Below are positions 1-64,000 of a stretch of 64,000 nucleotides of DNA, in pieces. How positions within the stretch are numbered: position 1 is the stretch's first letter; every line of letters starts with the position of its first letter. Both the position numbers and the translations under genes were made by a program. The notes below the pieces were generated by a model that worked only from the letters and a program-made list of their open reading frames with translations, had not been told where the DNA came from and searched no databases. The stretch comes from a virus. The stretch lies in the IMG/VR virus record IMGVR_UViG_3300028786_000007, positions 36,524 through 100,523 of that record; one strand, written 5' to 3'.

Positions 1-1
1 C

Positions 2-817
2 TTCTTCAAGGCGTCCGACGCCCTGGAAGCAGGTGAAAATTACGTCAATGGCCGGTTCAATTCGGAGGCTACCCGTAAGGCGCTGGCTTCCATGACCCCA
101 CAGGAGCGCGACCTGTTCGCGGAAGGCTTCGCCAGCCGGTTTATGCAGCAGGCTCGCAGAGTAGGCGACCGCCGCTCCTTGTTGAACTCCATCAACAATT
201 CCCCGGACGCTCGGGAACGCTTCACGATTGCCCTCGGCCCTAACCGGGCGCGGTCGATGGAAGCCTTTCTGCGCGTCGAGGGCGTACTAGACCTGCTGCG
301 TAAGGCGCAAGGCAACAGCACTACGGCCCGACAGCTCGTCGAGCTGGGCCTTATTGGCGCTTCCGGCTATCACGCTTACGAGACCGAACCCTCCGCCATC
401 CTCGGCGCGATCCTAGTGATGGGTAATCGCCACATTAATCGCCGCGTAGCCGAGCGCGTCGCGCAACAGCTACTGAGCCCGAACGTGACGCAGATGATGG
501 CCGGCCTGAAGCAGGTTGGTTCGACCCCCATGATGGACGCCCTGAGGAGCTTCGATAAGCTAATGGTCCGCACTGGCATTGCCTCGCAAGGCGCTCGGGA
601 AGCCGCGCCCGCCCAACCTGCGCCTGCTCCGACGCCCTCCACGCCCCCTCTGCCGGAGCGTAAGTCCGCCCCCACCGGCCGCGGCGCAGCGCTTCAGGGC
701 CTCCAGGAGGCTCAGCGCATGGCTCAGGAGGCTATCGCACGCGGGGCTCAGGAGGACGCCGTTAATGCGCGGCTCGCCGCCTACATCAAAGCGAATAACC
801 TGACTGACGGGGCATAG
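2..817 (+). CDS. Virion/ejection (DNA injection) protein, 5'-truncated by window edge
   Basis: Frame open from nt 2; Ala/Gln-rich helical protein with GNSTTARQL motif; abuts the giant ejection gene (TAG then ATG). Confidence 0.6.
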   Translation, partial: FFKASDALEAGENYVNGRFNSEATRKALASMTPQERDLFAEGFASRFMQQARRVGDRRSLLNSINNSPDARERFTIALGPNRARSMEAFLRVEGVLDLLRKAQGNSTTARQLVELGLIGASGYHAYETEPSAILGAILVMGNRHINRRVAERVAQQLLSPNVTQMMAGLKQVGSTPMMDALRSFDKLMVRTGIASQGAREAAPAQPAPAPTPSTPPLPERKSAPTGRGAALQGLQEAQRMAQEAIARGAQEDAVNARLAAYIKANNLTDGA

Positions 818-3800
818 ATGTTCAATTGGGATGAGCTGCTCTTTAATCCGAACCTGCTAACCCAACCCCAACCCGTCGTAGCGCCGGGCGGGTGGACCCC
901 ACGCCTAGAGCCCGTCAACTTCTCTCCCCAGCCTACACCCTCGCAGCCTACGGTGCAGCCTTCCTGGGCAGCGCCAAACTTGGAACCCGCCCTAAACCCG
1001 CGGGTTCCCTTTTCCCCAGTGGCCGCGGAGAACTATGACCCCTTCAAGGCGTTCGCCGCGGACGTTAAGGAGCCCAAGAAGCCCAACCTTGGGCTGATGG
1101 GCGAAAGCTGGGGCACGCTGAAGCCGGACGACCAGAAGAAGTGGCTGGACGACCAGTTCGCTGCTTACGAAACTGGTCAGCAGCGCATCAAGAACCTGGA
1201 AGGCTTGATCGCTGCCTCGCCGAGCCCGGTGGCGCAGCGCGCTTTGCAATCGCAACTGAATGCGACGCGCTCTACGCTGCCGGACCTCGCCAAGCTTAAC
1301 GAAATGCGGGCTGGCACCGCGCCGCTGCCGCTGAAGACCGGCCTGCGGGCCGGCGCGGAAAACGCTGTGCAAGGCTTCTCCGGCGCGGTTCTGGGTATCC
1401 CGGAGTTCGCGGGCATCGTCAAAGGCTACCTCGGCGATGAGAAGGTCGACGACAATACGCTGCTGAAGTGGGCGCAGGACGCCAAGCTGAAAGTGAATCA
1501 GCTGTTCCCCGGCGACGCGGCCCGCCAGGAGGATTTCTCCCAGAAGCTCGCCAACGGCCTGGGCCAACTCGGAGCGTTCTATGGCGGCGGCGCAGTCACT
1601 GCGCTACTGAAGGCCGGGCCGAAAGCCGTGGCGGCCGTGGTCACCGCGATGGGCGCTTCGGCCTCCGGCTCCCAAGGCTTTGAGGAAGCCACTGCGGAAC
1701 TCAAGAAAGCCCAAGAGGCGGCCAAGGCGGCCGGCGATACGGCGCAGGTCAGCGAGCTCGACCGTATCCTAAAGACCTTCGGCTATGCCGCGGTCGGCAC
1801 GACGGAAGCGCTGCCCATCGTCTCTACCTTCGCTCGAGTGGCCGCCCCCACGACGCGCATTGGTGCGCGGGTGGCCGGAGCCTTTGAGGGTGCGCTGGAG
1901 GAAGGTGCTCAGGAAGCGGCCAGCCAGCTTGCCCAGAACGCCATTACAGGCCAGACCACGGACCCGAATCGTCCGCTCGGCGAGGGCGTGGCCGAATCCG
2001 CGGCGATCGGCGCGGTCCTTGGCGGCGGTGCGGGCGGGGCCTTCGCCGGTAAGCCGGTCCCCGGCGTCGAGGAAGTCAACCCCTCCGTCGAAGCGCCTTT
2101 CGCGGGGCCGATGGAGATGAAGCCCGGCGAATCGCTGAGCTTTATTGACTTGATCCCGGACGAAAATGGCGAGTATTCCGTTGATGGTGGCCAGCGTGCG
2201 CTTAATGCTCCCGTAGCGGCCTTGCCGAGCCCCGAGGGGCCGGCCGCGGCTACCGTAGCGCCGGACTTGCCCCCCACGGCTCCTGCGGGCTCCTCGTCCG
2301 CCTCCGCGCCGATCACGCCGCCGCCCGGCACGAGCTTCTTCGATGCGGGCAGTTATGACGCGGCGTTGAAGGGTAAAGAGCTCGGCAAGGACGAATATTA
2401 CCATGGCGGCTCCTACAAGGGCGGCCAGAGCGACGGGGTGGTCTACCTTACCAAGAACCCGAACTTCGCTGACACCTATGTCACAATGGCGAAGGAGCGC
2501 GGTATTGAAGGCGCTGACCGCCAACGCCTCTCTGTTCCGCTGCAGGCCGTCGCGCCGATGGACGCAGTTGAGCGCGCGGCGACCGCGGCCGGCATTGATA
2601 CGGCCTCCAGCACGCCCGCTTCATGGTTCGACAAAGAGCTGCACGGCGACCAAGCTGTCAAATTGCTGACGCAATCGCTGAAGAAGGCCGGCTTCGACCA
2701 CGCCGTGTTGCCGGACGTGAGTTATGGCGGCGGTATGCAGGAGGATGTGACGGTCGCCTTCGGGCCGAATGCGAAGACTGCAGTGCAAGATGCCGCGGTG
2801 AAGGGTAAGGCCGCCGGACCAGACATGACCCGCCGTGGCTTCCTTAAGGGCCTGGGAGCGGCTGCAGGAGCGGCGGCCGTCGCCTCAACTGGCTTGCCTA
2901 AAAGCGTGGGGCAGTTAGCCAGCCCACCTCAAGCAGCAGCGACTCCGGTGGCAGCTGCTGCCCGGCCCGCATGGCGTCCTTGGAGTGAAATCACAAATCA
3001 ATACCAGTATCGGCCCCTAACAGCTCAAACACTTGATCCCAAGCGTTACGAAAAACTCGCCAAATTTGTCACCAAAAATATCGGCGGCAATGTCGACTTG
3101 GGTCAACAGCTTGCGGAAGGTAAGATCCAGGAGGTTGTCTTCGAAGGTCGGCCTGTGGGCTACAACATTGATATAGCCTTTCCCCACTACGCGACGCCTG
3201 ACTTCCGATTGCAAAATCACCCGTTTAAGCTGTACGAAAAAGCCTTTAATCCGCTTCCGTACCCCAAAGCAATTGAAGCTCAGAAGCAATCGGAAGCTCC
3301 GAAAGCCGAAAAACCCACCCTCCCCGAGCAGCCCTTCAAAGCCGTAGGTGGCAAGCCCGGCGACGTCACCCGCGCAATCGAAATCTCGCCGCAACTGAAC
3401 GCGGATCAGGTTGAGCAGCAAAGCAAGCTGCTACTGAACGCCGGCCGTACGGTGCAGCTGCCCGACGCGCTGACTGAGCCTTATTTCCGCGCGATCAACG
3501 CCCTGGGCAGTATGATCCCGGAGAATATCCCGGCGAACGTGCTCGTGGAAGTTCGGCCGTCCGGCGTTACCGAAAACGGTAAGCCGCTGATCAACGCGGT
3601 GTTCCGGACCGCGGCCGGCGCAGAGCAGATGGTGCAAGGCACCTGGGAAGAGCTAACCGACGTCCGGGCCTTTTACATGCCCGCTGGCGGCGGGGCCGCT
3701 CACGGCCTTTTCCTTCTTCCGTTGGATCCGAGTCAAAGCGGCTCCGATCGTCTTGGGGGCGTATTGTGGCATGAGATTCTTCATGCCCTCCGCCGAGAGG

Positions 3801-6800
3801 GGCACCTGCCCGCCCGTGACTGGAATCGGCTTCTTGGCCATGCGACGGACCTCGATATCCTGGGCCAAAGGTATCAATCCTTTGCGCAGGCGACCCGTGA
3901 CCCATACGCAAAAGACTACGAGCCGAACGGCACCATTCGTGAGCTTTATGCTGAGTTCAACGAGGGCCGACCGGACTTTGATGAGGCCATGGCTCAGGAA
4001 GCCGTCGCCCACATGCTGGAACAGTATAGCCACGGTGCGCTCGATGCACAAGCGATGGCCCCCATCCAGGATGTGCTGGACAACATTAAGAATGGCGCAT
4101 ATGCCCAGCCCGTGACCGGCGCGGAGGCGGGGCCGATTGATCAGGCTCGGCAGGGCGTTAAGCTCCCGGAAGGCGTCGTGCGCGTGTATCATGGCACGGT
4201 GCGGCCGGACTTCGAACGCTTCGACACGTCCAAATCGGAACATGGCGGCGACGCCTACTTCACCGAAAACCCTGAGCTCGCTAACGAATTTGCGGGCGGT
4301 AAATACCCGGAATCATTAGAGAACCCACCCTATTCACTGCCCTATAATTCTGCGCGTCGGGTGATCCCGGCGGATATGGACGTGACCGGCTTTAAGCGGG
4401 TGAAGTTCGGCAGCTGGCTGCTGGGCCCCTATGAGTGGACCCGCGACGACGGCGCGAAGCTGCAGAAGGCGGTCGATCAAGCCAAGGCGGAAGGCTACAA
4501 AGGCCTGGTCGCGGAGGGCATTACTGATCAGAAAGTGAAGGGTTCTCAGTACATCACCTGGACCCCGGATACGGTCAAGCACGCTTTTACCCAGAAGCCG
4601 CTTTATGCGCTGTTCGGGAAATGGGGCAAGGGAGAAGCTAGGACGGGAGAACCTGCCCCAGAGCTGCCGAAAGATCTTGAGTACCTCAATAAGTCAACTA
4701 CAGAAGAGTGGGCCACGGCCAAGTATTCTAAGCCGTTATTTGCCATTGAAAACATCCCCGGCACCGTTTCTTATGAAATTAGTAAAACCGTTCTTCAAAA
4801 TTCATTGACTGAAACTACAAAGTGGATGAATGAGAAGAATATCGGCGGCACTAAAAATGAACTCTACGACCTGACTTTCAAGAAAATCTTCATCAAGAAC
4901 ATGATGAAGATGGGCCAAGATTACCTGCAGAAAGAAGGATCTGGCCCCAAAGAAGCAGGAATATACCTTACGGCTGCTGCGGCAGGATTGATGCCGGGCT
5001 CTGGACAACCTGTTTTAGCAAAGGCCCCACTCACAGAAACTGGACCAGCGAAGCCGGCCGGGCCGAAGCCAGCGACGGACTACACCAAAAAAGAGATCGA
5101 CGCTCTAAACGACGCGGATTGGGCCACGGCCAAGTACCTCAACCCGTATTACGCCGTCGATTCATTGACGGGCTTCGCCCACGAGACGGCCACTAAGCTT
5201 TTGAAGGAGGCTGCGAAGAGCTCGGAGCCCCTCAAGAAGAAATTTCTGTTCAGTATCATCACGGTCGCTAACGTCTGGTCCACCTGGGCTGAGGGCTCAA
5301 AGAACAAGCAAGCCAGCGATCAGCTGCTCGCCGCGGCGCAGTTACTGCTGCCCGGTTCGATCCAGAAGCCCGCGGCCCAATCGGGAACCACGGTCACCAC
5401 GTCCTACGGCCATAAACTGGCTGAGAAAAATAAGGCCGCCTTCAAGGCTGAGATCAATAAGACGCTGGATCAGCTTGTTGCTGTCGGCGAGAAGAAGACC
5501 TCAAAGCCCTTCACGGTTCAGCAAGCCTCCGAATACGCTGACGCCCAGCACCCCGGCGCAGGCGTGACCATCGACAACCTTATGAGGTGGAATGAGGGCG
5601 CGGACACCGACCCAAAGCTCTTGGCGATAGCCATTGAGGAATTGTTGGCGGACCCAGAGACCAGCGGCATAGACATTTCCGAAGACCCCCTGCAGCTGGC
5701 CGTCCTGCAAGATATTGTGGCGATGCTGGAGGGGCAAAAGAGCCCGCCTGAGCCCACTACAGCGCAGACTTCCATCACCGTCGACCAAGCCTTGGAATAC
5801 GCCAAGACTCAAGACACTGATGCCTATTTCGCTCTCTATGACCTCGTCAAAGGAGCTTTCAAGGGAACGGATAGCGCCAAGCTCGACCCTGCACAGGTCG
5901 CCGACGCCCTTATTGACCATCTTGAGAACCAAGATGAGCCGATTACAGCGGCTGACTTCAAGTCAGACACGGTCCTCAACGATATTGCCGGGATGCTATA
6001 CGGGCACAAGTCGCTGCCCGAGCCGGAGCCGGCCGCAGTAGAGGCGGCCGGAAAAATCATCATGGCCGCCTTTGGCGACTATTATTGGTTCCAGGAAGCC
6101 AAAAATAATGCTGCAGCTAAGGTCAAGTCATCAGACGTTAAGAACCAAACACCTGCCTTTAAAACAGCCATTGCTGAGCACCTGAGCAGTCTTGCACCTG
6201 CATTTGCTCCGGAGTTTCAAGTGGCTTTTGGCAAAGCCATTGATATCCTGGGGGGTGTAAAGCCTACCGAGCCAGAGGCCGCTAAGCCTGCGGAAGACCC
6301 CCTAGAAGCGGCCGAAAAGATCATGAAGGATTACTTCGACCATGCCGATTGGTATTGGCAAGGGGCGAAGAATTACGGTGCCGCCCAAGTGACATTGGCT
6401 GATGTCAAAAACAAAACGCCAACATTTTATGCCGCGGTGGTGGAGGGCTTAAAGGAAACCGCTAAAACGCTTAAGCCTGGGGCGAAGGCAGCGATCCAAA
6501 AGGCCATCGACGTTCTGGAAGCTGGTAAGAGCAAGACTCTTGCCACCGCGGAAGATCCCGCCTTCAAGACCCTCGCCGAGGCGAATAACTACGCCAATGA
6601 GCTAGGCCCAGACGTGCAGGCTGCTTTCGTTCAAGCGCTCAACGCAACGAACAAGAAGCTGCCCCATGCTGTCAATTACATCAAATTGGACGAGACCAGC
6701 AAAAACCTCGCTGTAATCGCCATTGAGACCCCTGATGCAGAGCTGAAAAGTAAGCTGCTGAAGATGATTAACGGGCTATATGCCGGCTCCAAGGCGCTGA

Positions 6801-9800
6801 AGAAAGCCGGTGACACTGGTTATTACTCACCGTCGGCTGAGGCCGAGCCAACCCCGGCGAAGAAACCCGCCAATCCCACGGGACACGCCATAGCCGACCC
6901 CGCGAGCGGGCTCGCCTATGAGATCGCCACCAACGCCTTCAAGGGGGCCAAGTCAGACGCGCAAAGCGCCTGGGAAATGGACCAGCCGGTTAATGCGGAA
7001 ATAGCCAAGATCGCTAATCTGAAAATTAGCGAAGCGGCAGGTGCAGTCCCCCTCACTGGAGTAGGTTCGCTGAGTGAGCCCGAGCTGAACCAGCTCCAGA
7101 AAATCTATGAGCAGCTGAATGCTATCGAGGGCGGCACCTTCGAGAGCGCCGCCGCGCCCGCACCCAAGACCTACAAGCACGTCACGAGCGCCCTGAATAA
7201 GTTCGTTGCGGTGTCCTATAAGGGCAAAAAGCATATCCAGGAGCAAATTCAGACGCTCTACGAAGCGGCCTTCAAGGACAAAGGTGCTTTCCCGGTCGTT
7301 TCCAAGACTGCTGAGTTCAAAACGGAGCTGGTCAAATGGCTGCACAACGTCGCTCAGCAAAACGGCAGCTCCGACTTAGCGAAAGACTTCAGTAAATTTG
7401 CGGAGACCATCGATACTTCGGAAGGCGACGGCACCGTCGAAGAGCCTAAGCCTGAATTCAAGCCCACGCTCAGCTTCGAAGACATGATCCCCGCGCCGCA
7501 GCGAGAATACACCTTCGCCAAGAATGCGGGCGGCGGCACCAAGCCGAAGGAAATCTGGACCGACGAAGAGGGCAAGGAGTACCTGTTCAAGCCGGTCAAG
7601 AAGGGCGACGAGTTCGTTGCCTACGGCGAAGTCGCGGGCGGCCACATCTCCGCCCTGGTCAACCCCAAAGCCCCTAAAATCTGGCTCCAGGAGCTCAACG
7701 GCCGGACCGGCTCGATGCAGGAGATGCTGCCTAACGGCGGCGACCTGGGCGACGTAGCGATTGAGGACCTCACCGGTGCGGAGGTCCAATCGATCATGCG
7801 CGAACACGTGGTGGATTGGCTGATCTCCAATCATGATGGTCACCGCCGCCAGTTCCTGATCATGGGTGACGGCTCGCTGGTCGGCATCGATAAGGGCCAA
7901 GCCTTCAAATATTTCGGCAAGGACAAGCTCGACGTTGACTACCACCCTAACTCGCAATACGGCGAGGAGGAGCCAATCTACAATAAGATGTGGCGCGCGC
8001 TGGTGGCCGGCAAGCTGACCAAGGCAACGAAGGACATTCTCGGCCCCGACGGAGATACTGAAGCTGTTAAGAAACAGTTAGGAGAGCTGCGTGCAAAATT
8101 AGCAGAAATTGCTCCTGAGGCTGAGAAAGCGCAATCTTGGCTTGTTAATTTTCAAAATGGACTGAAGTCGGAAGTTCGGTTACTGACTGATGCTACCAAT
8201 GATGCTGAGTATGAAGATGCTCAGGATATGCATATGGCCTTGAATGCCAGGCTGTCCTCCATAGAAGAGGAATTTCTACAGGACGCTGAGGAAAAACTCA
8301 AACTTGAGCCGCAGGAATGGTGGATTGCCGGTGAGCAAAAAGGCCGGTCTTTCTTTGCGTCCAAGGATAATAAGCAGGCCCGCATAGGCGCTTCGTACAA
8401 TCAATTTATCCCGGTCTTGGCCAAGACGTGGTTCCTGCCGCAGAATGGCATCACCCTAAAGGAAGCGCAGGAGATCCTCGGAAAGACCCACCTTCATGCG
8501 GGCTCCTTCCTAGAAACTCATGGCTACAGTCAAGAAGCGGAAAAATATGCTACCGCGCTACGCGACAAAGGCTATGACCACATCAAATTGAGCGATGATG
8601 CCATCGTTGGCCTCATCGCGCCGCAGGTCGTGCAGCCCTGGGAACCGATCACGCAAGAATACCGCGATAAGGTTCATGTTGCTGCCAACGGCTATCTGGG
8701 CGACCTGCTCCGCAGCATGGCCCGGAATCTCAGAAACCCGGAAGCTCGGAAGCTACTGATTCGGCAAGCTGAAAAGTTTGAAAAAGCCAAAGGGGAATTA
8801 CTTTGGAACAACGACATCCTTCCTGAACTGGAACAAAGCATAGACTCCACTGTACTGGTGGGTTGGCGCGTCAGCATCAACAACCTCATTAATGACCGAT
8901 ATGCAGCCCTAACCCAAAAAGCAGAAACGCAAACTGATTCGGGTAATTTTTGGTCTGATCTGGTCAGTAGAACTCAATATAATTTACGCACTAACCTCTA
9001 TAATTTTGGTGTAAAGGCTCAAAGTTTACATCCAGCTGAGGGTGAGTATTCTCAAGGCCAAGTTGATGAACTCAAGAAAAGTAAATTTGCCACTGAGTTT
9101 CAAATATCTGAACTTGAGAATCAAAACGATACTGTCAAATTTGACAGTATCTTCTTCAAGGCCGCCAACGAAGCTGTCGATATTTTGCAAAACAAACTCT
9201 CGGACGACAACTTCTTGGGGCTGATCAAGCCCTATGCGGAACGTCGTTTCAAGGGCCGGCCGAACAACCTTGATGCCTTTCTGGACTACGCGCTGCAGCG
9301 GAAGGGCAACCTCGCCAACAAATTCAACCGATTTTTTCTAGGGTTGCGCACAGATCAAAAACGACGCAGCGACGCCGTTAGGGAGGTGACGAGCAGCAGC
9401 GACTACACTGTGAAAGAGTGGAAAACCACAGTCGCAGACATCAATAAAACTCACGGCATCAATCTGACCCCGGAAGAATATGGGGCCATAAATGCCTACA
9501 CGGGCTCTTCCTTCCGAGGCGTAAACAACACGTTACGCACTGGTACGCCGTGGGAAGCGGAGAAAAAGCTCAGCAATGAGTGGCTGAGAGACATGAATTT
9601 TGCGGACCTGATCGAAAGCGGGTTGCAGAAGATCAAGCCCTACACAGGCACCGCATGGCGGGGTCAGGTAGTACACTCCGATGAACTGGCACGCTTACTG
9701 CCCGGTCGCGTACTCACCAATAAGGCATTTTGGTCAACGTCTTATAGCCCCGGTAACGCTTTCAACGGCAACGTGAAATTCATCATTGAATCGAAGAGTG

Positions 9801-9970
9801 GTCGCAACATTAAGTTTTTGTCCGGCCATGCCTCTGAAGATGAGGTGCTGTTCCCAACGGAACGCCAGTTCCTGATCACTTACCGGGAAGAAGGGACCAA
9901 CAAGCACGGTGATCCCTGCACAGACATCTACCTGACCGAGCTGCCGGAGGTAGATTTCAATGCGCTTTAG
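818..9970 (+). CDS. Giant (3050 aa) polyvalent virion/ejection protein: metallopeptidase, ART-like domains, HipA/PI3K-like kinase, C-terminal ADP-ribosyltransferase
   Basis: N-terminal ejection-protein-like Gly/Ala region (EGALEEGAQEA); YYHGG..VYLT (aa ~527); HEILH (aa 985); YHGT..YFT (aa ~1124); YLFKP/NHDGH/IDKG (aa ~2255-2360); R2948, STS2973, EDE3007-3009. Confidence 0.85.
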   Translation: MFNWDELLFNPNLLTQPQPVVAPGGWTPRLEPVNFSPQPTPSQPTVQPSWAAPNLEPALNPRVPFSPVAAENYDPFKAFAADVKEPKKPNLGLMGESWGTLKPDDQKKWLDDQFAAYETGQQRIKNLEGLIAASPSPVAQRALQSQLNATRSTLPDLAKLNEMRAGTAPLPLKTGLRAGAENAVQGFSGAVLGIPEFAGIVKGYLGDEKVDDNTLLKWAQDAKLKVNQLFPGDAARQEDFSQKLANGLGQLGAFYGGGAVTALLKAGPKAVAAVVTAMGASASGSQGFEEATAELKKAQEAAKAAGDTAQVSELDRILKTFGYAAVGTTEALPIVSTFARVAAPTTRIGARVAGAFEGALEEGAQEAASQLAQNAITGQTTDPNRPLGEGVAESAAIGAVLGGGAGGAFAGKPVPGVEEVNPSVEAPFAGPMEMKPGESLSFIDLIPDENGEYSVDGGQRALNAPVAALPSPEGPAAATVAPDLPPTAPAGSSSASAPITPPPGTSFFDAGSYDAALKGKELGKDEYYHGGSYKGGQSDGVVYLTKNPNFADTYVTMAKERGIEGADRQRLSVPLQAVAPMDAVERAATAAGIDTASSTPASWFDKELHGDQAVKLLTQSLKKAGFDHAVLPDVSYGGGMQEDVTVAFGPNAKTAVQDAAVKGKAAGPDMTRRGFLKGLGAAAGAAAVASTGLPKSVGQLASPPQAAATPVAAAARPAWRPWSEITNQYQYRPLTAQTLDPKRYEKLAKFVTKNIGGNVDLGQQLAEGKIQEVVFEGRPVGYNIDIAFPHYATPDFRLQNHPFKLYEKAFNPLPYPKAIEAQKQSEAPKAEKPTLPEQPFKAVGGKPGDVTRAIEISPQLNADQVEQQSKLLLNAGRTVQLPDALTEPYFRAINALGSMIPENIPANVLVEVRPSGVTENGKPLINAVFRTAAGAEQMVQGTWEELTDVRAFYMPAGGGAAHGLFLLPLDPSQSGSDRLGGVLWHEILHALRREGHLPARDWNRLLGHATDLDILGQRYQSFAQATRDPYAKDYEPNGTIRELYAEFNEGRPDFDEAMAQEAVAHMLEQYSHGALDAQAMAPIQDVLDNIKNGAYAQPVTGAEAGPIDQARQGVKLPEGVVRVYHGTVRPDFERFDTSKSEHGGDAYFTENPELANEFAGGKYPESLENPPYSLPYNSARRVIPADMDVTGFKRVKFGSWLLGPYEWTRDDGAKLQKAVDQAKAEGYKGLVAEGITDQKVKGSQYITWTPDTVKHAFTQKPLYALFGKWGKGEARTGEPAPELPKDLEYLNKSTTEEWATAKYSKPLFAIENIPGTVSYEISKTVLQNSLTETTKWMNEKNIGGTKNELYDLTFKKIFIKNMMKMGQDYLQKEGSGPKEAGIYLTAAAAGLMPGSGQPVLAKAPLTETGPAKPAGPKPATDYTKKEIDALNDADWATAKYLNPYYAVDSLTGFAHETATKLLKEAAKSSEPLKKKFLFSIITVANVWSTWAEGSKNKQASDQLLAAAQLLLPGSIQKPAAQSGTTVTTSYGHKLAEKNKAAFKAEINKTLDQLVAVGEKKTSKPFTVQQASEYADAQHPGAGVTIDNLMRWNEGADTDPKLLAIAIEELLADPETSGIDISEDPLQLAVLQDIVAMLEGQKSPPEPTTAQTSITVDQALEYAKTQDTDAYFALYDLVKGAFKGTDSAKLDPAQVADALIDHLENQDEPITAADFKSDTVLNDIAGMLYGHKSLPEPEPAAVEAAGKIIMAAFGDYYWFQEAKNNAAAKVKSSDVKNQTPAFKTAIAEHLSSLAPAFAPEFQVAFGKAIDILGGVKPTEPEAAKPAEDPLEAAEKIMKDYFDHADWYWQGAKNYGAAQVTLADVKNKTPTFYAAVVEGLKETAKTLKPGAKAAIQKAIDVLEAGKSKTLATAEDPAFKTLAEANNYANELGPDVQAAFVQALNATNKKLPHAVNYIKLDETSKNLAVIAIETPDAELKSKLLKMINGLYAGSKALKKAGDTGYYSPSAEAEPTPAKKPANPTGHAIADPASGLAYEIATNAFKGAKSDAQSAWEMDQPVNAEIAKIANLKISEAAGAVPLTGVGSLSEPELNQLQKIYEQLNAIEGGTFESAAAPAPKTYKHVTSALNKFVAVSYKGKKHIQEQIQTLYEAAFKDKGAFPVVSKTAEFKTELVKWLHNVAQQNGSSDLAKDFSKFAETIDTSEGDGTVEEPKPEFKPTLSFEDMIPAPQREYTFAKNAGGGTKPKEIWTDEEGKEYLFKPVKKGDEFVAYGEVAGGHISALVNPKAPKIWLQELNGRTGSMQEMLPNGGDLGDVAIEDLTGAEVQSIMREHVVDWLISNHDGHRRQFLIMGDGSLVGIDKGQAFKYFGKDKLDVDYHPNSQYGEEEPIYNKMWRALVAGKLTKATKDILGPDGDTEAVKKQLGELRAKLAEIAPEAEKAQSWLVNFQNGLKSEVRLLTDATNDAEYEDAQDMHMALNARLSSIEEEFLQDAEEKLKLEPQEWWIAGEQKGRSFFASKDNKQARIGASYNQFIPVLAKTWFLPQNGITLKEAQEILGKTHLHAGSFLETHGYSQEAEKYATALRDKGYDHIKLSDDAIVGLIAPQVVQPWEPITQEYRDKVHVAANGYLGDLLRSMARNLRNPEARKLLIRQAEKFEKAKGELLWNNDILPELEQSIDSTVLVGWRVSINNLINDRYAALTQKAETQTDSGNFWSDLVSRTQYNLRTNLYNFGVKAQSLHPAEGEYSQGQVDELKKSKFATEFQISELENQNDTVKFDSIFFKAANEAVDILQNKLSDDNFLGLIKPYAERRFKGRPNNLDAFLDYALQRKGNLANKFNRFFLGLRTDQKRRSDAVREVTSSSDYTVKEWKTTVADINKTHGINLTPEEYGAINAYTGSSFRGVNNTLRTGTPWEAEKKLSNEWLRDMNFADLIESGLQKIKPYTGTAWRGQVVHSDELARLLPGRVLTNKAFWSTSYSPGNAFNGNVKFIIESKSGRNIKFLSGHASEDEVLFPTERQFLITYREEGTNKHGDPCTDIYLTELPEVDFNAL

Positions 9971-10157
9971 GCAGGTCCAGAGCATTTTCGATAAAGCGGG
10001 GGGAAAGCTCCTCCTGCTCCGCCAGCGGGTCGCTGACTTGCTGGCGGGCCTGATTTTGCGCCTGCGCCGCCTTCACTTCGGAAGTCTTAACCTGTGCATC
10101 CGTCATGCCAGAAGCTTTCAGCAAGGCTTTTACTTCAGGCGAATACGTAATTGTCAT
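9957..10157 (-). CDS. Small hypothetical protein convergent with and overlapping the 3' end of the giant gene
   Basis: 66-aa ORF with GGAG RBS 7 nt before ATG; only antisense gene in the structural operon. Confidence 0.6.
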   Translation of the reverse strand: MTITYSPEVKALLKASGMTDAQVKTSEVKAAQAQNQARQQVSDPLAEQEELSPRFIENALDLPKAH

Positions 10158-10270
10158 GCTAAGTCTCCAATTCTTTGATGATTTCTACGAACGAATACAC
10201 AATAATGCCCGAGAGTGGCAAGTAGACATGAGACCACGCCGCATGAAATGCGGAGAAAGCCACAGCTAAC

Positions 10271-11185
10271 ATGGCAGTTGAGAACAAAATTATCAATGCC
10301 GAAAGCGGTGGCCAGCGCTACGAGAAGAACCCGCGCTCCTCCGCCTACGGTCCTGGGCAATTTCTCAGCTCAACTTGGCTGAACATGATCTCTCGCTACC
10401 GGCCTGACCTCATGCAAGGCCGCGACTCGGCGGCCGTGTTGGCGCTACGCACCGACCCTACGCTCAACGCCGAGATGACCCGGCGTTACGGCGAAGAGAA
10501 CGGGCGCTTCCTCGCCTCCAAGGGCTTTGAGCCGAACGAGGGCAATATCTACCTCGCCCACTTCGCCGGCCCCTCGGGCGCAGTTAAGCTGCTCCAGAAC
10601 CCGGATAAGCCAGCCGCGGAGGTACTGGGCCCAGCCGTCGTAGAGGCCAACCCCTTCCTGGCCAATTGGAAGGCCGCGGACGTCGACGCCTGGGCGGACC
10701 GGAAGATGGGCTGGAAGCCGGTAACAGGCGCTCCTCTGCCCAGGGAAGCCGCGGACGCGATGGCGCAGAGCTCATCACCTCCCCCTATCCCAAAAGATGC
10801 AATCGCTAGCGCGGCCGGATCTCCCAATTCGGCTCCGGCCGCCGCTCAACCTCAGAAGGAAATGGCCGTGCTACCTTTTCTGGCTTCTCTATTCGGCGGT
10901 GGCGCGGGGGCCGGAGCCGCGGCGGGCGGCGCAGCCGGCCTGGGCTCTCAGCTCTCCGGCAGTGGCGGGTTGCTCTCTAGCCTCTTCGGTGGTGGCGAGG
11001 GCGGCGGCTTCGACTTCTCCAAGATGATGAATGATGGTGGTCAACCTGACCCCACCAATCCCCTCGCCGGCCAGCCCGGCGCTCCCCCCATGGGCCTGAT
11101 GCCGCGGCCACAGGTGGACATGCGTGGCCTACAAGCCATGATTGCGAACCGTCCGCAACTCGGTGGTCCGGGAGTGCTGAGATGA
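10271..11185 (+). CDS. Virion-associated lytic transglycosylase (lysozyme-like fold) with Gly/Pro-rich tail
   Basis: AESGG...NPRSSAYGPGQFLSSTW...IYLAHFAGP motifs. Confidence 0.8.
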   Translation: MAVENKIINAESGGQRYEKNPRSSAYGPGQFLSSTWLNMISRYRPDLMQGRDSAAVLALRTDPTLNAEMTRRYGEENGRFLASKGFEPNEGNIYLAHFAGPSGAVKLLQNPDKPAAEVLGPAVVEANPFLANWKAADVDAWADRKMGWKPVTGAPLPREAADAMAQSSSPPPIPKDAIASAAGSPNSAPAAAQPQKEMAVLPFLASLFGGGAGAGAAAGGAAGLGSQLSGSGGLLSSLFGGGEGGGFDFSKMMNDGGQPDPTNPLAGQPGAPPMGLMPRPQVDMRGLQAMIANRPQLGGPGVLR

Positions 11186-12249
11186 CCCTTTGGAAATGGT
11201 CTCAGACTGCGGCCACAAACTCTAACGTCGATTCTACGATTAATTTCGCAGAAGGTCAGGCCCCTTCCAGCGTCAATGATTCGGCGCGAGCGCTTATGGC
11301 GGCCGTGGCCAAGAAGCGTGACGACGATTCCGGCAATCTGCTTACGACCGGTACTTCCACTGCATATGCGGTTAGTTCCAATCAGGTTTTAACCGCCCTT
11401 ACAGATGGCTTTAGTATCACGGTGCGGATCAATGTTGCCTCTGGCCTTGATCCGACCTTGAACGTAGACACGCTGGGTGCGAAACAAATTCGCACTGTTT
11501 TGGGCACGAACCTCCCCACGGCGGCCTTCTCCTTGGGTGGTATCTATACCCTTACCTATGATTCCACGGATGACGCTTGGATTGTGCATGGTCGATTTGG
11601 AGATAGCCTCAATGCTACATCCGCGCCTGACCTAGTTGCAATTGAAGCGCTTTCGGGCACGGGCATTCTTCGGCGAACAGGGTCCAATACTTGGGACGTT
11701 GACGCCAGTGTTGCCGACTTGGCGGACACTACGGCAAATCGCCTGTTTGGTACGAACGGCAGCGGTGTTTCCGGTGTCATTACTGTCGCGGCACCTCTAA
11801 CTCTTTCAAGTAGCGCGTTAAGTGTGAGCGCGGCCAGCGATACAGTCTCTGGAACAATCGAAATCGCCACCCAGGCGGAGCAGGTTACGGCAACAGACAC
11901 CACGCGCGCCTCGACGCCGGGGCGGCAGATGCACCACCCCGCGCACCCGAAGGCGTGGGCGAACTTCGAGCAAACCGGAACTCAGTCAATCCGCGAAAGC
12001 TACGGCGTGAGTTCGGTGACCGATGACGGTCAGGGCAAAACAATCGTCACGTTCTCAACGGCTTTTGCCGCCACGACCTATGGTGTTGTTGCGACTTGCC
12101 AAGACACCAGCACGCAGGGCGACGTCATGGCATCGATCAATGCATCTGGGGCTAAGACGACGACGCAAATTCAAATTGCTTGCAACAGTTCGTCGGCAAA
12201 CCTCTTCGATTCCGATCAGATTGGCATGATTGCGGCGGGGGGCCAGTGA
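11182..12249 (+). CDS. Tail fibre / tail protein
   Basis: N-terminal WSQTAATN..EGQAPSSVNDSARALMA head-binding-like segment; TLNVDTLGAK; C-terminal KAWANF..SYGVSSVTD fibre domain. Confidence 0.75.
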   Translation: MTLWKWSQTAATNSNVDSTINFAEGQAPSSVNDSARALMAAVAKKRDDDSGNLLTTGTSTAYAVSSNQVLTALTDGFSITVRINVASGLDPTLNVDTLGAKQIRTVLGTNLPTAAFSLGGIYTLTYDSTDDAWIVHGRFGDSLNATSAPDLVAIEALSGTGILRRTGSNTWDVDASVADLADTTANRLFGTNGSGVSGVITVAAPLTLSSSALSVSAASDTVSGTIEIATQAEQVTATDTTRASTPGRQMHHPAHPKAWANFEQTGTQSIRESYGVSSVTDDGQGKTIVTFSTAFAATTYGVVATCQDTSTQGDVMASINASGAKTTTQIQIACNSSSANLFDSDQIGMIAAGGQ

Positions 12250-12773
12250 TCGCGAAACAGATCCTGTTCACCCGGCCGGACGGCGCGGTGTCGATTTGCA
12301 CGCCTGCCCCCGAGTGCATGGATTGGCTTGCCTGCGGCGGATATTGGGACGGCCGAGGATTGGACATCGATGAGCAAATCGAAAGGTCTGTGGCGGCGGG
12401 ACATCACGAACACGCGGCGCGGCGCTTTGTTCGCGCCATGGATAGAGGCGGTTGCACCACAGCGGAAGCCTACGAAATCATCCGCGACCGCGATTGCGGC
12501 CACCTTGGAAGCGCCTTCGAGCTTGTCGCGCCGGAAGAGTTGCCAGACCGCTGGTTCCGCAACGCTTGGCGGCGGTCGCACAATGGTGGCCCGATCTGCG
12601 TTGACATGGCTGCCGCGCGCCGCATCCAAAGGGCGAGGCTTGCCGATTTCGCCGAGCACAGACGTGTTGATTTATCTTGGCCACGCTGGCGCGAGCGAAT
12701 GAGGCGCGCACAAACGCCGGAAGCATTGAAGGCAATCTGGCCCAAACTAACAAGGCTGTCCCCGTGCTCATAA
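12246..12773 (+). CDS. Tail fibre assembly/chaperone-like protein
   Basis: GTGA overlap with upstream stop; ELPDRWFRNAW and TPEALKAIWP motifs; lies between two fibre genes. Confidence 0.6.
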   Translation: MIAKQILFTRPDGAVSICTPAPECMDWLACGGYWDGRGLDIDEQIERSVAAGHHEHAARRFVRAMDRGGCTTAEAYEIIRDRDCGHLGSAFELVAPEELPDRWFRNAWRRSHNGGPICVDMAAARRIQRARLADFAEHRRVDLSWPRWRERMRRAQTPEALKAIWPKLTRLSPCS

Positions 12774-14929
12774 AAACTGACATCAATGCTCGCAGCGAGG
12801 CGCTACAGACCGCTTTTCTACGGAAAAGCGACATCCCAGCGACCGACACTCAAGCGGCCATTGAGTATTTGCGTGCACTAATCTCTTCACTGACACTATT
12901 AGTCCCACCCCTTAGTGCTGATTATATCGTCGGAACTGCTAATGGAACTTTAACCGCAGAACGAGTTGCTACCGATACAGCGACGATCGATGTCGATATC
13001 GCCACAGCCGGGCAGGCGAAGTGGAATATTATTGCGGATAGCGTCGATAATACATTCCTCGCCAATATGGCCCAGGCCACCCTCAAAGGCCGCGCAGCCG
13101 GCGCGGGGACCGGTGATCCGACCGATCTAACTCCTGCCCAGGCCAAGGCGGTTGTTGGTCTTCCGACCGCCAGCACCGACAATATGATCCCGCGCTTTGA
13201 CGGGACCAGCGGTGATCTTCAGACGTCCACCTTGCTGCTCGGCGATACTGGGCCGCTGACTCCGACCGCCAATGACGGCATCGCACTCGGTTCGGGTACG
13301 CTCGCTTTTTCCGATTTATTTCTAGCGAATGGGGGCGTCGCCAATTGGAACAACGGCAACTATACGCTCACCCATAGCGCGGGAAATCTTACTGCGGCGG
13401 GCGGCCCATTCACGGCTCCGAGCTTCATCCCCTCTGGCTCAACCGTGCCCAGCAATGGCATGTACCTCCCGGCCGCCAACACGCTCGGCTGGGCTGTCAA
13501 TACGACGATTGAGTTGCAACTCACCGGCACGGCGCTGTCGCCGGGGGCCGATGGCGGGTCTTCGCTGGGAACGACAGCGCTCGGATGGCAAAATCTATTC
13601 GGGAACACTGGCTTCGTCCTCAACGTCGAAAACGGGGACTGGGTCGCCACTCATACGGCAGGGATTCTGACGGTTGGCACTGGCGACCTTCGCGTCACGA
13701 CGGCGGGAACCAACGCGGCGTCTGCGGTGACGGTTGGCGGCACGCAGACGCTGACCAACAAACAACTCACTGCCGCGACGGTGAACACCAGTTTCACGCC
13801 GACCGCCAATGACGGTTCGGCGCTGGGCTCTGGCACGCTCTCCTTCTCTGATCTCTTCCTCGCCACGGGCGGCGTCCTCAACTGGGTAAACGGCAACTAC
13901 ACGCTTACCCATAGCGCCGGGAATCTGACGGCGGCCGGTGGTCCGTTCACTGCTCCTAGCTTCATTCCATCTGACTCGACCGTTCCCAGTAATGGCATGT
14001 ATTTGCCCGCTGCGAACACACTTGGTTGGGCTGTTAACACGGCGATCGAACTGCAACTTACCGGCGCGGCGCTTTCGCCAGGGGCTGACGGGGGGTCATC
14101 TCTTGGGACGACAGCACTTGGCTGGCAGAACCTGTTTGTCAACACTGGGTTTGTCCTCAACGTCGAGAACGGGGATTGGGTTGCCACACATACGGCAGGC
14201 ATTCTGACAGTCGGAACTGGCGACTTGCGCGTCACCACGGCGGGAACCAACACAGCCAGCGCCGTTACGGTGGGTGGCACGCAGACGCTGACCAATAAGA
14301 CGCTGACCAACCCAACCCTCGGTGCAAGTTACCTACAGGCGGCGGAAATCGCCACGCCATCTTCACCGGCCGCTGATAATTTGCGCATTTACGCCAAGGA
14401 TGTTGCGGGTACAACTAGGCTGCATACGCTTGACAGCTCGGGTACGGAAACAATGCTGGGCTCAGGTGGAGGTGGCATTACCGCCTCGACAGTTCAGGCA
14501 GCGACATCGGGAACGGCAATTGATTTCAGCAGCCTGCCCGCCGCTATAAAGCGAATAACCGTTATATTCGACTCCGTCTCATTGAGCGGCACGGACAATT
14601 TCCTGATCCAACTCGGCGACAGCGGCGGAATAGAAACGACTGGCTACACGTCAGAAACTGGCAACAGAGGGGCGGTGGCCACGTCAACAGCCGGGTTTAT
14701 CTGGTATGGCAACTCCGCCGCAGGCGATTCATTTTCCGGCCACATGACAATCACCCGCATTACGAGCAATAGCTGGGTGGCCTCTCATGCTGCGGGTTCT
14801 ACCGGCGGCAGAGAGGTGATTACCGGAGGTGGCCGCAAGGATCTGAGTGACGAGCTGACGCAGATTCGTATCACGCGAAGCGGCACGAACACGTTCGACG
14901 CTGGCCAGATCAATATCTTCTACGAGTAA
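12764..14929 (+). CDS. Tail fibre protein with internal 179-aa-period duplication
   Basis: Thr/Gly/Ser-rich; TQTLTNKTL motif; GTG start chosen at 12764 (ORF track starts at 12677). Confidence 0.8.
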   Translation: MLIKTDINARSEALQTAFLRKSDIPATDTQAAIEYLRALISSLTLLVPPLSADYIVGTANGTLTAERVATDTATIDVDIATAGQAKWNIIADSVDNTFLANMAQATLKGRAAGAGTGDPTDLTPAQAKAVVGLPTASTDNMIPRFDGTSGDLQTSTLLLGDTGPLTPTANDGIALGSGTLAFSDLFLANGGVANWNNGNYTLTHSAGNLTAAGGPFTAPSFIPSGSTVPSNGMYLPAANTLGWAVNTTIELQLTGTALSPGADGGSSLGTTALGWQNLFGNTGFVLNVENGDWVATHTAGILTVGTGDLRVTTAGTNAASAVTVGGTQTLTNKQLTAATVNTSFTPTANDGSALGSGTLSFSDLFLATGGVLNWVNGNYTLTHSAGNLTAAGGPFTAPSFIPSDSTVPSNGMYLPAANTLGWAVNTAIELQLTGAALSPGADGGSSLGTTALGWQNLFVNTGFVLNVENGDWVATHTAGILTVGTGDLRVTTAGTNTASAVTVGGTQTLTNKTLTNPTLGASYLQAAEIATPSSPAADNLRIYAKDVAGTTRLHTLDSSGTETMLGSGGGGITASTVQAATSGTAIDFSSLPAAIKRITVIFDSVSLSGTDNFLIQLGDSGGIETTGYTSETGNRGAVATSTAGFIWYGNSAAGDSFSGHMTITRITSNSWVASHAAGSTGGREVITGGGRKDLSDELTQIRITRSGTNTFDAGQINIFYE
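13259..14299 (+). repeat. Two-copy in-frame repeat (537-nt period) in tail fibre
   Basis: 13259-13762 vs 13796-14299: about 168 aa with about 10 aa differences and many synonymous changes. Confidence 0.95.
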
Positions 14930-14980
14930 GAAGAAGGCTACATTGAAATTGTATAACAAATGCATTGACAGCAAGAATCA

Positions 14981-15032
14981 TCGTCTTGCATTTCGGGCAC
15001 AATAAAACCCGCCGCAGTTTCCCGCGGCGGGC
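14981..15032 (-). terminator. Intrinsic terminator, repeat copy 1
   Basis: CCCGCCGC/GCGGCGGG stem followed by TTTTATT on the - strand; between convergent genes. Confidence 0.75.
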
Positions 15033-15053
15033 CTCCATTACTCCTCAGGAAGA

Positions 15054-16130
15054 TCAGGCGGCGACTTCCATCGCCCGCCATTCCTTCGCCGGCAGCTCCA
15101 TCACTTTCGCCCCGAGCGCCTCCAGCTGCACCGAGCGGTCGTAGCTCGGCACGTCCTGGGCCATGCGCGTTACCGCATTGGCGAAGCCCCAACGGGAAAG
15201 GTCGCCGCCCTGCAGTAGGTGGGTGAGCACCGAGACCTGCTCTTCACCGTTCAGCCCGACCTGCTTGGCCAGCACTTCCACGGCCTTATCCGGGCGCTTG
15301 GTCTCCATATGCACTTCCGTCGCGGCGCGCATCCGGCCCAGGACCTTATCGAAGTTCTCCTGGGTGAAGATGCCGGCCGCTACGTCGCGCGCCTTCATCA
15401 ACAGCACTTTGTCCTCGGCGACCTTCGTCTCGTCACGCAGCAGCTCATAGGCGGCCTCGTCGCCGGCCTGACGCTTGCCGAGGTGGAACGCCCGGAACTT
15501 ACCGTCCGGCAGGATCATGCCGTTGAGGCAAGCTAGTCGATAGGCCAGCAGCGCGATAGAGAGCGCTCCAGCACCGACTTCGGAATTGGAGGCGACCGTC
15601 CCGGCATACATCGTATCGCCGACCTTAACCTCACCCTGCACCTTGGGGGTGATGGCCTTAATATACATCCGCGATTCGGTCAGCGAGCATTCCGTGACAG
15701 TGAGCCCCTCGATCGCACCCAGAGCCGGCATCAGCTGCTCCAGGAAGTCCTCGTTGTCGAGCGGGCGATAGGCGTTGGAAAGATAAGCGCGGGCGGTGCG
15801 GTTGGCGTCCTTCTCCAGGGTGCGGATCAGGCGCGCGGTCGGCTTACGCTTATTGATGCGGTTGACGGTAAGGGCGAGCAGCTTGGGGTCTTCGCGTTGC
15901 AGCTTCTTGAAGAACACCGCGGGCACGCCAGCATGGGAGCCAACCTGCTCGAGGAAGAGGTCCGTCATCGCGTATTCGGCCGGGCGGCTCTTGATGCCCA
16001 GGACGAGGGAATTTTGGCTGTTGTCGTAGCGCAGGTGCATCTGGTTGCTCGGGGCAATGATGTCCTTGCGGGAAGCAATATTCGTCGAAACCTGCTCAGC
16101 GAGCTGCTGGAGGGTGATGCCTGCTTTCAT
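15054..16130 (-). CDS. DUF932-family phage protein
   Basis: RAYLSNAYRPLDN, NSEVGAGALSI, RLACLNGMI, FRAFHLG, ANAVTRMA motifs. Confidence 0.75.
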   Translation of the reverse strand: MKAGITLQQLAEQVSTNIASRKDIIAPSNQMHLRYDNSQNSLVLGIKSRPAEYAMTDLFLEQVGSHAGVPAVFFKKLQREDPKLLALTVNRINKRKPTARLIRTLEKDANRTARAYLSNAYRPLDNEDFLEQLMPALGAIEGLTVTECSLTESRMYIKAITPKVQGEVKVGDTMYAGTVASNSEVGAGALSIALLAYRLACLNGMILPDGKFRAFHLGKRQAGDEAAYELLRDETKVAEDKVLLMKARDVAAGIFTQENFDKVLGRMRAATEVHMETKRPDKAVEVLAKQVGLNGEEQVSVLTHLLQGGDLSRWGFANAVTRMAQDVPSYDRSVQLEALGAKVMELPAKEWRAMEVAA

Positions 16131-16194
16131 GGTCAGTCTCCGGTAAAGGGGTCAAAGGCCAGAGCAACAGAGGCTCTCTCCCGCCCACTCCAGG

Positions 16195-16223
16195 ACTTTA
16201 CTATTGCCGCCGGCAGAAGTAAA
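16195..16223 (-). promoter_or_regulatory. Phage promoter, family TTTACTTCTGC (TTTACT-N17-TAAAGT)
   Basis: Same 11-mer and 17-nt spacing as three other copies; upstream of the DUF932 gene. Confidence 0.7.
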
Positions 16224-16235
16224 CCCACTAAGTGC

Positions 16236-16288
16236 TCGTCTTGCATTTCGGGCACAAAAAAGCCCGCCGCGGCTGAAGCTGGGCGGGC
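16236..16288 (-). terminator. Intrinsic terminator, repeat copy 2
   Basis: GCCCGCC stem plus T-run on the - strand; 33/35 nt identical to 14981-15015. Confidence 0.75.
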
Positions 16289-16305
16289 TAGGAGCATTCA
16301 GTGCG

Positions 16306-17604
16306 TTATGGGCGCGCAGGCGCGGCCGGGATGTTGGGGACGAAGGTCGCGGCGGGCTGGCTGGGCGCAGGGAGAAGCATTTTGCCCAGCTCCGCGATAT
16401 TGCCCGGCAGCACGACCAAATTCGACGGCAGGCCGTGAGCCTTCAGGCCATCACTTAGCCCCTCAAGTGCACGGATAGTGGCTAGCCGTTCCAGGGTCGC
16501 CATGACCGGCGCAATTTTATCCGCGGCGTAACGGTCATTTAGCGCTTTCTGTACAATCGGATCATATTCGAAGGTCGAACCCCACCCGATATAGTCGAGG
16601 GTGATGCCGAACTCCTTGATCAGGTACTCGCGCACCTCGTCCTCGGCTCCGATTATATCCTTGCCATCTGCGCCCTTGCCGCCGTTGATGATGATTTCCG
16701 CATCAGCGTTGATCTCATCCACGGTGCGCACCGAGAAATATTTGCAGAGCAGGCTTTGCAGCTTACCCTTGACCACCGTATCCATGGCCTCGGTGAGGTT
16801 CTTGCCCTGGAACACGGACTGCCACTTCACTTGCGGATCGTCACGGTTGCCCTGAATCGGGCGGATGCCGAACCGGTAAAGAAAGCGTGGCGCGTCTTTC
16901 TCAAACACAGACGCCGCAATGGAGATCTCCACCGTGATGTCATGGCCGCCCTTCGATTGGCATTGCAAGGATTCATTGCCATCGCCCGTGCCACCTTTGT
17001 TCCGCCATTCCCGAGCATAGGGCGCACGATCAACGATGATCAACCGTCCGGCCGGCACGAAAAAGTCGAAGGTGTAGGAGGAGCCGGCCAGCTTGGTGTG
17101 GGGGATGTCGAAGCGCTTGACAGCGATCTTGTTCTCCCGGTAGTAGGCTTCCGAGCCGAACTCCGTTTGCGACGTCTTGTTGTCGCCGACGTCCGGCAGG
17201 TAGAAGGCGCTCTCGTTGGGCGCGACCCAGTAAACCTCCGGATAATTGGTCTTGTCGTAGTAGGCGCTCGCCGGCTGGGCAGACGTTGCCAAGGTCAGGA
17301 CCAGGGCCGCTGTGGTCAGCGCCGCGATCAAGGCTTTGCCGGGCTTCCACCAAATCCACACGACCAGCAGTAGGAAGACCAGGAAGGGGATGCCCAGCTG
17401 CGGCGCGAGCTTCATGCCGTAGGTGGACGTGACGTAACTGACATCGTCGGCCGCGAGCTGGCCACCGGCCGCCTTACCCGCGGCGAGCGTCGCCACTGGA
17501 TTGAGCAGGTGATTGAGGAACGCATAAACGCAATACAGCACGAGGGTAGAAAGTGCGCGGAGGGCCAATGAGGAAGCCCGCAGCGCAGGAGGCTGCTCTG
17601 TCAT
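16306..17604 (-). CDS. SPFH/Band-7-like membrane protein
   Basis: N-terminal hydrophobic segments, then VAPNESAF, LQCQSKGGHDITVEISI, EFGITLDYIG; true start at 17604 (AAGGA RBS) because the longer ORF overlaps a tRNA. Confidence 0.6.
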   Translation of the reverse strand: MTEQPPALRASSLALRALSTLVLYCVYAFLNHLLNPVATLAAGKAAGGQLAADDVSYVTSTYGMKLAPQLGIPFLVFLLLVVWIWWKPGKALIAALTTAALVLTLATSAQPASAYYDKTNYPEVYWVAPNESAFYLPDVGDNKTSQTEFGSEAYYRENKIAVKRFDIPHTKLAGSSYTFDFFVPAGRLIIVDRAPYAREWRNKGGTGDGNESLQCQSKGGHDITVEISIAASVFEKDAPRFLYRFGIRPIQGNRDDPQVKWQSVFQGKNLTEAMDTVVKGKLQSLLCKYFSVRTVDEINADAEIIINGGKGADGKDIIGAEDEVREYLIKEFGITLDYIGWGSTFEYDPIVQKALNDRYAADKIAPVMATLERLATIRALEGLSDGLKAHGLPSNLVVLPGNIAELGKMLLPAPSQPAATFVPNIPAAPARP

Positions 17605-17638
17605 GAAAGATGTCCTTTTGGTTGGAATGCCAGGCCAT

Positions 17639-17712
17639 TGGAAGGGTGGATGGGAGTTGAACCCACTTATCCGGATTTGCAATCCGTCACATGACCGTTC
17701 TGCCACCACCCA
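17639..17712 (-). tRNA. tRNA-Cys (GCA), CCA encoded
   Basis: TGGGTGG TG GCAGAACGGTCATGT G ACGGA TTGCAAA TCCGG ATAA GTGGG TTCAACT CCCAT CCACCCT T CCA; U73 discriminator; 1:72 and 27:43 mismatches. Confidence 0.9.
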
Positions 17713-17725
17713 TACAATTAAAATC

Positions 17726-17873
17726 CCCTAGCAGGTCAGGAGAAAATTGTCCCCCAACTCCTGAATTCAGAAGCGGTCTTACTACCTGAAGGCTCAGGAT
17801 TTTACAGCCGTCGTAGTTTCAGGGCCATTGGCTTACGTGCCGCACGCGTGTACCTACCACGCCGCCGCTAGGG
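17726..17873 (-). ncRNA. tRNA-like structured RNA with expanded central arm
   Basis: Closing stem CCCTAGCGG/CTGCTAGGG, D-arm-like GCGTG-GTAGGTA-CACGC, 3' arm TCAGGAG/CTCCTGA, nested internal helices. Confidence 0.55.
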
Positions 17874-17921
17874 TTTACTCAGCGGCCGTTGATCACCGGC
17901 CGTGAGAAGCTCGTTAGGTGG

Positions 17922-18167
17922 TCAAGATACCTTGACCCACCGCATCGTGGTCTGCAGGAGTTGATCGTAGTCGCCGGCCATCGCTTCATTGCGATAGGCG
18001 TCGCGCTCCTCCGTGGGAATGCCAGCCCGGCGCATCGCCTTGGTGACGAGCGCCATAATATTGAAGGCGTTGCCATCCGCGCCGGTCAGCTGCACTTCAA
18101 TGTCCGGGTATTTCGGACCCGTCGCTTCCGGTTCCACCGCCTCCGGCTGGGCTGTTTCTTCGCTCAT
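17922..18167 (-). CDS. Phage hypothetical protein
   Basis: 81 aa, AAGGA RBS; VQLTGADGNAFNIM motif recalled from other phage proteins. Confidence 0.7.
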   Translation of the reverse strand: MSEETAQPEAVEPEATGPKYPDIEVQLTGADGNAFNIMALVTKAMRRAGIPTEERDAYRNEAMAGDYDQLLQTTMRWVKVS

Positions 18168-18432
18168 TTAGCATCCTTTCCAGGTTATCGGCCGCGGCCT
18201 TGCAGGTTTTATCAGGCACCGTCTCGTAAGGCGACGGGTCGTAATTGTCCGGGTCGAGCCGCGGGCAGGAAGAACCCATGTCGTAGAAGCACTTCGGCTG
18301 GTCAGCATCAAGTTCGCACCGCGGGCATTGCCGCCCTTTCCTCCAGTCTTTGGGCAAGATGCGTACTTTGCGGGTGCGGAGGTGCTCGATCAGTTCGAGG
18401 ATTTCTTCGTCGGTGGCGACCTCAATGGCCAT
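18097..18432 (-). CDS. Hypothetical protein (CxxC)
   Basis: Abuts upstream gene; GAGG RBS. Confidence 0.5.
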   Translation of the reverse strand: MAIEVATDEEILELIEHLRTRKVRILPKDWRKGRQCPRCELDADQPKCFYDMGSSCPRLDPDNYDPSPYETVPDKTCKAAADNLERMLNERRNSPAGGGGTGSDGSEIPGH

Positions 18433-18696
18433 TTACTTGTCCTCGTTGTCCTCGATAATAGGCGGGTTGAACAGCACGTGCGGGAACATCATTTTTATGC
18501 TGCGAACGTCTAAGTCTCGGGGCGACGCTGAACTTTCCACGCCTCCCAGGCAGATCACGCCTTCCGCGCGTAGGGCAGAATTACCTTGGGGGTATTGCTT
18601 CTCATAGAGGCGGGTGATCAGGAAAGCGGCGGTGGGCTTACGCTTCTTGTCCGTGCGGATTTGCCCGACAGCGAACTCGTCCTCCAGGGTCGTCAT
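18433..18696 (-). CDS. Hypothetical protein
   Basis: ATGA-coupled in the - strand gene run. Confidence 0.55.
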   Translation of the reverse strand: MTTLEDEFAVGQIRTDKKRKPTAAFLITRLYEKQYPQGNSALRAEGVICLGGVESSASPRDLDVRSIKMMFPHVLFNPPIIEDNEDK

Positions 18697-18905
18697 GCAT
18701 TAAGCCTCGCGCAAATGAAGCGAGCTGCTTCCTCGCCCACATCGATGCAGATGGGCCAATGCTTGTCTTTGGTGCCCGTCTTTTTACCCTTGCCATCAAA
18801 AACAGGGTCAGTGCGGATAAAATCCGTCCGGTCGTAAACCGAATAGCAGATATCACCATCTCTATCGAAAGTGTCCACGTAGTAGCGGTCTTGCCCCTGG
18901 GCCAT
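18693..18905 (-). CDS. Hypothetical protein
   Basis: GAGGAG RBS; coupled. Confidence 0.6.
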   Translation of the reverse strand: MAQGQDRYYVDTFDRDGDICYSVYDRTDFIRTDPVFDGKGKKTGTKDKHWPICIDVGEEAARFICARLNA

Positions 18906-18906
18906 C

Positions 18907-19125
18907 TCAATGCTCCTCCTCTACACGCTTCCGCCAATCCGGCCGTAACTCACTGCCATTGACGGTGATTGTATCCAATATCGAGTTGGCATAAATGCGC
19001 AACTCCTTGCCCACTAAGGTCGGCGAGAGGCGCTTCAAAGCGCGCACAATGCGACTTTGATGGGAGCCCGGCTGGGCGAGCTCTTCCGCGAAAAACTGGC
19101 AAAATAACGCGCTTTGGTAGGACAT
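18907..19125 (-). CDS. Hypothetical protein
   Basis: Fills gap in tightly packed operon. Confidence 0.5.
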   Translation of the reverse strand: MSYQSALFCQFFAEELAQPGSHQSRIVRALKRLSPTLVGKELRIYANSILDTITVNGSELRPDWRKRVEEEH

Positions 19126-19129
19126 CGTC

Positions 19130-19501
19130 TTAGGCCCCTGCGAGCTTCCTGAGCATAAAGGAAACGTAAGGTTTACCGGCGTGGTGCTCGTAAAACTTGG
19201 CCGGGTGGCCGAAGCAATCTTCGCGCCGGCCGACGGCGATGCGCGCCTCCGGGCCGCCTTCCGTATTGTGCGGAAGGATGCAGGCGTTGGCCGCTACCGC
19301 TAAGGCACCCGCGCACATTGCGGTGCGCGGGTTCTCCGGACCGTGATCCTGGCGGTGGCAGGCGGGCACCTCGTTATTCGCCACCGCGTCGGCATAGAGC
19401 TCCGGGGTATGCCCACCCAGCCAGCCTGCGGGTGCACTGAGCCGCCAGGGGCACTCGCTACAAGGGGCGATGTGGCGTAGCATCATTTTAGTCCCAGCCA
19501 T
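19130..19501 (-). CDS. Cys/His-rich protein (DUF6283-like)
   Basis: PCSECPWR...ACH...CAGAL pattern. Confidence 0.55.
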   Translation of the reverse strand: MAGTKMMLRHIAPCSECPWRLSAPAGWLGGHTPELYADAVANNEVPACHRQDHGPENPRTAMCAGALAVAANACILPHNTEGGPEARIAVGRREDCFGHPAKFYEHHAGKPYVSFMLRKLAGA

Positions 19502-19725
19502 ACACGATTGGCATCTGCCCAGTCATAAACGCGGTTAAGTCCGTCGTTGAAGACCAGCAGTGCAGTTTCAGGATCAGCGTCGGCCATATCACGGGCCTTC
19601 GCTAGCTGCTTCGTCGGAGCATCAGGAAGCCGCTCGATGATCCCATCGGCGGCGGCTTTGATGGCTTCCGGCGTCTCCTCTGCGGAGAGGAGATCCTTGA
19701 TATTTACGGTGCGGTTCCAGCTCAT
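19483..19725 (-). CDS. Hypothetical protein
   Basis: ATGA-coupled start; C-terminal YDWADANRVWL. Confidence 0.6.
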   Translation of the reverse strand: MSWNRTVNIKDLLSAEETPEAIKAAADGIIERLPDAPTKQLAKARDMADADPETALLVFNDGLNRVYDWADANRVWLGLK

Positions 19726-20093
19726 TCGGCAATACCTTCCCAGAGCAGCTTGAGGTGATTCCACCGCTGGCTGAGGAACTTACGGACATTATCTTCGTCC
19801 TCATCCTTGATGCTAATTTCGCACCAACGGTAATCTCCCTTACGCTGCATCATAAAGAAGATGTACAGCGTATCGCGCCGCGGCCACCGGTCCTCTTCGT
19901 CTTCTGCGGGGTCGGCCTTTTTCCAGTCCCAACGGAAGACGAGGTTCATGTCCAGGTCTGAATCGCCCCATGCAGCATAGAAGTCTTCCCAACTATCATA
20001 AGGGAAGCAAACTTCGTGATTCCTGTTACCAGCGCAACGATAGTTAGTTTCGCTGCAATAGTAGGGGTGCTTGATTTCCCAAAGATGCGTCAT
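19722..20093 (-). CDS. Hypothetical protein
   Basis: ATGA-coupled; HPYYC..NLVFRWDW. Confidence 0.65.
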   Translation of the reverse strand: MTHLWEIKHPYYCSETNYRCAGNRNHEVCFPYDSWEDFYAAWGDSDLDMNLVFRWDWKKADPAEDEEDRWPRRDTLYIFFMMQRKGDYRWCEISIKDEDEDNVRKFLSQRWNHLKLLWEGIAE

Positions 20094-20281
20094 TCGAAAA
20101 TCTCCCGGAGCATCACGGCCCGCAAAATACGGCGCACGTAACGGTGCTCCTTCTTGATGTCGCGCGCCCGCGCGCGGATGGAGCGGCGGTTGCGGTACAC
20201 GTCATTGGGCCACGTATCGTGGCCGGGGCAGCACTGGTCGAGGGCGCGAGGCCCTTTGAGGTCTTCGATCTCACGGCGCAT
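20090..20281 (-). CDS. Small basic hypothetical protein
   Basis: GAGGT RBS; Arg-rich; CCPGHD. Confidence 0.5.
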   Translation of the reverse strand: MRREIEDLKGPRALDQCCPGHDTWPNDVYRNRRSIRARARDIKKEHRYVRRILRAVMLREIFE

Positions 20282-20471
20282 GTTGCACCTCTATGCCATA
20301 CTTTTTGAGCGGGTCGCTTAGCTCCGGAAAGTCTACGATAATCGTATCGACGAAGCAGTTGCTCACCTTAGTGCACAAATGTTGCCTAAAACTCTCTGCC
20401 ACAGCAGCGAGGTCTGGCTGAGCCGCGCCAAAGTCGGCGCGGACAATCACTTTGAGTGTAAATTCTTGCAT
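20271..20471 (-). CDS. Hypothetical protein
   Basis: GGAGGA RBS. Confidence 0.55.
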   Translation of the reverse strand: MQEFTLKVIVRADFGAAQPDLAAVAESFRQHLCTKVSNCFVDTIIVDFPELSDPLKKYGIEVQHAP

Positions 20472-20558
20472 CGCATCCTCCCTAAAGAGACGTCGGGAAC
20501 CACCCCGGCGTCCGTCAAGAGAGGAGGAGCCGCGCGAACGACTCCTCCAATTTGCCCG

Positions 20559-21728
20559 TTAGTCCTTCTTGGGTCCGCTACCGAAGATCACCACATTTTG
20601 CTGACCGCCCAACGGGACAGCAGAAAGCTGCGGCTTGACTTGCGGCTTTTCCGTGACCGCGACGAGCTTGGCCTTTTTGGCGAAGCGGCCGTGGCTATCA
20701 CGCATCTTACGCTTCGTTGCAACAACCGGCTCTGCCTTCTTGGCTTTCGCCACCGGCAGCGGGATCGGCGTTGCGACCGGGGCGATAACAACCGGCTCAG
20801 TCACGGCCGGAGCCGTATAGCCGATCACGTCTTCCGGCTCGTCCACAAACAGGTCAGCGGCCTCAATCAGCATTGCCTGATAGTGGTAGAAGGGCACCAG
20901 CTCAGCGGCCCGGTCGTATTCGGTGCGGGCAGCGCTAATTTGCGCCTGGGCGTCCGAAATCAGGGCCAGGAGCGGAGAAAGGTCGACCGGCTGGCTAGCC
21001 GGGGCTTCAGTGACGACCACCTCCGGAGCGGCTTCCTTGCGGCCGCTAGGCCGGAAAGCGCAGTAGAAGAAGAAAGTCTGCGCCAGCTCAAGGGCCAGGG
21101 CCCAGAGCAGCGGGGTCAGCTTACCGACCAGAACGGCCGGCAGTTGAATGGCGAAACCAATCGCCTCCGCCTGGGCGTCCGCGCTACCCGGCCGGCCCTG
21201 ATTGAGGGTGTACTGGGCGGTGGAGATATTGGACTTCGTCACCGCGACCTGTCCGCAGAACTCTTTAGACTTCGCTGCGGTAGCGTTGGAGCAGCCGGCA
21301 GTGGCTTCCCACCGCTTATTCTGCTTGAGTGCTTCCAGTTCGGCCTCAGCGCCTTTCAGTTGACGGTCGGCCCGCTTGTAAGCTTCAATTTTCAGGTCTG
21401 CACCCTCAACCTTCTCGGTGCGGTGGGTGGCCGTGTAGCCGACCGCATTCCACAGCACGAAAACGGTGCAGAGCAACCAACCCAGGCGAACCACCCAGGC
21501 CGCTGCGCGCTCACCCTCTTGCTTCAAGTGAGCAGCGTAGGGCATAAGAAACCAGGAGCCGAAGGCCACTGCCGCGCCGGCCGAACCCAGAAGGTAGCCG
21601 TCAAGTCCCGGAGCGCTCATCAGTCCGTTGCGAAAGGCGCTGAGGCCGCAATAGCCGCCCACCACCGTACCAGCCACGAGCATGCACGCCCGTACGACTG
21701 GCATATTATTCGATGCCATCATGTTCAT
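20559..21728 (-). CDS. Multi-pass membrane protein with coiled coil and basic C-terminal tail
   Basis: Three to four hydrophobic segments; GGGGAG RBS before 21728; RDSHGRFAK motif near the C-terminus. Confidence 0.65.
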   Translation of the reverse strand: MNMMASNNMPVVRACMLVAGTVVGGYCGLSAFRNGLMSAPGLDGYLLGSAGAAVAFGSWFLMPYAAHLKQEGERAAAWVVRLGWLLCTVFVLWNAVGYTATHRTEKVEGADLKIEAYKRADRQLKGAEAELEALKQNKRWEATAGCSNATAAKSKEFCGQVAVTKSNISTAQYTLNQGRPGSADAQAEAIGFAIQLPAVLVGKLTPLLWALALELAQTFFFYCAFRPSGRKEAAPEVVVTEAPASQPVDLSPLLALISDAQAQISAARTEYDRAAELVPFYHYQAMLIEAADLFVDEPEDVIGYTAPAVTEPVVIAPVATPIPLPVAKAKKAEPVVATKRKMRDSHGRFAKKAKLVAVTEKPQVKPQLSAVPLGGQQNVVIFGSGPKKD

Positions 21729-21947
21729 GTCTCCCCGTGGCTTATTAGCCGAATGGATGTGAAGAATAAGTCTGCTAATCTCCATTGCTGGAGGAGGCGG
21801 CCGTTTCGTCCCGGTCGCCCGCCGTAGCAATGCTAGAAGTAGAACCGCTGAGACCGCCTTTTGTAGAGCCCCCGTAACCGGGGAGAGGCACTAGTCGGGC
21901 GCTTCATTATGGTGACGGTGGAAGCGCTTCACCCGTTCAGTACAACC

Positions 21948-21978
21948 AATATACTTCTGCCGGCAGCAGAAGTAAAGT
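21948..21978. promoter_or_regulatory. Quasi-palindromic bidirectional promoter (TTTACTTCTGC family)
   Basis: - strand TTTACT-N17-TATATT; + strand TATACT-N17-TAAAGT; located at the divergence of two gene blocks. Confidence 0.7.
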
Positions 21979-22082
21979 ACCTTGTGTAACAATTCTGCAA
22001 CATTTGTGCAGAAAGTTTGAAGAGGAGAGCGCATTGCATTGAAGAAGAGGCATGATCTTGGCTGAAACAGGAGGATGCGGAT

Positions 22083-22415
22083 GTGTCTAAGGCAAAAGTC
22101 ATTCAGTTACAGGATAGTAAAAAACTCACAGATGTTCAGAAACGCAGCGCAAATAGTGCGCTAGCGGAAGGCGTCGATGCAGATGATGAGGCGAAATACT
22201 TAGAAGACTTGCGCGGAGTTGTGTGGAAGGAAGCGGGCACCGGCAGCGGCAGTTGGAAAAGCCTCGCTGAAAAGGCCGGCCTCGCGGATATGACCGTGCG
22301 CCGGTTCGCCACCGGTGAGACGAAGCGCCCAACCCTATTCACCATCCGCCGTATGCTGGCGGCGCTCAACTACCGGCTAACCTGGCAGAAGATCCCAAGG
22401 CAGAGGAAAAAATGA
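22083..22415 (+). CDS. XRE-family HTH transcriptional regulator
   Basis: SWKSLAEKAGLADMTVRRFATGETKRPTLFTI; AGGAGG RBS. Confidence 0.75.
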   Translation: MSKAKVIQLQDSKKLTDVQKRSANSALAEGVDADDEAKYLEDLRGVVWKEAGTGSGSWKSLAEKAGLADMTVRRFATGETKRPTLFTIRRMLAALNYRLTWQKIPRQRKK

Positions 22416-23428
22416 GCACTCATTCCGTCAATATTGTGGAAATCCCAGAGGTTCTCCCGCACGACAACGCTGACCGGCTCGGCATTGTGCATATCAACGG
22501 GTGGAGCTGCGTGGTCGCCAAGGACCAGTTCAAGACCGGCGACAAGGCGGTTTACGTGGAGCCGGACTACGTTGTGAGCACCTCCCATCCGGCCTTCGCC
22601 TTCCTGGCTAAGGGCAAGGAAGGTAAGCTCGACCACCGCATGAAGGCGATCCGGCTCCGTGGCCAGCTTAGCTTTGGGCTGCTGATCCCGGTCCCGGAAG
22701 ACCTTCAGGACTTACCGGTCGGCTCCGACGTCATGGAGCCCCTGGGCATTCGTCGTTACGAGCCGCCAATCCGGTTCATGAAGGCCGGCGCGGACGATTC
22801 GCTGCCTCAGGCAGAGTGGCCGCAGCTCTACATGCCGAAGTTCGACCTGGAAGACCTGCGCAAGTTCGAGAACCTGATGTTTGCGCCGGGCGACCGCGTC
22901 TTCGTGACGGAGAAGCTGCATGGCGGCAACGCCCGCGTGGTCTGGCACAACAACCAGCTTTACATTGGTTCGCGGAACCGGTGGTTGAAGCCGGACAGCC
23001 GCAGCGCATGGACGCATTCGCTGCTGAACGATGAGCAGTTTGCGCCCGGCATCCTGGAGTTCTGCAAGAAGCACCCGGACGTGACGTTCTATGGGGAGGT
23101 GTACGGCCCAGTGCAGGAGCTGCGCTACGGCTTGACCAACCCACGCTTCGCCTGCTTCGCCGCCCTGGAAAAGGACCAGTGGTGGGACATGGAGAAGCTC
23201 TATAATAAGCTGACTGAGCATAATATCCACCGCGCGCCGCTGCTCTATGTCGGCCCCTTTGATCGGGAGCTGATCGCGGCGCTAGGGGAAACGGACAGCG
23301 AGATCGAAAGCGCCGGGAAGGGCCATATGAAGGAAGGCGTCGTGATCGTCGCGGAGCCGGCCCGCATGCACCCCAACCTAGGCCGGGTGGCGCTGAAGCT
23401 GATCTCCAACCGCTATTGGCTGAGTTAA
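22412..23428 (+). CDS. ATP-dependent RNA ligase, DRB0094-like family
   Basis: N-terminal OB module (PHDNADRL, RLRGQLSFGL); motif I EKLHGGN, III YGEVYG, IV EGVVI, V ALKLIS. Confidence 0.85.
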   Translation: MSTHSVNIVEIPEVLPHDNADRLGIVHINGWSCVVAKDQFKTGDKAVYVEPDYVVSTSHPAFAFLAKGKEGKLDHRMKAIRLRGQLSFGLLIPVPEDLQDLPVGSDVMEPLGIRRYEPPIRFMKAGADDSLPQAEWPQLYMPKFDLEDLRKFENLMFAPGDRVFVTEKLHGGNARVVWHNNQLYIGSRNRWLKPDSRSAWTHSLLNDEQFAPGILEFCKKHPDVTFYGEVYGPVQELRYGLTNPRFACFAALEKDQWWDMEKLYNKLTEHNIHRAPLLYVGPFDRELIAALGETDSEIESAGKGHMKEGVVIVAEPARMHPNLGRVALKLISNRYWLS

Positions 23429-24075
23429 TGGATATACCCAAGCGAGTCGTAAGCGTGGACGCCGCGATCTTCAATGGTCGCGGCGACCTGCTGCTCATCG
23501 AACGTGAGGACGGTCGCGGCTGGGCCCTGCCTGGCGGCGTGGTGGAAGAAAACGAGACCGTAGAAGACGCCGTGGTCCGCGAAGTGCAGGAAGAGACCAA
23601 CGCCATTTGGCCAGAGGGCTTTGAGCTGCGTATGTTCCGGGTGTTTTCGGAGCCCGGCCGCGACCCGCGCGGGCCGACCATCTCGGTGGCCTTCTATGGC
23701 GTGGTACCCGACCGCGTCCACGTGCGCGGCGGCGATGATGCTAGGCGGGCGGAATGGGTGCGCGATTGGGAAGTCCGGACCCTCGCCTTCGACCACAAGG
23801 ATATTGCCCAGCGGGCCTGGGCCGTGACCGGGATTAGCCGCGGCCTCGCACCCTCCGAAGAGCCGTTTCCGGAGCCCTTGCCGGCTATCAGCTTTAAGCA
23901 ACGTCGCTACCTAGAGGATCTCTATGGGGGCATCGGATGGGGCCGACCGGCCAACAACCCGACATTTCTAGCCCTGCAGAATAAGGGCTTGGTCATTCTT
24001 GAGCCTGGGGATGAAAAACCATACTCCAAGTGTTGGAAAATAACGACGCTCGGCCGGGCTGTAATCAGCACGTAA
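23428..24075 (+). CDS. Nudix hydrolase (ADP-ribose pyrophosphatase-like) with C-terminal winged-helix-like extension
   Basis: Nudix box GGVVEENETVEDAVVREVQEET; RDPR, GDDA, LAFDH motifs; TAATG-coupled to the ligase. Confidence 0.85.
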   Translation: MDIPKRVVSVDAAIFNGRGDLLLIEREDGRGWALPGGVVEENETVEDAVVREVQEETNAIWPEGFELRMFRVFSEPGRDPRGPTISVAFYGVVPDRVHVRGGDDARRAEWVRDWEVRTLAFDHKDIAQRAWAVTGISRGLAPSEEPFPEPLPAISFKQRRYLEDLYGGIGWGRPANNPTFLALQNKGLVILEPGDEKPYSKCWKITTLGRAVIST

Positions 24076-24143
24076 AATCTGTGCTTTAACTTTGCACGCA
24101 GTCACGTTATTTTAGGGGTAATCCCTAATAAAGGGCTGCGTAA

Positions 24144-24470
24144 GTGGAATGTAACTTCTCTGTAAACTTGGGTGCTGGATTTTTCTGGTGCCTGACCCTC
24201 CTTGTGAGCGGGCTGGCGAGCTTCCTCTCCTGGCATGCCCGTCGAATCCTCGATAACTGGCTTACCGAGCGAGCCTTAAAAAAGGGGCAACTTTCCCTGC
24301 TTGGTCGGTATATCCCCCTACCTGAACGGCCGGCCAGGGAACGTCCCCAGCCCAAGGTGGAGGCCGTGCAAGCCATGCGCCTTAAGCCTCCGGAGCCGGA
24401 GCGTATCGCCCGCACCCGGCCCGGATGGCGTGCTCTAGACAATTACCCTTATTCTGTGGCGGCTGAATAG
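24144..24470 (+). CDS. Hypothetical membrane protein
   Basis: N-terminal hydrophobic helix. Confidence 0.45.
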   Translation: MECNFSVNLGAGFFWCLTLLVSGLASFLSWHARRILDNWLTERALKKGQLSLLGRYIPLPERPARERPQPKVEAVQAMRLKPPEPERIARTRPGWRALDNYPYSVAAE

Positions 24471-24545
24471 GGAATTGCACACGTCCCAGTAAAGCGCGCA
24501 GCGTATATTGCCTTGCGCGCATTTCTCTGTTCGATGAGGGTCAAT

Positions 24546-24659
24546 ATGACTGGCAAGGCATGCCCGCCCGGTATGGGCGGCAAAAAGATGGGCAGTGGTG
24601 GCGGTAAGGCCGGAGCGCCGAAACCCCCCAAGGTTCCCAGCGGTAAGAAGGGCTATTAG
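24546..24659 (+). CDS. 37-aa Gly/Lys/Pro-rich basic peptide
   Basis: MTGKACPPGMGGKKMGSGGGKAGAPKPPKVPSGKKGY; GAGG RBS; ends 2 nt before next gene. Confidence 0.55.
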   Translation: MTGKACPPGMGGKKMGSGGGKAGAPKPPKVPSGKKGY

Positions 24660-24661
24660 CC

Positions 24662-25021
24662 ATGGCAGCTGTTCGGGTATTCGCCCTCCCTGGGCTCAAC
24701 TCCTTAGCTATCGCTCCGGGTGGGACGAATCGCCCGAACAGCGATTCGGTTTATGTTCTCAGTCATCCGCCGCGCGGTCGTGCTAAGTTGACTGTCAACA
24801 CGGCGACGCCTGTCGCCACCGATGCTGACTTCGCTCCGGCTAAGACTGAAATGATCTTAGTGCAAGTCGATCCTGGTATTCGCGTACATATCGAATACAC
24901 CCCCAGAAATATACCTGACATTGTCGATGCTACGGACGAATCAATCATCATTAGCGGCGACACGCAACTTCGTTTCGCCGAAGGTGATCGAGTCTCCTTT
25001 CTCCAAGTTACTGAGTCATAG
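24662..25021 (+). CDS. Hypothetical protein (possible virion beta-rich protein)
   Basis: 119 aa, just upstream of the packaging module. Confidence 0.55.
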   Translation: MAAVRVFALPGLNSLAIAPGGTNRPNSDSVYVLSHPPRGRAKLTVNTATPVATDADFAPAKTEMILVQVDPGIRVHIEYTPRNIPDIVDATDESIIISGDTQLRFAEGDRVSFLQVTES

Positions 25022-25098
25022 TCGTTATTTGACTTGAAGCAGAACTAGAGACGTCCCATACTCTGCGTGATAACCCTCTGTTACCACGCAGATTTCCT

Positions 25099-25839
25099 AT
25101 GTCCGACGAAGAAAATACTGGTTCCGGCTGGACCACGCCTCCCAAAGGCAAAGCCAAAAAGCCCAAAACCACCAAGGCTAATGCACGCCGCCGCGGCAAT
25201 AAACATACCGTGCAGCGACGCATCACTGCTGAGAAGGTCAATGGGGAACTTGCGGACGGCTTGCATCCCCATGATGCGCCGCGCGAAGACATTCCATTGA
25301 TGAATGCCTTCGATCTTGTGCCGCCCGGAGAAATGATTCCGGAGCTCACTCCGGACGAAAAGCGCGGAGCCGGCGGAACCTACCGCGAAGAGTTCGCCCG
25401 CATCGCCCGCACGATCTGCGAGCTCGGCGGCACGGACATCGAGGTAGCCACCGCCCTGGGCGTATCGCTCTCCACCATGTGGGGCTGGCAAGCGCGTTAT
25501 GAGGATTTCTTCCGCGCTATGATCGTGGGTAAGGACTTACCCGACGAACGGGTGATCCGAGCCCTCTACCAACGTGCCGTCGGCTACACCTATCCAGAGT
25601 TTGACTTGCGCGTCATTAACCACCAGCTGGTCGTGACGCCCACGCTGAAACACATTCCCCCGGACGTGGGGGCGTGTAATGCGTGGTTGCGGTCCCGGCG
25701 TAAGAGCGAGTGGAACCCGGCCGTCAATATGGAGCTCACTGGCACCGACGCCTTCCGCAATATGTGGGCCATGGTGGCGCAGGGGCAACTCGCGCCGATG
25801 ATCGAAGGCACGGCCGTGGAGGTGGAAGATGGCCAGTGA
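25099..25839 (+). CDS. terS: Terminase small subunit
   Basis: HTH (GGTDIEVATALGVSLSTMWGW), ALYQRAVGY, HIPPDVGACNAWL; upstream of terL. Confidence 0.8.
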   Translation: MSDEENTGSGWTTPPKGKAKKPKTTKANARRRGNKHTVQRRITAEKVNGELADGLHPHDAPREDIPLMNAFDLVPPGEMIPELTPDEKRGAGGTYREEFARIARTICELGGTDIEVATALGVSLSTMWGWQARYEDFFRAMIVGKDLPDERVIRALYQRAVGYTYPEFDLRVINHQLVVTPTLKHIPPDVGACNAWLRSRRKSEWNPAVNMELTGTDAFRNMWAMVAQGQLAPMIEGTAVEVEDGQ

Positions 25840-26269
25840 GGCACGTATCTGGCGAGCCCGGAATTGGATGCCCGCTTATGACAAGTTGCCCCCGGAGCTC
25901 CGCAAGGCAATGCGGGAAGCCTTCTACGAGAACCACGACCCCACCGAGTTCCTGCCTTTTACCCTGTCACGCCACAACCGCATCGAGCCAATGATCGAAC
26001 AGATCAAGCGCGTTGATGAGGCTAAACTCGCAGATTGCCCGGTGGAACAGGTTGCCCGCGGCAGAGGCCGGCCGGTTGATACCGAAAGTGCCTTGGACCG
26101 GGCACTCAAGGGGAAGCGGCTCCCCAAGCCGGACCCGACTTCCCTACGCGCCGCGGCTGACCGCGCCCTGGAGCCCCCTACTTCCACTGCACCCTGCGAA
26201 GAATCTCCGTCGCCCGAACCCACCGACGCATCTGTTCTTTCTCGGCTGCGGAGGATGATCGGTGGCTGA
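25829..26269 (+). CDS. Hypothetical protein between terS and terL
   Basis: Overlaps both neighbours; GGAGG RBS. Confidence 0.55.
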   Translation: MASEARIWRARNWMPAYDKLPPELRKAMREAFYENHDPTEFLPFTLSRHNRIEPMIEQIKRVDEAKLADCPVEQVARGRGRPVDTESALDRALKGKRLPKPDPTSLRAAADRALEPPTSTAPCEESPSPEPTDASVLSRLRRMIGG

Positions 26270-27719
26270 CACGCTCCTCGCGAGTTCGGCCCAGACCCGT
26301 TCCCTGCCCAGCTGGCAAGTTGCCTGGCTCCGCTCCAAAAACGATCCGTATATTTTCACAACCGGTGTATTGGGCGTCCTTCCAGTCGGAGCGCCGAATC
26401 CCAATAACGAGCCGCAACTGGAGTTCTGGCAAGAGCAGGTACTTCGAGCAATACCGTTGCATGACCGTATTTCCATCCGGTCCGGTCACGGTGTAGGTAA
26501 GGGCGCTTTCATGAGCTGGATCGTGCTCTGGGCGTTGCTCACTCACGATGACGTTAAGATACCCGTTGCCGCCAACTCCCAGAACCAGCTCCGCGACAAC
26601 AATTGGCCAGAAATAGCCAAATGGCACAAGCGGCTTCCGGAACCGCTCCGTGAACAGATAGAGGTTCAGTCCGAGAAGGTTATTATCAAGGTTGCTCCCG
26701 AAAGCGCTTTCGCCGTGCGCCGGACAGCAACGAAAGAAAACCCCGAAGCCCTTCAAGGCTTGCGTGGAACCGCGACGTTCTACCTGATCGACGAAGCTTC
26801 CGGCATCCCGGACATTATCTTCGAAGTCGCCCAAGGCTCACTCTCCTCGCCCGGCGCTAAAGCGCTGCTGTTTTCCAACCCGACCCGCGCGTCGGGCTTC
26901 TTCTATGACACCCACCATAAATTGCGCGGCCGGTGGAAAACCTTTGTGGTTAACTCGGAAGATGTCCCGCGCGCCCGCGGTCACATTGAAGACATCATCC
27001 AAGCTTACGGTAAGGGCTCCAATAAATACCGCGTCCGCGTCCTGGGCGAATTTCCGACCGCTGATGACGAGACGGTTATCCCGCTGGAACTCATGGAAGC
27101 TGCACGCTTCCGAGAAATCTCCGTACCCAACGTCTACCCGGTGTGGGGACTGGACGTGGCCCGCTACGGTGACGACAGCACTGCGCTGTGCAAGCGTAAA
27201 GGCAATATGCTGCTGGAGCCAATCAGGGAGTGGCACCAGAAGGATACGATGCAAGTCGCCGGCCTGATTAAGGCTGAGTACGAAGCTACTCGCCCTGATG
27301 AAAAGCCGCAAGAGATCCTGATCGACGTGATCGGCCTGGGCGCGGGCGTGGTCGACCGGCTAGCCGAGTTGCGCTTGCCTGTGACCGGTATCAATGTCGG
27401 CGAATCGCCGGCCGCGGAAGACCTCTATATGCGGCTGCGTGATGAACTGTGGTTTAAGGGTCGCAAGTGGTTCATGGACCGCAACGTCATCTTCAATGAT
27501 GAGAAAACCATCGCTGAGCTTTGCCAACCAACCTATGATTTCCATAGCAACGGCCGCATCGTTGTTGAATCCAAGAAGGATATGAAAAAGCGCGGCATTA
27601 GGTCACCGAACCGCGCTGATGCCTTTCTGCTCACCCTCGCCGCGGGCCTGGACCGCAAGGTTGATCCGGGCCGTCACCGCGGCAGCAAGCCTAAGCGCCG
27701 CTCCGGCTGGGCCGCCTAA
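26262..27719 (+). CDS. terL: Terminase large subunit
   Basis: Walker A SGHGVGKG, Walker B LIDEAS, SNP, nuclease GLDVARYGDD and SPNRADA. Confidence 0.95.
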   Translation: MADTLLASSAQTRSLPSWQVAWLRSKNDPYIFTTGVLGVLPVGAPNPNNEPQLEFWQEQVLRAIPLHDRISIRSGHGVGKGAFMSWIVLWALLTHDDVKIPVAANSQNQLRDNNWPEIAKWHKRLPEPLREQIEVQSEKVIIKVAPESAFAVRRTATKENPEALQGLRGTATFYLIDEASGIPDIIFEVAQGSLSSPGAKALLFSNPTRASGFFYDTHHKLRGRWKTFVVNSEDVPRARGHIEDIIQAYGKGSNKYRVRVLGEFPTADDETVIPLELMEAARFREISVPNVYPVWGLDVARYGDDSTALCKRKGNMLLEPIREWHQKDTMQVAGLIKAEYEATRPDEKPQEILIDVIGLGAGVVDRLAELRLPVTGINVGESPAAEDLYMRLRDELWFKGRKWFMDRNVIFNDEKTIAELCQPTYDFHSNGRIVVESKKDMKKRGIRSPNRADAFLLTLAAGLDRKVDPGRHRGSKPKRRSGWAA

Positions 27720-27955
27720 ATGGAAAAGCCCGCTTGGGGGGAGTTCCCAAGCGGACCTGACATTCCACGCGATGAACATGAAAGAGGGCTTTTCCCGACG
27801 AAAAGATTGGCCCATTTGCGAATTTACTTGACTTACATGAGTAATACAACAGTTCTTACCCGGAACAACGCAAATTTCTGCGTGATTTCAAGCGCGTAAG
27901 TGGTAAAGTGCTAGCTGAACATGAAAGCTTGCACTTATAGGAACTTGACGCCATC

Positions 27956-28492
27956 ATGCAATCTCCATACCGTAAGTATGTCACGGGTGAAAAGCTTGAA
28001 GCTTTTAAGGCGGGCCTGGCGGAAACTCTAGGCTACCCCGAGCGCGCACAAGCAATCCGAGTTTCCGTGCGCACAATCAATCGCCGCAACGTCCTTCTAG
28101 GACTGATCGGCATTGAGGGTAAGCCGGCCGGCCGCGTCTTTGAATTACCCCTACCGGACCCCAAGGATCTCACCCCAGCCCGCTTTACCGCACTAGGTGC
28201 GGAAATGGGTCGTGCTGTTGACGGTTGGCTGCGGCCGCATATTCAAGAGCCGCTTCAAGCGGAAGCTGCGGCGCGCGGCTATTCGGTCTGGAATACGCAT
28301 GAGATCGAGGAGCTCGCCCAAGACGCGATCGACGAATGGGAAGCAATCTGGCGTGCCCACCTTGGCGGCAAGCTTCACGTCAAGGCGAAAGTGGCCCTGG
28401 TCAAGACATTCTCCGAAGAGATGATGAAGCTGCTGCTTCAGAAAGCTGCTAGTCGCGGCAAGAAAAAGGAGGGCGGCGATGGGGATAGCTGA
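27956..28492 (+). CDS. Hypothetical protein
   Basis: 178-aa ORF. Confidence 0.55.
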   Translation: MQSPYRKYVTGEKLEAFKAGLAETLGYPERAQAIRVSVRTINRRNVLLGLIGIEGKPAGRVFELPLPDPKDLTPARFTALGAEMGRAVDGWLRPHIQEPLQAEAAARGYSVWNTHEIEELAQDAIDEWEAIWRAHLGGKLHVKAKVALVKTFSEEMMKLLLQKAASRGKKKEGGDGDS

Positions 28493-28721
28493 CGTCCGCA
28501 ATACCCTCATTGAAGCGCTCCGCCCAGTGGGGCAGGTTGCCAATGTACGGATGAGCTATCGCGGTGGTGGTAGCCAACAAGTCATCTCTTTCCAGCTCAT
28601 TATTCAAAACGTCACCACGGCCCAGGAGATTGTACTTCCGGGCCATGCATCATTGCTGCAAGCCCTGAAACAAGCCGCCGAGATCATGGTGGCCAACCTA
28701 ACTCCGGAACCCGCTCCATGA
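28479..28721 (+). CDS. Hypothetical protein
   Basis: AGGAGG RBS; coupled. Confidence 0.55.
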   Translation: MGIADVRNTLIEALRPVGQVANVRMSYRGGGSQQVISFQLIIQNVTTAQEIVLPGHASLLQALKQAAEIMVANLTPEPAP

Positions 28722-29212
28722 TTGGCGTTTCTGCTCCTGTCTCGTTTACTCGTCCCGCTGACACCACGGCCTATGCGGCCGGCGACCTTGTTGCGAATAG
28801 CGTTACGGCCGGCTCCGTGACCCCGCTAGAATTCCGTTGCGGTATGGTGGGTCGGGGGCGCGGCCGAGTAACGAATGCCCGCATCCTAAAAGGAGCGGCC
28901 TCCGTAACCAATGCCACCTTCCTGGTGCACCTGTTCGGCTCTTCGCCGACCGTCAACAACGGCGATAACGGTGCTTTCTCGGCGGTAAGCCTCAGCGATT
29001 ACCTGGGCTCTATCGCCGTCGATATGTCCTCCAATGCAGGCCTTAGCAGTGCCAGCGCCGCTAAGGTGGCGACGGGAGACATACCTTATGACCTCACTAA
29101 AGCATTGACCGCCAATCGAAAAATCTATGCGCTGCTATCCGCCACCGGTGCTTATACGCCCGCTTCCGGTGAGACATTCGAAGTCACCCTCACCTTCTCC
29201 GTTGAAGACTAA
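28718..29212 (+). CDS. Putative virion structural protein
   Basis: FTRPADTTAYAAGDLV...GAYTPASGE beta-rich protein directly before the portal. Confidence 0.5.
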   Translation: MIGVSAPVSFTRPADTTAYAAGDLVANSVTAGSVTPLEFRCGMVGRGRGRVTNARILKGAASVTNATFLVHLFGSSPTVNNGDNGAFSAVSLSDYLGSIAVDMSSNAGLSSASAAKVATGDIPYDLTKALTANRKIYALLSATGAYTPASGETFEVTLTFSVED

Positions 29213-29222
29213 AATTTGAAGG

Positions 29223-31592
29223 GTGCATCCAATGGTCGGCTACTCTGTAGAACACTACGACGGGAATCACCCTAAACTAACGGGCACGGGTGTACCGGGC
29301 ATGCCCCATACTGGGGAAGCGATTGAGGAAATTCGCCCCTCCGCGCCCTCCCAACTCAACGACGACATGCTGTACAAGACGTTGCGCATGTGGTTTGAGA
29401 TGGACGCGCAACACTCAAATAAGTGGCGGCGCGGCGCGCGAGAGGAGTTTGACTTCGTTGCCTGCCGTCAATGGGATCCGCAAGATGAGCGCGAGCTCAC
29501 TGACGCCGGCCGGGTCGCCATCACTTTCAATCGCACCCTTTCCATCATTAAGTCTGTGGCCGGTATTGAGATCAATGGCCGCCATGAGATTGCCTACCTG
29601 CCCCGGCAGGCCACTAATGCCCAGCAGGCGGAGTTCAACGAGCTGCTTTCCGAAGGCAGTCGCTGGATGGCGGATAACTGCGACGCCGAAGATGAACAAT
29701 CTGACGCCTTTCAGGATACTTGCATTTGCGGCATGGGTTGGACGGAACAGCGTCTTGATTTTGAGCTTGACGCAGAAGGCTCCTACATTGAAGAGCGCAT
29801 TGATCCGCTGGAGATGTATTGGGACAACTCCGCCCGCGCTAAGAACCTGACTGACGCCCGGCGCTTATGGCGCGTTCGCCGCATGAGCCTTAGCGACGCC
29901 CGGGAACTGTTCCCCCACATTCATGACGTTGAACTAGACGCCTCCTGGGCTCGCGCGGCGGGCATCAACACCGATCCGGTGAAGCCTGTAGAGGACCGCC
30001 GCCTCCGTGAGGAGAACCTGAAATTTGACTTCGACCCCAAGACTGAAGTGCACATCGTGCAGTGCCAGTGGTGGGAGCGGGAAACCTATTGGCGTGTTGT
30101 TGACCCCATGAGTGGCAACGGCACTCCTCTGGAGCTGTCAGTTCCCGAGTATCAGAAGTTGGCCCGGCGTTACGCCATGATGGGTAAAGAGCTCATCGCG
30201 CTAGAGTGCCGTCGCCGCGTGTACAAGCAAGCCTTCCTGGGCGCTTCCATTCTCGGTGGTGTCAGGCCGGCTCCGGTCGCTGACCGCTTTACCTTCCAAG
30301 TGATCACCGGTGAGCGCGATCGTAATGAGGGCACTTGGTTCGGCCTCGTTAGGCTGATGAAAGACCCACAGATGTGGGCCAATAAGTGGCTCTCGCAATC
30401 GCTGCACATTCTCAATGCCACCGCCAAAGGCGGCATCCTCGCCGAAGAAGACGCCTTCCCCGACCAGCGTGAAGCCGAAGACACTTACGCAATGCCCGAC
30501 GCTATCACCTGGGTACGCAAGGAAGCTATCCAGAAGGGCAAGATTATCCAAAAACCGGGCGGCGGTATCTCCGCGCCTTACATGAACCTTCTGCAATTCG
30601 CCATCACCTCGATCCGCGACGTCGTAGGCATCAACCTGGAGCTGCTGGGCATGCGGGATGCGGCCCAGCCGGGTATCCTAGAGGCCCAGCGGAAACAGGC
30701 CGCTATGACGATCCTCGCGACCCTCTTCGATAGCCTGCGGCGCTTCCGTAAGGGCGTGGGTCGGGTGCGGCTCTACATGATGCAGAATTATCTCAGCGAC
30801 GGCCGCTGGATCCGTGTCACCGGGCCGGATGGCTTCGAATTTGTTCAGCTGCTGCGGGATAAAACGGCCGGCGACTATGACATCATCATCGATGATGCGC
30901 CGACTTCTCCGAACCAAAAAGAAAAGTCATGGGGCATCATTCAGATGATGCTGCCGGCTATCCGGGACATGTTGACTCCTGAGATCGTATTGATGCTGCT
31001 GGAATATTCTCCGCTACCAGCTAAGCTGGTCGAAAGCCTCAAGACGATGCTCAAAGAACCGGACCCGGAGAAAGCTCAGCAACAGCAGATGGCTATGGCC
31101 GCCGCCAAAGCGGAGCTGGACAAGCTGATTGCGGCCGGCGAGAAGGACAAAGCCATCGCGGCCCGGGAACAGTTCGGGATCATGCTGGATCAGGTTGGCA
31201 TGGCCAAGACCCAAGCGGAAACCGAAGGTGTTCGGGCGCAGACGGTGCTGGACCTCGCTTCCGCTGGTCAGGAAGCCTCCCAGGCAATGCTGGACAAGGC
31301 TAAGGCGCGCTACATCACCGTTGAGGGCAAGAAGAACGAAGATCCCCTCGCAGGGTATGGCCTCGGCGACTTCGGAGGCCTGGGCCTGCTCGGCGGCATG
31401 GAAGACGAACCGATGATTGGTGCCCCGCCGGAGCGGATGCAACTCAGCGGCCCCGGCCAGCTTGGCATGCTGCCGACCGAAGGTGGCAAGATGAACATCC
31501 CAATGGAATTGGGCCCTGATGGTGGCGCGGCACCAGCGGGCCTGCTTAACTTACCGCGCGAGTTGCCGGGCAACCCCGCCCCGGCTTTTTAA
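29223..31592 (+). CDS. Portal protein (P22-like)
   Basis: QWD..GR..ITFN, CGMGW, FGLVRLMKDPQMWANK, YDIIIDDAP; position after terL. Confidence 0.9.
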   Translation: MHPMVGYSVEHYDGNHPKLTGTGVPGMPHTGEAIEEIRPSAPSQLNDDMLYKTLRMWFEMDAQHSNKWRRGAREEFDFVACRQWDPQDERELTDAGRVAITFNRTLSIIKSVAGIEINGRHEIAYLPRQATNAQQAEFNELLSEGSRWMADNCDAEDEQSDAFQDTCICGMGWTEQRLDFELDAEGSYIEERIDPLEMYWDNSARAKNLTDARRLWRVRRMSLSDARELFPHIHDVELDASWARAAGINTDPVKPVEDRRLREENLKFDFDPKTEVHIVQCQWWERETYWRVVDPMSGNGTPLELSVPEYQKLARRYAMMGKELIALECRRRVYKQAFLGASILGGVRPAPVADRFTFQVITGERDRNEGTWFGLVRLMKDPQMWANKWLSQSLHILNATAKGGILAEEDAFPDQREAEDTYAMPDAITWVRKEAIQKGKIIQKPGGGISAPYMNLLQFAITSIRDVVGINLELLGMRDAAQPGILEAQRKQAAMTILATLFDSLRRFRKGVGRVRLYMMQNYLSDGRWIRVTGPDGFEFVQLLRDKTAGDYDIIIDDAPTSPNQKEKSWGIIQMMLPAIRDMLTPEIVLMLLEYSPLPAKLVESLKTMLKEPDPEKAQQQQMAMAAAKAELDKLIAAGEKDKAIAAREQFGIMLDQVGMAKTQAETEGVRAQTVLDLASAGQEASQAMLDKAKARYITVEGKKNEDPLAGYGLGDFGGLGLLGGMEDEPMIGAPPERMQLSGPGQLGMLPTEGGKMNIPMELGPDGGAAPAGLLNLPRELPGNPAPAF

Positions 31593-31608
31593 CCCTTGAG
31601 GGACTTTA

Positions 31609-32916
31609 ATGCCACTGAACAATACCGACGAAGCACCGGGTAATCTGACCCCGGAAGCTCTCGGTGCCCAGGAAGACGCACCGACAATCATTGAGGCTCG
31701 CAGCCCCGGCTGGGAGCCTGAAGAGCTTAGCCCTGAGGAGCTGGCCTATTTCAACTCTCGTGGCAACGATACTTCGGGCCTGAAGATCTCCGCGGAGCCG
31801 GCCCCCACTCCAGCGCCTACCCCTGCTCCGGCCCCCGCGCCGTTGGAACCTCCTCGCCCGGCAGAAACCCGTGCGCCGGTTACGCCCGATTCCTCACCCT
31901 TGGTGCCGACGCCGGCCCCCGCGCCGGCCGTTAATCCGGACGTCGTCGGCGCTGACGAAGACGTTGACCTGGACACGCTTACGGTTGATTCGCAAGGCGT
32001 GATGCGGGACGACAAAGGTCGATTTGTTCCGCATTCCGCGCTTCATAAGGCGCGCGAACGGTTCAAAGCGGAGCGCAACCGCGCCGATACCGCCGCCAGC
32101 GAACTGAACCAGCTGCGCCAGACCGTCGCTACGATGGAAGGGCGCTTCTCCGCACTCATGGAGCTTCAAAAGCCGGCTCCTGCGGCTGAGGCCGCCCCCG
32201 CACCGGAGCCGGAGGATACGCCCCCTGACCCGCAGGTGGACATTTTTGGCTTCGTGGCATGGCAGGGCCGACAGATCGAAAAGGCCAATAAGCGCATCGA
32301 GCAAATGGAAACCAATGCGACCCGGCAGGTCGAAGAGGTTCGCGGCCAGGTCACCGAGGCCAATATGATGACCCACTACAAGAGCGATGCGCAATCGTTC
32401 GTAGCGCAGAAGCCGGAATTCGTCCAAGCCTATCGCCATTTGATCGACGCCCGGAATATGGAGCTCACCCTGATGGGCTATGAGAACCCGGCGCAGCGGA
32501 TGGAGATCATCAATAGCGAGGAAAAGGAGCTCGTCCAGACCGCTTACAAGCAGAAGAGGCGGCCCGCGGAGTTCATCTATAACGTCTCCGTTGCGCGTGG
32601 CTTCCGGGCTCCCACGCCGGCCCCCGTGCCCGCCGCCGCGGCCCCCGCTCCGGCTGCACCGGCCCCTACTCCCGCTCCGGCGGCTCCGCAGCCCGCGGCC
32701 CCGGCCGCTACGGCTACGCCGGCCGCATTGGGCGCGCAGCATCTTGCCAACCTCGCCGCGGCGCGAAATGCTGCGGCTACGTTGAGCGGCTCGGGCGGCG
32801 CTAGTGGCGACGGTGTTACCATGGAAATGGTAGCGGCGATGAGCGAAGCTGAGTTCGAAGCTTTCCAGAATAAGATTGGCGGCCGTAAGGCGATGCGCCA
32901 GTTCCTGGGCGGTTAG
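31609..32916 (+). CDS. Head scaffolding protein
   Basis: Follows the portal; VPHSALHKARER coiled coil, PDPQVDIFG, C-terminal MSEAEFEA; PA/PT-rich linkers. Confidence 0.75.
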   Translation: MPLNNTDEAPGNLTPEALGAQEDAPTIIEARSPGWEPEELSPEELAYFNSRGNDTSGLKISAEPAPTPAPTPAPAPAPLEPPRPAETRAPVTPDSSPLVPTPAPAPAVNPDVVGADEDVDLDTLTVDSQGVMRDDKGRFVPHSALHKARERFKAERNRADTAASELNQLRQTVATMEGRFSALMELQKPAPAAEAAPAPEPEDTPPDPQVDIFGFVAWQGRQIEKANKRIEQMETNATRQVEEVRGQVTEANMMTHYKSDAQSFVAQKPEFVQAYRHLIDARNMELTLMGYENPAQRMEIINSEEKELVQTAYKQKRRPAEFIYNVSVARGFRAPTPAPVPAAAAPAPAAPAPTPAPAAPQPAAPAATATPAALGAQHLANLAAARNAAATLSGSGGASGDGVTMEMVAAMSEAEFEAFQNKIGGRKAMRQFLGG

Positions 32917-32927
32917 GGAGAGCGCAC

Positions 32928-33143
32928 GTGAAGGAGAAACTTCAAGCTAGGCTGCGCGTCTTGGAAAATGCACAAACGCAGCTTCTCAACCAACTCCATG
33001 CTGCGGTAGGTGCAGCCCAAGAGGTGCGTAACCTGCTAAACTTGGTGGAAGAAAATGAGCGAGAAGAAACGCTTAATCCCGGGAGTGGGGTACAAGACGA
33101 AGCCGACCAATCTCTCGAAGAAGAGGAAGTCGCAGCAGCGTGA
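32928..33143 (+). CDS. Small coiled-coil hypothetical protein
   Basis: GGAG RBS. Confidence 0.55.
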   Translation: MKEKLQARLRVLENAQTQLLNQLHAAVGAAQEVRNLLNLVEENEREETLNPGSGVQDEADQSLEEEEVAAA

Positions 33144-33207
33144 TAAGCCGAAGGGCGAGAAGTAAGTGGGCGGCTTCGGCCGCCCTTATGCATTGCGAGG
33201 AAATGAG

Positions 33208-33447
33208 ATGGATATTGACCATCGTCGCCCGGTCGCTACCCTCGAAGACCTTGAAACGCTGAATAGCGATGAGGTCATGGAAGGCTACCGCGATGGAATG
33301 AGAAACGAGCGCTGCGGCGACAACCGATCACGCTCGTTCTGGCATGGTTGGAAAAACGGAATGACCGACTTCGGCCACATGGAACGCGACTGGGCCTCAG
33401 CGGAACTTGCCCGGCGCTATGTTGAGAAAAGCCGAACCTGGCACTAA
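33208..33447 (+). CDS. Ribosome modulation factor (Rmf)-like small protein
   Basis: EGYRDG...RSFWHGWKNG resembles the Rmf GY..G...W..GW pattern; GAGG RBS. Confidence 0.45.
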   Translation: MDIDHRRPVATLEDLETLNSDEVMEGYRDGMRNERCGDNRSRSFWHGWKNGMTDFGHMERDWASAELARRYVEKSRTWH

Positions 33448-34076
33448 GCTGCCCCTTGCTCTTTTTTCCAGTTTCCCAGGCGCTTCTCCAAACCTTCGGC
33501 CCAGCCGCGGGCCTTGGTCCAAATGATAGCGGTGCGCTTAAGCCACTCTCTGCGCTCCGGATGCGGGCCTTTATCGCCTACTTCCTGGAGATAGATCTCC
33601 TCGCCCAGCCGGCGCAGCTCCATGAGCTCAATAAGGTGCGCGATGCCGGCGCGCAATTCCTCGTTCTCCTTACGGAGCACGTCAATTGCCCTCAGCTCTC
33701 GCCGCTGGGCCTTGTCCTCGACTGGTGCGCGGCCAGTGACGAGCTCCAACAGGCGCTGCAAGCCCGCACCGGCCGGTTCCACAGCTATCGCAGCGGCGAA
33801 GGCGTAGGCCGGCTCCAGTCGCATCTGCATATTGGCGTCCCAATAGAGCTTATCCGTAGCATACGGTGCCCCGGCCGCATCATCCATGACCAGGATGAAG
33901 TCGTCCTGGTGGCCGGCCGGCGCAGCGTAGAGGTCGTTGGCCGCGCGCTGGTACATATTGCCCAGCGATCGACAGAACTCCACGGGAGATTCCAGAAGCT
34001 GCCAACCAAAGGAGCCACGTATCCCTACGCACATGACATGTTGCGTAGGGCGGTGATAGAGGTAAAGCTTGTTCAT
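33444..34076 (-). CDS. Hypothetical protein
   Basis: 210-aa ORF ending the - strand block. Confidence 0.55.
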   Translation of the reverse strand: MNKLYLYHRPTQHVMCVGIRGSFGWQLLESPVEFCRSLGNMYQRAANDLYAAPAGHQDDFILVMDDAAGAPYATDKLYWDANMQMRLEPAYAFAAAIAVEPAGAGLQRLLELVTGRAPVEDKAQRRELRAIDVLRKENEELRAGIAHLIELMELRRLGEEIYLQEVGDKGPHPERREWLKRTAIIWTKARGWAEGLEKRLGNWKKEQGAA

Positions 34077-34167
34077 TGAAATAGTGGAGCACTAGGGTCC
34101 ATGATAAAGATAAGTGCTATGGCAATAACGGCCACAGCAATCATGCAGTGTTCGATTCGCCTATACA

Positions 34168-34617
34168 TTAGTTTGTCCTGAACTGCGCTGAGGTTTGTGT
34201 TGCGATCAACGGCCGGCCCTCGACTTTTATTGGCTGGCTTGAGTAAAAATAAGTGCCGTTGGATTGCCGCTCAGCTCCTTCGCTGTTTGTGTAGAACACA
34301 ACCAAGTTGTTCATCTTCACCGGGCCTTTAACGGCTTCATAAATTAGCGGGGCCTGGCCGTTTATCGGCGTTACCACGATAAAGCCCAGGCGGTGGACCA
34401 TGGGGTCAACGACGCGCACTAAGGGCGGTGTTAACGCCTCTTCGTGGACTATCCGCGTCGGAGCGATGACCGCCCTGGGCTTCTCTTGGGGCTCGTCGCC
34501 AATACTGAACATTCCCATCAGGTAAAGTAACCCGATAGCTACTGAGAGGGCGAGGGCTCCAAGCCCAACATAGTCCCACCACGGATGACGAGCAGTGAAG
34601 AAGGTCTTCAGGTCCAA
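34168..34617 (-). CDS. Single-pass membrane protein
   Basis: N-terminal TM helix; AGGAG RBS. Confidence 0.55.
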   Translation of the reverse strand: MDLKTFFTARHPWWDYVGLGALALSVAIGLLYLMGMFSIGDEPQEKPRAVIAPTRIVHEEALTPPLVRVVDPMVHRLGFIVVTPINGQAPLIYEAVKGPVKMNNLVVFYTNSEGAERQSNGTYFYSSQPIKVEGRPLIATQTSAQFRTN

Positions 34618-34628
34618 GGCGAGTACTC

Positions 34629-34916
34629 CTAGAAGGGTGACAATTCGGCAAGGCGGTTGCGCCCTTGCTCATTAATGAAGAAGGTTCGTTTGCGGGTACG
34701 GGCGGCCGGATCATCGCCGATATCGATGTAGCCACCGCAAGTCAGGTTGATTATCGCACCGTAAATGGTCGCATCTAGGCGCTTACTGATCGGAGAAGTG
34801 GGCGTCTTGAGCAACTCTTCAATTATGGTGCTGCCCTTGGTCGGGCCATTCTTGTCCAGGTAAAGCAGCACCCGATAAGGCCATGTATTCCAGGGCATCG
34901 TCTTAGCCTTCTTCAT
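34629..34916 (-). CDS. Winged-helix DNA-binding protein
   Basis: RVLLYLDKNGP...FFINEQGR; ATGA-coupled to the recombinase. Confidence 0.55.
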   Translation of the reverse strand: MKKAKTMPWNTWPYRVLLYLDKNGPTKGSTIIEELLKTPTSPISKRLDATIYGAIINLTCGGYIDIGDDPAARTRKRTFFINEQGRNRLAELSPF

Positions 34917-35557
34917 ATTTCCACGCTCCTGGCGATCGCCGCGGCGTCTTCCTGGTCGATGCCCAAATAAGCGGCCGTCGCACCGAGCGACTTGTGGCCG
35001 AGCAACACGCGCACCGCAGCAAGGTTCTTCGTCTGGGCATAGATCTCCTTGGACTTTGTGCGCCGGGTAGAGTGCCCGCTATAGCGTCGTGGGTCCAGGC
35101 GAATCATCAGCGCCAGTTTCTTGATGATATTGCGATATTGGCGATCGGAAATGCCGAACAACAACTCTTTTGGATCCAGGCACTCGCGTCGCATTAGGTA
35201 GGTGTGCAACGCGGCGCATGTTTTCCGGGTGAGCTCGCACCTTATCGGTGCACCGGTCTTCTTCTGCTTCAGCCAGAAACTGGTCAGCACTTCGGGCCGC
35301 GAATTGCCCGGCGTTAGGTCGCCGACCGTAAGCCGGATCAGGTCCGAGCCGCGGAGCATCGTGTCGATAGCGAGACGAAAAAGTGCAAAGTCGCGCATCG
35401 CGAGCGGACACCTACTATTGATAAGGAAATGCTCAATCAGCGCTACCTCTGCGGGTGTAAACGCTTCGGACTGACCGCGGACTTTAGACGTTTCCGTTTT
35501 CTTGGGTTGCACTGCTTTTACGGAAGTTTTTATATCGCGCTTCGCCCGCTGAGCCAC
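34913..35557 (-). CDS. Tyrosine recombinase, catalytic domain only (214 aa)
   Basis: RD..LF..TMLRGSDL, KTG, HSTRRT, LLGH, AAYL catalytic motifs. Confidence 0.85.
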   Translation of the reverse strand: MAQRAKRDIKTSVKAVQPKKTETSKVRGQSEAFTPAEVALIEHFLINSRCPLAMRDFALFRLAIDTMLRGSDLIRLTVGDLTPGNSRPEVLTSFWLKQKKTGAPIRCELTRKTCAALHTYLMRRECLDPKELLFGISDRQYRNIIKKLALMIRLDPRRYSGHSTRRTKSKEIYAQTKNLAAVRVLLGHKSLGATAAYLGIDQEDAAAIARSVEI

Positions 35558-35654
35558 CTTAAACTCCCCAACCCTCCGAATTTGCAGGAGAATTTTGTAT
35601 CATGGTTATATCGTTTCCGCTTTGAATAGAAACGGAAACGGAGTAACCGACTGG

Positions 35655-36032
35655 TTATCTCCACCGCGCCGGCCGGAAGCCGAGCCAATTGTATTTCTGC
35701 ACGCTACACTCTTCCGGGCTGGGCCACCCGCCCGGTCCGCCATATTCGCGCCGCTGGTAGTAATCAGGCGCGGACCGCCGCCACCAACTGACGTAGATGG
35801 CGATCCCCGCAACGACGAAGCCGTCTTCGCTGCTATCGTACTCAAAGCGCGTCATGTGAAGCGTGGCGCAGCAAGCCCCGGCGACAAAAGGCGGGTTAGC
35901 CTCCAGCATCATGATGCCGGGGTGCAGGGCCAGCCCGCAGACATTACCGCCATATCGCACTAGGGTAATGTTGACGGTGAATGCCTTCATGCCCTGCGGG
36001 ATGCGGCGGATATAGTTGCGCGGCTCGCTCAT
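35655..36032 (-). CDS. Hypothetical protein
   Basis: ATGA-coupled start. Confidence 0.5.
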   Translation of the reverse strand: MSEPRNYIRRIPQGMKAFTVNITLVRYGGNVCGLALHPGIMMLEANPPFVAGACCATLHMTRFEYDSSEDGFVVAGIAIYVSWWRRSAPDYYQRREYGGPGGWPSPEECSVQKYNWLGFRPARWR

Positions 36033-36211
36033 TGCGGGCTCTGGCCGGTCTGGCCGAAGTCGCGCACTACGCCCCAAGCCTCAATGTACTCAGCGTGGGT
36101 GTAGGGCGTATGGTAGAAATCTCCGACGACTGTTTCCACAACATACTTGGTAAGAGAATCGTCGCGCGTATGAAACTCAGCCAGGATGCGGCACGCTTCT
36201 TGCAATGTCAT
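36029..36211 (-). CDS. Hypothetical protein
   Basis: Packed operon. Confidence 0.5.
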   Translation of the reverse strand: MTLQEACRILAEFHTRDDSLTKYVVETVVGDFYHTPYTHAEYIEAWGVVRDFGQTGQSPQ

Positions 36212-36467
36212 CGATCTTCGCTCCGTTGGCGTAAGCCGCAACTTCGTTGAGTTCAGCCCTCAGTAACCCGCGGCGAAAGGCGAGGGCGATCAAGTGCACC
36301 GTATTCTTGGCTCCGTACCGTATGCGCAGCGCCTTAGTGTCGGCCTCGACATTATCCTTGCTCATACCCATAGCGATGGCGACCTGTCGGTGGGTGTAGC
36401 CTTCCGAAAGTAAGGTCAGCAGGTAGAGCCGACGGCGAAGAGTCTTGGCTTGTCCGATGCGTTTCAC
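36177..36467 (-). CDS. LuxR-type HTH protein
   Basis: LLSEGYTHRQVAIAMGMSKDNV...YGAKNTVHLIALAFRRGLL. Confidence 0.8.
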   Translation of the reverse strand: MKRIGQAKTLRRRLYLLTLLSEGYTHRQVAIAMGMSKDNVEADTKALRIRYGAKNTVHLIALAFRRGLLRAELNEVAAYANGAKIDDIARSVPHPG

Positions 36468-36904
36468 AGCGGCTTCCCCGCGATCAGGCGCTCAACAACC
36501 TTCGGTGTTAGGGCATCGTACAAGTTCACTGCGGCGTGCTGGCCGGCCTCCGTATAGTTCATTGGGCTCAGCCAGACCTCAATGGAATAACTAATGTCCG
36601 GCCGGGCACTAAGCCGGAACATGACGATCAGGGTACTTTCGCCACGGAGCCGAGCGTCCCCCAACATAGCAACATGCTCAAAGTCGCTGAGATAGTTGTT
36701 ACAAGCGACTTGTAACCTCATCCAATCTTCCGGCCGCAGGCGTTGGCCGCTCTTAAGACGTGCCATCTTAGGCAGGCCCATCAATTCTCGGGAACGATCC
36801 TGAATCAATTCCTGAAACTCTACGGCCGTCATCTGCTCAGAGCGATGGGACAGCTCATTGAGGGCCTGGTCAAAAGCTTCCTCAAAGGTCATAGCAGACA
36901 TCAT
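36464..36904 (-). CDS. Hypothetical protein
   Basis: GAGG RBS; coupled. Confidence 0.55.
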   Translation of the reverse strand: MMSAMTFEEAFDQALNELSHRSEQMTAVEFQELIQDRSRELMGLPKMARLKSGQRLRPEDWMRLQVACNNYLSDFEHVAMLGDARLRGESTLIVMFRLSARPDISYSIEVWLSPMNYTEAGQHAAVNLYDALTPKVVERLIAGKPL

Positions 36905-37167
36905 GGTTCAATTTCCTCGCCGCGGCGTCGTCGGCCGCGCCTTGACGGGTTGCGGCGTATCGGTAAAATTGCACCCCGACCGTATATCCGGCGTACCGCC
37001 CGCCTTGATGCAAAGTTTACCGATCCTTGCGTTGAGTTCGAATATTTGCAGTTGGAAGAAGGCGCACAGCAATAGGATAAACGCGGCCCTCGCCAGTTTT
37101 TCAGAGATGAAGCGCCAACGCGGCTCTTTCTTGGGCATGGTGAGGGTGGGCCGCTCAGGCTGGGACT

Positions 37168-37815
37168 TCATTTGCGGGCCTTTATGACTCGGTTAGCAAT
37201 ACCAACATAGGGTGCTACAGTGCCGTCCGGCAGGTAAATCTCTGTTTTGGAAAGATCCAACATGAACCCTTGCCAAACGTGCGGCTCAAGCATTACCACT
37301 CGAAAGGTGGGCTTGCCTAGGCGGAAGCGCTTGATGTAGCGGTGTACGCCGTCAATGAGTAAGTACTCCCCGCTGGGCCAACGCGCATAAATGCCCGGCG
37401 TTTCTAGACGCTTCTCATCAATACGCGCGAGGTGACCCAGCTCTGGGTTGCTGCCCCGAAGAAATTCCAAGTAAGCGTCCATAGTTAGGGTGACATGGCC
37501 GACCTGATAGAGCACTGCGCCATCTGAAATAGCGTCCTTGATGCCGCGAATATCCAGCAGGATGCGCCACTTTGACCGCGCATCGGTGTAGTCGAACACC
37601 TCACGGTTGGTCATCATTAGGCGAGTTTCGCCGTTCACCACTTCCGGCCTTATTTCCCGAACTTCTGGCCGGCCATTCGGCATAGTGCCGAGCTTACGCA
37701 GCCCCTTCCGCTCCGCCGCGCTAAGCCCCGCCAAGTCCCGGTGGAACTGCATCTCTATCGGGCCGCCCGGCGGATAGAAGTGGCGCGCGTTGAAATCGGG
37801 TAGGGGCAACGTCAT
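37168..37815 (-). CDS. ParB/Srx-like domain protein
   Basis: PGIYA..YLLIDGVHRY motif. Confidence 0.5.
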   Translation of the reverse strand: MTLPLPDFNARHFYPPGGPIEMQFHRDLAGLSAAERKGLRKLGTMPNGRPEVREIRPEVVNGETRLMMTNREVFDYTDARSKWRILLDIRGIKDAISDGAVLYQVGHVTLTMDAYLEFLRGSNPELGHLARIDEKRLETPGIYARWPSGEYLLIDGVHRYIKRFRLGKPTFRVVMLEPHVWQGFMLDLSKTEIYLPDGTVAPYVGIANRVIKARK

Positions 37816-37816
37816 C

Positions 37817-38158
37817 CTAGTACAGCTTCCTGTTCCGTTCCAATAGCAGGTACATCATCTCAATTTCGATTTCCTGGCCGACCACCAACTTGAACTCTTG
37901 CATAATCGTGGGCAGCACCACCAACCTACCGTCTATCCCTTTTACAATGACATAGCTGTCCTCGTAGCCGACCGGCTTCTCCTGTTCCGGAGCCTTGGCC
38001 TCAGCCTGAGGTGTGAACAAATTAGCAATAGGATTCGCTGGCACAGTCGGCGTCGGCTTGACCAACGTGACCGGGTCGCGCGGTGTACCGGGCTTATTGG
38101 AGCTTTGGAACGTGGTGATGGAAGCGAGGACGGTGAGCGCAGTAAGCTTGATAATCAT
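37817..38158 (-). CDS. Hypothetical exported protein
   Basis: Signal-peptide-like N-terminus; GGGGG RBS. Confidence 0.5.
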   Translation of the reverse strand: MIIKLTALTVLASITTFQSSNKPGTPRDPVTLVKPTPTVPANPIANLFTPQAEAKAPEQEKPVGYEDSYVIVKGIDGRLVVLPTIMQEFKLVVGQEIEIEMMYLLLERNRKLY

Positions 38159-38320
38159 GAATTCCCCCTTAAAGCAGAGGGATCGACGTTACCTGCTCTG
38201 GCCGCAGTGCGTAAACGCCGGGCGCACAGTTCTCCACAATGGGGAGAGGTGGGGATCCTGCCACCCCCACCTCTCTGCGCTCAAAGCCTTGCGTAGGGAC
38301 AAGACGAGCGCAATTCTGTT

Positions 38321-38725
38321 CTATTTGTGTACCGCAGTTGGGTCGCCAGCGAGGTATATCCCCCAAGCTTCCGTCACCGTAGGCCAATAAAGGTAGACGG
38401 CCGTGCCCACGAGCGCCATCAATACAAAGTACGCCAAGAATGTCAGCGCCCCGGTGCGTGGCTTGGGTACGGGAATAGTGGCGATGCGTGGCGGAGCGCC
38501 TCCCCAAGCGGAAGTTTGGCGCGTTCCGCTGGCCTTCCAATCTGCGGCCGGCGCTGGGCTGGGCTTCAGGTGTAGGGTTGAGCGCGGCGGCGCATTCCGT
38601 ATGACAGCCCCCGGCCGTACATGCTTAGAATTCATGTGCATTTCCAATGCACTCTGAGAAACGAAAGGCTTCACCAAACCGTCCTTGGCACAAATTTCAC
38701 AATGCCAACGCTTTTCCTTAGCCAA
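38321..38725 (-). CDS. C2H2 zinc-finger plus TM protein
   Basis: CEIC...F...ALEMHMNSKH; C-terminal hydrophobic helix; AAGGAG RBS. Confidence 0.6.
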   Translation of the reverse strand: MAKEKRWHCEICAKDGLVKPFVSQSALEMHMNSKHVRPGAVIRNAPPRSTLHLKPSPAPAADWKASGTRQTSAWGGAPPRIATIPVPKPRTGALTFLAYFVLMALVGTAVYLYWPTVTEAWGIYLAGDPTAVHK

Positions 38726-38728
38726 GAT

Positions 38729-39334
38729 TTACTCCTTCTTGGACTGCAACAGTGGCCGCACCACTGAATTGCATGTTTCATGGTATCGGTCATAAAGGCC
38801 AACACCGGTTTCTAGACTCTGGGTGTACTCCTCGTATATTCCGAAGAAGATGCTTTCCTGTTCTTGTCTTGTCCTCCTTAGGGCCTCAGCCTCTCTTAAA
38901 GCTGCTTTGCCCAGAGAGCGATACTCTGGGGCCTCGTCGAAATACACACGGGCAGCGATAAAATAGTAGGAGGCGCACTTGAGCAGCAAGATGCGCCGCT
39001 CAAAGCGCAATTCCGCAATCTCGTCGGGCTCCGGCTCTTCTTCCCGAATATTGCGGTAGCCTTCAGGCTTAGCCTCCGGCAGCGGCGGCGCGCTAAGATA
39101 ACGACCTTCCCTCAGCGAGGGAGGAAGGTAATCATCCGAGCTCTGGCCGGAAGGCAACTTGACCTTACGGAAGCCGGCCGGCGCATCCTTCAGTGAACCG
39201 GTCTGGGCGTAAAGCCCAGACCCTGCGAAAGCCATAAGAAGGGCCGCGGCCCCTAATATGGCATAGATGAGTAATTCGGCGGGTTCGAAAGTGGGGAGGT
39301 AGTCGCGAACTTTACGGGCCGGGCCATCAGCCAT
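38729..39334 (-). CDS. Hypothetical membrane-anchored protein
   Basis: N-terminal TM segment. Confidence 0.55.
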   Translation of the reverse strand: MADGPARKVRDYLPTFEPAELLIYAILGAAALLMAFAGSGLYAQTGSLKDAPAGFRKVKLPSGQSSDDYLPPSLREGRYLSAPPLPEAKPEGYRNIREEEPEPDEIAELRFERRILLLKCASYYFIAARVYFDEAPEYRSLGKAALREAEALRRTRQEQESIFFGIYEEYTQSLETGVGLYDRYHETCNSVVRPLLQSKKE

Positions 39335-39353
39335 GGGTGGGCGTCCTTGAGGG

Positions 39354-39713
39354 TTAGAAGTCGCGGATCGAAGCGGCGAGCTCTTCCTCTTCTAGACGCT
39401 TGGAAGCGAGGTAGTACCCTTCCAGGGCGAATAACTTCCGATAAGCATCATCATAAGCGTAGCGCTGGCCGATTTCTTCCTTGAAGTTAGCCGGATCAAG
39501 GCAACCTGCCTCTCCATGAATAACGAACTTGTTCTTCATGGTCAGAAAAGCATGGGTGGTTGTGCCCATGACAACATACCCAACGGAGACAATATTTCCC
39601 GTGATGCGTTCGGGAGTTACGCGGAAATCACTGCCCTGAGCGATCAGTTTGTCAGCTTCTTCGCGGCTAATAGCGGGTTCTGTCATATTTTTACTTGCCT
39701 GGATAAGGTTCAT
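39354..39713 (-). CDS. Phage Gp49-like family protein
   Basis: RVTPERI...NKFVIHGEAGCLDPANFKEEIG..LEGY. Confidence 0.75.
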   Translation of the reverse strand: MNLIQASKNMTEPAISREEADKLIAQGSDFRVTPERITGNIVSVGYVVMGTTTHAFLTMKNKFVIHGEAGCLDPANFKEEIGQRYAYDDAYRKLFALEGYYLASKRLEEEELAASIRDF

Positions 39714-39862
39714 TCAGTACAGAAACTCGTCCTGGCGTTTGCGGGATGTGCGGGTCTGTTTAATATCGCCGCCAAGTGATGAGCGGACCCGCTTCCCCCA
39801 CCTTAGTCCTGCCCTACCGCGGCGGGCTCTGCTGTTCTCTCCGAATGACAGCTTCCCAAATG

Positions 39863-39903
39863 AAAAAGACGGTCCGTTCCCCAGAACGGACCGTCTTTCG
39901 TTT
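39863..39903. terminator. Bidirectional-type intrinsic terminator
   Basis: AAAGACGGTCCGTTC-CCCA-GAACGGACCGTCTTT perfect stem with T-runs on both strands. Confidence 0.85.
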
Positions 39904-40015
39904 AGGCGACGGCCGCGGTTTCTACGCAATACCGTATGAAACTTCCAACTTTGAGGGTGGGTGCGACCGCCGCCCAACTTCTTTTAGCCCAGCCGCGTTG
40001 GGGCGGCTCTGGCCA

Positions 40016-40423
40016 TTAGCTGAACTTGGCTAACTCCGCCTTAAGCTCATCGATGCTCTTGGAGGCGAGCTCCTGCTCTTCCTTGGAAGCCAGCGCCCCA
40101 AGCACCTTCTGCTTCTGCTGGGCGCGTTCCAGCTGATTTTTCGCGGCCTCGCGGTCGGCTATCTTCACCGCGATCACGTGCTTGACGATCTCCAGGCGCA
40201 GCTCCTGCTCCGCCTTGCGCGGGTCGGGAGTCGTGTCGACGAAGCTCTCCTCGCCCGTCTCACGCAGGTCGCGGGCCGCGCGGCGCGCGGTGTCGTCCAG
40301 GCTGGGCCGGCCGCCCTTGGCCGTCAACGGCAGGTCCCACAGCATCTCCAGGTCAATGGGACCAACGAGGGTGTGGTAACGCAACTTGATGCGCGTGGCG
40401 CGTTCGAAAATGTTCATGTTCAT
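40016..40423 (-). CDS. Phage coiled-coil protein (probable partner of the upstream 673-aa protein)
   Basis: IFERATRIKLRY...EMLWDLPL...ESFV; AAGGAG RBS. Confidence 0.75.
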   Translation of the reverse strand: MNMNIFERATRIKLRYHTLVGPIDLEMLWDLPLTAKGGRPSLDDTARRAARDLRETGEESFVDTTPDPRKAEQELRLEIVKHVIAVKIADREAAKNQLERAQQKQKVLGALASKEEQELASKSIDELKAELAKFS

Positions 40424-40428
40424 GCTCC

Positions 40429-42450
40429 TTAGTCAAAGTTGATCGTGTAGACCTTATTCACTCCCGGGCCGGTCGCCAGGACCGTCACCGTATCCTGCCG
40501 GGTTGAGCTAAAGCCCAGCCCGGAAAGCTGCTCATCGGCGACTGGGCACTTCGTCTTGTCGCCCAGCACCTCAAAGACTTTTCTATGCTTCTCCAACCGG
40601 CCGTGGAGAAACTCGTTGTAGATGCCGCGGGCCGGCTCGGGGTTCTTGCACCCCTCCAGGATGAAGAACCAATGCTTGTTGCCGACCGCCGCGTCCTCGT
40701 CCCAATGGTTGGGGCTGAGGATCAGCGAATTGACCTTGGCCAACTCTAGGGTCTTCACGCCCCACTTCTCCACGGAGCGATAGCCGACTTTCATCAAAGG
40801 GTTGGCTTTGACAACGGCTACTCCGTTCACCACCACAACTTCTAGAGCATTGACGTAAGTCTTACTGGCGACTGCTTTTTCGTACCGCAATGAAGTGATG
40901 CCCTGGGCAGTTTCCACCTCAATCTCAAAGCCTACGTCGATGCTCTCACGCTTACTGAACTGATGGACCTTGAACTGATAAACACCATCTAAGTGCAAGT
41001 CGACCCAACGCATATTTTCCACAGGCTCCCTGGATTGGGAAAAGCCGGCGTTCATGTCTACGTCGAGCGTACCTGCCTTGCTCATATACGAAATGTGGCG
41101 CCCGCTTGGCGTTTCGCAATGTAAGTCAAGGTCGTCGTGGTTGTACCACGCCAAGCTGACCCGCAGCGCCACGTTCTCCACCCGGCCGCCCGCGCGCTTC
41201 ACCCGCTCCTTGATGCTGTCCGTGACGTTGCCGTCATAGGACCACGCGAAGTCGTTGCCCCACTTGAACAACTGCTTCACCTCCGGATGAACCGGCGCGG
41301 TAAGGCTGGCGAAGTTGCCCGAGTGTCGGCCCTCCAAGTACAACTGCAGGTTGGTGAAGGCCGGCAGCTTGGAGATGAAGTCCCCGACGGAGACCTGCTC
41401 CGCGCGCTTCAAGTCGAATGGCGCGGACTTGACTTCCTGCATCAGCAGCCCCTTCAGGCCGCCCGAGTCCTTCATTTTGCCGACCACCGAGCCGTCCACC
41501 CACAGCACCGAGTTGACGCTCACGTCAGCGAACCGGGCGTGGCGGCGCTCTAGGGCCTCTTCCAGGCCCAGCTCAGCGATGGTCTTCGTGGCCGCTTCCA
41601 CCATACCCTTGGTGATCAGCGCGGTGGGCCGCTTGTAGTTCTGCGGTGCGACCTTCTTCTCAAAGGCTTTAACTGCCTCTTCCAGGTCCACGCCATTGGA
41701 TAAGTCCTGCACCAGCGTGCCAATCACGGTGTTCCTGAACCGCGTCACCGCCGCCGCCTCGACGAGTAGCGACCACGCCATCAAGTCCTGCTTCTCGGGA
41801 TCGTTGATGCCCTTGAAACGCTGCTGGATCTTCTGGAACTCCTTCACGGCGCGCACGTGTTCCGTGCCGCGGTAAAGAGAGTTCGCCGCGATCAGCTCCA
41901 ACACCTGCGTCACTGCGGCCGGCGTCAGCTCACGCACTCCGCGCAACAGCACCGCATGATTGGTGCGCGCGTCGCCGCGGGCCTCGGCAAGATTGTGCGT
42001 GCGGATATAGGCGTTGGGTACCTCGACGGAGAAATGGTTCCAGATAATGGTGCGGCCGGTGGCCTCGTCCAGCTCCAGGTTCTTCTCGGTGCCGTGCTTC
42101 TTGTATTGCGTCAGAAACACGTCCGTGACGACCTGGGCGCGGATGAAGTCGGCCATCTTCGCGGAGACCACGTTATAGGGGTGCGGCAGGTCGCCAATGT
42201 CCCAAATCGTAACCAGCACGCCATCCTTGACGGCAACCACGTTGCCGGCGGACCGAATGAAGGCGCGGCAGCAGGAGCAGTCATGCTGGGCTCGGGTCCG
42301 AAAGATCGGATTGGTGCCTTCGGGGAAGGCATCCATGTAAGTCTGCCAGACCGTATCGCGGTCGACGGTAACCTGAAACAGCGGCCCGTGGGCTAGAATA
42401 TCGAACTGCTTGCGCACCGCCTTGGCAAAGGCCGGAAAGTTGTCCGTCAT
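40429..42450 (-). CDS. Large phage protein with HDCSCC motif and YfaP/DUF2135-like domain
   Basis: HDCSCCRAFI; LRVSLAW..DDLDLH..LDVDMN..PVEN; C-terminal QLSGLGFSST. Confidence 0.75.
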   Translation of the reverse strand: MTDNFPAFAKAVRKQFDILAHGPLFQVTVDRDTVWQTYMDAFPEGTNPIFRTRAQHDCSCCRAFIRSAGNVVAVKDGVLVTIWDIGDLPHPYNVVSAKMADFIRAQVVTDVFLTQYKKHGTEKNLELDEATGRTIIWNHFSVEVPNAYIRTHNLAEARGDARTNHAVLLRGVRELTPAAVTQVLELIAANSLYRGTEHVRAVKEFQKIQQRFKGINDPEKQDLMAWSLLVEAAAVTRFRNTVIGTLVQDLSNGVDLEEAVKAFEKKVAPQNYKRPTALITKGMVEAATKTIAELGLEEALERRHARFADVSVNSVLWVDGSVVGKMKDSGGLKGLLMQEVKSAPFDLKRAEQVSVGDFISKLPAFTNLQLYLEGRHSGNFASLTAPVHPEVKQLFKWGNDFAWSYDGNVTDSIKERVKRAGGRVENVALRVSLAWYNHDDLDLHCETPSGRHISYMSKAGTLDVDMNAGFSQSREPVENMRWVDLHLDGVYQFKVHQFSKRESIDVGFEIEVETAQGITSLRYEKAVASKTYVNALEVVVVNGVAVVKANPLMKVGYRSVEKWGVKTLELAKVNSLILSPNHWDEDAAVGNKHWFFILEGCKNPEPARGIYNEFLHGRLEKHRKVFEVLGDKTKCPVADEQLSGLGFSSTRQDTVTVLATGPGVNKVYTINFD

Positions 42451-42528
42451 CGTCGTATTCCCTTTCATCGCTCATCGCGTTTCAGCAGTTAGCGCCAAAA
42501 ATACTGGTTGCGCTCTGCCTGTTGTTGC

Positions 42529-42567
42529 ATTATAGCACTTTACTTCTGCCGCGAGCAAAGGTATAGT
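42529..42567. promoter_or_regulatory. Overlapping divergent promoters (TTTACTTCTGC family)
   Basis: + strand TTTACT-N17-TATAGT (42539-42567); - strand TTGCTC-N18-TATAAT (42558-42529). Confidence 0.75.
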
Positions 42568-42593
42568 TGTTGCAGTTGAGAGGGAGAGACGAG

Positions 42594-42878
42594 ATGAAAA
42601 TTCGCAAAGAACTGCCTGGTCAAGATCAGTTGTCTCTGCGTCGGTTCCAGCTGCAGCGCCTGAAAAGCAAGCGCATTATTGCACTGGACTACTACATCAA
42701 TGAAATCCTGACCAACGACATAGACGTGCTGGACCTGACCCTGGCCGAAATGGACGCTAAGCCGACCTTCCGGCCGGTGAACCTGCGTCGTTCCCGCAAG
42801 GCGCTTCAGTTTATCCACGCCTGCCGTATTGCAGTAATGCAAGAGGCTGACGACTTTCTGCTGCAATGCGCCTACTGA
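42594..42878 (+). CDS. Hypothetical protein
   Basis: GGAG RBS; first gene after the promoter. Confidence 0.6.
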   Translation: MKIRKELPGQDQLSLRRFQLQRLKSKRIIALDYYINEILTNDIDVLDLTLAEMDAKPTFRPVNLRRSRKALQFIHACRIAVMQEADDFLLQCAY

Positions 42879-42889
42879 GGGGAAATTCA

Positions 42890-43270
42890 ATGACTGTAAA
42901 AATGAGCGGTAAGTTTCTGGCAATGTGTGTCACCGAACCGGGCGCTATGCAACTCGTGGAGACCCGCGAGGAAGGTCAGCAGGTAATCAACGAATGGTTC
43001 GCTGATGAAGAGCTTGAGCTCACCGACATTTACGGACCCGTCGAGGACCAGGAAGATTTCGGCGTGATCGAGCTGAGCGAAGGCGCGTTGAAGCTTTGGT
43101 TTGTTACGCCCTGGTTTATGGAGAACTGCCCGCTCGTTGACGGCAAGCTCTACACCATTCGTGAGACCCGCGAGCTGATCGCGGCCGGCGAACTGCCCAA
43201 GGACGCCTTGGACCCCGGTATGGAAGAGTTTGAGGCGACCACCGAAGCGATAACCACGGAGGCTGAATGA
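42890..43270 (+). CDS. Acidic hypothetical protein
   Basis: GAGG RBS; Glu/Asp-rich. Confidence 0.65.
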   Translation: MTVKMSGKFLAMCVTEPGAMQLVETREEGQQVINEWFADEELELTDIYGPVEDQEDFGVIELSEGALKLWFVTPWFMENCPLVDGKLYTIRETRELIAAGELPKDALDPGMEEFEATTEAITTEAE

Positions 43271-43905
43271 GCGACCCCGTAGACTGGGAAGCCGTCTTCG
43301 AACTCAATAAGAACTTTGATGTTGAATTCTACCGAGAGATGAAAAGGGACGAGTGGGACATGACAACACGCCCAACGACGGAAGCTGATATCCTCGCCGC
43401 TATCGCCTGGGCGATAGAGCTCCACGCTGGACAAATCCGTAAGTATGCCGGCGAGCCCTACATACAGCATCCTATTCGCGTCGCTTATGTGCTGACCAAC
43501 TTCGGCCTGCCGCGCGAAGTGGTTGCGGCCGCGGTATTGCACGATACGATGGAGGATTGCGGCACCACTTTCGAGCAGATAGAGAACCGCTTTGGTAAAA
43601 CCGTCGCAGGACTCGTCCTGGAGGTCACTGACGCTGCTAAGCCCAGCGACGGGAACCGCGCCGCTCGGGCGGCTATCAACCTCGAGCACCTCTCCAGGAG
43701 CTCCTACGGCGGAGCATCGATAAAGCTGGTAGATATCTCGGATAATGTTCCTTCTGTAACGAACGGTGATCCTAAGTTCGCCCGCGTCTACGTGCCCGAG
43801 AAGCTGGCCCAGCTTGAAGTGCTACGGCACGGCAACGCGGCGCTGTTTAATCGCGCACGGGAAATCCTGGAGTGGGCGACCACTGAGATGGGCGTGGGGG
43901 TGTAA
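43267..43905 (+). CDS. HD-domain hydrolase, SpoT/Mesh1 small alarmone hydrolase-like
   Basis: HAGQIRK..GEPYIQHP, AAVLHDTMED, VLEVTD, IKLVD..DN. Confidence 0.85.
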   Translation: MSDPVDWEAVFELNKNFDVEFYREMKRDEWDMTTRPTTEADILAAIAWAIELHAGQIRKYAGEPYIQHPIRVAYVLTNFGLPREVVAAAVLHDTMEDCGTTFEQIENRFGKTVAGLVLEVTDAAKPSDGNRAARAAINLEHLSRSSYGGASIKLVDISDNVPSVTNGDPKFARVYVPEKLAQLEVLRHGNAALFNRAREILEWATTEMGVGV

Positions 43906-43907
43906 GA

Positions 43908-44144
43908 GTGGCACGCTACGAAGTGAAAATCGCAGAGGTGCGGGTGCATGAACCGAATCACCCGCGCCGGTTCTTTATCCTCGATACGGAAAGCACTGAG
44001 CCCTTCCCGAAGAATCTTGTGCGGGGTGGCAACCACGTGCTGTTGAGCTACAAGAAGCGCAAGGACGCTGACCGTACCGTGGAGAAGCTGAATAAGGGCG
44101 GCGCGGCGCGGGTGTCGACGCCTTCCGTGCGGGAGATGTGGTGA
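43908..44144 (+). CDS. Hypothetical protein
   Basis: Packed after the HD gene. Confidence 0.5.
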   Translation: MARYEVKIAEVRVHEPNHPRRFFILDTESTEPFPKNLVRGGNHVLLSYKKRKDADRTVEKLNKGGAARVSTPSVREMW

Positions 44145-44383
44145 TGGCCAAGCTCTACAAAGTGCCCGTGCAATTGAATGAGGAGGAGCTCACCCGGCTC
44201 CTCCTTCTCATTGAGCTGGCGCGCGGACCGCTTAACTATCCGTACGACCTTGAGGACTTGAAGGACTCGCTGGGCGCGGCTCAGCTGCGGGCTCGTCGAA
44301 AGAAGCGTCAAGATGAAGCGCGTGCAGCTGAGCATCCTCAATCTCAATCCCGTCCGGGGAAACCCGCCCAATCGACATCTTGA
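44144..44383 (+). CDS. Hypothetical protein
   Basis: TGATG-coupled. Confidence 0.45.
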   Translation: MAKLYKVPVQLNEEELTRLLLLIELARGPLNYPYDLEDLKDSLGAAQLRARRKKRQDEARAAEHPQSQSRPGKPAQSTS

Positions 44384-44705
44384 AGTCCGGCGAGGTTCGC
44401 ACCTCAACCTCGTGATTGAGGTGCGGATTGATCACGGTGTTCGCCTCAACGAAGACCCGCTCAATCACGCCGTTCTTGACAATGCCGTAGGCTTTTGCGC
44501 CGGTCGGAACCTTCGCCATGCTCACCGCAACGACCGGTTCGAAGCGGCCGTCGTCGAACATCCACCGCGGCCGGACCCAGACGTTGCCCAGGATGTCCTC
44601 GTAAATGGCAACGCTCTCACCATCTTCAGTGTTGCGGCCGTAGCCAATAAAGCGGTAGAGGCCGCCCTTCCTATGGGCGTGCGTCGGCGTCCAGTCTTCA
44701 GTCAT
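44232..44705 (-). CDS. DUF1653-like protein
   Basis: HRKGGLYRFIG..AIYED..WVRPRWMF..GRF. Confidence 0.65.
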   Translation of the reverse strand: MTEDWTPTHAHRKGGLYRFIGYGRNTEDGESVAIYEDILGNVWVRPRWMFDDGRFEPVVAVSMAKVPTGAKAYGIVKNGVIERVFVEANTVINPHLNHEVEVRTSPDFKMSIGRVSPDGIEIEDAQLHALHLDASFDEPAAEPRPASPSSPQGRTDS

Positions 44706-44902
44706 ACCCACCTCCTCAGGAGTCGTTCGATGCGGTATTCTTCCTTCCACCGCGCCTTAGCCTCCTCCATGACGAGTTGGGCCAGGGCGTACCGTGAAAT
44801 GGTCATGGTGTAGTATACGCCGCCATTCGCCTCGATGGGCTGTATGCAGCGCTGGCGGGCTAGGGCAGCGAGCCGACTTATGACCTCGATGGTGAGGGTC
44901 AT
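44702..44902 (-). CDS. Hypothetical protein
   Basis: ATGA-coupled at both ends. Confidence 0.5.
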   Translation of the reverse strand: MTLTIEVISRLAALARQRCIQPIEANGGVYYTMTISRYALAQLVMEEAKARWKEEYRIERLLRRWV

Positions 44903-45126
44903 CCTGCGGCCTTAAATTCGCCGCACCAATAGAATTGGCCGATGCGCGGTCGGATGTTGGTGACGCCCCCGTTCGGCTGAAAGTATGGGGCCGGCGGAAA
45001 GCGGCGGCACTCAATGGTGCCCGCATGAGGCAAGAAGGCGTAGAAGCAGTCCTTGCAGGCCCAGCCCTCCGGGGAGAGGATGCTACGCGGCTGGGCCTTC
45101 TCAACAGGCTCTAGTTCTTCGGGCAT
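44899..45126 (-). CDS. Small Cys-rich protein
   Basis: CKDC..CRRFPP..WCGEF. Confidence 0.65.
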   Translation of the reverse strand: MPEELEPVEKAQPRSILSPEGWACKDCFYAFLPHAGTIECRRFPPAPYFQPNGGVTNIRPRIGQFYWCGEFKAAG

Positions 45127-45551
45127 TCGATAACCTCCAACATGTCACGGTGTTGCTGAGCATGCTTTGGCCATTTGAGCTCCATGCGCTTCCAACGAGT
45201 GGCATGCTTACGATGAAAGGCGAGCTGACCCACGTCGATATCCACCCAACGCTCATGATTTGGCACAGAATAGGCGGAGATCCCGAAGCCCAGGGCGGCG
45301 AGCCGGGCGCGCTCCTCGGCGTTGAACCAACGGCGCAGGTCGGCCAGGGTACGGAAGCCGAAGATCCACGGAGAGCCCTGGGTGATCACTTCCATCGTCA
45401 CCCAGGCATTCACCGGGTGACGCGCGGGGTCTACGCCGGCCGGGTGGATCACGTCCTTGAAGCTGGTCAACGTGACTAAGCCACCGGGGTGCTCCTTCGC
45501 TATCCTATAAGGGCCGTTGCCATCATCCCGTTCGACCCGATAGACAATCAC
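45111..45551 (-). CDS. Hypothetical protein
   Basis: VYRVE..GNGPY..FGFRTLADLRRWF. Confidence 0.6.
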   Translation of the reverse strand: MIVYRVERDDGNGPYRIAKEHPGGLVTLTSFKDVIHPAGVDPARHPVNAWVTMEVITQGSPWIFGFRTLADLRRWFNAEERARLAALGFGISAYSVPNHERWVDIDVGQLAFHRKHATRWKRMELKWPKHAQQHRDMLEVIECPKN

Positions 45552-45839
45552 CGACCTGCTCCGTGTAGTATTGCTCTGATAGGGCGTAGATGCGGAACTT
45601 TACTGCAGCGTCATAGAGAGTTGACGGCATAATCGCGTAGACAGGCCTGAATTCCTCAGCAGCCTGATGCATGATCTTGTTGCGAACATCCTTGGGAAGA
45701 TTGTAGTAGCGCTGGGAAACAGCGACAATCTGTTGCATGTTGCACCCCTATACTCGCATAAGTAGTAGTATTCCATAAGTACTACTGTCGAGATTTTTTA
45801 AGAGATGCTTATGGAATACATGAAGAGTATAACGATTCA

Positions 45840-46226
45840 TTATGGAACTTGCAAATGCTTAAGATCATCAGCTACGATGATCTTCTTGTTCCACTTCTGG
45901 GCAATGACGGCTTTATTGTCCCAGTTGCGCTTGAGGGTCTTCTCGTGTTGCCCAGTAAGGTCGATCTTGTAGCGCGCCGAAAGGGCAAGCAGCGTGTTGA
46001 GCACGTCGCCCACTTCTTCCGTGACGTTGCCGGCCGGCCTAGCGTAGACGCCTGCAAGGAGTTGCTGGGCTTTCTCAGCGTTAACGCCGGTCGCTTGGGC
46101 CAGCTCTAGGGCTTCCTCGAGGAGGCGTAGGCCGCGCTCCTCTTTGGAGAAGCAAACCTCGCGGGGGAAAGTCTTTGTCAGCCAGTTCCAGGTCTCCGCG
46201 GCGGCGACGTTGAAGTTGAGGGTCAT
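45840..46226 (-). CDS. MazG-like NTP pyrophosphohydrolase
   Basis: RLLEEALEL...EEVGDVL acidic motif pair. Confidence 0.65.
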   Translation of the reverse strand: MTLNFNVAAAETWNWLTKTFPREVCFSKEERGLRLLEEALELAQATGVNAEKAQQLLAGVYARPAGNVTEEVGDVLNTLLALSARYKIDLTGQHEKTLKRNWDNKAVIAQKWNKKIIVADDLKHLQVP

Positions 46227-46498
46227 CCGGTCGGCTCCATTGGGATCAGCCCCGCGTGGCGCAGCAACCGAACTTGGTTGCGGTGCATGACTTCGAAGCT
46301 GTCGCTAATGCCCAACATCATGTAGCGGCCACCGTCTTGCACCACTTCCAGGTCGAAGCGATCCTGGCCGTATTGATTGATGAAGTCTCGCTGAGCAGCT
46401 TGCACAATAGCGTGCATGTGACCGCTGCTGGGCATTTCCGGGTTGGTGGTATCCCAACGCACAATGGCGTTGTCGATATGTGTTTTAAGCAGTGTCAT
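46223..46498 (-). CDS. Hypothetical protein
   Basis: ATGA-coupled to the downstream gene. Confidence 0.5.
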   Translation of the reverse strand: MTLLKTHIDNAIVRWDTTNPEMPSSGHMHAIVQAAQRDFINQYGQDRFDLEVVQDGGRYMMLGISDSFEVMHRNQVRLLRHAGLIPMEPTG

Positions 46499-46923
46499 TG
46501 GCTTCCCATATTCGTTTGCGCAGGACTTCGAAGCAGCGTTCTATAACTGCTCGCGGCGAGGGCCGGCTGTCTACGTTCTTGGCACCGCCGCGACTATGGG
46601 TGAATTGCTTGCGCGGCTTGCGTACTTCCTTGACCCAGAGGCGTTGGCCCATAACGCTGTATTGTTCGCTCATGGGTGCACGTGCCCGCAGATGCAGATG
46701 GTCTTGAAGGGCCGATTGATGATGGACGCTTCGAGCTTAGCCTGCATAACACTAGCCCGGTTGCGGGGTAAGTCGCGAGATAAGCGGCGACGCAAGGCCA
46801 TCAGCTCATCGAGGATGGTCGGAGAAAACCGATAGCCTTGTTCCTCATAGCGGCGCACTAAAGTCGCCCACAGACGGCGCTCGTGGATCTCTGGGACTGT
46901 GGCTTGTTGAGAGACGCGGGCCA

Positions 46924-47985
46924 TTACAGCGCGGCCCTGTAGGCGGCCAGCCATTGCTGACGCTTTTCCTCGGTGATCTCGGTCCAATCATCGAGCTTAG
47001 AGTCCGCCTGATAACGCGCCGCGATCGCGATGTAGTCGGCCGTTAGGTTGTGGCCCTTTAGACGGTCCATCTCGCGTACAAAGCGAAACCAATACTCCTT
47101 GGTACTCGTGCCCAACAAGAAATATTTGGACACACTTCTATTGCCATGGAAGGCGTTGTATGCGTCCAAGATGCGCTGCTCGATGGTGCGCGACGCGGCC
47201 GGCTTAGCGCTAGTATCCAACACCGAACCGCGGATTACCGCCCGGCCGCCTACGACGGCTTTGTGCCAGATGCTCTTGGCATCTGGCACAAAGCCGTCGT
47301 AGGCTCGCAACGCCTTCCTGGGGAACACCTTGCTCCAATAAGCACGATAGATGTTACCTGCAGTCAGGTCCATCGGAGCACTTAACGAGCCGGCCAGCAA
47401 CTCCGCTGCGGCTTCCAGCCAGCCTTCCTGCACCTCTTTGCTCATGGTCCCGAAATCCTCGAAGGTCTTCGCGCAACCGGTGGCCGCGCTGTTCATCGCT
47501 GCGGCGATCTCGCCGATGGCCGGGCCATGCTCCGCGCGGCGGCTGGCATACTCTTCCTTGCTGGGCCCACCGTTGGCCGCGTTCCACTCAGCATACTCCT
47601 TGGTGCGGTCGGTCCACAGGACGCCCTCTTTCATCTCAACCGTGTTGAGCAGCGTTTCGACTTTCTGCACCTCCACCGTGTTGATCACGGGCACCTTGCG
47701 TTCTCGGTTAGTGCGGTCCTTGCTTTGCAGCTCATCAGCCCACCGAGCGGTATCGCTCTTGGCCCACTGCATACCCTCATCAGCGCAATGGTTTGCTCGA
47801 GCGTCCTTTAGAGCCTCACTCGCGCCCGCAAGGTTGGAGGGTAGCGCGGCTATCGAGAGAGCGGCTTCGGGCTTCCTGGGCAGGTCCATGCGACCCATAG
47901 CGGTTAATTGACGCAGCGTGTCACGGCCGGCTTCCCGCTCTTGGATAGCGACCAATGCAGAGGTGTAACGGGGATGCTGCGTCAT
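46924..47985 (-). CDS. Hypothetical protein (353 aa)
   Basis: AGGAG RBS; repeated short helical W-containing units in the C-terminal half. Confidence 0.65.
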   Translation of the reverse strand: MTQHPRYTSALVAIQEREAGRDTLRQLTAMGRMDLPRKPEAALSIAALPSNLAGASEALKDARANHCADEGMQWAKSDTARWADELQSKDRTNRERKVPVINTVEVQKVETLLNTVEMKEGVLWTDRTKEYAEWNAANGGPSKEEYASRRAEHGPAIGEIAAAMNSAATGCAKTFEDFGTMSKEVQEGWLEAAAELLAGSLSAPMDLTAGNIYRAYWSKVFPRKALRAYDGFVPDAKSIWHKAVVGGRAVIRGSVLDTSAKPAASRTIEQRILDAYNAFHGNRSVSKYFLLGTSTKEYWFRFVREMDRLKGHNLTADYIAIAARYQADSKLDDWTEITEEKRQQWLAAYRAAL

Positions 47986-48264
47986 GGCTTAATTCTCCTA
48001 GTAATCTTACATGTTGCTCTTATGCGTTGTTCGTGGGGCGCAGGCTCTCCTAGACGCTACACTCCCCACCACCACCTGAGAAGAACCGCGGCGAGCAGCC
48101 CGAATACAACACCGGCCCAGCCAGCAATGGCGTGCCACCGGGCGTTATTGGTTGAGCGGGTGACAACAACGGGCGTCACGCCGTCCTCGCGCCGTTGACG
48201 CTGCTTCCACCTCGGAAAGTGTTGACGCTTGCTGACCCAGTTCGACTTGAAACCCATTACCCAC

Positions 48265-48471
48265 CTACTCCTGAAGACCGTCATCTTCCACAGTCTTAAT
48301 GAACGCCTCAACGCGAATAACAAGACGGTCGTGCTGCTTCCCACCAGCCTCGTCCGTGGAAGGGCAACTGCCCACCATTGCTACGTGAGCGCGCAATTCT
48401 CCCTTGGCGCGTTCCCATTGCTGGGCCTTAAGCACTGCGTAAATGTCCACGTCGTCTCTAGCTCTTGGCAT
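48265..48471 (-). CDS. Hypothetical protein
   Basis: AGGAG RBS; QWERAKGELRA. Confidence 0.55.
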   Translation of the reverse strand: MPRARDDVDIYAVLKAQQWERAKGELRAHVAMVGSCPSTDEAGGKQHDRLVIRVEAFIKTVEDDGLQE

Positions 48472-48709
48472 TAGCCTTCTCCTGTAGAACATAAGCGAGG
48501 GCGAGTTGCCCGGCATGGCGCGCGCAATACGGCTTACCGTCGATGAGGACGGTCGCGCCATGGCGGCAGTGATAGGGGTTGTTGGCCTTACCGTAGCGAT
48601 GAGTGCGCCAGTCCTGTAGCCGCAGGGTGAGCTGGTTATCGCTGACCAGCGAGGAACACTGCGGTAACTTGCCGTGGCGAATAGGTCCGCGGATCAGGCT
48701 GACTTTCAT
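48458..48709 (-). CDS. Small C3H zinc-binding protein
   Basis: PQC...C...YCARHAG; ATGA-coupled; similar to 60866-61090. Confidence 0.55.
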   Translation of the reverse strand: MKVSLIRGPIRHGKLPQCSSLVSDNQLTLRLQDWRTHRYGKANNPYHCRHGATVLIDGKPYCARHAGQLALAYVLQEKANAKS

Positions 48710-48921
48710 AGCAGCCCAGCCCAGAAGGCGAAGCCGTGGATGAGGCCGACGGGCGGCACAATGATGCCGAAGAGCAGCAGCACCCAGGCGCTCGTCTTGA
48801 TGCAAAGCACAACATGCGTGGCCCACAGGGTGGCGGTTGCAAGGGCCAATATGGTGCCAGTTACGACGAGGGTAACTAGAGGCCAACCGGATAAAGTCTG
48901 TTGTCTAGAGCGCACCAGCAT
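48706..48921 (-). CDS. Small two-TM membrane protein
   Basis: Hydrophobic; PVGLIHG. Confidence 0.6.
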   Translation of the reverse strand: MLVRSRQQTLSGWPLVTLVVTGTILALATATLWATHVVLCIKTSAWVLLLFGIIVPPVGLIHGFAFWAGLL

Positions 48922-49155
48922 CAGTCATCTCCTGTATTAAAGCCGCGCCCCTGAGCGGAGCGCTTGCGTCCTTTAACCTCATCATAAATGCGTTGCTTCT
49001 GTTCGGATGTCGCCGAACCAGTACGGTCGCGCCTCTCCGGGCAGTCAGCCAGCGCCAATGTCAGGCCCAGCAGCACGGCCCCGGTCAGTGGGTTGAGGCG
49101 GAGAATGGGTTGCATTTACCAGGGTCCCTTGCAACAAGAAGCAACATAACGGGAA

Positions 49156-49731
49156 CTAGGTTGGCCCGCTTTGGCCGTGTTCGAAGCGTGCTGAGCGCGC
49201 AGCAGCTAACGCTGCTTTAATTTCATTATGGGTGATGATGCTATCCCAATCGTCTTCTTGTATCCAATTGCTCCAGACATGACCCATGCCAAGCTCTCCG
49301 CAAATGTCCCTGCCATAGTCGTAACACCCGTGACAGTATTTGTTGCAACAGTAATAATCCCGAGCTAATTGGACATCTCGGTCAATACCGTGTTCGTGAA
49401 AAGAGGTTATGGTAAAACGCCCTAACTCAGGACTACCCGCAAAAGCGAACACTTCATAGCCCGTGAGCTCTTGCAGAGCCTTGCATTTGCGCTCTTCTTC
49501 GGCAGTCAGAAGAGTGGGTTTGATCTCCAGCCAGATGCCATCTTGGTGCAGGCCAAGCTCCGGGGTCTCCAGCCAAAAGTCTGGAAGATACAAACCAGCA
49601 TCCCCCAAGTCATAACCTTCCTTCTCATACAGCCATGGTACGCCCAAGGCATCGAAGAATACAGCCCACCGCGCCTCCAAGCGTGAGCGGAACATGTAAC
49701 CTTTGTATCGGGTCGGGATGGGAGTGATCAT
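49156..49731 (-). CDS. PD-(D/E)XK-family nuclease-like protein
   Basis: TRYKGYMFRSRLEARWAVFFD..WLYE..YLPDF..WLEIKP. Confidence 0.75.
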   Translation of the reverse strand: MITPIPTRYKGYMFRSRLEARWAVFFDALGVPWLYEKEGYDLGDAGLYLPDFWLETPELGLHQDGIWLEIKPTLLTAEEERKCKALQELTGYEVFAFAGSPELGRFTITSFHEHGIDRDVQLARDYYCCNKYCHGCYDYGRDICGELGMGHVWSNWIQEDDWDSIITHNEIKAALAAARSARFEHGQSGPT

Positions 49732-50047
49732 GATCCAGAGTAATTCGACCCAGAAGGGTGCGCTGTCCCCGTCCTTCGGAACGGTGGTCGCAGAAGCGTT
49801 CCTGATCACCGTTCCGCCCAGAAGGGCCAGGATTCATGGTGCAACCCCTTATCGGAACTCCGGAACTCTCGGAACGGAAGAATAGAAATATAAGAGAAAA
49901 GAGCCCCTAGTGCCTCCTGGGCACCGTAGGATTATGCCCCGTGGAAAAATGCGAATTTATGCGATCCTTCGTTCCGTAGGTGGTGCAACACGTGACGGAG
50001 CCAGTGTTTTTCACGGAACGCACGGTCCCGTTCCGCGCACCCGGAAC
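49688..50047. repeat. Cluster of CGGAAC/GTTCCG hexamers, candidate replication origin
   Basis: About 10 copies in both orientations, directly downstream of the primase-helicase gene. Confidence 0.65.
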
Positions 50048-50058
50048 GCAAAAGCCAT

Positions 50059-50089
50059 AAAAATGCCCCGCGGATGAGGCGGGGCATTT
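50059..50089 (-). terminator. Intrinsic terminator of the primase-helicase gene
   Basis: AAATGCCCCGC/GCGGGGCATTT stem, T-run on the - strand. Confidence 0.8.
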
Positions 50090-50110
50090 GAGCAGTGACC
50101 CCCTTCTGGG

Positions 50111-52813
50111 CTAGAAGGGTATCTCTTCTTCGAAGTGGGCCTGGGTTTCAATGATGTCGTCTGTTTCAGCAACATTTTCGGACATGACGAAGGTACGGTC
50201 ATCCTTCATGCGAACCATTAATTGCACTTCTCTGAATTCAGATGTGCTGCCCCTGACATAGCCACGTGCTTTCTTGTGCACGCCATTCGCCTTGAAACGT
50301 AACGAGGCATTATCGAAGCCGAGTTGCTTCATCACTTGGGAGATGCGTAAAGTGTCGTGGCGGCGGAGTTTGTCAGCTGTGATCCCCACTAACCTCCACA
50401 CGTCTGAATTGAGGATCTTACCTTGCAGAGTACCGAGCAATTCGTCCAGATGCTCAACCCATGGGTCTAGGATCGACCGTTCAGATTGTTCGGCAGCAGC
50501 CTCGGCCCACAGTACCTGATCCATACGGATGCTGTCACCGCGCGCCTCTAGGGTGGCAGCTTCGGCCCAAAGCTGGTCGCGGTCTGCCAATAAGCCCTCA
50601 AGGTCGAAGCGTTGCGTCAGCACAGGCCAGAAACGACGCTCACCGGTAGGGTCTTCCAGATACTTTTTCTCATTGGTGGTGGCGAAGAACACGCATTGAC
50701 GTTTGACGCTGACTGAGAGCTTACCGTAGGAAAGCCGGGCGCGGTCTTCGGTTCGGCTTAATTGAGCCTTGATTTTGTTGACATCAGGCTTGTGCTTCTT
50801 ATGCAGGTCCGCAATCTCAACGATCCACTTTCCTGTCATCTGTTCGATCATTTCTTTCGAACTGGCTCCGAGCGGCAAGTCGTCCAAAAACCATTCCTCC
50901 CGAACAGCTAGTATCTTGAGCGCCGTGGACTTGTTGGTCCCCTGGGCTCCTTCCAATACTGCCATTTCGTCAAATTTTGCACCCGGCCGCCTTAAGCGAC
51001 GCACGGCCGCTACGAGCATGAGCTTACCGACAGCATTGGTGTATGGCGTATCCTTGGCACCACCATACGTGGTCAACCAACCATTAAGCCTTGGTATCCC
51101 ATCCCAAGAGAGGTTGCCCAGGTAATCAAAAACGGGATGAAACGTATTGGCAAGGCAGGCATTGGTGATCACGTCGTAGAAATAATTCTTTGTGGGTCTG
51201 AAACCAAAGATACGATCAATGGTAAGCCATAGCGACGTCACCGCGGCGTCGTTAAGCTCCGGACCGAAACCTTCAAGCCCGTCTATCAGCAATTGGTCAG
51301 CAAAACGGTTATAGCTGAGCCGAACACCGAGCCGGCGCAACGCCACGAGGATATTACGCTCGGTCTTGAGCGGCGGGCCGGGCACCCCATTGGGACCAGC
51401 ACCATGATCAAAGCGCATCTCTCTGGGCAGAGGGCCATCGTCTTGAGGCGGCTCACTGCCCGGCGGAGGTGGGGGCGGCGGCGTAGCACCATTCCCGAAG
51501 CTACTTGTAGCCTCAGGTGGGTGACTTGGAGCTTCCCCACCCTCCGTAGGAGGCGGCGCGGAGGGTACAGTCGCGCCGTCAAGCGCTTCCGCGGCCTTGC
51601 GTGCATCAAATGCTTCTTTTGCTAACTTGGCCGCAGCTTTCTTGACCTGACCTGTCACCCCCCGCATCAGTTCGGCCCCCCGTACTTCGGTGGTGGAGAC
51701 CTTTCCTGCCCTATTCGCCGGGAAGCGCATGTGCTCAGAAACTGCGAAGCGTGGGTCAGACAGAACTGCAACCACACCCGGCAGCGGCACGCCGGCTTGT
51801 TGGAGCGCGCGGTTGACGCGGTGGAACGGAGCATTACGGTCGATGACCATTTGCCCGTCTACAGCCTTTGTGGGTAAGTCTTCTCCCTCCGGATGGAGAT
51901 ACCCACCCAGTAGGATCAGTTCAGTGGTCTTCGGCCGCACTTCTGGGTAGCGTCGCACAAGTTCTTGTACTGCTTCCCAGGCGTCTCCTTGAGGTAAGGG
52001 CGTCCAATTGCCTTCGATCCGGACCGCTTCCACGGCCTCGGCGCACGGGCCGGCGTCGCCGGTGTCTACCCAACCGAACAGGTCGAGGGTGTATTTCCGT
52101 TCCAGGGCGAACTGCAACTCAGGCCATTCGGGTGGCCGCAGCCAGTTAGCGAGTTCGGGCCGACGACCTTTGGCGATCTTTTTGGCGGTGGGGATATTTT
52201 GCGTGCCGGGAAGCCGGGCGATGCGATCGACGTTATGGCAATCATCAGCGACCTTGAGCTCAAGCTCTTTGTTGATGATCTCGGCGAGCCATTTGTTGTG
52301 GCCGCCTGCGCGATGCGCGTTGTCGCGGCAGTCTTGTTGCGTAGCCCCGCGCAATGAATACGGCTCAACTAAGTCCCAGAACGCCCAATATCCGCCGCCA
52401 CTATCCACTATCGAAGTAGGGCCGCCAGGAAGGCCAATTTTCTGGAGGCGCGCTTCGTCTAGTAGCAAAGCGAGAATGGCTCTGCGTTGGTCATCGACAT
52501 GGGTTGGGGAGTTGTAGTCCGGGTCGATGTCAACGTGGAGCCGCTCGAGGTGCGAGACCTGTTCCAGCTTCGACTTCGTGGCATGGCCATAGGTCGGATT
52601 GATGTGGAAATACAGGTTGACGCGGCCTGAGCGTTCCCTGACCCACCGCCCCATCGCAGTTATTGTGCGCGGCCCAAAGGTCTCTGACCGCAGCGTGCCA
52701 TCGTGGATGGACGTAAGCGTCCAAGGCCCGTGGAGCCGAATAGCCTTCAGGAAATCGAAGGCCGTTGAATAATTCCCAGTTTCTGGGCGAGGATCAGTCG
52801 TATCCCCGCTCAT
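50111..52813 (-). CDS. Primase-helicase: N-terminal RepB-type primase plus VapE/VirE P-loop domain
   Basis: HVDID, VDSGGGY, RIARLPGT; FHPV, PGAKFD, LEGAQGTNKST, ATTN, DPTGERRFWP. Confidence 0.85.
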   Translation of the reverse strand: MSGDTTDPRPETGNYSTAFDFLKAIRLHGPWTLTSIHDGTLRSETFGPRTITAMGRWVRERSGRVNLYFHINPTYGHATKSKLEQVSHLERLHVDIDPDYNSPTHVDDQRRAILALLLDEARLQKIGLPGGPTSIVDSGGGYWAFWDLVEPYSLRGATQQDCRDNAHRAGGHNKWLAEIINKELELKVADDCHNVDRIARLPGTQNIPTAKKIAKGRRPELANWLRPPEWPELQFALERKYTLDLFGWVDTGDAGPCAEAVEAVRIEGNWTPLPQGDAWEAVQELVRRYPEVRPKTTELILLGGYLHPEGEDLPTKAVDGQMVIDRNAPFHRVNRALQQAGVPLPGVVAVLSDPRFAVSEHMRFPANRAGKVSTTEVRGAELMRGVTGQVKKAAAKLAKEAFDARKAAEALDGATVPSAPPPTEGGEAPSHPPEATSSFGNGATPPPPPPPGSEPPQDDGPLPREMRFDHGAGPNGVPGPPLKTERNILVALRRLGVRLSYNRFADQLLIDGLEGFGPELNDAAVTSLWLTIDRIFGFRPTKNYFYDVITNACLANTFHPVFDYLGNLSWDGIPRLNGWLTTYGGAKDTPYTNAVGKLMLVAAVRRLRRPGAKFDEMAVLEGAQGTNKSTALKILAVREEWFLDDLPLGASSKEMIEQMTGKWIVEIADLHKKHKPDVNKIKAQLSRTEDRARLSYGKLSVSVKRQCVFFATTNEKKYLEDPTGERRFWPVLTQRFDLEGLLADRDQLWAEAATLEARGDSIRMDQVLWAEAAAEQSERSILDPWVEHLDELLGTLQGKILNSDVWRLVGITADKLRRHDTLRISQVMKQLGFDNASLRFKANGVHKKARGYVRGSTSEFREVQLMVRMKDDRTFVMSENVAETDDIIETQAHFEEEIPF

Positions 52814-53493
52814 GAGCCCTCTCCCGTCATGTTGAGTGCCTTCATCGACGAGCTTAGCTCCGGCGTAATGTGGAAGGTCTGTTGGAGGGCTAATGGTGGC
52901 TGCGGAAGAACAATTCGCGTCACGTAAGTGTGCAGGTCGCCGCCCCCGCTCGGGAAAGGCATACCGTCAACGCGATGGAACATTACGACGGGTTCTTCCC
53001 CAACCCAGAACACCTCCCCGCAAAAGATGTGAAAAGGCTTTAGATCATGGTGCTGGCCGCGGTTGTCGGTAAACATTCCGTTGGTCTGGGCAAGGTGCCA
53101 GAGCCAGAACAACCGCAGTGCTAGGGGTTGGGCCACGCCGACTTGGCCTGGCCCTAGGAACTCTAGACGGCCGGTGGACCGTTGCCGGATGCGGGCATAG
53201 GCTGAGGACTTATCATAGGCCATGTCTTCCGCGGTGACGAAGGCCCCTAAATGACGATCCTTGTCTCGCTGTACCCGATGATCAACGGCTTGGTAGATGT
53301 ACCAGGTGTTTTTGTCCGTGGGATGCCAGATGCGCCCTTGGGCTCGCGCCGGCCGGATAAATGCTGCGGGGACCGTAGGCTCCGGGGTACGCCTACCTTC
53401 CAAAGAATGCGGTGGGGCAACGGACAACGATTCGTTACCCCAAGCCATGCGTGCAGCGCTCATCGCGCGCAAAATGCGTGCCCAATGGTTCAT
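52810..53493 (-). CDS. Hypothetical protein
   Basis: ATGA-coupled to the primase-helicase. Confidence 0.55.
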   Translation of the reverse strand: MNHWARILRAMSAARMAWGNESLSVAPPHSLEGRRTPEPTVPAAFIRPARAQGRIWHPTDKNTWYIYQAVDHRVQRDKDRHLGAFVTAEDMAYDKSSAYARIRQRSTGRLEFLGPGQVGVAQPLALRLFWLWHLAQTNGMFTDNRGQHHDLKPFHIFCGEVFWVGEEPVVMFHRVDGMPFPSGGGDLHTYVTRIVLPQPPLALQQTFHITPELSSSMKALNMTGEGS

Positions 53494-53715
53494 TTAGCTT
53501 GGTAAGCCTTCTTGTTCGGCACATCGTTGCGCCGGAGCATGCGTTAATAATCGCCTTAGCTGCTTGCTTCGTTTGTTCTAGTGGTTGGTCCCCCAAGACC
53601 CTCACTCCCTCAATCCTAGTAAGCAGCAACCCCTCTGAGTTTCGATCCCCATGGAAAATCAGAGAATTCCCTCTCTAGAATGAAACGTGATCCCACCGAT
53701 TGCGTTATGACCCTT

Positions 53716-53748
53716 GAAACCCGTTTGGATCGATCCCAAGCGGGTTTC
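53716..53748. terminator. Hairpin in AT-rich divergent intergenic region
   Basis: GAAACCCGTTTGG/CCAAGCGGGTTTC inverted repeat. Confidence 0.45.
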
Positions 53749-53980
53749 TTGCATTCTTGATGCAAGAATTGATGTTTTGATTGCATGGATTGCACTTCGC
53801 ATAACTTGCGGGACGCAAATCCTAACCGCCTTTTAAGCTATAAAAAAGCTTCTTAAGTGCCCTTCACCACAGGATTTTTGTTGATCTGCGTAACATGCCT
53901 AGAGCATGAATATGAAGATCGTAATAATTCTGCTGTGCAATGACTTGACAATAGCTTCGCAACAGCTAGCGGCACCCTAA

Positions 53981-54736
53981 ATGCTTGAGAACTTCCCTGC
54001 CTGCCTCAAAGAAATTCTTCGTCACGAAGGTGGTTACGTGAACCATAAAGACGATGCAGGGGGCGCGACTAATAAGGGCGTTACTCAGGCGGTCTATGAT
54101 GGATATCGGCGTAGTCGGCGATTACTTCCGCGTTCCGTGGCGATGATTGACAATGCTGAGGTAAAGGACTGTTACAAGACCAATTATTGGGATAAAGTTT
54201 GCGGCGATCAGTTGCCCAAAGGCATCGACCTTCTGGTTTTCGATGCTGCGGTGAATTCCGGGACCGGGCGTGGCGAGAAATGGTTACAGCAGGCCATCAA
54301 TCGGGTAGCTGGCGCGCGGCGGCTGAGGGAAGACGGCGATATTGGCTTCGCCACCCTCGATGCCTCCGACGACTATCCTGCGGACAAGATCATTGATGCC
54401 TACATTGACTTGCGGCTGGGCTTCATGAAGGTGGCGCGCAACACCAACACCGGCAAACTGCTCTGGCCGATCTTCGGTGGCGGCTGGTCGAGCCGGCTGC
54501 TCGGCGATGACCTGGGCCGGGGCAAGCGCGCGGACAACGGCGTGGAGCAGGTTGCCAAGCGCATGGCGGCCGACCCCGCGCGCACTGTGCTCACGACCTC
54601 GGCGGATGGCCTGAGCATGACGGCCACCGTGACGACCTTGCCGCTGCCCGCCAAGACCCCCTTGCCCGCCGCCGCGCTGGTTCGGCCGGCACCCTCCCTC
54701 CTGTCAGGATTGTTCTCATGGTTGCGGGCAGCTTGA
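53981..54736 (+). CDS. Endolysin, glycoside hydrolase family 108
   Basis: HEGGYVNHKDDAGGATNKGVT, FDAAVNSG, FGGGWSSR. Confidence 0.9.
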   Translation: MLENFPACLKEILRHEGGYVNHKDDAGGATNKGVTQAVYDGYRRSRRLLPRSVAMIDNAEVKDCYKTNYWDKVCGDQLPKGIDLLVFDAAVNSGTGRGEKWLQQAINRVAGARRLREDGDIGFATLDASDDYPADKIIDAYIDLRLGFMKVARNTNTGKLLWPIFGGGWSSRLLGDDLGRGKRADNGVEQVAKRMAADPARTVLTTSADGLSMTATVTTLPLPAKTPLPAAALVRPAPSLLSGLFSWLRAA

Positions 54737-54960
54737 GCGTTAAGAGTCCTGTGGTGACTTTCCTGATCTGCGTGGATGAGGAGGGCAACATCCACAATGA
54801 CATTCAGACCCACGGCAATAGCTTCGCTCAGGTTTATCGCGCCTTCCATGCCATTAAGGCGGAAGTAGAGCGGCAGATCAAAGAGCGGCGCAATTGTCCG
54901 TTCAATCCGCTGCATGGCACGGATATTGTGACTTTTGAGGATGAACATGAGTCAGCTTAA
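54733..54960 (+). CDS. Hypothetical protein
   Basis: TTGA overlap with endolysin stop; between endolysin and holin. Confidence 0.45.
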   Translation: MSVKSPVVTFLICVDEEGNIHNDIQTHGNSFAQVYRAFHAIKAEVERQIKERRNCPFNPLHGTDIVTFEDEHESA

Positions 54961-55501
54961 GGACATACTGGCCAAGGCCGCACCGGCCCTCGGAATGGCA
55001 CTCGGCGGCCCGCTTGGCGGAGCCGTCGTTTCTGTATTGGCGGAAGTGTTCAATACGTCACCGACTCAGGAATCGGTGGAGGAAGCCATTAAGTCTTCGG
55101 ACCCGAACGTAATTGCGGCGAACCTCGCTCGCGCTGAGGCGGCTTTTAGGGCGGCGGCCGAAGAGAGCATTACCCAACGGCAGCAGATCACCTCTCATGT
55201 TGAGATGATGCAGCTGGATTATGGGCGCGGCGGCTTCTACTCAATGTGGCGGCCCGCGGCCGGGTGGATTGCTACAATGTATTCAGGAACGACGTGTTTT
55301 CTGGCGCTTTATCTCATCTTGGTGGCGCGGGACTACACATTGCTGAATATGGCACCTCAGGTGTTGATGATGGGCGGGCCAATTATGGCGATCGCCGGCA
55401 TCTATGCATTTGGTAAGTCCCAAGAACGGGCGGCGCTCGCCAGCTCAGCTCCGGGCCTTGGGGATGTTGTGCGCGACATTGTTGCGCGCGTTAGGAAGTA
55501 A
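54947..55501 (+). CDS. Holin (3TM/GTA-holin-like)
   Basis: APALGMALGGPLGG, WRPAAGW, two C-terminal TM helices, FGKSQER. Confidence 0.65.
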   Translation: MSQLKDILAKAAPALGMALGGPLGGAVVSVLAEVFNTSPTQESVEEAIKSSDPNVIAANLARAEAAFRAAAEESITQRQQITSHVEMMQLDYGRGGFYSMWRPAAGWIATMYSGTTCFLALYLILVARDYTLLNMAPQVLMMGGPIMAIAGIYAFGKSQERAALASSAPGLGDVVRDIVARVRK

Positions 55502-55651
55502 AAGGTTCTACCAACTTTCTAAAGTTGAATGGGCGTGGAGGTAAGACATGACCCAAAATATGGCCTACGGGTGTTCCGTAGGCTGTTGTCATGAGATCTG
55601 CGCGTCAGAAAGGCTTGGGATTGTAAACAATGCACGCTCCCGGTACATCTT

Positions 55652-55951
55652 ATGTCAATGGACGCGACCATTCACCTTCATCTAGTCTTGGACAGACTGA
55701 GGGAAGCGCAAATTCTCCATGGGGAGATGCTACGCGAGATCCTAAGACTCCAGAGGCTGACCCTGCGCCCTTCGCGTTCCCCGGAGCCGGCCGCACCTTC
55801 ACTCTCGATGAAGTGGAGCTTCTTCTTAAAGCAAGTCGCGACTTCGGGTGGCCAATGGGCGGGCGGCATCATGGCCATGGCTTACGTGGCGCGGGGCGGC
55901 GACCTGATGACCGGGATCAAGAGTTTAATGGAGCTGCTCAAACTCTTATGA
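55652..55951 (+). CDS. Small membrane-associated protein (lysis region)
   Basis: Coiled N-terminus plus hydrophobic C-terminus. Confidence 0.45.
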   Translation: MSMDATIHLHLVLDRLREAQILHGEMLREILRLQRLTLRPSRSPEPAAPSLSMKWSFFLKQVATSGGQWAGGIMAMAYVARGGDLMTGIKSLMELLKLL

Positions 55952-55965
55952 TGGGTTTCAATTTT

Positions 55966-56293
55966 GGGGGCCGTATCACTCTCGTCGCTGGTCTAGCACT
56001 GTTGCTTATGGCTACGGCGCTTAAGTTGACGACCCCAAGCCTTAAAATGAACCAGCAGACTTCCGTTATCTCGAAAAAGTCTGACCTGCAGCGCTGAACT
56101 TGAACGGCCGAGCCTTACGCGCTTAGCCCGGCCGCCCAGGCTCGGGGCGTAACAGCAGGTAAGGCTGGACGACCCCTCCCCCACGCTACTTTATCTCACG
56201 AACCCAGCCTCCAGCTGGGCAATTTGCGTTGTGCTGTGCTTAAAAATTGACCGCGCGGCGTAGGGCATTGCTGTTGCCCCGTTCAGCTCCCCA
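55966..56293 (+). ncRNA. Structured ncRNA candidate with partial tmRNA-like features
   Basis: 5' GGGGCCG and 3' CAGCTCCCCA ends; stems AGCCTTAC/GTAAGGCT, CAGACTT/AAGTCTG, TGAACGG/CCGTTCA; no T-arm. Confidence 0.35.
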
Positions 56294-56324
56294 TAGTGGA
56301 GGTTTCCCATAAGGAGCATTGGCT

Positions 56325-56450
56325 ATGGTACGCGGTGGCAATATCCGCCCCACAACATCTAAACCGCCTATCAAGGAGAAGCCCGCGGATACGCCGCCCA
56401 AGCCGACGCGGCCGGGCGGGCTGAGCGGAACCAAAGGACCGAAGAAGTGA
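56325..56450 (+). CDS. 41-aa Lys/Pro-rich basic peptide
   Basis: AAGGAG RBS; GTGA-coupled to next ORF. Confidence 0.55.
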   Translation: MVRGGNIRPTTSKPPIKEKPADTPPKPTRPGGLSGTKGPKK

Positions 56451-56662
56451 CGATTGAAACCGTCCGCAGGTGCAGTGAGGGCCGAGCCGACTTTCTCGTA
56501 ACCTGCAATGAGAAGTATTGTGTCAGCTCATTGGATGCGAAAGATCGAACTTTCCAACAGGCTGTTACTTTCTTGCGCGCTAAGGGATGGCGAATTTCCA
56601 AATCGTTTGGAACATGGTTTCACATTTGCCCCAAATGTGGCGAACAGAAGGATTTAACATGA
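56447..56662 (+). CDS. Small zinc-ribbon protein
   Basis: CNEKYC...GWRI..WFHICPKC. Confidence 0.6.
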   Translation: MTIETVRRCSEGRADFLVTCNEKYCVSSLDAKDRTFQQAVTFLRAKGWRISKSFGTWFHICPKCGEQKDLT

Positions 56663-56961
56663 CTAGGATTCTCCCATGTGGCTGCGAACGGCCTTGCAAG
56701 TGCACCAAGGAGGAGCTCTTCGCCAAGGGCGCACCCTATGGGTGGGATTGGGGTGCGCCGGGCGGCAACCCGCTCTCCGCGCCGCCCGAAGATCGGAGGT
56801 CCGGCCCAGAGGACGAGCCGTTCTATATTGCCCAGGAGAAGATTAGTGAGGCCGAACACTCGCTCCTGGACATAACCCTCGCCTTTCTTGCGATATGCGT
56901 GCTGGCTCTCACGGTAGTGTATTCCAGAGCTTTCGCGTATCTCGTCGCGCTGTGGGGTTGA
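56659..56961 (+). CDS. Hypothetical membrane protein
   Basis: ATGA-coupled; C-terminal TM helix. Confidence 0.5.
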   Translation: MTRILPCGCERPCKCTKEELFAKGAPYGWDWGAPGGNPLSAPPEDRRSGPEDEPFYIAQEKISEAEHSLLDITLAFLAICVLALTVVYSRAFAYLVALWG

Positions 56962-56965
56962 GGCA

Positions 56966-58519
56966 ATGGACACGCAATTAACGTACCCCTTCCGCACGGA
57001 GCCTTACGAATTGCAGCGCTCCGTGTGGGAGGCGACGCGCGACCGGCGCGATTACGCCATCTTTTGGGAGCAGGGCACTGGGAAAACCTGGCTCGCTATC
57101 AATACGGCTGCTTGGTTATACATGACCGGGCGCATTGACGCGGTGTTCGTGCTGGCCCCGACGGACATTCACGTCAATTGGGACGTGCCCGGCGAGGGCG
57201 TGCAGAAGCACCTACCGCTAGAGCTGCTCAAGAAGTCGGCGCGGCTGATCTGGCGCACGTCCAAGGCTGGTTCCAAAGGCTTCCAGAAAGACCTGGACAA
57301 GCTGATGAAGCATCAAGGCGGTATGCGTTGGCTGTTCATGGGCTTCGACGCCTTCGCCACCGATAAGGGCTTCGCCGCGGCGCAACGCTTCTTGACCACC
57401 TATCGGTGCCTGTGGGTCATGGACGAGGCCGGCCGCATCAAGAACCCGACCGCCGTGCGCACCAAGAAGGCGATGAAACTCCGCGCGCTCGCCGCCTTCC
57501 GCCGGCCGATGACGGGCACGCCGGTCACGGAGAAGCCGTTCGACGCCTATTCCGTCATCAATTGGATGAACGCTACCTATTGGAAGCAGAACGGCTTAGG
57601 TAATTTCCAAGCATTTAAGCACAATTTCGGGCTCTGGAAGAAGATTAAGGTCGCGATGGGCCGTGAAGTCGAAGTACAGCGCAAGGATCGTGATGGTCGA
57701 GTGCTGTATCAGAACCTCGATGAGCTTGCCAGGCTCTTGAAGCCTATTTCCTCACGCGTGTTGAAAGAGGACATGGTGGACCTTCCACCGAAAGTCTACA
57801 CGCGGATGTACTATGACATGACTCCGAAGCAGCGGGCGCACTATGACCGGCTGGAGAAAGAGTTCATGACCTTCTACGAGGAGAACTCCGCGCCCGACCC
57901 GGATAACCCCGACGGCCCGCGCATCCTGATGACCTCGGCGGACCTCGCCATCGTGCGCCAGTTGCGCCTCCAGCAGATCGCCCTGGGCTATTTGGTGTCC
58001 GACGACAGCAAGCAGGTGCACCTAATCGACGACGACCCGCCTAGCCTCAAGTTGCTGCGTGAGGTGGTTGAGGATTTATCGCACCCGGCGATCATCTGGT
58101 GCAGGTTCCGCAAGGACGTAGAGCTGATCTGCGGGCTGCTCGGCAACTCCGCCGTGCGCTATGACGGCACGGTCGACGCGGACGGCCGACGCGCGGCGAT
58201 GGTCGCCTTCCAGGGCGGGCACGTGCCCTATTTTGTAGCTACGCCGGACGCGGCCGGCGAAGGACTCACGCTCACCGCGGCCAAGACGGCCATTTACTAC
58301 AGCAACAGCTGGCGGCTTATTCATCGGGAGCAAAGCGAGGATCGCTGCCACCGTATTGGCCAGGGCGGCGTGGACCACGTGCAATATATCGACATCGTGG
58401 CCCGCAACTCCATCGCGGAGGACATCCTCGACGGCTTGATGTTCAAGCAGGAAACCGCCGCCGCGGCGATCGGAGACCGAATGCGCTCGCGGCTGAGCAG
58501 CTACATGACGAGGGAGTGA
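56966..58519 (+). CDS. SNF2-family helicase
   Basis: EQGTGKT, VMDEAG, MTGTP, GEGLTLT, QSEDRCHRIGQ. Confidence 0.9.
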   Translation: MDTQLTYPFRTEPYELQRSVWEATRDRRDYAIFWEQGTGKTWLAINTAAWLYMTGRIDAVFVLAPTDIHVNWDVPGEGVQKHLPLELLKKSARLIWRTSKAGSKGFQKDLDKLMKHQGGMRWLFMGFDAFATDKGFAAAQRFLTTYRCLWVMDEAGRIKNPTAVRTKKAMKLRALAAFRRPMTGTPVTEKPFDAYSVINWMNATYWKQNGLGNFQAFKHNFGLWKKIKVAMGREVEVQRKDRDGRVLYQNLDELARLLKPISSRVLKEDMVDLPPKVYTRMYYDMTPKQRAHYDRLEKEFMTFYEENSAPDPDNPDGPRILMTSADLAIVRQLRLQQIALGYLVSDDSKQVHLIDDDPPSLKLLREVVEDLSHPAIIWCRFRKDVELICGLLGNSAVRYDGTVDADGRRAAMVAFQGGHVPYFVATPDAAGEGLTLTAAKTAIYYSNSWRLIHREQSEDRCHRIGQGGVDHVQYIDIVARNSIAEDILDGLMFKQETAAAAIGDRMRSRLSSYMTRE

Positions 58520-58746
58520 TGGACGAGCTTGGGGTTAAGCGGCTTCTGCAACGGAAATTGACGGTTTCCGGGAAGAACGTCTGTCAATGGTGCGAAGAGC
58601 ACGGCGTGTTTCGGTCGCATGTTTATGAGTTTATGGCCGGCCGGCGCGGACCTTCCATGACGTTGATCCTCGCCCTGGGCTTGCGCAAAGTTGTTCGCTA
58701 CGAACCCCTTAATCAGAGCGTCAAAAAGCGGGTTGCAGTAGAGTAA
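58516..58746 (+). CDS. Cro-like HTH protein
   Basis: WCEEHGVFRSHVYEFMAGRRGPSMTLILALGL. Confidence 0.65.
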   Translation: MMDELGVKRLLQRKLTVSGKNVCQWCEEHGVFRSHVYEFMAGRRGPSMTLILALGLRKVVRYEPLNQSVKKRVAVE

Positions 58747-58852
58747 TTACAGTGAATTGTAACGAATTGGCCTAGTCCTTCCCCCCGTGGATTAGGTCTT
58801 TAGGCAGCGGCGAATCCGCATCTCGTCGCTGCCACCCCCTTTGGAGCTGAAG

Positions 58853-59194
58853 ATGGCTAAGCCGCGCCCCTATACCCAGGAAGAAGTCCGTGATCGGCTG
58901 CTCGACCACCTACGGGCCTTGGCGAAGTATTGGGCAGACTTACCCGACATAGACCCGCGCACCGGTGAGGTGTTGACTCATAAAAGCCGGTGCGACGGTC
59001 TCATCTTCTCCGTGCTTTCTACGCTAGACGGTTGTTCCTTTGAGTTGCCCGCTATGGCATTGGTGCTTCGCCCACATCCGGACGACGCCGTGTTTCAGCA
59101 CGAGAATGGAGATAATTGGTTCGAGCCGGGCATGGAAATAGACGACATGCTCCATGAGCTGTATTACCATCCCAAGGAGCCACAGGCCAAATGA
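58853..59194 (+). CDS. Hypothetical protein
   Basis: GGAG RBS; GLIFSVLSTLDG. Confidence 0.65.
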   Translation: MAKPRPYTQEEVRDRLLDHLRALAKYWADLPDIDPRTGEVLTHKSRCDGLIFSVLSTLDGCSFELPAMALVLRPHPDDAVFQHENGDNWFEPGMEIDDMLHELYYHPKEPQAK

Positions 59195-59913
59195 CCGAAG
59201 TCACTGATCCGCCAGCACAAACGGGCGCAACTCCCACGGTCCCACGCGACCCGGCCAAGCAGTTGCTACAGACCTCCCGCGCGCGGTGGTTGGAGGAGCT
59301 GGAGAAGTCCAAACCGCTTGATTTTTCAACGGCTTACATGGAAGCCAGCTGCTTTATGGTGCTGGCTACGCTGGAAAACGACATCCTGCGTAAACTGCGG
59401 CTAATGATCCGGGCGCAGTTCGCTTTTCAGGAGCTCGCCGAGCAGCTGGAAAGCTACGCCAAGGCCGTGAAGAGCATCAGCGAGGAGCTGGCCTGCAAGA
59501 AGCTCCCGGAAATCATGGATCAGGCGGAGCTGGATGAGTTTACCCTCGCGGGCGGCCGCAAGGTCTGCCTTGAGGAAAAGATCCACGCTTCCTTGAAGAA
59601 GGAGGACCGGGAGGAGGGTTGCGCGGAACTGGAAAAGCGCGGCTTCGCGACGCTGGTAAAACGGACAATCAGCGTTCCCTTTACCACAAGGCAGCATAAA
59701 TTAGCTGATAAAGTGGTGGGCGCGATCAAGCGCGCGTTGGGGCCGGGCATCACGGTGGAAATCGAGGATGAGAAGGCCGTGCACCACGCAACGCTTAGTA
59801 AGTGGGTCCGCGAGCAGCTTGCTGATGGGGAGGAATTCTCCACTGACGACATGAAGCTGTTCGGCGTACATCGTATGCGTAGAGCCGTAATTACGGATAA
59901 AAAGGGCGACTAA
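59191..59913 (+). CDS. Phage replication-region protein
   Basis: KLPEIM..FTLAGG..VHHATLSKWVRE; lies next to the SSB-like gene. Confidence 0.65.
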   Translation: MTEVTDPPAQTGATPTVPRDPAKQLLQTSRARWLEELEKSKPLDFSTAYMEASCFMVLATLENDILRKLRLMIRAQFAFQELAEQLESYAKAVKSISEELACKKLPEIMDQAELDEFTLAGGRKVCLEEKIHASLKKEDREEGCAELEKRGFATLVKRTISVPFTTRQHKLADKVVGAIKRALGPGITVEIEDEKAVHHATLSKWVREQLADGEEFSTDDMKLFGVHRMRRAVITDKKGD

Positions 59914-60773
59914 TGACATCAGGTAAGACGACCAACGCTCGCGGCGGCAAGTCCGTTGCTGTGGTGGAAGACGAAGCTAACCTTCCGGCCGTGGTTGACT
60001 ATGGCGGCTATGAAGGGGCGGGTTTCGAGGATATGGGGCGCGATGATTTCGCGACGCCATTCCTATCAGTGCTGCAGCCGACCTCCAAGATTCTCGTTGA
60101 GAACGACGAGATGCGGCCCGGCATGCTGCTCAATACCGTGACGCAGATCCCCTACCCGGCCGAGAAGGCCAAGAATCACCCCGGTATCGTCTTCATTCCC
60201 TGCTGGCGGCAGCACATCTTCGTCGAATGGAAGAAGCGCGATGAAGGCGGCAACGGCGGCGGCTTCGTCGCTCAGCACGAGCCCGGTTCCGCAATCGTGG
60301 AAGCGGCTAAGGCGAAATACGATTTCGGCGCGCTGGAGCACAACGGTAACGACCTGATCGAGACGTTCTACGTCTACGGTATCCACGTCATGCCCGACGG
60401 CACTTGGGAGCACCTGATCATCCCGTTCACGTCGACGAAGATTAAGCCGTACAAATATTGGATGACACGGCTGAATACGATCCAAGTTCCTGGCCCGAGT
60501 GGCAAGGCTGTCAAGCCGCCGATGTTTGCGCACCGCTTCCGGATGAACACGATCTTGGAGAAACGCGACGCCGGCCTGTCCTACAACTTCGTGATCGGCT
60601 TCGACGGCGACAACGCTCAGGCGTGCCGCATCGAGCCCGGCAGCGAGCTGTTCAACGAGGCCGCGGGCTTCTACCAGCTTTGCAAGGATGGCATTGCCAA
60701 GCCGAACTATGATGCGCCGGCCGCCCAAGAAGCGGGCGGGACCACGATCGACGGCGACGCGATCCCGTTCTAA
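59913..60773 (+). CDS. Putative single-stranded DNA-binding/recombination protein
   Basis: PFLSVLQPTS..PG; acidic C-terminal tip DGDAIPF like SSB. Confidence 0.6.
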   Translation: MTSGKTTNARGGKSVAVVEDEANLPAVVDYGGYEGAGFEDMGRDDFATPFLSVLQPTSKILVENDEMRPGMLLNTVTQIPYPAEKAKNHPGIVFIPCWRQHIFVEWKKRDEGGNGGGFVAQHEPGSAIVEAAKAKYDFGALEHNGNDLIETFYVYGIHVMPDGTWEHLIIPFTSTKIKPYKYWMTRLNTIQVPGPSGKAVKPPMFAHRFRMNTILEKRDAGLSYNFVIGFDGDNAQACRIEPGSELFNEAAGFYQLCKDGIAKPNYDAPAAQEAGGTTIDGDAIPF

Positions 60774-60865
60774 GCCTATAAGGCTACGGACCCAGAGACT
60801 GCGTAGCCTGTTAGGGGCGCTGCCTTCGACCGCGGGCAGCGCCCTTCAATTATTGGGAGGGCGTC

Positions 60866-61090
60866 TTGGGCCAGTTACCTGCGGTGGTGCGCCTTGACCA
60901 TTCACATTGTAAGCATCATTGGCAAATACCTCAGTGTCAGCATGTTCGTCTTGCGGACGCGAATAAGTCATTCCAGAAGCCGCAACGGTGTAAACTCAGT
61001 GCGTATTGGGATGTCAATGGAGCGCTCTTGTGTGAGCGTCATGCAGGCAATATTGCGCTAACGGCACTTTCTCGTAAGGAAGAAGTATGA
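60866..61090 (+). CDS. Small C3H zinc-binding protein
   Basis: GGAGG RBS; PQC..C..LCERHAG. Confidence 0.55.
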   Translation: MGQLPAVVRLDHSHCKHHWQIPQCQHVRLADANKSFQKPQRCKLSAYWDVNGALLCERHAGNIALTALSRKEEV

Positions 61091-61521
61091 AAACCTTCAA
61101 GACCACCGCTTGGCCGGTCATAACTTACATCGTGGAGATCCCGGAAGACGAGGCGCGGACGAAGATCTGTTGCGGCCCGCAAGGTTGCGGCGTGGTGCGG
61201 GAAACGCTAGAAATGAACGGCCGCTTTTGCCTGGGCTCAATGTGCATGGCCTGGCGGTGGGGATCGGACCTCATTGAACGGGGCGAGTCCATGTGGATCG
61301 TTGGGTTCTCTGCTCGTACGAATGAGGGCATAGTGGGGCAATTCTGCGATGAGCGTTATGACCCACCAGTGCCCGCTGAAAATTTCAAGCCTGCCGGTAA
61401 TGGTTGGGAACTTGGCCGTGGCCCAGATTCAAAGCTCGCATTCTGGCAACGTCCGGCCGGCCGCCGTGGCTATTGCGGGTGGGTAGGGCGCGATGAGCCC
61501 CATAAAGAGAAATCCAGATGA
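61087..61521 (+). CDS. Cys-rich hypothetical protein
   Basis: EARTKIC..CLGSMCMAWRW..GYCG. Confidence 0.6.
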   Translation: MKTFKTTAWPVITYIVEIPEDEARTKICCGPQGCGVVRETLEMNGRFCLGSMCMAWRWGSDLIERGESMWIVGFSARTNEGIVGQFCDERYDPPVPAENFKPAGNGWELGRGPDSKLAFWQRPAGRRGYCGWVGRDEPHKEKSR

Positions 61522-61709
61522 CCCACGGCCCCAACCTTTTCGAGAGGCCGCCGACCGCTCGGCAGATAGAAGTCGCACGTGTTGTAGAAGAATGCAACGG
61601 TGATCGCGCTGAGGCCGCCCGGCGACTAGGTCTTAAGACCAGTCAGGTTGGAATCGCCTATCGGCATTTTCTTATCAGGACCGGACGTATTGAGAGGGCG
61701 AAGAAATGA
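61518..61709 (+). CDS. Small HTH protein
   Basis: PTARQIEV..GDRAEAARRLGL. Confidence 0.6.
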   Translation: MTHGPNLFERPPTARQIEVARVVEECNGDRAEAARRLGLKTSQVGIAYRHFLIRTGRIERAKK

Positions 61710-62905
61710 AATGGTCTCCGCAACAGGACAAAGCCCTCGTCGACTTCAAGCAGTGGTATGAAGGCGTGGAAGACGATGTGTTCTACCTCTATGGCTATGC
61801 CGGCACCGGTAAGACCTCCATCGCGCTGCACCTCACCGAGGGCATTGACGGCAAGGTGATCTTCGCCGCGTTCACTGGTAAGGCGGCGTCCGTGATGCGC
61901 AAGCGCGGCTGTAGTGGCGCTCAGACCCTGCATTCGCTGCTCTATAATGTGAAAAAGGCCAGTCAGCAGCGCATCCTGGACTTGGAGAATGAGAGGGCAG
62001 AGCTGATGCAGGAAGCCGGGCCGGAGGGTATTGACCCGCGCGACCTCGCCCGCATCGAGCGCGACCTTAAGGAGGCGCGGCAGGCCAGCAATAAGCCCAA
62101 TTGGGAGCTCAACCCGTTCTCTGCGGCGCGCGACGCAGCGCTTATAGTGATCGACGAGTGCTCCATGGTCGACGCGCGGCTCGGCGCGGACCTGCGCAGC
62201 TTCGGAAAGCCCATCCTGGTGCTGGGCGACCCGGCGCAGCTGCCTCCGGTTAAGGGCGCGGGCTTCTTCAATGTTGATAAACCGCAGGTGATGCTCACCG
62301 AAGTGCATCGCCACGCCTTGGACAATCCGGTGCTGCACCTCGCCACCAAAGTGCGCAAGGGCGAGCGCTTGGAGCCCGGCAGCTACGGCGAAAGCCGCAT
62401 CGTCGCGCGCTCCGAGCTGCAAGGCGGCGAGACGCTTGACTACGATCAGATCTTGGTCGGCCGTAATGCGACGCGCCAATTGGCTAACCGCGCTATGCGG
62501 CAGCGGCTCGGCTATGCCGGCACCTACCCCATTGAGGGCGAGAAGCTCGTCTGCCTCAAGAACAGCCGGGAGGATGGCTTCTTGAATGGCACCATCTGGT
62601 ATGTCAACAGTTGCCATGGCGACGCTGATTCGGTTGAGCTGACAATCACTTCCGATGAGGGTACTGGCCCGGTAGAGACGCTCGCCTATAGCGAACCCTT
62701 CCGCTACGAGGACGCTCCGCGGTGGGGCGGCGGCGGACTGAACGAGTTCACCTATGGCTATGCGCTGACCACGCATAAGGCGCAGGGCTCAGAATGGGAG
62801 AAGGTTTACATCGTGGACGAGTCTAGCATAGCGCGGGGCGACGCCGGCCGATGGCTGTATACTGCCATCACCCGCGCCTCGGAGAAGCTATTACTGGTGA
62901 GGTGA
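61706..62905 (+). CDS. Dda/RecD-like SF1 helicase
   Basis: GYAGTGKT, AFTGKAA, IDECSMV, LGDPAQLPPV, THKAQGSEW, LYTAITRA. Confidence 0.92.
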   Translation: MKWSPQQDKALVDFKQWYEGVEDDVFYLYGYAGTGKTSIALHLTEGIDGKVIFAAFTGKAASVMRKRGCSGAQTLHSLLYNVKKASQQRILDLENERAELMQEAGPEGIDPRDLARIERDLKEARQASNKPNWELNPFSAARDAALIVIDECSMVDARLGADLRSFGKPILVLGDPAQLPPVKGAGFFNVDKPQVMLTEVHRHALDNPVLHLATKVRKGERLEPGSYGESRIVARSELQGGETLDYDQILVGRNATRQLANRAMRQRLGYAGTYPIEGEKLVCLKNSREDGFLNGTIWYVNSCHGDADSVELTITSDEGTGPVETLAYSEPFRYEDAPRWGGGGLNEFTYGYALTTHKAQGSEWEKVYIVDESSIARGDAGRWLYTAITRASEKLLLVR

Positions 62906-63171
62906 TGGAATTCCAACCGATTGCTGAATGGATGTATACTCATCATGGAGAAACCATACTTGGTTATCATGATGAGTGGAAAATACCCAGGCTTTGCACC
63001 AATTTTATCTTCAGTAGCGGCAAGTGTGGCTGGGTTCGGACCCCAAGCGGCCGTGGGTTGATGCGGCCGCAACCCTCTCATTTCATGGAAATAGGCAAGT
63101 TGCCGAATGGGCAAACCATCGATCAGGTTTTGAACAGCCGGTATACAATGTCGGTAAGGCAATGCCGTTAA
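62905..63171 (+). CDS. Hypothetical protein
   Basis: TGATG-coupled. Confidence 0.45.
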   Translation: MEFQPIAEWMYTHHGETILGYHDEWKIPRLCTNFIFSSGKCGWVRTPSGRGLMRPQPSHFMEIGKLPNGQTIDQVLNSRYTMSVRQCR

Positions 63172-63653
63172 TCGGTAACTATTTTTGCCAGAGTTGTGAG
63201 AAAACCTATCCTGACCACAACATGTACAGCGCTAGGTGCTGCTATGAGTGTCGGCGCATTAAGAACAATGCCTATATTCGAGCTTGGAAACAACGCAAGC
63301 GTGAAGAACGCTTGCGGCTTTATGGTTGGAAGCCGCGCATTTATGTGCGTTGGACCCCGGAAGAGCTAGAACGGCTCCGGGAAGCCTGTTCGCATAAGAT
63401 GACATATGCGCAAGCAGCAGTTCATGTGGGGCGTAGCGCGAATGCGTGCGCTAAAATGTCATCCAACTGGTTTCTCAAAGGTTTGTGGAGCGGTAAAATT
63501 CGTCGCCCACACATACCGCGGTGGACCCCGGAGCGCCTAGAGCCTCTCTACGCGGCCGTAAGGCAGTTCGGTCCACGCGGGGCCGCTCGCCACCTCAACC
63601 TTAGCCCTAACGCGGTAGCTGGAGCCCTGCACCGCTACCCACCACCAGGTTAG
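63162..63653 (+). CDS. Zn-finger plus GcrA-like HTH regulator
   Basis: CQSC..CYEC; WTPEELERL and WTPERLEPL..LSPNAVAGALHR. Confidence 0.6.
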   Translation: MPLIGNYFCQSCEKTYPDHNMYSARCCYECRRIKNNAYIRAWKQRKREERLRLYGWKPRIYVRWTPEELERLREACSHKMTYAQAAVHVGRSANACAKMSSNWFLKGLWSGKIRRPHIPRWTPERLEPLYAAVRQFGPRGAARHLNLSPNAVAGALHRYPPPG

Positions 63654-63655
63654 AC

Positions 63656-63684
63656 TTTACTTCTGCTGAAGTTGCATGTAGAGT
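63656..63684 (+). promoter_or_regulatory. Phage promoter, family TTTACTTCTGC (TTTACT-N17-TAGAGT)
   Basis: Fourth copy of the motif; upstream of an ORF with GAGG RBS. Confidence 0.7.
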
Positions 63685-63709
63685 ATGTGTGGCAATAGGA
63701 GAGGTTTCC

Positions 63710-63904
63710 ATGTCTGATATTTCCAATGTTGAGCAGGCTGTTATTAAAATCCATGACGACGTTATGGTTGTGTTTGGTGAATGTGAGGCTGAAATTAGCC
63801 GAGCTATTGAAGCTAAGGATCTTGCGAAGGCTGAGCAACTTCGTCATCAGCTTGAGGGTGTGGGGTTGGTCGTTGAAAAGCTTAATATTCGGCTTAATTG
63901 GTAG
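63710..63904 (+). CDS. Hypothetical protein
   Basis: AGGAGAGG RBS; follows the promoter. Confidence 0.6.
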   Translation: MSDISNVEQAVIKIHDDVMVVFGECEAEISRAIEAKDLAKAEQLRHQLEGVGLVVEKLNIRLNW

Positions 63905-63917
63905 GCTGGGGCCTTGT

Positions 63918-63945
63918 AGGGCGCGGTGGGTTAGCCCACCGCGCC
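63918..63945 (+). terminator. GC-rich hairpin
   Basis: GGGCGCGGTGGG/CCCACCGCGCCC stem; weak T-tail. Confidence 0.4.
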
Positions 63946-64000
63946 CCCAGGTTAAGCATTTACGCTCGCCGGGCGGGCACCTATATTGGTGTTTCCTTAC

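Follow-up and report, generated by a model that had tools for sequence, protein, structure and literature searches.

We identified what is probably a real, uncatalogued structured RNA element of about 150 bases in an uncultured soil phage, located directly ahead of a tRNA-Cys gene. The element is non-coding, its fold is kept in a related phage, and a hairpin near its 5' end (designated H1) recurs in other phages. We give a probability of roughly 45% to the reading that this element yields a discrete, stem-closed small RNA that would be cut from a tRNA co-transcript, similar to RNAC and RNAD of phage T4, with the conserved hairpin serving as a recognition module.

Genomic context of the element

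The window, i.e., the whole stretch of DNA that was analyzed (64,000 nucleotides), belongs to the record of an uncultured soil phage (G000; 100.5 kb, estimated to be 76% complete). DNA of this phage was present in a root metagenome run, possibly the origin of the record, and near-identical pieces were detected in soil metagenome runs; none of the public runs found to contain it is an RNA run. On the minus strand, a gene for an 81-aa protein is followed by a 209-nt gap that contains the element, then by tRNA-Cys(GCA) and by a gene for an SPFH/Band-7-like protein (Table 1). The element lies on the same strand as the flanking genes. Its distance from tRNA-Cys, for which the initial annotation of this DNA had given 13 nt, was confirmed (17713-17725), and the SPFH gene starts 122 nt beyond the element, with tRNA-Cys in between. 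The match of the 432-aa protein to PF01145 (E = 1.3e-4, 22.5 bits) is slightly below the cut-off of 23.6 bits; this domain was present in most homologs of the protein. No ORF of at least 40 aa was found inside 17726-17873 on either strand. The sole ORF of this size that touches the element (17603-17731, plus strand, 42 aa) overlaps it by 6 nt, and two short plus-strand frames, of 32 and 25 aa, are within it or cross it. Because a scan of the minus strand found no promoter-like site, co-transcription of the element with the flanking genes would be the simplest assumption. A gene on the other strand, ~4.3 kb from the element, presumably encodes an RNA ligase (its annotation is unchecked).

The GC-rich hairpin that precedes the element is directly followed by GCUGAGUAAA. 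Its counterpart in the related phage is a GC-rich hairpin with CCGCUGA after it (hairpin + GCUGAAAAC at the equivalent place). This hairpin and its linker may act as an mRNA 3' stabilizer and a cleavage linker. Homologs of the 81-aa protein were examined at nine unrelated loci, where neither a tRNA (ARAGORN) nor sequence similarity to the element was found. As a separate observation, window positions 17921-17987 matched deep contigs (depth 570-1300) in three soil metagenome runs at <90% identity. These contigs match the 3' end of the 81-aa gene only, and some abundant element seems to carry the conserved end of this family of small proteins.

Table 1. Features of the element and its neighborhood in the window. 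Element positions (p) are numbered on the minus strand, where p corresponds to window position 17874-p.
Feature	Window position	Strand	Evidence or partner
81-aa gene	17922-18167	minus	phrog_1933
GC-rich hairpin CGGCCG-N8-CGGCCG, after the stop of the 81-aa gene, then AU-rich linker	17883-17902	minus	
Whole stem-closed element, 148 nt	17726-17873	minus	fold prediction; no Rfam family; syntenic element L030:2686-2844
P1 closing stem, 5' strand, p1-9	17865-17873	minus	pairs with 17726-17734
CG linker and hairpin H1 (GCGUG-GUAGGUA-CACGC)	17846-17864	minus	identical 19-mer in L012/L026, L014, L029
P2, 5' strand GCGG, p31-34 (with CCGC, p98-101)	17840-17843	minus	pairs with 17773-17776
P3 (p66-69 with p90-93) around P4 hairpin (p76-80 with p85-89, loop GCCU)	17781-17808	minus	
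Conserved GUAAGACC block, p92-99	17775-17782	minus	identical in G003
P5, 3' arm, p110-116 with p132-138, 15-nt loop	17736-17764	minus	
P1 closing stem, 3' strand, p140-148	17726-17734	minus	
tRNA-Cys(GCA), encoded CCA	17639-17712	minus	ARAGORN; Rfam tRNA 48.8 bits
SPFH/Band-7-like gene, 432 aa, 34 nt past the tRNA	16306-17604	minus	PF01145

Predicted structure

All stems described in the initial annotation are present as standard pairs. The 9-bp closing stem (P1) is present as CCCUAGCGG/CUGCUAGGG and includes one G·U pair, the 2-nt CG linker is followed by the D-arm-like hairpin H1 (p12-28) with standard pairs throughout, and the 3' arm UCAGGAG/CUCCUGA (P5) lies beside the closing stem as described. 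The central arm held up in part: GCGG/CCGC, CCUGA-GCCU-UCAGG (p76-89) and ACUAC/GUAGU can all pair, but ACUAC/GUAGU is not conserved in the related phage. Since ACUAC/GUAGU and CCUGA/UCAGG both claim G89, one of the two is limited to 4 bp; in the comparative fold, ACUAC/GUAGU is replaced by GCUG/UAGU.

The fold of the initial annotation (-39.1 kcal/mol) is not the minimum-energy fold (MFE, -59.6 kcal/mol). The MFE fold retains the closing stem and the 5' hairpin, pairs the center differently and places the 3' arm in an alternative register (p116-124 with p131-139, 6-nt loop). The comparative fold as drawn is ~19 kcal/mol above the MFE, and alternative pairings are conserved too. The minus strand folds with a z-score of -2.9 (2 of 200 shuffled sequences folded equally well), compared to a weaker -2.07 for the plus strand, and the G·U pairs also favor the minus strand. 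With its flanks (241 nt), the element has a z-score of -2.8, and the closing stem survives in this larger context. Near-identical variants from soil differed at one position within the element (U105C) and at six in the adjacent 181 nt. This variant, found in two soil runs, affects an unpaired position of the comparative model but disrupts an inner helix of the MFE fold. A candidate pseudoknot between the H1 loop (GUAG) and CUAC at p58-61, with CUACC upstream in the contig L012 described below, was inconsistent across members and was rejected.

By our rough estimate, a 9-bp closing stem would occur by chance in about one in five GC-rich spacers of 210 nt. A lone stem of this length is thus not rare, and the case for the element rests on comparative evidence and not on the fold alone.

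An orthologous element in a related phage

The only close relative found was the phage G003 (locus L030, IMG/VR), which was detected via the alignment of SPFH homologs. Its SPFH protein is 67% identical to that of G000, the genomes are syntenic, and nucleotide identity is ~70% in the stretches aligned by BLAST. As in G000, an element (~159 nt, L030:2686-2844) lies between the homolog of the 81-aa gene and the SPFH gene. BLAST detected no primary-sequence similarity between the two elements, suggesting that the conserved feature is pairing. P1 reads CCCUGCGCAG/CUGCGCAGGG in G003, with three pairs double-changed, one pair inserted and the boundaries unchanged, and the CG linker after it is kept. 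In P2 (CUUG/CAAG in G003), all four pairs are exchanged yet complementary, a weaker correspondence that was placed by eye. In blocks aligned by MAFFT, there is a single double change in P3 (U68-A91 to A-U) and another in P4 (U78-A87 to C-G). P5, placed by eye in the register of the initial annotation, has two double-changed pairs and two pairs that are now mismatches; the G003 sequence is also compatible with the MFE register of the 3' arm. The comparison involves one ortholog, with the P2 and P5 correspondences set manually, and MAFFT with RNAalifold misaligned the helices of the two orthologs. A pattern built from the block shared with G003 had no match besides G003 itself. H1 is absent from the G003 ortholog, which indicates that the element can exist without this hairpin.

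These changes bear on the possibility that the element has no function and is a chance fold in a GC-rich spacer, with H1 as a coincidental or DNA-level motif. Chance would accommodate a single 9-bp stem and an inner-helix alignment with one ortholog that is partly manual. However, the fact that P1 remains paired, with its boundaries in place, despite three double changes and the insertion of one pair argues against it, as do the H1 data presented below, and we regard a functionless element as improbable.

Four of the substitutions in G003 occur jointly: U78, A87, A112 and U136 are changed to C, G, G and C. Since the four positions change together, both pairing modes of the CCUGA and UCAGG segments are preserved, and this dual pairing could reflect either a switch or two hairpins that share a stem sequence. 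In the former case, read-through into tRNA-Cys and the SPFH gene might be controlled by the element, acting as a conformational switch or attenuator. The two copies each of CCUGA and UCAGG permit mutually exclusive pairings, the MFE fold adopts the alternative register, and a predicted terminator-like site (17743-17724, then TTTTAATT) can form from the 3' arm and the 3' strand of P1. However, the terminator hairpin is weak (7 pairs, 3 of which are G-C), terminator-like sites are no more common than in shuffled sequences, and no clear equivalent of this hairpin was seen in G003. Moreover, the natural U105C variant disrupts the inner helix of the MFE fold, which G003 lacks, nothing indicates a ligand or sensor, the Rfam scan of the window gave no riboswitch match at E≤10, and the joint change might be due simply to two hairpins with a common stem sequence. 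A switch therefore appears an unlikely primary role for the element.

At the position of the tRNA gene, G003 has an odd 92-nt tRNA-like RNA, and its tRNA-Cys, 82% identical to that of G000, is located elsewhere, in the main tRNA array. Judging from the two gene orders, the downstream tRNA appears to be exchangeable, with the element staying in place.

A hairpin module shared with other phages

The most conserved part of the element is the D-arm-like hairpin. The CG linker and H1 together read CGGCGUGGUAGGUACACGC and are identical in three other phage lineages. In IMG/VR, the H1 18-mer was found in two contigs (L012 and L014), both of which match over 21 nt. Searches of JGI metagenomes with the 19-mer gave four matches: the L012 contig a second time (L027), a contig closely related to it (L026), an independent contig (L029) and a match that appears to be coding (L028). 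The 19-mer lies within 20-21 identical nt in L012/L026, L014 and L029. It had no exact match in 185,579 species genomes, and blastn of the locus and H1 against 50,697 phage records detected matches to the tRNA-Cys part or chance coding matches only. No proteins were common to G000, G001 (the L014 phage) and G002 (the L012 phage) at E = 1e-5.

The H1 copy is non-coding in L014 and probably non-coding in L012; in L029, where open frames extend past the end of the contig, it could be either. In the window, L012/L026 and L029 (cut by the contig end), the hairpin is located just inside a stem. No clear stem encloses the L014 copy, which is flanked by tRNA-Met and a sub-threshold tRNA-like match and is followed by a start codon after ~40 nt. 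The L012 element (z-score -3.05) consists of a 13-bp closing stem, CG, H1 and two further hairpins, and its architecture is the same as that of the window element. Its 3' part contains a 5-bp hairpin with the loop UGCAAAU, stacked on the closing stem and followed by a U run; this last hairpin resembles a T arm by eye, and no tRNA model scores it. The closing stems of L012 and L026 differ at two positions, resulting in a G·U pair and a mismatch near the outer end, and all differences in the second hairpin are at predicted unpaired positions. Scans of the L012, L014, L026, L029 and G003 loci against Rfam 15 at E≤10 revealed tRNAs and noise only.

Separately, L012:2166-2424 and L026:451-709 form a non-coding block of ~260 nt that is ~96% identical within unrelated flanks in the same metagenome. 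In this block, which resembles an RNA gene that is either mobile or strongly conserved, three hairpins precede the stem-closed element with H1.

Degenerate H1 patterns were also searched. Nearly all of their matches were coding and did not pair, as chance matches would look. One candidate, L102, pairs but lies inside an ORF and was rejected as a member. Another, L019 (GCGCG/CGCGC), is non-coding, and its surroundings are not clearly structured (z-score -0.9).

With regard to a chance origin, an 18-mer would be expected approximately once or twice in a collection of that size (a rough estimate). However, both 18-mer matches extend to 21 nt, four more 19-mer matches came from metagenomes, the secure copies are on the gene strand, in DNA that is non-coding or probably so, and the L012 element repeats the same architecture. 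Thus, H1 appears to be a real, sequence-constrained module. The H1 stem is invariant among secure members, and its hairpin form is deduced from complementarity only since no stem covariation occurs. On the basis of these sequences we propose a candidate new family of H1 hairpins, defined by the sequence CG-GCGUG-GUAGGUA-CACGC in non-coding DNA and usually enclosed directly by a long closing stem.

Comparison with tRNAs, Y RNAs and other phage RNAs

The initial annotation described the element as an unclassified cloverleaf RNA that mimics tRNA. The first part of this description was borne out: the element is structured and non-coding, and Rfam 15 gave tRNA only for the window, with nothing credible up to E = 10. 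The second part was not. A sequence was considered a tRNA if it reached the Rfam RF00005 gathering score (29 bits) or was called by ARAGORN; no Rfam tRNA match covered 17726-17873 at E≤10, and ARAGORN was negative. With introns allowed and thresholds lowered to 80%, ARAGORN called tRNA-Cys and left the element uncalled (calls made in its mitochondrial mode were meaningless). The element has no GTTCRANYC-type T loop, the loop of the 3' arm being 15 nt (6 nt in the MFE register), and no 7-nt anticodon loop on a 5-bp stem, the central arm ending in the tetraloop GCCU. TTC and CCA had been reported as missing. In fact, UUC and CCA triplets occur inside the element, and the statement holds in that neither forms a T loop or the 3' end. 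The suggestion of a decoy for anticodon nucleases has no basis, as there is no anticodon-like loop.

There is a partial likeness to canonical tRNAs and to long-acceptor allo-tRNAs (8/4 and 9/3; PMC5389517), which includes the 9-bp terminal stem, the 2-nt linker and, as for an acceptor stem and D arm, a hairpin with GG in a 7-nt loop after the linker. Unlike these RNAs, the element has no T arm and no anticodon loop, is approximately twice as long (148 nt) and is not scored by tRNA models.

A Y-RNA-like scaffold had also been proposed, and this reading is likewise not supported. The element does resemble YrlA-class Y RNAs, which occur in phages, in having a closing stem formed by its two ends, within which lie several helices, among them a D-arm-like hairpin (PMC4201824). 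Y RNAs are recognized by a same-strand Ro60 gene within 4 kb, a 5' GNCGAAN0-1G motif and a T stem-loop (PMC4201824). In contrast to YrlA and other Y RNAs with Ro60/Rsr, the record of the element has no Ro60/TROVE gene, and the element has neither a GNCGAA motif nor a T arm. PF05731 (TROVE/Ro60) had no match in G000, G001, G002 or G003, whereas the control genomes matched; the absence from G000 is not absolute because this genome is an estimated 76% complete. Even CGAA is missing from the 148 nt, as is a T stem-loop. Apart from tRNA, none of the scanned Rfam models, which may or may not include YrlA, matched the element at E≤10.

A parallel by location is offered by RNAC and RNAD of phage T4 (species 1 and 2 RNAs), small RNAs of the phage tRNA region whose function is unexplained (PMC3014915, PMC9697503). 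Like these, the element is small, non-coding, situated in a phage tRNA region and larger than a tRNA. The T4 RNAs, however, are located inside the main tRNA cluster, whereas the element accompanies one tRNA upstream of an SPFH gene. They are also known transcripts, whereas the element is known from sequence and is likened to them by location and not by sequence comparison.

A possible link to the SPFH protein

Burroughs and Aravind (2016) predicted that a Band-7 protein is paired with a tRNA-like RNA beside RtcB, according to the summary in 10.1101/312249. The SPFH/Band-7 protein encoded downstream, with the element as its RNA partner, could be a phage version of this pairing. In G000 as well as G003, the element and a tRNA or tRNA-like RNA lie directly ahead of the SPFH gene, an arrangement similar to the non-coding RNA ahead of Band-7 in the predicted system (10.1101/312249). 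However, the band-7-associated tRNA is described as having a strong resemblance to a real tRNA and RtcB as its neighbor (10.1101/312249), whereas the element is not tRNA-like and PF01139 (RtcB) is absent from G000-G003. It is the adjacent tRNA-Cys that, unlike the element, would have the resemblance to an authentic tRNA attributed to the band-7-associated RNA.

The wider survey of SPFH homologs also speaks against such a partnership. A tRNA ahead of the gene on the gene strand was present in 0 of 29 other viral and 0 of 29 genomic homolog loci, and none of these loci, which do not include G003, contained an element-like sequence (the survey does not extend to the contigs that encode homologs P0003-P0010, with 50-54% identity). 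Many homolog loci have almost no upstream gap, although ORF calling is noisy in GC-rich DNA. The presence of what we take to be an RNA ligase gene ~4.3 kb away, an unchecked annotation, would fit this reading. On balance, we consider it quite improbable that the element is a partner of the SPFH protein.

Other structured RNAs in the phage lineage

Several further structured RNAs were observed in these genomes. The tRNA-Cys of G000 has a U1·U72 mismatch atop the acceptor stem, U73 and an encoded CCA; that of G003 has G1-C72 and compensatory changes in the acceptor stem, and is located in the main array and not at the SPFH locus. The odd tRNA-like RNA with two T-arm-like hairpins was found at L030:2864-2955 and L097:1609-1729, i.e., at the SPFH locus in G003 and in the 5' array in G000, the resemblance between the two being a weak alignment. 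ARAGORN assigned it to Ser(cga), and its score with the Rfam tRNA-Sec model was no more than 20.6 bits. In the same 5' array of G000, L097:1485-1598 (114 nt) matched the Rfam tRNA model from end to end (43.5 bits), suggesting a tRNA with an insertion of ~40 nt, and the neighboring L097:422-605 had a sub-threshold tmRNA-like match (29 bits versus a cut-off of 47).

Elements of ~190 nt with closing stems of 9-10 bp were detected at L097:1088-1277 (G000) and L094:13747-13935 (G003), directly ahead of a main-array tRNA (tRNA-Asn in G000 and tRNA-Cys in G003). In addition, G000:279-415 is closed by a 13-bp stem. The predicted folds suggest that this phage lineage carries several stem-closed RNAs beside tRNAs.

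Possible function and significance

For the reading that we favor, a small RNA released from a tRNA co-transcript, we infer co-transcription, processing, stability and action in trans of the putative RNA. A minus-strand transcript would span the 81-aa gene, an RNA of ~150 nt, tRNA-Cys and the SPFH gene. Host RNases would probably cut the AU-rich single-stranded linkers on either side and release the RNA, RNase P would cut at the 5' end of the tRNA, and the GC-rich 9-bp closing stem would then shield the ends of the RNA. Within this stem would be H1, with its GUAGGUA loop and the CG before it, then a central arm that is long and interrupted, and the 3' arm. H1 would be the functional module and, since its sequence is fixed across unrelated phages, would most likely dock a host protein or RNA.

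An alternative places the function in cis: the element would be a processing or stability spacer that insulates the 3' end of the upstream mRNA from excision of the tRNA, protecting this mRNA from exonucleases after cleavage by RNase P or RNase E, and would have no function as a free RNA. Its position exactly between mRNA and tRNA in a co-oriented unit, the AU-rich linkers on both sides, its persistence while the tRNA cargo changes and the rapid drift of its primary sequence are all consistent with such a spacer. However, a simple hairpin would suffice for this purpose and one is already present (17883-17902), a 148-nt multi-helix fold together with an invariant 19-nt module in unrelated phages exceeds the needs of a 3' stabilizer, and the L012 element terminates, as an independent gene would, in a U run. 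We therefore view a purely cis-acting spacer as rather unlikely.

We offer as a tentative proposal that the element and its counterparts with H1 represent a new modular family of phage sRNAs, in which the invariant H1, held directly within the closing stem, would dock a conserved host factor of tRNA or RNA processing; in G000, the duplicated CCUGA/UCAGG segments would allow a switch between two folds. If this is true, the element would be a decoy or regulator that acts in trans and is built on a portion of a tRNA, and not a tRNA mimic.

Extra small RNAs have long been known from the tRNA regions of phages, with T4 RNAC and RNAD still unexplained (PMC3014915), and the element provides an added case with comparative support for its fold. 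The 19-nt hairpin module, identical in unrelated soil phages, offers both a bait for pull-down experiments and a search pattern. If the module binds no host factor, the element would be one more structured spacer in a tRNA operon; if it does bind one, this binding would point to a shared target of RNA-based takeover or counter-defense by phages.
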